Origin: an uncultured virus (IMG/VR IMGVR_UViG_3300029309_000020)
Taxonomy: Duplodnaviria; Heunggongvirae; Uroviricota; Caudoviricetes
Length of the DNA: 20,000 nt
Reading direction: 5' to 3' (one strand)
IMG/VR virus record: IMGVR_UViG_3300029309_000020
Shown one piece after another: positions 1 to 20,000 of the stretch (position 1 is its first letter; each line of letters opens with the position of its first letter). The translations under genes were made by a program, and so were the position numbers. The notes under the pieces were generated by a model that saw only the letters and a program-made list of their open reading frames with translations, was not told the origin of the DNA and did no database searches.

Positions 1-427
1 TTTTAGTTAAAAATATATCTATTTGATAATTATTATCATATTTACCGTCATAAGCGTCTCCGTGAGGTCTTAAATTATAATATGCTTCAGGTATTCTAAT
101 TGTATCTCTGTCTTTAGCAATTGCTCTTTTAATACCGTTTTTAATATTAAGCTTTAAGTAGTTGATTATTATACCGTTACGCTCCTCTGGAACAGAGTTA
201 TTTATTAAATTCCAGTCTAAATTGTTCCATGCTTTATAAAAGCTATAATAGCCTTCTTGCAATAAATCATTTAAATCAAGTACACCAATTCTAGAATAAC
301 TTCTATTAAAAGAATTAGCAATTGATCTAGGCCATTCAATAAATTGCGCTTTTACAGCGTCTTCATCTTTAAAATTTTTCATTTCTTGCATATGAAATTT
401 ATATGTTGGGTGACTGTACCATTTCAT
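1..427 (-). CDS. Phage sigma70-family RNA polymerase sigma factor (3' end runs off the window)
   Basis: Not in the ORF track. Manual translation from ATG 427: MKWYSHPTYK...GVLDLNDLLQEGYYSFYKAWNNLD...IINYLKLNIKNGIKRAIAKDRDTIRIPEAYY. DLLQEG and RAIA...TIRIP match RpoD region 2.2 (DLIQEG) and region 2.4/3.0 (RAIADQARTIRIP). Open to the window edge. Confidence 0.85.
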   Translation of the reverse strand, partial: MKWYSHPTYKFHMQEMKNFKDEDAVKAQFIEWPRSIANSFNRSYSRIGVLDLNDLLQEGYYSFYKAWNNLDWNLINNSVPEERNGIIINYLKLNIKNGIKRAIAKDRDTIRIPEAYYNLRPHGDAYDGKYDNNYQIDIFLTK

Positions 428-522
428 TTTCTTTTATTTGGTTTTTGTTCTGCTTTTATTCTATCTTTTATTTTAAAGATATTTGATTTTATATAATGTT
501 TATATAGTTTTATTCTGCTCAT
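424..522 (-). CDS. Small basic hypothetical protein (32 aa)
   Basis: Manual translation MSRIKLYKHYIKSNIFKIKDRIKAEQKPNKRK; ATGA overlaps with both neighbouring genes. Confidence 0.55.
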   Translation of the reverse strand: MSRIKLYKHYIKSNIFKIKDRIKAEQKPNKRK

Positions 523-671
523 AACCAGTTAATTATAATGTTTATTGATATTAATAAGTTTGTAATTATAGCTTGCATAATTAATAACGTTCTTACAAAT
601 GCAACAGCATCCGCATTTTCTTCAGATTTTTCACCTAAAGCTTTTGCCCATATTCGCCAAGTGTTTTTCAT
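519..671 (-). CDS. Small membrane protein of a family common in aquatic phages (50 aa)
   Basis: Manual translation MKNTWRIWAKALGEKSEENADAVAFVRTLLIMQAIITNLLISINIIINWL. The WRIWAKALGEK motif is recalled from aquatic phage proteins; the C-terminus is hydrophobic. Confidence 0.75.
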   Translation of the reverse strand: MKNTWRIWAKALGEKSEENADAVAFVRTLLIMQAIITNLLISINIIINWL

Positions 672-672
672 G

Positions 673-831
673 TTAACATATTTTTTTAAAATCTATTATA
701 GCATCAGAAGAATAATATTGTAATATACGGTTAACAGTATCATCTTGCACATGATCTGCTACTTGTGTATTTATAATATATTCGTCCATACCGTTTTTAG
801 GACAATTTACAATTAATTTTGCTAGTATCAT
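673..831 (-). CDS. Hypothetical protein (52 aa)
   Basis: Manual translation MILAKLIVNCPKNGMDEYIINTQVADHVQDD...; ATGA overlap with the upstream gene and fills the gap exactly. Confidence 0.6.
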   Translation of the reverse strand: MILAKLIVNCPKNGMDEYIINTQVADHVQDDTVNRILQYYSSDAIIDFKKIC

Positions 832-1166
832 TCTAATAATGTTAATTTTATATTATCCCATTTACAACACATTCTGTCTGTATTTACTAATAAATCAATT
901 CTTCTGTGCCATCTTTTATTCATTCTATCTTGAATTTCCCATTCGCCGTCTAATTCTTTATTAATACCTTCTATTAATACGCATGCACCAAAAGTAAAAC
1001 CAAGTTTTTCTAAATCTCTTGATACTGCTATCCATCTGTGCTTAGCTGGATTTAAGCTATCAATTCTATGATTAGATGCAGTAATAAAAGGTGTGCTGTC
1101 TGTTTGTTTAGGATCGGCATGGTAGATTGTTACTGTTACTAGTAGGGTGTATAGCAAATTATTCAT
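828..1166 (-). CDS. 3D (Asp-Asp-Asp) domain protein, putative peptidoglycan-acting enzyme
   Basis: VTVTIY...QTDSTPFITAS...WIAVSRDL...FG..V.IEG...IQDRMNKRWHRRIDLL is the typical 3D/MltA-like pattern. Confidence 0.8.
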   Translation of the reverse strand: MNNLLYTLLVTVTIYHADPKQTDSTPFITASNHRIDSLNPAKHRWIAVSRDLEKLGFTFGACVLIEGINKELDGEWEIQDRMNKRWHRRIDLLVNTDRMCCKWDNIKLTLLE

Positions 1167-1395
1167 GTTTGGCTATTATTAAAAATGAAATTACTTTTAA
1201 TATGGTTGATGCAAATATTCCTAAAGCAATATCAATACTATTTATATTCATTTTATAAAATATATATATTACTGTTGCGTCTAGTATAAGCATTAACATT
1301 ATTGATATAATAGGCAATATACTAAAAAAATCTTTAATATACATTATAAATATTCCAATACTTACTAACATTAGGGATAGTATAATACTATTCAT
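1159..1395 (-). CDS. Small multi-pass membrane protein (start re-called to ATG 1395)
   Basis: Three hydrophobic stretches. The longer track start (1461) lies deep inside the ligase gene. Confidence 0.6.
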   Translation of the reverse strand: MNSIILSLMLVSIGIFIMYIKDFFSILPIISIMLMLILDATVIYIFYKMNINSIDIALGIFASTILKVISFLIIAKHE

Positions 1396-2236
1396 AGTTT
1401 CGGACTGTTTTAGCACGAGGAAAACGATACGCACCAGATGGTGTACGATCGAAATACTCAAAGGTTAGTTTTTGGCCGATATAAGATTGTCTGTTATGCC
1501 ATATGCCTTGGCGATCAAGTATTGTAAGTGAAGGCCAAGGAACTTCAACTACTCGATCGTTTGAATCAACGCCGATAAATTTGCCGAGGCCATTTTTGAA
1601 TTTGCCACGACCTTCAATATAGTCAGTGATTGTGATCTCGGTGTCCGACCAGTCTTTAACTTTTTGTAGTGTGTAACTTCGTTTTTGTTCATAAGGTTTG
1701 TTTGTTCTAAGCATTGAGCCTTCGTAGCCGTTTGCTTTGTTTTGTTTGTGATATTTGTTTAGCTCGTTGTCATTCCAGATTACTTTAGTATCAACCTCGT
1801 GGGTGAACTTAAGTTTGTATTTGCTTTTAAGATTTGTAATAGCAAGAGTGCGATCAATAAATTTTATTTCGCTTTCAGGATTGCCAGAAAATAAATCGTA
1901 GCAATGAAATTGCAAATAACTTGCAGCTTCAAACTTATCTTGTTGTGTAGGCTTTTGCTTACGAACAAGAGAAATTATTTTGTTGAAATTGTTTTTGAAC
2001 TTATGATTATAAAGCTCGCCGTCAAGAATAAGATAAGGATTATCAGCAAAGAGTGGTTTAAGTTCAGTGAGTATATGTTTACAATTGTAGAATTGCTTAT
2101 TGTTTCTGCTAAAAGCTCCGTCTTTAGTAATGTAGCATCGTACGCCGTCAAGCTTTGGTTGAATAAAGTGGGTTTCATTTTTCCAGTTGATTGTTTTAGA
2201 TACTGGGTGTGCCAGCATTGGTTTAAAGGTTGTCAT
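1388..2236 (-). CDS. lig: ATP-dependent DNA ligase (minimal adenylation + OB-fold)
   Basis: Motif I QPKLDGVR, motif III LDGELY, IIIa FHCYDL, IV EGSMLR, V QKVKD, VI YRFPR. Likely start is MTTFKPMLA at 2236 (track start 2257). Confidence 0.93.
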   Translation of the reverse strand: MTTFKPMLAHPVSKTINWKNETHFIQPKLDGVRCYITKDGAFSRNNKQFYNCKHILTELKPLFADNPYLILDGELYNHKFKNNFNKIISLVRKQKPTQQDKFEAASYLQFHCYDLFSGNPESEIKFIDRTLAITNLKSKYKLKFTHEVDTKVIWNDNELNKYHKQNKANGYEGSMLRTNKPYEQKRSYTLQKVKDWSDTEITITDYIEGRGKFKNGLGKFIGVDSNDRVVEVPWPSLTILDRQGIWHNRQSYIGQKLTFEYFDRTPSGAYRFPRAKTVRNYE

Positions 2237-2519
2237 ATTCTTTTTTAAGTTTTTCATATATTTCTTTTAATTCTGATAATAATTCATATTTTTCTTCTGC
2301 TAATAATTGGTCTCTTGTTGCTTCAAGTTGTTTAAGTTGTGCTGCAATCATAGTTTTTTTGTCAAGCTTTTTAAAATTACCAAATGAATCTATAGATTTA
2401 TGAAAAAATTCTTCAGGATTCATAGGTTCCATTGGTTGCATATTAAATTGATTATCTAAATAATCAATAATTTTTTCACTCACTAAATCCGCAAGTTTAT
2501 ATAATTGTTCTTCTGTCAT
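2223..2519 (-). CDS. Hypothetical protein with a C-terminal UVR-like coiled-coil
   Basis: ORF track. C-terminal QLKQLEATRDQLLAEEKYELLSELKEIYEKL resembles the UvrB/UvrC motif. Start re-called to ATG 2519 (ATAA overlap with the upstream stop). Confidence 0.65.
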   Translation of the reverse strand: MTEEQLYKLADLVSEKIIDYLDNQFNMQPMEPMNPEEFFHKSIDSFGNFKKLDKKTMIAAQLKQLEATRDQLLAEEKYELLSELKEIYEKLKKEYDNL

Positions 2520-2683
2520 AAGTAATTCCAAAATCCGTCTTTCTTTTCTATATATGTAATGCCACCGCGATTGAAATGAATATCTTTATTCTTATCAAAG
2601 CTAGGTGGAATGTCACCAATTAAATATGGTTTCATTTCAATGGTTTCGTCTGTATTAATATTTTTTATTTTAATAGTCTTCAT
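2516..2683 (-). CDS. Hypothetical protein (55 aa; start re-called)
   Basis: MKTIKIKNINTDETIEMKPYLIGDIPPSF...; upstream ATGs overlap the previous gene extensively. Confidence 0.6.
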   Translation of the reverse strand: MKTIKIKNINTDETIEMKPYLIGDIPPSFDKNKDIHFNRGGITYIEKKDGFWNYL

Positions 2684-2996
2684 TTGCATCTTCGTTATCG
2701 TTAATCCATGTTTCAATTTCATACTCAGGCATATACTCTTCAATGTCATCAACATATACTTTAGAGCCAGCATCTAATTGCATAATGCGATCCATAATAT
2801 CATCAAATGATGGCTGATAATAATACACGTCGTTTTCCCAGTCAAGGCCATTTTCAAATGGAGTACTGTTCATAACATATACTTCATAGCCATCAGCTGT
2901 ATTGTAGGTTGATACTTCAAGGTCGTACATATTATAGTTGTACGTTCCATCAATTTCAATGTTTAATTTTTCTTGTAATTTTTCTAATGCTGTCAT
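2670..2996 (-). CDS. Highly acidic hypothetical protein (108 aa)
   Basis: ORF track. D/E/Y-rich with very few K/R. Confidence 0.8.
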   Translation of the reverse strand: MTALEKLQEKLNIEIDGTYNYNMYDLEVSTYNTADGYEVYVMNSTPFENGLDWENDVYYYQPSFDDIMDRIMQLDAGSKVYVDDIEEYMPEYEIETWINDNEDANEDY

Positions 2997-3002
2997 ATTT
3001 AT

Positions 3003-3269
3003 TTATTTAGTTAATTCTTTTGCGTAATAAGTTTCATAAGGTTCAACGGATCTAAATGGCATTCTATGTTTAGATTCATCGATAAGTTTAGCCATTCTAA
3101 GCCATACGCGTAGTTCATTTACATGGTGCATGCATTGGCCTCTACCTAATTCAGGAAACGCACCGTTGTGTCGTTTTCTAAATAAGTCACGCACCATAAG
3201 CCTATGGTTTGCAATATTGCTAATAAGCTTTGATTCAATTCTTGATGTTATGTATTCTTCTTTATTCAT
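3003..3269 (-). CDS. Hypothetical protein (88 aa)
   Basis: ORF track. A-rich leader directly downstream of the tRNA-like element. Confidence 0.75.
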   Translation of the reverse strand: MNKEEYITSRIESKLISNIANHRLMVRDLFRKRHNGAFPELGRGQCMHHVNELRVWLRMAKLIDESKHRMPFRSVEPYETYYAKELTK

Positions 3270-3279
3270 AATTTTAGTT

Positions 3280-3371
3280 TAGTGGACGTGGGAGGAGTCG
3301 AACCTCCGTTTGCTGATAGTGTACTTTCGAACTTTGTCAGTAAACACTTCGTGCACTTGCCCGTCACGCCC
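3280..3371 (-). ncRNA. tmRNA-tRNA-like-domain-like small RNA (no anticodon arm, no tag ORF)
   Basis: Minus strand: GGGCGTG ACGGGCAAGTGCACGAAGT GTTTACTGACA AAGTTCGAAAGTACAC TATCAGCAAAC GGAGG TTCGACT CCTCC CACGTCC A CTA. It has a 7-bp acceptor stem with G3-U70, an A73 discriminator, a perfect T-arm, A at position 8 and a 9/11-bp internal stem. Confidence 0.7.
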
Positions 3372-3453
3372 GGTGGCCGAAGGCGCAGCTCATTACCTGT
3401 CTTTTTAACTAGTATATATTGCTCGTCAGCACTCCTTCGGAGTCGTTAATATT

Positions 3454-3645
3454 TTATTTGCGTCGCCAAGCTCTGTGAACATTTGCACTTGTAGCTTGAT
3501 CAACGATTTGTACTTCGAGTACTTGTTTGTTTGCAATGATAGGAACATAGCTATATTGCTGAGTATCAGAGCATTGCACACATTTATTGTAGCCAAGATC
3601 AATTCTTGCTTGTGGCATGCTGTTGCCGCATCTACAATATTTCAT
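3454..3645 (-). CDS. DksA/TraR-type C4 zinc-finger protein
   Basis: CRCGNSMPQARIDLGYNKCVQC matches the C..CG..IP.AR......C..C pattern. Confidence 0.65.
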   Translation of the reverse strand: MKYCRCGNSMPQARIDLGYNKCVQCSDTQQYSYVPIIANKQVLEVQIVDQATSANVHRAWRRK

Positions 3646-3788
3646 AATTGCTGGTTTAGTATATAGTTTAATACTTGCATTGGTGTACCGTTCATACTTT
3701 GCACAACACCGTGTTGATCTTGAAATTCAATTCTATAACGATCTGGTCGGTGTATAGCAAATGGTGTATCGTATTTATTTCCTGCCAT
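3642..3788 (-). CDS. Hypothetical protein (48 aa; start re-called)
   Basis: MAGNKYDTPFAIHRPDRYRIEF...; ATGA overlap with the zinc-finger gene. Confidence 0.6.
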   Translation of the reverse strand: MAGNKYDTPFAIHRPDRYRIEFQDQHGVVQSMNGTPMQVLNYILNQQL

Positions 3789-4005
3789 CTTTGTCTGTTT
3801 TTGTTGGTTCATATTTGTTATCAATATAATCAATTAGCTTTACAGTAAAATATTGTATAATATCATTTCCGTCAAAGCCATCATCAATTAATGGTTTAAA
3901 TTTTTCAACAGCATATTCAACTTGCCATTCGCTAACAATATTATTCATTCTGTTAAATTTGTTTTGTAAATTAATGTAGTTTTGTAAGTTTTCGTTTTTA
4001 TTCAT
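3775..4005 (-). CDS. Hypothetical protein
   Basis: ORF track 3775-4023. Likely start is MNKNEN at 4005. Confidence 0.65.
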   Translation of the reverse strand: MNKNENLQNYINLQNKFNRMNNIVSEWQVEYAVEKFKPLIDDGFDGNDIIQYFTVKLIDYIDNKYEPTKTDKDGRK

Positions 4006-4105
4006 AATAATTAATTTTGTCATTTATTTGTAGTTCAAGGAACATTTTATTAATTTCTTCACTTATATTATCACTTTGCGTGTTAGTTTGTAACGTATTT
4101 TTCAT
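3998..4105 (-). CDS. Possible 35-aa ORF overlapping a promoter-like motif
   Basis: Manual translation MKNTLQTNTQSDNISEEINKMFLELQINDKINYYE; fills the gap between neighbouring genes. Confidence 0.4.
   Translation of the reverse strand: MKNTLQTNTQSDNISEEINKMFLELQINDKINYYE
4064..4099 (-). promoter_or_regulatory. Repeated promoter-like motif, copy 1
   Basis: Plus strand TATATTATCACT-N13-TGTAACGTATT, i.e. minus strand AATACGTTACA-N13-AGTGATAATATA. Confidence 0.75.
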
Positions 4106-4112
4106 ATTTATT

Positions 4113-4298
4113 TTAATAATTTTTTAATTTTTTTATTACTGATTTTCTAATATCTTCTATTGCTTCACAAAAATAATCGTGTTCTAATTCTTCAACTATT
4201 GTACCATCAATCGCCCAAGAAATACTATCATTAATATGTTCATTTATTACGTCTGCAACGTTTGTTGATATTTCATCTAATTCTTTTGTTACACTCAT
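4113..4298 (-). CDS. Acidic hypothetical protein (61 aa)
   Basis: ORF track; abuts the upstream gene. Confidence 0.7.
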   Translation of the reverse strand: MSVTKELDEISTNVADVINEHINDSISWAIDGTIVEELEHDYFCEAIEDIRKSVIKKLKNY

Positions 4299-4496
4299 TT
4301 ATTCATTTTTTAATAATTTATATAGTTCTTCGTTGCCAAGCATATGTCTAGATTGATTTGCAGCAAAGTTATCAAGATGCAATATTTGTTGATCTAGTGA
4401 TAAACCGCCTTGCATAATTCTTTTGCTTATAAGATCCATTTTAGTTTGTGCATCATGCACTACATTTCTTAGTTCTTTAATTCTTTTTAGATTCAT
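4299..4496 (-). CDS. Hypothetical protein (65 aa)
   Basis: ORF track; tightly packed between neighbours. Confidence 0.7.
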   Translation of the reverse strand: MNLKRIKELRNVVHDAQTKMDLISKRIMQGGLSLDQQILHLDNFAANQSRHMLGNEELYKLLKNE

Positions 4497-4603
4497 TTTA
4501 ATCCGTATTTTAATTTTAATTTACTTTTTGTAATATTTAGTTCTTTACTTATTTCAGTTATACTTTTATTATCTATAAGATATAATCTCCAAACTTTATG
4601 CAT
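4493..4603 (-). CDS. 36-aa helix-turn-helix mini-protein (sigma region 4/LuxR-like)
   Basis: Manual translation MHKVWRLYLIDNKSITEISKELNITKSKLKLKYGLK. S..EI...L.I is an HTH pattern. Overlaps both neighbours (ATGA with the downstream gene). Confidence 0.6.
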   Translation of the reverse strand: MHKVWRLYLIDNKSITEISKELNITKSKLKLKYGLK

Positions 4604-4910
4604 TTGCTTCTTGTTCTTGTAATTTCATTTCATCATAAGTTAATGCTTCATCATGCTCATGTAACAAATCCCATAAAGCATTATAACCTGCTTCAAACCA
4701 GTTATTTGCACGACCAAATACATGATGTTCTTCAAATATATCTGCATCTAATTTATTGCAATATTCTTTGCAATCATCTCTGTATATTACTTTATTTTCT
4801 AACCATTGATGCGTTTCTCTTACAAAATCATCGCTATTATCAATTGTACCTTCATGATATAAATACCACATATCGTCGTTAAACTCATATACTAATTCGT
4901 CGTTATACAT
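4596..4910 (-). CDS. Acidic protein, Ocr-like DNA mimic candidate
   Basis: 104 aa and strongly acidic. IDNSDDFVRETHQWLENKVIYRDD aligns by eye with T7 Ocr [25 protein letters not shown] (recalled from memory). Confidence 0.55.
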   Translation of the reverse strand: MYNDELVYEFNDDMWYLYHEGTIDNSDDFVRETHQWLENKVIYRDDCKEYCNKLDADIFEEHHVFGRANNWFEAGYNALWDLLHEHDEALTYDEMKLQEQEANA

Positions 4911-5091
4911 ATCTTAAATAATTTTTAATTGTTTCAATACTTGCTTTGTTAAAAGCTCTAACATTTTCTCTATATTTTTTATTTGTACAAAATTTGTACA
5001 TTGCTCTTGACTCTGTGCATTCACCAAACTTTGCCTCAAATAAAGCAATTTGTTTTAATTTATCGTCAATCATTTTTTTTGTTAATTCCAT
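4903..5091 (-). CDS. Hypothetical protein
   Basis: ORF track 4903-5097. ATG start MELTKK at 5091, directly downstream of promoter copy 2. Confidence 0.7.
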   Translation of the reverse strand: MELTKKMIDDKLKQIALFEAKFGECTESRAMYKFCTNKKYRENVRAFNKASIETIKNYLRYV

Positions 5092-5098
5092 ATTCAAT

Positions 5099-5134
5099 TA
5101 TATTATCACTTGTTTATTTATTTTGTAACGTATT
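5099..5134 (-). promoter_or_regulatory. Repeated promoter-like motif, copy 2
   Basis: Plus strand TATATTATCACT-N13-TGTAACGTATT; intergenic. Confidence 0.8.
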
Positions 5135-5145
5135 ATAGCAAATTA

Positions 5146-5286
5146 TTAATTATATAATTCGCAAGTACTTAAATTTTGTGGAGTTAATGTAATAGTTTCA
5201 AATTCTTTATTTGTTATTACTCCTTCCATTAAACCTAAATATTCTTTTGTAACGTCTCTACCTGTTATTTTATTTATTATAATCAT
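5146..5286 (-). CDS. Hypothetical protein (46 aa; start re-called)
   Basis: MIIINKITGRDVTKEYLGLMEGVITNKEF...; the longer track start overlaps the tRNA-like element. Confidence 0.65.
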   Translation of the reverse strand: MIIINKITGRDVTKEYLGLMEGVITNKEFETITLTPQNLSTCELYN

Positions 5287-5297
5287 ATTATTTATTT

Positions 5298-5341
5298 TAG
5301 TTGGATAGATGAGAATCGAACTCATTTTAACCATTTATCCA
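5298..5341 (-). ncRNA. 44-nt tRNA-like element (acceptor stem + T-arm only)
   Basis: Minus strand: TGGATAA ATGGTTAAA ATGAG TTCGATT CTCAT CTATCCA A CTA. 6/7-bp acceptor stem, perfect 5-bp T-stem with TTCGA loop, and a 9-nt connector containing GG. Confidence 0.6.
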
Positions 5342-5380
5342 TTTGTCTGTTCGTTTAAGGAAAAAACACACTTCAACACC

Positions 5381-5545
5381 TTATAATTTACTAAACTTTT
5401 CTATTAAGTTTAATTCAATTTTACATTCTTCTTTATCACTTTCAGATAATTCACTTAATTTATCAACATAATACAATGTCTTTACATAATCTTTTAAATC
5501 AAAATATAATCTATCAATTTCTCTTTCAGTTAATTCTACTTTCAT
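5381..5545 (-). CDS. Hypothetical protein (start re-called)
   Basis: MKVELTEREIDRLYFDLKDY...; ATG 5545 follows the stop of the upstream gene. Confidence 0.65.
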   Translation of the reverse strand: MKVELTEREIDRLYFDLKDYVKTLYYVDKLSELSESDKEECKIELNLIEKFSKL

Positions 5546-5549
5546 ATTT

Positions 5550-5732
5550 TTATCTTCTAAATTCATTTTCATTTTTATTTGATATAATATATCTTTCAAA
5601 GATTTCATGTAATTTATAAAAATCTTCGGGAGGTAAATCTCCACTATCTAATCCAAAATCATCAACTATATCATCAAATTTAATATAATCATCTAAATCA
5701 AAGTCATCTACATTTTTAATTTTATATTCCAT
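5550..5732 (-). CDS. Asp-rich acidic hypothetical protein (60 aa)
   Basis: ORF track; DDFDLDDYIKFDDIVDDFGLDSGD. Confidence 0.7.
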   Translation of the reverse strand: MEYKIKNVDDFDLDDYIKFDDIVDDFGLDSGDLPPEDFYKLHEIFERYIISNKNENEFRR

Positions 5733-5850
5733 TTTTTATTATATTATCAATTATTTTATTTATTTCATCTTGGAGTTTATCTCCTTCATATTTATATTGT
5801 AATTCACTATATTCTTGTATTACTTCATTATATATTTCTTCTCTATCCAT
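5722..5850 (-). CDS. Small acidic hypothetical protein (42 aa)
   Basis: Manual translation MDREEIYNEVIQEYSELQYKYEGDKLQDEINKIIDNIIKNGI. Confidence 0.6.
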   Translation of the reverse strand: MDREEIYNEVIQEYSELQYKYEGDKLQDEINKIIDNIIKNGI

Positions 5851-5861
5851 TTTATAATTCT

Positions 5862-5990
5862 TTATATACTATGTTTAATTATTAATCTTTCATTTTCACT
5901 TAAGTTATAATATCTTTTTAGTTTATAACTTAATAACTCTTTATTCATATTTGTGTTTTTATAACTTTCTATTATTTTATTTAATTTCAT
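5862..5990 (-). CDS. Small hypothetical protein (42 aa)
   Basis: Manual translation MKLNKIIESYKNTNMNKELLSYKLKRYYNLSENERLIIKHSI; A-rich leader. Confidence 0.45.
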   Translation of the reverse strand: MKLNKIIESYKNTNMNKELLSYKLKRYYNLSENERLIIKHSI

Positions 5991-6017
5991 ATTTTTATAT
6001 TTTTATTTTTTTATATT

Positions 6018-6182
6018 TTATTTAAATATATTATACTTATAATCTTTATTATTTTCTAATCTTTTAAAATCTTTTATATTATTATTTTTAATATATTTTA
6101 ACATTTCTTTTTCTTCTTCTTTATAATTATTATAATCTAATTCAAAGAAATCATTATTAATTTTATAAGTTATATATTTCAT
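6018..6182 (-). CDS. Small hypothetical protein (54 aa)
   Basis: Manual translation MKYITYKINNDFFELDYNNYKEEEKEMLKYIKNNNIKDFKRLENNKDYKYNIFK; directly downstream of promoter copy 3. Confidence 0.55.
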   Translation of the reverse strand: MKYITYKINNDFFELDYNNYKEEEKEMLKYIKNNNIKDFKRLENNKDYKYNIFK

Positions 6183-6200
6183 ATTTATTTTATTTACATT

Positions 6201-6236
6201 ATTATTATCACTTTATTATATATTTTGTAACGTATT
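6201..6236 (-). promoter_or_regulatory. Repeated promoter-like motif, copy 3
   Basis: Plus strand ATTATTATCACT-N13-TGTAACGTATT; intergenic. Confidence 0.8.
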
Positions 6237-6237
6237 T

Positions 6238-6456
6238 TTATATATTATTTAAAGTATTTTTTAAATTATTTTTATTTATAAAACTTAAACCTTTATAAGT
6301 AAAATCTATAATATTTTTATTTTTTATAAATTCTTTTAAAGTAAACAAATCATTTATTTTAAAACCTATATAAGTTGTGTTTTTAATTTTTATTTTTTTA
6401 GTATAAATTAGTTTAGATTTGTAGTGATTTGTTTTTAAGTTTTTTAAATTTGACAT
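6238..6456 (-). CDS. Lys/Asn-rich hypothetical protein; first gene of the left arm
   Basis: ORF track; lies between promoter copies 3 and 4. Confidence 0.6.
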   Translation of the reverse strand: MSNLKNLKTNHYKSKLIYTKKIKIKNTTYIGFKINDLFTLKEFIKNKNIIDFTYKGLSFINKNNLKNTLNNI

Positions 6457-6480
6457 TGTATTTTATTTTTTAATTACACT

Positions 6481-6515
6481 TATATTATCACATTGGTATA
6501 AGATCTGTAACGTAT
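6481..6515 (-). promoter_or_regulatory. Repeated promoter-like motif, copy 4
   Basis: Plus strand TATATTATCACA-N13-TGTAACGTAT; upstream of the first left-arm gene. Confidence 0.8.
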
Positions 6516-6983
6516 ATTATATAAAATTAATTCAAAAGTATACTTTTTATAAAATTTATGTAATATATATTATAGATATATAAATTATTTAGTAAAGTAA
6601 TATAAACATTGTTAATATAATAATAAAATGTATTAAACTCTGTTAATATAATAATTTATAAAATACGTATATAGTCCGATTGTTATATTAGTGACAATAT
6701 ATAAAAAAGTTTGAATATATAATAATAAAACTAGATATTTACTGACAATATATTAATACAATGTACACAATACTGAGTATATAACAGTATAATGTACATG
6801 TAATTGATAATTAAGTAGTTACAAACTGCTAATAATACAGTAATGTTAACAAATGTATATAAATGATGCAATACATAGGGGCATAGGTTGCTAATATGGC
6901 TTTAAATTATAGCTTTTATTGCTAAATATGTAATGCAACACAACAATTCTATTTATCTGACAAGTAATTTAAATTAAGCTTAT
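6516..6983. other. AT-rich non-coding spacer between divergent arms (possible origin, genome end or control region)
   Basis: No ORF in the track; the coding strand switches here; contains short direct repeats. Confidence 0.55.
6610..6655. repeat. 15-bp direct repeat TGTTAATATAATAAT x2 (31-bp period)
   Basis: Copies at 6610-6624 and 6641-6655, both preceded by TAAACnn. Confidence 0.6.
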
Positions 6984-7220
6984 ATGCCTGATGCTTTTGT
7001 AAAAAACAACTTATCTGTAGTTATTTCTTTCATTGTGGCTGTGTTTACTGCAGGTGGTATATTCTCTGAGTTCACAGCTTTAAAAGATGAGATATCATTA
7101 GTGCATGAGAGACTTGATGAAAAGATAACAGTTATATTGCGTCTTGAGGAACGTATCCTTGAGATAGAAAAGCATATAGAATATGAAAAAGGATTCTTAG
7201 ATGCTAAAAATAATAAATAA
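6984..7220 (+). CDS. Membrane-anchored coiled-coil protein (holin/spanin-like)
   Basis: N-terminal transmembrane-like segment LSVVISFIVAVFTAGGIF followed by a heptad-rich helix. Confidence 0.6.
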   Translation: MPDAFVKNNLSVVISFIVAVFTAGGIFSEFTALKDEISLVHERLDEKITVILRLEERILEIEKHIEYEKGFLDAKNNK

Positions 7221-7238
7221 CCTTAAAACCTTAACCAA

Positions 7239-7532
7239 ATGACTTATTATTACCAATTCACCAGTAACCGAGCTCAAAGCCAAGACCTGGTACAAATGAA
7301 GAAAACTTTAAAACATGTATCCAACAAGGCTAACTGGCGTATAGTTGAGCTAGCCAATGGATTCTACCAATGCGAGTACAAACCACTAGATGGTAACGAA
7401 GACGCTAAATGGGTAGATACCACCCGTAGAGAAACCATAGAGGGTGCAGAACGTGCAATCGATGCTTCTATAGATCATTATAAAAAGAAGCTCCGCGCGT
7501 TTGAAGGCCCTAAAGTAGTAAAAACATTTTAA
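7239..7532 (+). CDS. Conserved phage hypothetical protein
   Basis: ORF track; NWRIVELANGFYQ...TRRETIEGAE...GPKVVKTF. Confidence 0.8.
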   Translation: MTYYYQFTSNRAQSQDLVQMKKTLKHVSNKANWRIVELANGFYQCEYKPLDGNEDAKWVDTTRRETIEGAERAIDASIDHYKKKLRAFEGPKVVKTF

Positions 7533-7541
7533 AAATTAATT

Positions 7542-7682
7542 ATGGCACCACTTAAAAGAGTAACTCCTTTTACGAAAAAAGATTATTGTTATCACAAAGT
7601 AAAGCGTACGTATAAGGTATTCCCTTCTGCGTATGCTTCTGGTGCTATTGCGAAATGCAGAAAAAAAAGAGCTAGAGGATGA
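7542..7682 (+). CDS. Small basic phage protein (46 aa)
   Basis: Manual translation MAPLKRVTPFTKKDYCYHKVKRTYKVFPSAYASGAIAKCRKKRARG. The PSAYASGA motif is recalled from aquatic phage proteins; ATGA overlap with the next gene. Confidence 0.75.
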   Translation: MAPLKRVTPFTKKDYCYHKVKRTYKVFPSAYASGAIAKCRKKRARG

Positions 7683-8092
7683 ACATGCCTAAAAACGGAG
7701 TGGCCAAGGAAATTCGCCATTATATTGGCAGTTTATTTATTTTCTTATTTGTAATTGCGATCATCGTTGCTCTGATACAGTACCCTGTACTTGACGGTAA
7801 CAAAGAAGTAGTTATGATGCTCATCGGTACTATTTCTGCATCTATTGGAATAGTAGTATCTACAATCACAGGAACTAAGCCAGATGATGTGACCGCGCTT
7901 AAGATGGACATAGAGAGGAAGCAACTTTCAATTGACCACTTAACAAAATCAAAAGATGACCTAGAAAGAATGGTTATCGATCTTCAAAGGGAAATGTTAA
8001 AGAACCAAGATGACATTATGGATAAAGTTATCTTAAAAGCTGCTCTTGACTACGACGATAGAGCTAAAGCTAAAGAACTATTAAACAAATAA
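7679..8092 (+). CDS. Two-TM holin-like membrane protein with coiled-coil tail
   Basis: Two hydrophobic helices (YIGSLFIFLFVIAIIVALI; VVMMLIGTISASIGIVVS) then a charged coiled-coil. Confidence 0.65.
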   Translation: MNMPKNGVAKEIRHYIGSLFIFLFVIAIIVALIQYPVLDGNKEVVMMLIGTISASIGIVVSTITGTKPDDVTALKMDIERKQLSIDHLTKSKDDLERMVIDLQREMLKNQDDIMDKVILKAALDYDDRAKAKELLNK

Positions 8093-8093
8093 A

Positions 8094-8372
8094 ATGCCAG
8101 TACGAAAAACACAAAAAGGAGCAAATCTTAGACGTTGGTTTAAAGAAAAGTGGACCGACGAAAAAGGTAATCCTTGTGGGTCTAGAAAAAACAAGAGTGT
8201 AAAAAAATGTCGCCCTTCTAGACGTATATCTGGTAAGACCGTAAAAACCTGGAGTGAGATGTCTGCATCTGAAAAACGTAAGGCTGTTGCTGAAAAGAAA
8301 CGTGTAGGCATGGGCAAGCGTACATCTCAAATACGTAGAAAAAGAAAAAATGCCAAAAAGAAAAGATCCTAA
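8094..8372 (+). CDS. Basic phage protein
   Basis: LRRWFKEKW...PCG...KCRPSRRIS; K/R-rich. Confidence 0.8.
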   Translation: MPVRKTQKGANLRRWFKEKWTDEKGNPCGSRKNKSVKKCRPSRRISGKTVKTWSEMSASEKRKAVAEKKRVGMGKRTSQIRRKRKNAKKKRS

Positions 8373-8646
8373 AGTCGGAACGGGTAAAAAGCCTAAAGGT
8401 TCCGGTAGAAGATTATACACAGACGAAAATCCTAAAGACACGGTTAGTATAAAGTTTAAAACTCCTGCAGATGCTAGGGCTACAGTTGCTAAAGTAAAAA
8501 AAGTAAATAAGCCTTTTGCAAGGAAAATACAAATATTAACTGTTGGAGAACAACGTGCCCGTGTCATGGGAAAACGTCAGGTAGCGGCAATATTTAAAAA
8601 AGGTAAAGAACAAATACGTAAAGCACATGGACGCAAGAAAACTTAA
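8350..8646 (+). CDS. Basic phage protein
   Basis: DPKVGTGKKPKGSGRRLYTDENPKDTVSIKF...RKIQILTV.EQRA. Confidence 0.8.
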   Translation: MPKRKDPKVGTGKKPKGSGRRLYTDENPKDTVSIKFKTPADARATVAKVKKVNKPFARKIQILTVGEQRARVMGKRQVAAIFKKGKEQIRKAHGRKKT

Positions 8647-8746
8647 AAAAATATCTGCAGAACTTAAAAAGGCATCTGCGATGCATAAAGGGCAAGCTGC
8701 TAAAATAGACGCTATGCTAAAATCAATGAACACTAAAAAGAAGTAA
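8627..8746 (+). CDS. Small basic protein (39 aa)
   Basis: Manual translation MDARKLKKISAELKKASAMHKGQAAKIDAMLKSMNTKKK. Confidence 0.7.
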   Translation: MDARKLKKISAELKKASAMHKGQAAKIDAMLKSMNTKKK

Positions 8747-8748
8747 TC

Positions 8749-8913
8749 ATGGGAATGAAAGGACCAAAAGCGTATCCTAACGCTATCAAAGCAATTTTAG
8801 GAAGAAAAGAAAAAGGTGCAAAAACTAGCCGCAAAGGCATGGGCACAACTCCATATAAAAGAATGGAAGGCATGGGCGGAAAGCTTTTAAGAAGAATGAA
8901 AAACTATTATTAA
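8749..8913 (+). CDS. Small basic Met/Gly/Lys-rich protein (54 aa)
   Basis: Manual translation MGMKGPKAYPNAIKAILGRKEKGAKTSRKGMGTTPYKRMEGMGGKLLRRMKNYY; fills the gap exactly. Confidence 0.7.
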   Translation: MGMKGPKAYPNAIKAILGRKEKGAKTSRKGMGTTPYKRMEGMGGKLLRRMKNYY

Positions 8914-8914
8914 G

Positions 8915-9172
8915 ATGGCAGGAACAGACAGATCAGCTGATATAATGCCTATGCAATCTTTGTTTGCTAGAGCAACAGGATACTTCCCTCCGGCTACGCC
9001 CAGATATAATAGCGCTCTTGCAAAACCTATACCTGAGGATGCAAAAGGTTTGCAAAAATTAGATGCAAAAGTGCAAAAAAACATGGGTTTTACAGAAGAT
9101 GAAGATGGTAATCCAATTACGAGACACCTGAAATTTTGTAGCGGTATGTCTAAACCTTATAAAAGAAAATAG
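8915..9172 (+). CDS. Hypothetical protein
   Basis: ORF track; tightly packed in the operon. Confidence 0.7.
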   Translation: MAGTDRSADIMPMQSLFARATGYFPPATPRYNSALAKPIPEDAKGLQKLDAKVQKNMGFTEDEDGNPITRHLKFCSGMSKPYKRK

Positions 9173-9191
9173 TATACTGCTTTAAAAAAAA

Positions 9192-9377
9192 ATGAAACAG
9201 TTACTTGCTACCGTATTGTTAATTTTAAGTTACTCCTGTGCATCTATAAAAGGTCAGGCGTATATTGATATTAATGAAAACATTGATTATGAAAGAAACG
9301 AAGATCTCAGATATAGAACTCGTTTCAAGGTAGGCTATAAAATATACTTAGGGGACAAACACACAATTAAAAAATAA
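9192..9377 (+). CDS. Putative small lipoprotein
   Basis: MKQLLATVLLILSYSC: basic start, hydrophobic core and a lipobox-like Cys at position 16. Confidence 0.6.
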   Translation: MKQLLATVLLILSYSCASIKGQAYIDINENIDYERNEDLRYRTRFKVGYKIYLGDKHTIKK

Positions 9378-9381
9378 TATT

Positions 9382-9480
9382 ATGCCTTACGTTAGTGATG
9401 CGCAGCGTAAAGCTGTGTGGGCCAGTAAAAATGAAAGAAAGGCTAAAAGGAAAAAGAAAAGAAAGAAAAGAAAAAGATAA
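9382..9480 (+). CDS. Protamine-like micro-protein (32 aa)
   Basis: Manual translation MPYVSDAQRKAVWASKNERKAKRKKKRKKRKR; TAATG coupling to the next gene. Confidence 0.7.
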   Translation: MPYVSDAQRKAVWASKNERKAKRKKKRKKRKR

Positions 9481-9719
9481 TGCCACAGAAACTAAGTCCT
9501 AGGGCTAGAAAAGCAAAACTAGCCCGTGACCTTAAAACAGCAAAAACTTCACGCCGCACAAGGATGAAAGCGGAAAACCAAAGAAAGAGAAGAGCTGCTA
9601 TAAAAAGGGGTAAGATAATAGTAGGGCTTGATTATGACCATACCGCTAAAAAATTTGTTTCTATTAAAAAAAACAGAGGTGGTTATGGTAAAGGTACAAA
9701 GAAAAACAACACAAAATGA
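9480..9719 (+). CDS. Basic protein with a degenerate HNH-like segment
   Basis: K/R-rich; GLDYDH...FVS.K.NRG. Confidence 0.7.
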   Translation: MPQKLSPRARKAKLARDLKTAKTSRRTRMKAENQRKRRAAIKRGKIIVGLDYDHTAKKFVSIKKNRGGYGKGTKKNNTK

Positions 9720-10063
9720 GTAAAACTTTTATGCACAAGCATGCAACTTGCACTTGTGGTATGAGCCCTCTTAGTAGACGTAAGTCTAATGCACCTTCAA
9801 GAAAGAAGTCATTAGGATATTACGGCAAAGTAAAAAAGGGTAAAGGCACCGGTAAATCAGCCGGTGGTGGTATGACCGCAAGGGGCGTTGCTAAATATAG
9901 AAGAGATAATCCAGGATCTAAATTAAAGACTGCGGTTACAACACCTCCTTCTAAATTAAAAAGAGGTAGTAAAGCTTGGAAAAGAAGAAAATCTTTTTGT
10001 GCTAGATCTCGTAGCTGGAAATCTGAAAGGGGCAGAGCTGCAAGACGTAAATGGAATTGCTAA
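9716..10063 (+). CDS. Basic phage protein
   Basis: GGGMTARGVAKYRRDNPGSKLKTAVT...RRKSFCARS...RKWNC motif, recalled from aquatic phage proteins. Confidence 0.8.
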   Translation: MSKTFMHKHATCTCGMSPLSRRKSNAPSRKKSLGYYGKVKKGKGTGKSAGGGMTARGVAKYRRDNPGSKLKTAVTTPPSKLKRGSKAWKRRKSFCARSRSWKSERGRAARRKWNC

Positions 10064-10091
10064 AATAAATAATTAAATTAAATCTAATCAA

Positions 10092-11687
10092 ATGGCGGTA
10101 CAGTTTGGTAGTCCAAATATTGTAAAAAATTTAAGCTTTGGCAAAGATGCTAAAGACAAACTAATTAAAGGCATAGACAAACTATCCGAGGCAGTAGCTA
10201 CAACGCTGGGTGCTTCCGGTAGAACTGTTGTGCTTGAGGATGACTTCGGTAATCCCCATGTAACTAAAGATGGGGTTACAGTTGCTAATTATATAAATCT
10301 AGATGATCCTATAGAAAATCTTGGCGTAAATATGCTAAGACAAGCATCTAGGCAAACAGCAACTAAAGCGGGTGACGGTACAACTACTTCTACTGTACTG
10401 GCCCAGAGTATTATTAAAAATTATTTCAAATTAGGAGGTGATGAGTATTCTTTCCGCGATGTAAGAAGCGGGATGAATAAACTTGTCAAACATGTCGTGA
10501 ATTTCCTAGATAAGAAAGCTTTGCCTGTAGATAATAAAAGATTGAACCAAGTGTCAACTATATCGTGTAATAATGACGAGTCACTTGGCGATTTTATTGC
10601 CCAGGCTTTTGAAGCGGCTGGCGACAACGGTGTCGTAACAATGGAATCATCTCCTACAAATGAAACGTATATTGAAACTGTAGACGGTACTCATATTAAG
10701 TCTATAAGCAAAAGTATACATTTTTATACAAACAAAGAGAAGGAAATATCTGAATTAGAAAAGCCATTAATATTTTTATGTGCTTCTGAAATTAAAAATA
10801 TCAGACGAATTCAAACGATATTAGAGTATGCGATTAAACAAAATAAATCGCTATTACTCATTGCTCCTTGCGATAACCAAATCATTTCTGCTTTAGCAAT
10901 GAATCACGTAAAGGGCAATATACGTTGCAATATTATCGATCCGCCATCTTTTGGGTTAAAGAGAAAGGATATACTTGATGATATTGCCCTTCTTACGGGT
11001 GCTACTGTATTAGATGAAAATTTAGGAGATTCACTTGACAATATCACCCCTGAAGTGTTAGGAGTAGCCAAGAAGGCTATTATAGATACTGACGGTACTA
11101 CTATAGCAATAGAAAATGTATCTGAGGAAGTTAAAGAACGAGTTAAATACTTAGAAGAGCAACTAGCGGATGAAAAGCATCATGTAATGCGCCCTCACTT
11201 AGAAAGCAGACTAGCTATACTAAATGGTGGCGTATCAATCGTTTATGTAGGTGGTGATACAGAAGTAGAAGTATCAGAAAAAAAAGATAGGGTTGACGAT
11301 GCAATCCACGCTGTAAGAGCCGCTAAAAAAGAAGGTATATTGCCAGGTGGTGGTACAGCTTTATTATTTGCAGCGGCAAGCGATTGGCAAGAAACACTAA
11401 ATCAAGGTGAATACTCTGGCCTTCAAATATTAAAAGCAGCACTTGCTTCACCTTATTTAAGAATAATACAAAATGCAGGATTAGACCCTGAAAGTATTAA
11501 AATTTCTAAATGGGGTAGAGGCGTAGATGTAACCAAAGGTGTAAATGTAGATATGATTAAAAAAGGTATTATAGATCCTTTACTTGTTACAAAATCAGCA
11601 CTTCTTAATGCTGTTTCAGTTGCTACAACTATATTATCGACCGATTGTGTAATTTCAAATGTTAGAGATTATGAAGGCGATAGGTAA
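10092..11687 (+). CDS. groEL: Chaperonin GroEL (phage-encoded)
   Basis: TKDGVTVA, AGDGTTTSTVLA, KKDRVDDAIHA, EGILPGGG and GIIDP motifs; 531 aa; no GGM tail. Confidence 0.97.
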   Translation: MAVQFGSPNIVKNLSFGKDAKDKLIKGIDKLSEAVATTLGASGRTVVLEDDFGNPHVTKDGVTVANYINLDDPIENLGVNMLRQASRQTATKAGDGTTTSTVLAQSIIKNYFKLGGDEYSFRDVRSGMNKLVKHVVNFLDKKALPVDNKRLNQVSTISCNNDESLGDFIAQAFEAAGDNGVVTMESSPTNETYIETVDGTHIKSISKSIHFYTNKEKEISELEKPLIFLCASEIKNIRRIQTILEYAIKQNKSLLLIAPCDNQIISALAMNHVKGNIRCNIIDPPSFGLKRKDILDDIALLTGATVLDENLGDSLDNITPEVLGVAKKAIIDTDGTTIAIENVSEEVKERVKYLEEQLADEKHHVMRPHLESRLAILNGGVSIVYVGGDTEVEVSEKKDRVDDAIHAVRAAKKEGILPGGGTALLFAAASDWQETLNQGEYSGLQILKAALASPYLRIIQNAGLDPESIKISKWGRGVDVTKGVNVDMIKKGIIDPLLVTKSALLNAVSVATTILSTDCVISNVRDYEGDR

Positions 11688-11931
11688 GTATATAATTATA
11701 GAAGAATTAAAAGAAGATATAAAAAAGACCGATGGCGGTCTTATGCTCGCGGAAAGTCATAGAGAAGATATACGTTACAGAAAAGGTAAAGTTATATCTA
11801 TAGGCACAAATGTAAATGGTATTGAAGAAGGCGATTGTATATGGTATGACAGGCACGCGGGTAATAACTTAGAAATAGATAATACTATTTTTAAAGTTAT
11901 AGAAGAAAGAGATGTAATTATAGTTTTATAA
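11671..11931 (+). CDS. groES: Co-chaperonin GroES
   Basis: MKAIGKYIIIEE...TDGGLML...GKVISIG...GD.I.Y...VIEERDVI; adjacent to groEL. Start re-called from 11659 to 11671. Confidence 0.92.
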   Translation: MKAIGKYIIIEELKEDIKKTDGGLMLAESHREDIRYRKGKVISIGTNVNGIEEGDCIWYDRHAGNNLEIDNTIFKVIEERDVIIVL

Positions 11932-12386
11932 TGAATCGCGAAGATTTTGTAGAAAGAGGAGAAGTTAAAGTTGATTTTCTTAAATATTATAGGCTTGTTT
12001 CAAGATGGGCTTGTAAAGAAAACAATATATCAATTTCAGACCTAGAATTACTATTTTATTTAGATCCTATTAAATACTTTACAATACAAGATTTTAAAGA
12101 CGGTACGTTTTATTATAACTGGGATAAAATGCGGTTTTATAGATTACAGTCGCAAGAGTGGTTAACTAAGGTGCATAAAGGCAATGGAAGACTTGGTGAC
12201 CATAATAAATATACAGTTAGTTCTAAGGGCCAAAGGCTAATAGCCCGTATATATAGAATTTTAATAGGAAAAGAAAAATTACCTGAGTCAGCTCGTAGAA
12301 GTAAGATTATGCGCAAAGAAACATATATAGATAAAGTATATGCTCAGGCAATAAATAAATTTAACAAAAGTAATTTAGATGGCTAG
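11931..12386 (+). CDS. Putative winged-helix (MarR-like) DNA-binding protein
   Basis: ISISDLELLFYL...RL....W...V...YTVSSKGQRLI pattern. Confidence 0.5.
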   Translation: MNREDFVERGEVKVDFLKYYRLVSRWACKENNISISDLELLFYLDPIKYFTIQDFKDGTFYYNWDKMRFYRLQSQEWLTKVHKGNGRLGDHNKYTVSSKGQRLIARIYRILIGKEKLPESARRSKIMRKETYIDKVYAQAINKFNKSNLDG

Positions 12387-15300
12387 AATATCATCTTATG
12401 ATCAAGATTCATCGCTAAATGTAGCAGATAAGTTATTAGGTACAGATTCTGCTACAGGCGCTACTAAAAACTTTACACTTGACTCAGTACTGGGACTTGT
12501 AAATGACGGTGGGCTTGTACAGGCATTCGATGGGTCTACTTTTCAATTTACAGATTATGTAGCACCTGGTTCAAACCCACAAGGTATATTAAACCTCAAT
12601 GAAGGTACTGCAACAACTGCGGCTTTTAGTGCTATAAACCAAATTTTTATAAGTGTTAAAGATACTTCAGGTTTATCTTTAGCAGAGTATTTAGATAATA
12701 CAGCTGATGATTTTATAAAAATTAGCAAAAAAGACAACCTCAATAACTTTGGTATATTTGAGGTTACTTCAATACAAAGTTCGGGAGGCGGTCAATATAG
12801 AAAATTAATCGTTACCCCTAGAGGTACAAATGGTAACCTAACTGCAGGTGAAAAATATTTTGTAGCTAATTATTCTGCACTTTTCGATCAAGACTTTTCA
12901 GATGATGCAATTACAGAGTTTGGAGATGTAGCAAATACTTTTTTTACCGGTTCTACTGCTTCACAGTTAACAGCAGCAGGTTCTGGATCTATTATAACAA
13001 CAGCAGAAAGAACAAGTCTAACAAATTTTACAAACAACGGCCTTGTACATGGGGATGTTGTAAATAATTTAGTTACAAACGTAACAGATGTACCTCTTTC
13101 CGCAAATCAAGGATTAGTATTAAAAGGTTTAATAGACGGAATAAATACTATTCTTAATAGTGGTGATACGCAACTTGATGATCTAAATGAAATAGTTCAA
13201 TATATTAAAACTAATAGATCAACTTTAGATGCTTTGGGTATATCGACTATTCCTGGATTACAAGCTGCACTTAATGCTAAAGAAGATTCTGTAACAGGTA
13301 AAGGTCTATCAGCAAATGATTTTACAGATGCTTTACTTACTAAATTAAATGGTATAGCAGCAAATGCTGAAGTAAATATACCCCATGATTACACTACACT
13401 ATCGAATAAGCCAACTGATGTAACAAATTTAGGAATACATAATGTTACAGAATTACAAGATGTAACAAGTGCAGGCTCTGGTTCCATAATCAGTAGCACA
13501 GAAAGAGACTTAATAACGTCTACCCACGCTACTTTTATAGGTTTTTCTACCGCTGAAAGAGCTAAGCTTGCGGGTATTGATGTTAATACTAGCACTAGAG
13601 TCGTAACTGACGGCACTGACAGTATAACAATACCAACAAATACAACATATGATCTTTCTGTTCACGACAGCGGCGACGACGCAATAATTCGTTTATCAGG
13701 AAGTGATTCAACAACAGATAATGTAACACTTGAAGCAGGTAATAATATTACACTTACACCTAATTCAAGTACATTAACAATAGCGGCTAGTTTAACTACA
13801 GCTGCTGTGGCAGATGGTAGTACTAGCCTGGTAACGGGGGATCATGTGTTTGATTATGCAGATCCTAAGTTTGCAAGAAAAGACCAAGCAGAAGTATTCT
13901 CTAATAATGTAACTATAACAGGCGATTTAATTGTTTCGGGAACTACTACTACAATTAATACTGCTAACCTAAGTATTGAGGACAATATAATAGTTCTTAA
14001 TAATGGGCAAACAGGTACGCCTGCCGCGTCTTTAAGATCAGGTATTGAAATAGAAAGAGGAGACGCAGCTAACGTAAAATTACAATTCAACGAAAACACT
14101 GATAAATGGGAGTTTACAAATGATGGCTCAACATTTTATCAGTTCCCAATAACCATAGGCGACTTAGCTTCAGCTAAGCTAGAGTTAGATCACGATTTAA
14201 TAATAGATTCTAAAATAGTAACAAAGCATAGCAATACTATAAAAACTATGGCTGTTACTGTTGTAACTAAAACTGTTGCGCACCCTGCACATGGAACAGG
14301 TAGTGCTTTGGGCTATTCTATAGATGGCATAGAATCACCTGAGTTGACTTTTGCAGTAGGTAATACTTATAAGTTTGATCAAGCAGACTCAAGTAACGGG
14401 GGTCACCCATTAAGGTTTTATTATGATGAAGCAAAAACAAATGCTTATACCACTGGAATAACTACAAACGGCACACCTGGACAATCCGGTGCATATACAC
14501 AAATTATACCTACAGAATCTACACCTACAACATTATACTACCAATGTTCCGCTCATGGAAATATGGGTTGGAAGTCTGTATTCAATACAAGAAACCTAAC
14601 AGGGTTTACTACAGATAACTTAGCTGAAGGTTCATCTAATTTATATTTTACAAATGCAAGGGCAGATGGTAGGATAGCTGCCGCCTCTATAAATGCATTG
14701 TCTGACGTAGATATTTCAACAAGTGCTCCTTCTACAGGGCAAGCTCTTGTTTGGGATGGTAGCAAATTTGAGCCAGGTGCAGTTGGTAGTACACTAACTG
14801 TTAAAGACGAAAGCACAACTCTTAGCACTGCTGCTACTACATTAAAATTTGCAGGTGCGGGTGTTACAGCTTCCGGAACAGGTGCAGAAAAAACAATTAC
14901 AATACCAGGAGGAGGAACTTCTGGCATAACAGTACAAGAAGAAGGTAGCGATCTGTCTACTGCAGCTACAACCTTAAACTTTACAGGAAGTGCAGTTACG
15001 GCTTCTGGCACTGGCGCTACCAAAACAATTAATATAACAGGTGGTAGCAGCAGTGGTGGTACTGTTACTATAGAAAAAAATGTATATACAGGTGATGGCT
15101 CAGATCTTACATTTGATACAACAACGGCTATTGCTAATGAAAATAATGTACAAGTATATATAGACGGTGTTTACCAATCTAAAAATAATTATACAACAAG
15201 CGGTAGTACTGTAACTTTTGGAACAGGTAATGCTCCACCAAATGGAACGTCTGTAGAACTTATACATATGGTATCTACTTCTGGAGTTATTGCAAGAGAT

Positions 15301-16944
15301 AACTTTACTGGTGACGGTTCAACTACAGCATTTGTACTTTCTATGAGCATTTCAAATGAAAATGCTACACAAGTATACTTAGATGGTGTTTATCAAAGTA
15401 AAAACAACTACACAACTTCTGGCAGTACATTAACGTTCACTCCCACCGCACCACCGAACGGTACTGCTATAGAGGTTGTTCATATAAAAGCAGTTGCTGC
15501 TTCATCTTTAAATCAAAATAATTTTACAGGTGATGGATCTACAACAGCATTTCCATTATCGCAAAGCATTGACGATGAAGCTAAGACCTTTGTATTTATA
15601 CAGGGCGTTTATCAAGAAAAATCAACTTATAGTATATCAGGCTCAACACTAACCTTTAGCACAGCGCCACAAAACGGTTATACTGTTGAAGTTATGGCAT
15701 TTAGTACTATATCAGTTGGTAATGCTTCAGTCAGTGCGACTAGCTGGCAATCTGCTATCAAAGCATCAAATTTTACAGCAGAAAAAGGAAAAGGATATTT
15801 TGTTAATACATCAGGAGGTGCTGTGACAGTAACTTTACCTCTTAGCCCCTCGCTAGGAGATATAGTAGAAGTTTCAGATTATGGTGGTAGTTCGGCAACT
15901 AATAAAATAACTTTTACTTCATCTAATAATATACAAGGTGAATCAGGCAATAAAGTATTGGCTACAAATAATGGCTCGGTAAAACTTGTTTATTCTGACT
16001 CAACTAAAGGATGGGTTACTGCGGCAGATTCAACTGACGGATTATCAGATGTACCGGTTACTATAAATTATTTAGTAGTCGCGGGTGGCGGTGGTGGAGG
16101 TGGCCACCAAAATGCTACTGACGGCGGTGGTGGTGGCGGTGGATTAAGAACCTCTTATGGATCAAATTCAGGAGGTGGTACTGCCGCAGAAGCTGCACTG
16201 CAATTAACTCTAGCAACAAACTATACTATAACAGTAGGTGCTGGGGGATCACTTGGTTCTGGAGGCACAGCTCCTACAAATGGTGAAAACTCTAGCATAG
16301 TAGGCTCAAATATTACTGATATTATTTCCTTAGGCGGTGGTGGCGGATCAGCTAATGCAGTAAATGCATCATCTGGTGGTTCTGGAGGTGGTGGTGGTAA
16401 TGGAGGTGCACAGCCCGGGCAGGGTACATCAGGCCAGGGTTATGCTGGAGGTAGCAGTAACAATGGCCGTGGCGCTGGGGGTGGAGGTGCTGGTGCTGTT
16501 GGAGCAAACTCATCGAGTAATAATGGTGGCGCTGGTGGTATTGGTTTGGCTGTTAATATTATAAATGCAACTAATGCCGGCACTGCAAATGTTGGTGAAG
16601 TATCAAGCTCGAACGTATATTATGCTGGCGGTGGCGGTGGTGGTTCCTCTTCAGGCGCTGCATCTACCCAAGCAGCCGGAGGCCTCGGTGGCGGCGGTAA
16701 TGGTGAGTTTAATAACAATAACAATGCCACTGCTGGAGATCCTAATACAGGAGGTGGTGGTGGTGGAGCATTTACTTCAGGTGCTAAAGCCGGAGGATCC
16801 GGAGTGGTAATTTTACGCTATGCATCTACCTTAACATTAACAGCAGGGGCTGGCTTAACTCAATCAACTGGATCACCTTTTACAGAGGGATCAAATAAAA
16901 TATCTGTATTTACGGCAGGTACTGGAACAATATCACTTAATTAA
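12379..16944 (+). CDS. Large tail fibre/virion structural protein with internal repeats and C-terminal glycine-rich domain
   Basis: 1521 aa, T/G/S/N-rich. Contains SGIEIERG...WEFTNDG and GQALVWDGSKF tail-fibre motifs, internal repeats, and a terminal YLVVAGGGGGG...GGSGVVILRY domain. Confidence 0.88.
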   Translation: MARISSYDQDSSLNVADKLLGTDSATGATKNFTLDSVLGLVNDGGLVQAFDGSTFQFTDYVAPGSNPQGILNLNEGTATTAAFSAINQIFISVKDTSGLSLAEYLDNTADDFIKISKKDNLNNFGIFEVTSIQSSGGGQYRKLIVTPRGTNGNLTAGEKYFVANYSALFDQDFSDDAITEFGDVANTFFTGSTASQLTAAGSGSIITTAERTSLTNFTNNGLVHGDVVNNLVTNVTDVPLSANQGLVLKGLIDGINTILNSGDTQLDDLNEIVQYIKTNRSTLDALGISTIPGLQAALNAKEDSVTGKGLSANDFTDALLTKLNGIAANAEVNIPHDYTTLSNKPTDVTNLGIHNVTELQDVTSAGSGSIISSTERDLITSTHATFIGFSTAERAKLAGIDVNTSTRVVTDGTDSITIPTNTTYDLSVHDSGDDAIIRLSGSDSTTDNVTLEAGNNITLTPNSSTLTIAASLTTAAVADGSTSLVTGDHVFDYADPKFARKDQAEVFSNNVTITGDLIVSGTTTTINTANLSIEDNIIVLNNGQTGTPAASLRSGIEIERGDAANVKLQFNENTDKWEFTNDGSTFYQFPITIGDLASAKLELDHDLIIDSKIVTKHSNTIKTMAVTVVTKTVAHPAHGTGSALGYSIDGIESPELTFAVGNTYKFDQADSSNGGHPLRFYYDEAKTNAYTTGITTNGTPGQSGAYTQIIPTESTPTTLYYQCSAHGNMGWKSVFNTRNLTGFTTDNLAEGSSNLYFTNARADGRIAAASINALSDVDISTSAPSTGQALVWDGSKFEPGAVGSTLTVKDESTTLSTAATTLKFAGAGVTASGTGAEKTITIPGGGTSGITVQEEGSDLSTAATTLNFTGSAVTASGTGATKTINITGGSSSGGTVTIEKNVYTGDGSDLTFDTTTAIANENNVQVYIDGVYQSKNNYTTSGSTVTFGTGNAPPNGTSVELIHMVSTSGVIARDNFTGDGSTTAFVLSMSISNENATQVYLDGVYQSKNNYTTSGSTLTFTPTAPPNGTAIEVVHIKAVAASSLNQNNFTGDGSTTAFPLSQSIDDEAKTFVFIQGVYQEKSTYSISGSTLTFSTAPQNGYTVEVMAFSTISVGNASVSATSWQSAIKASNFTAEKGKGYFVNTSGGAVTVTLPLSPSLGDIVEVSDYGGSSATNKITFTSSNNIQGESGNKVLATNNGSVKLVYSDSTKGWVTAADSTDGLSDVPVTINYLVVAGGGGGGGHQNATDGGGGGGGLRTSYGSNSGGGTAAEAALQLTLATNYTITVGAGGSLGSGGTAPTNGENSSIVGSNITDIISLGGGGGSANAVNASSGGSGGGGGNGGAQPGQGTSGQGYAGGSSNNGRGAGGGGAGAVGANSSSNNGGAGGIGLAVNIINATNAGTANVGEVSSSNVYYAGGGGGGSSSGAASTQAAGGLGGGGNGEFNNNNNATAGDPNTGGGGGGAFTSGAKAGGSGVVILRYASTLTLTAGAGLTQSTGSPFTEGSNKISVFTAGTGTISLN
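14797..15036 (+). repeat. Two ~36-aa coding repeats (132-nt period)
   Basis: TVKDESTTLSTAATTLKFAGAGVTASGTGAEKTITI and TVQEEGSDLSTAATTLNFTGSAVTASGTGATKTINI. Confidence 0.85.
15085..15705 (+). repeat. Three 73-aa coding repeats (219-nt period)
   Basis: (Y/F)TGDGS..F...V(Y/F)..GVYQ.K..Y..SGST.TF..AP.NG...E; copies begin at 15085, 15304 and 15523. Confidence 0.9.
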
Positions 16945-16945
16945 T

Positions 16946-17314
16946 ATGGCACATTACGCTTTTTTAAACATGCAAAATATCGTTACTGAAGTAATAGTAG
17001 GTAAAGATGAAACCGAAGGCCCTACAAATTGGGAAATGCATTATGGTAATCTTCGTGAACAGGTTTGTAAAAGAACCTCTTATAATACATTAGCGGGGGA
17101 ACATAAACTAGGCGGCACACCATTTAGAAAAAACTATGCAGGTATAGGATATACATATGATTACGAAAAAGATGCTTTTATCCCGCCAAAGCCTTATGCT
17201 AGTTGGGCATTAGATAACAATAAGTGTATATGGGAACCACCTGTAGAATATCCCAGTGATGATAAAATATATGTGTGGAATGAAGACACTACGTCTTGGG
17301 ATGAAATAACTTAA
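16946..17314 (+). CDS. Conserved small protein accompanying glycine-rich fibre genes (possible assembly chaperone)
   Basis: MAHYAFL...TSYNT...FRKNYAGIGYTYD...DAFIPPKPYASW...W.PP..YP...Y.W.E....W. Confidence 0.8.
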   Translation: MAHYAFLNMQNIVTEVIVGKDETEGPTNWEMHYGNLREQVCKRTSYNTLAGEHKLGGTPFRKNYAGIGYTYDYEKDAFIPPKPYASWALDNNKCIWEPPVEYPSDDKIYVWNEDTTSWDEIT

Positions 17315-17315
17315 T

Positions 17316-18266
17316 ATGGCACAAACTAAAGTAAAATATCCGGGATTAATAGACTTTGAAACTATAACTGTAGATTTTTTAGTCATAGCCGGTGGCGGTG
17401 GAGGTCCCACCGGACATCAAGCTGGTGGTGGTGGCGCTGGAGGCTACAGAGCATCCTACAATAACGAACCCTCAGGAGGAGGAGCAAACTCTGAAAGCTC
17501 AATTGTTATAAATACTGACACTAACTACACTGTAACAGTTGGTGCAGGCGGAGCTGGCGGCCCAGCTTTAAATGCTATAACATCAGGCAGTTATCCTGGT
17601 AATGGTAGCAATTCGGTATTTGCAACCGTAACTTCTATAGGCGGTGGTGCAGGTGCATCTTATTGGAATGGTACTGGGCATAATAACGATGGAGATGGTG
17701 GCAACAAAGGTAGAGATGGTGGTTCTGGTGGAGGTACTGGATTAAGACAAATGAACGCTTTAGCTGGAGGTAGCGGAACTACAAATCAAGGATATGCTGG
17801 AGGTGGTAGCAATGGCAGTTATCTTTCACCTTATTCAGGAGGCGGTGGCGGTGGAGCTGGTGCTGTAGGAGTAACTACAGGTGCCTCTGGAGCACTTGGA
17901 AATGGCGGAAATGGAGTGACTTCTACTATTACAGGTTCTGCTGTAACAAGAGCCGGTGGTGGAGGTGGTGGGTGTTACGAGGGAAGCTCTTTAGCCACAG
18001 GAGGAACAGGCGGTGGAGGTGCCGGCGGAAAACTTAATACATCTACAGCAGCAACAGCAGGCGCTGTAAATACAGGTGGTGGGGCTGGGGCCGAAGGTAT
18101 TAATAATACAGCTGGCAAAGCAGGGGGCTCGGGTATTGTAATTTTAAGATACCCTAATACCCGAACAATAACTATAGGATCTGGTTTAACTGGAACAACC
18201 GCTACAGTTGGAAGTGATAAAGTAACAACATTTACGGCAGGTACTGGAAATATACAAATAAATTAA
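17316..18266 (+). CDS. Stand-alone glycine-rich adhesin-like protein, paralogue of the fibre C-terminus
   Basis: FLVIAGGGGG...YTVTVGAGG...GGSGIVILRY...FTAGTG. Confidence 0.85.
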   Translation: MAQTKVKYPGLIDFETITVDFLVIAGGGGGPTGHQAGGGGAGGYRASYNNEPSGGGANSESSIVINTDTNYTVTVGAGGAGGPALNAITSGSYPGNGSNSVFATVTSIGGGAGASYWNGTGHNNDGDGGNKGRDGGSGGGTGLRQMNALAGGSGTTNQGYAGGGSNGSYLSPYSGGGGGGAGAVGVTTGASGALGNGGNGVTSTITGSAVTRAGGGGGGCYEGSSLATGGTGGGGAGGKLNTSTAATAGAVNTGGGAGAEGINNTAGKAGGSGIVILRYPNTRTITIGSGLTGTTATVGSDKVTTFTAGTGNIQIN

Positions 18267-18268
18267 AG

Positions 18269-18613
18269 ATGGCAATAACAAAAGTAACAGGCAACGTATT
18301 ATCAGACGATTCGGTTTCTTATGACAAACTAGGCGTAGAATTTACGGCATCTTCTGCATTGTCAGGAACAGCAATAGATTGGGATGTAGCACAAGTATTT
18401 ACAAAAACTTTAAGTGGTGCAACAACATTTACGTACACTAATGATGAAATTGGTATGGTAAAAGATCTTGTTTTAACAGGTGACTATGTGATTACGTGGC
18501 CTTCAGGAACTAAAATAATAACCGGCACATATGACGGCTCTGTTCCAAACTTAATACAAGTTGTTAAAACAGCAACAGGACAATACTGGTTATCAATTTC
18601 AAAAGAAGCATAA
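18269..18613 (+). CDS. Tail-associated structural protein
   Basis: ORF track. MAITKV start typical of the module; predicted beta-rich; ITWPSG motif. Confidence 0.7.
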   Translation: MAITKVTGNVLSDDSVSYDKLGVEFTASSALSGTAIDWDVAQVFTKTLSGATTFTYTNDEIGMVKDLVLTGDYVITWPSGTKIITGTYDGSVPNLIQVVKTATGQYWLSISKEA

Positions 18614-18615
18614 TA

Positions 18616-19152
18616 ATGGTAGCAATAGAAAGAAACGGAGCAATAAAAACTTTTAATAGACTTCCAAACGAATGGAATGACGATAAGGGCTATCATATAA
18701 ATTTTAGAAAAATTACTAATAAAGAAGATTATGGTTTTTATGATGTTGTAATACCTTCACATGATTCTCTTACACAAAATTTATCTGAAATATTTTGGGA
18801 TGCTGATAATAAAGTATTTACATATACTGTAAATAATATTGATTTTGATGCAACATATACAGTTGAGGTAGAAGATGAGGAAGGAAATAAAACAGAAGAA
18901 ACAAAGCCTGTTTACGATCAAAACAAATTAAAAGCAGATATTATTTCTGAATTAAAAAATAAAGCTAATAGCATGCTGTTGCCAACTGATTGGTATGCTA
19001 ATAGAAAATCTGAATTAGGCACAGCTATACCTGATTCTGTATTAGCGTCTAGAAAATCTATTAGAGATAAAGTTGATATAATAGAAGCGCAAGTAAACGC
19101 TTTAAGCAATACAGAAAGTATAATAAAATTTACATATACTCTTACTGAATAA
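18616..19152 (+). CDS. Tail fibre assembly chaperone-like protein
   Basis: KANSMLLPTDWYANRKSE...IP......R..IR motif of phage tail assembly chaperones. Confidence 0.65.
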   Translation: MVAIERNGAIKTFNRLPNEWNDDKGYHINFRKITNKEDYGFYDVVIPSHDSLTQNLSEIFWDADNKVFTYTVNNIDFDATYTVEVEDEEGNKTEETKPVYDQNKLKADIISELKNKANSMLLPTDWYANRKSELGTAIPDSVLASRKSIRDKVDIIEAQVNALSNTESIIKFTYTLTE

Positions 19153-20000
19153 ATGTTAGGTAAAAGAATTATTAATACAGGTGGAGTTTCCTGTACTACA
19201 GATACAACCCAAATATTAGATGGAGGTACAACACAGTCTATAGCTTTATATAGATTTGAAGATAATGCTGATGACACATCTGAATCTACAGGATATATTA
19301 ATAAGGGTGCTAGATTTAATGGTAGTAGTAGTAAAATTACAGTTTCAGGCAACCCTTTTAATTTAACAACTTATAGTTTATCCTTTTGGATATATGCTAC
19401 CGATTATAATCAATCAGGCACATCAATAGTTAATATAGGGTTAGATAATACAGGCGGCACTTGGGGTGGGCTGGCTTTTGGAGTAAATGCTAATAAAGTA
19501 TTTTATTATGGTGGAGATTCAGGGTTTTTTACACAAACAGGCACAACTAATATAACAAATGCAAATTGGGTTCATGTTGCAATAGTTGTGAATGGAACAT
19601 CAATAACAGGATATATTAATGGGACACAAGACTCTGGATTATCAAAAACACTTGGTTCAAATATAGCGTATAGGGGTGGTTCTATAAATACTATAGGTGT
19701 TAGGCAAGGCGCATTTGGTTCTTATGGTTGGTGGAATGGAGATGTTGATGAACTTAGAGTATATAATGATGCACTTACCGCAGCTGAAATAGGCTATATT
19801 GCAAATAATACAACAGCTTCAATTCCTACCGCAAATTTAATAGCATTTTATTCATTTGAAGGAAATGCAAATGATTCAACATCAAATAATAACGATGGGG
19901 CAGCAATAAATGTAATATATGATTATAGCGGTACTGCATCTAACATAACTTATGCTACAGGTAAATTTGGAAAAGCTGCAGTATATAATGGAAGTAATTC
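19153..20000 (+). CDS. LamG/concanavalin A-like domain virion protein (3' end runs off the window)
   Basis: Not in the ORF track. Manual translation MLGKRIINTGG...ALYRFEDNADD...ARFNGSSSKI...SLSFWI...NWVHVAIV...YING...WNGDVDELRVYNDALTAAEI. Open to the window edge. Confidence 0.88.
   Translation, partial: MLGKRIINTGGVSCTTDTTQILDGGTTQSIALYRFEDNADDTSESTGYINKGARFNGSSSKITVSGNPFNLTTYSLSFWIYATDYNQSGTSIVNIGLDNTGGTWGGLAFGVNANKVFYYGGDSGFFTQTGTTNITNANWVHVAIVVNGTSITGYINGTQDSGLSKTLGSNIAYRGGSINTIGVRQGAFGSYGWWNGDVDELRVYNDALTAAEIGYIANNTTASIPTANLIAFYSFEGNANDSTSNNNDGAAINVIYDYSGTASNITYATGKFGKAAVYNGSN

Follow-up and report, generated by a model that had tools for sequence, protein, structure and literature searches.

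The 92-nt minus-strand segment at positions 3280–3371 raises the question of whether a phage can carry a tmRNA reduced to its tRNA-like part and, if so, what such an RNA would do for the virus. The window, that is, the whole 20,000-nt stretch of DNA that was analysed, is phage DNA that encodes a ligase, GroEL/GroES and tail fibres, and the DNA runs richest in its sequence are marine metagenomes. Close relatives measure 54–68 kb, and one of them has direct terminal repeats; because the terminase of this relative matched 87 records, 86 of which are phages of Flavobacterium, Cellulophaga, Tenacibaculum or Maribacter, the host is probably a marine flavobacterium. The window phage itself is probably a podovirus of Flavobacteriia, and two Cellulophaga phages among the terminase matches are classed as Pachyviridae. 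Some related contigs (L124–L131) reside in bins labelled Ilumatobacteraceae, Aliivibrio, Rickettsiales and Bacteroidetes; these are probably mis-binned, so that the labels give no host. Elsewhere in the window, the phage-encoded GroEL and GroES (10092–11931, plus strand) have their best matches, at 41%, in Flavobacterium phages, and a very AT-rich region (5500–7000, 11%–20% GC), in which gene orientation flips, is likely a divergent promoter or origin region. Promoter scans found 9 candidates versus 7.6 expected.

The segment is a real TLD-only (tagless) tmRNA-like RNA gene of an uncultured marine phage, here assigned to an AG/AAC subtype after the end of its D-loop and its connector. It is intergenic, lying between a 63-aa ORF for which no family was found (3454–3645, minus strand), the conserved anchor gene upstream, and an 88-aa ORF without assigned function (3003–3269, minus strand) that starts 10 nt past the RNA. 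Among 4227 Rfam families, tmRNA (RF00023) is the single good match (30 bits, E 8.1e-9); the score does not reach the gathering score of 47, and the alignment consists of the two ends alone, leaving 326 model positions without a match. No match was reported for the mitochondrial model RF02544, same-clan overlaps being hidden. There is neither a pseudoknot ring nor a tag reading frame in the element, its 45-nt arm contains no tag-like frame, and the mRNA-like domain with resume codon and stop that belongs to a full RF00023 tmRNA, standard or permuted, is absent. A canonical or intron-containing tRNA (RF00005) was considered and rejected, there being no D-stem cloverleaf and no 7-nt anticodon loop; ARAGORN at default settings, a check that the earlier note had proposed, called 0 genes in the whole window. 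When relaxed to admit introns, the same program forced a tRNA-Cys onto the element and mixed anticodons onto 33 of 99 family members. Taken alone, the folding energy is unremarkable (z −1.5; 18 of 200 shuffles equally good). Contigs from RNA libraries cover the site and are silent on transcription, ends and strand.

The case for a functional RNA comes from its relatives. A first degenerate pattern matched at least 111 stretches in viral contigs, of which 93 were distinct; six were left out as tRNA-Ala-like (one, L042, perhaps wrongly), and in the remaining 87 the positions left free by the pattern were paired far more often than in shuffled controls, namely 0.99 versus 0.50 and 0.38 for T-stem pairs 1 and 2 and 0.80 versus 0.45 for acceptor pair 5, with 0 of 2000 shuffles as high in each case. 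Since this pattern imposed G3-U70, it was not used as evidence for that pair, and loci were also gathered by means of the upstream 63-aa gene alone. The resulting 114 syntenic loci are partly redundant, their metagenome set being the best 80 of 195. Among the 102 with enough sequence, 80 carry a non-tRNA element with acceptor and T-arm and 22 do not, although a few of these hold imperfect ones. With no RNA pattern imposed, G3-U70 and A73 are found together in 49 of 55 distinct syntenic elements, the other six comprising two false calls within genes and four elements with other acceptors. The initial reading of a mini-tmRNA of alanine identity that has neither an anticodon arm nor a tag is supported, and none of the three outcomes that the earlier note named as refuting (a canonical tRNA call, unconserved pairing in homologues and an attP copy) was observed. 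In the 44 distinct elements with a standard D-loop and AAC, the pairing of helix P2 reaches 0.845, against 0.459 for shuffled controls, not one of 2000 attaining the observed value; in 10 close relatives 100% of the cells are paired, with four compensated pairs. Homologues thus keep the acceptor, T-arm and P2 pairing as well as G3-U70, and their pairs covary; the shuffle counts are not probabilities, because the relatives share ancestry.

The subtype extends beyond the phage clade of the window. A second scan, directed at AG/AAC elements, matched at least 120 stretches (76 distinct) in DNA of 30%–66% GC; among the longer loci, a homologue of a window ORF occurs in 22 of 80 and a tRNA lies within 1.5 kb in 11 of 80, the 58 of 80 loci without such a homologue placing the subtype in many unrelated phages. 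A blastn search of 50,697 phage records returned only matches of T-arm length for the element. No TLD-only match came from the cultured relatives phi13:2, phi19:3 and elemoF or from record MW202828, and what matched in Maribacter phage Panino is an annotated permuted tmRNA. As a separate observation, Arthrobacter phage Reedo (NC_071032, about 27770–27853; L001:945–1029) contains, in the gap between gene 39 and DNA polymerase I, an unannotated tRNA-like element in which a T-arm and an acceptor-like end with a non-alanine acceptor are followed by ACTA; it recurs across 48 Arthrobacter phage records.

Read from its 5′ end on the minus strand, the RNA begins with the 5′ strand of a 7-bp acceptor stem (G1–G7, including G3 of G3-U70; 3365–3371), continues with a stemless 9-nt D-loop that holds A8 and the conserved GG and ends in AG where the host tmRNA has GA (3356–3364), and then enters helix P2 with U17–C19 (3353–3355, paired with 3311–3313). 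The 5′ strand of P2 is interrupted by a 13-nt allele-specific insertion (3340–3352), present in 5 of the 114 syntenic loci, which may include the source of the window itself. The arm loop is a conserved module, AAAGTT ... TACACTA (3317–3336), that 33 of 99 arrays carry inside the arm and none outside it, and that is also seen within a different P2 (L307). It is followed by the 3′ strand of P2 (3311–3316), with compensatory changes among relatives, an unpaired AAC connector (3308–3310; GAC in the host tmRNA) that is AAC in 49 of 55 elements, a T-arm with a 5-bp stem and a 7-nt loop, TTCGACT (3291–3307), and the 3′ strand of the acceptor with the discriminator A73 and a CUA trailer, CCA not being encoded (3280–3290). 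The acceptor with G3-U70, A73, A8, the perfect T-arm and the CTA end are all present as they were first described.

The centre of the molecule had been read as a D-loop of about 19 nt followed by an 11-nt stem, and this part of the description is out of register. The stem (9 pairs, 16-nt loop) can form in the window allele, with pair probabilities of about 0.55–0.65 in the unconstrained ensemble, which it dominates; nonetheless, it is not the fold of the family but arises from the allele-specific insertion. Typical relatives are 79 nt long, with a 9-nt D-loop, a 6-bp P2 starting at U17-A61, the 20-nt loop module and an unpaired AAC. The 13-nt insertion makes the 19-nt D-loop and the 11-nt stem possible at the expense of AAC, and the best unconstrained fold of the allele accordingly buries the connector. 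With the D-loop constrained to stay open, folding favours the register of the family (−25.2 versus −24.0 kcal/mol, a gain of 1.2 kcal/mol), and the insertion can base-pair with the arm loop on its 3′ side, yielding a longer P2 with AAC free. We take the family register as the presumptive functional fold of the window allele, in predicted competition with the alternative one. Mild support may come from L212, which has the 5′ strand of the insertion with a different partner and in which modelling favours the family register (−29.4 versus −26.7), another pairing being possible. An assembly error as the origin of the insertion is ruled out by contigs of two DNA runs, X9 (from a study that carries no flag as a possible source) and X6, which span the element with 0 differences; one further contig lacks the insertion, and a contig from a strain diverged by 5% aligns across it with no gap.

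The terminal CUA, singled out because it is not CCA, was read correctly and is ordinary for the clade and for tmRNA genes of Bacteroidota. An encoded CCA is missing from 45 of 49 alanine-type relatives, from the element of mycobacteriophage DS6A, from the tRNA-Met that neighbours the element in relatives, and from 15 of 22 Bacteroidota tmRNA genes, seven of which encode it. The simple reading is that CCA would be added by the host.

The elbow sets the RNA apart from the tmRNA of its presumed hosts. In 301 Bacteroidota genomes, the connector attached to an alanine-type end is GAC in 261 and AAC in two, both of the latter being short TLD-only elements, and in 21 of 22 Bacteroidota tmRNAs the D-loop fits a GG followed by 6 nt, the last two of which are GA. 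Two groups can be told apart among the phage RNAs: GA/GAC goes mostly with 6 nt after the GG (8 of 11), whereas AG/AAC goes with 4 nt between the GG and P2 (53 of 56), which leaves the window subtype with a D-loop whose 3′ limb is 2 nt short of that in host tmRNAs. In the 68 of 99 elements with a clear P2, which do not include the window allele, the base that ends the D-loop and the base that opens the connector change jointly (G/A in 30, A/G in 16, A/A in three, G/G in one and other combinations in 18), as if a purine pair closing P2 were selected. In line with tmRNA structure, the two covarying bases would form that closing pair. In a structural account, SmpB stacks on G19 of tmRNA, G19C abolishes binding, and the pocket of SmpB Trp122 is lined by A15, U17 and A334 (PMC8363625). 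The window subtype has A at the base equivalent to G19, which changes this contact of SmpB, and retains the equivalents of A334 and C335. The SmpB-binding architecture proposed in the earlier note therefore holds for the D-loop GG, P2 and the A334/C335 equivalents, but not for G19 or the length of the 3′ limb of the D-loop, and the tmRNA-type contact sequence at the elbow (G19-A20 with a GAC-like connector) is absent. The rebuilt elbow would probably retune SmpB binding rather than abolish it, which is the weakest step of our argument. A literature search that covered few subscription journals found nothing on a swapped tmRNA elbow or on cargo in the arm.

By its acceptor with G3-U70 and A73, T-arm, D-loop GG, P2, connector and taglessness, the element belongs to the TLD-only (CDS-less), DS6A-type class. 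Mycobacteriophage DS6A is listed as ‘TLD only’ (PMC4131195), and its element (JN698994, about 28478–28560) is likewise a tagless phage gene of about 80–90 nt that is unannotated in the record, ends in ACTA and shares G3-U70, A73, the stemless D-loop, P2, a 3-nt connector and the T-arm. It differs in having GA at the end of the D-loop and a CAC connector, whereas the window RNA has AG, AAC and a shorter D-loop; DS6A also infects another host group, and the window RNA sits in a modular array with swappable arm contents. Bacteroidota-type tmRNA (RF00023) shares the acceptor, T-arm, alanine identity, D-loop GG, P2, a connector and a mostly unencoded CCA, but possesses the pseudoknots and tag frame that the window RNA is missing, as well as GAC in place of AAC. 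Mitochondrial CDS-less tmRNAs (RF02544) and the plastid tmRNAs of about 65 bp from Mallomonadaceae (PMC11915505) also combine a TLD with the lack of a tag frame; unlike the window RNA, they are organellar, mostly permuted and served by a dedicated SmpB, whereas no smpB was found in the records of related phages. The class is therefore already known from DS6A, though barely studied, and the new points are the swapped elbow and the modular array. The curated tmRNA database lists nine ‘standard, no CDS’ sequences among 97,179 (PMC11915505) and could hold AG/AAC members; set against the at least 111 and at least 120 stretches of our two scans, this count shows that ARAGORN and the Rfam thresholds miss an abundant class of phage RNA.

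What such an RNA does is a matter of graded likelihood. The reading that we favour, while giving it slightly less than an even chance, is that the alanylated RNA acts as a decoy for SmpB and so weakens trans-translation. This is the most likely function because of the DS6A precedent, in which a DS6A-like molecule is reported to inhibit tmRNA strongly in Escherichia coli, perhaps by titrating SmpB (PMC4131195 and PMC11915505). Under this model, RNase P together with 3′ trimming would release the RNA from a polycistronic transcript, after which the RNA would gain CCA, be charged with alanine by the host AlaRS and be bound by EF-Tu; it would then compete with the host tmRNA for SmpB, or enter stalled ribosomes without a tag, and proteolytic tagging would drop during infection. 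The maturation steps are modelled on tmRNA biology (PMC3968760 and PMC3985003), the former of which gives G3-U70 and A73 as AlaRS determinants. The decoy model is favoured by the Rfam tmRNA match, the prevalent alanine identity, P2 pairing, the retention of a tmRNA-type junction (A8, the GG of the D-loop and the final two bases of the connector) and the absence of smpB from four of four related virus records. Against it stand the AG/AAC elbow, the non-alanine paralogues described below, the 22 of 102 loci without the element and the unconstrained best fold of the window allele with its buried connector. Moreover, DS6A keeps GA, so that the inhibition result may not carry over to the AG/AAC subtype; the rebuilt elbow and the swappable RNA array mean that the job of the element may differ from that of DS6A, and the altered SmpB contact together with the array leaves real room for scaffold, tRNA-decoy or tagless-rescue roles.

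The array occupies the first approximately 500 nt after the homologue of the 63-aa ORF (L175–L288) and consists of about ten recurring, nestable RNA modules; it is hypervariable and often has tRNA-Met at its end. In the window, a second conserved module with a closing stem and two small hairpins (3377–3440, minus strand) lies just upstream of the TLD RNA. This module has an invariant ACTAGTT linker, recurs in L113, L115, L118, L119, L121, L122, L131 and L138 and in 25 of 99 distinct arrays, and is upstream, downstream or absent among relatives, independently of the TLD RNA. Its covariation is weak (22–299 of 500 shuffles reach the observed values), and it has no Rfam family. A hammerhead was rejected because the GAAA core of that motif is missing. 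Even with the E cut-off relaxed to 1 or 10, Rfam offered no credible family for the modules of 24 loci, blastn of one array module against the 50,697 phage records gave no match, and copies of rRNA were discarded as a source for want of a clear excess of 9–12-mers over shuffles (one Bacteroidota 16S or 23S). Another recurring unit, TGGAAG ... AAAG ... TAAACAGA ... CATTCCAG, found in 25 of 99 arrays (e.g., L269:938–1066, L180, L188, L191, L259, L265, L279 and L115), is pseudoknot-like; its pairing is apparently compensated, insertions vary at two sites, and it looks ribozyme- or riboswitch-like. Two TLD-like elements can share one array (L130:2769–3031, L268 and L197). Anticodon-less tRNA-like paralogues with non-alanine acceptors also occur (L184, L186, L191, L204, L255 and L193; in L184 some 170 nt and in L186 some 100 nt beyond the anchor gene), including a minimal one with the D-loop alone between acceptor and T-arm.

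The RNA array around the element lends weight to the processing signal that the earlier note had listed among its options. In this alternative, the main rival of the decoy model although we regard it as rather unlikely, the TLD would be a natural tRNA scaffold. Its head would bring in RNase P, the 3′-trimming and CCA-adding activities and EF-Tu, so that a row of small RNAs is cut apart and the module plugged into its arm is stabilised, and the modules would be the active parts, for example, as protein-binding decoys. Adjacent RNAs and tRNA-Met abut the element with spacers of 0–5 nt, and arm contents are unrelated between members, whose total length is 63 nt at the least and about 190 nt at the most. 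Individual two-strand modules recur both in the arm and free-standing in the 99 arrays (8 versus 19, 3 versus 11 and 3 versus 2 cases); some of the outside counts may sit in TLDs overlooked by the pattern, which weakens this point, while free-standing copies were read directly in L187, L208, L263, L267 and L279. The acceptor identity also appears swappable: paralogues at the same site with the same layout of D-loop, arm and T-arm have a His-like G-1:C73 (L184) or U73 (L191 and L204). On the other hand, G3-U70 in 49 of 55 elements would be superfluous for a pure processing signal, some members have only a 5-bp arm without cargo (L282 and others), and the subtype is also found in the many unrelated phages noted above. 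Engineered tRNA-scaffold expression vectors reportedly use the same principle, a constant tRNA top half with variable cargo RNA in the lower arm. These vectors are man-made and keep the D-stem, and stabilisation of cargo by the phage head is putative.

A decoy for host readers of the tRNA top half, acting independently of SmpB, is a doubtful proposition; its targets might be acceptor-end toxins, elbow-binding nucleases, sensors of uncharged tRNA, or AlaRS and EF-Tu themselves. The D-loop of the subtype resembles a tRNA D-loop stripped of its stem (AATTGGTTAG-type); the His-like and U73 paralogues, as well as a patchy, fast-changing presence that fits an arms race, point the same way. Yet the 3-nt connector and P2 are tmRNA-like rather than tRNA-like, and the literature search found no such phage decoy.

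Tagless rescue, in which the nascent chain on a non-stop ribosome would pass to the alanylated RNA, aided by SmpB, so that the mRNA is freed and the protein left unmarked, seems very unlikely. The same role has been proposed for mitochondrial tmRNA, and mitochondria keep CDS-less tmRNAs with SmpB that may help with incomplete mRNAs (PMC11915505); the strongly conserved alanine identity would also fit. However, a ribosome without a stop codon needs another release step, SmpB binding of the element is in doubt, and the sole phage example tested, DS6A, reportedly inhibited tmRNA.

A relic could take the form of an attP copy of the end of a host ssrA or tRNA gene, of a tRNA or tmRNA in decay, or of one half of a permuted tmRNA. 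Such an origin might be suspected from the frequent integration of phages at ssrA (PMC11915505), the permuted full tmRNA of the cultured relative Maribacter phage Panino and the sub-threshold Rfam score, but is highly improbable and largely refuted, since both halves covary and the 3′ half matches only eight places in 185,579 genomes, each of which is a short element rather than a full tmRNA and lies on a contig that also has homologues of window ORFs. These matches, with the absence of tyrosine or serine integrases from five of five related records, rule out a copy of a host gene, so that the attP origin raised at the outset falls away, and the order of the gene, 5′ half before 3′ half with an ORF starting 10 nt on, rules out a permuted tmRNA. 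The Panino gene (PP540027, 27557–27889; L298 and L306) is itself a tag-bearing, permuted tmRNA with Bacteroidota-type ends that overlaps an annotated tRNA-Asp.

A broader conjecture, which we consider improbable on present evidence, is that the AG/AAC RNAs form a distinct, widespread phage class that has moved past SmpB, serving as tRNA scaffolds that would use host RNase P, the CCA-adding enzyme, AlaRS and EF-Tu to mature and protect interchangeable modules and, in the window clade, constituting a nested combinatorial decoy library against host RNA-binding or defence proteins. If the favoured SmpB decoy is correct, phages would routinely shut down the tagging that goes with ribosome rescue, and the exchange at the elbow would be a natural test of what SmpB requires. 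If the element is a scaffold, it would represent an unrecognised way to deploy small RNA modules. The array offers about ten conserved motifs without an Rfam family.
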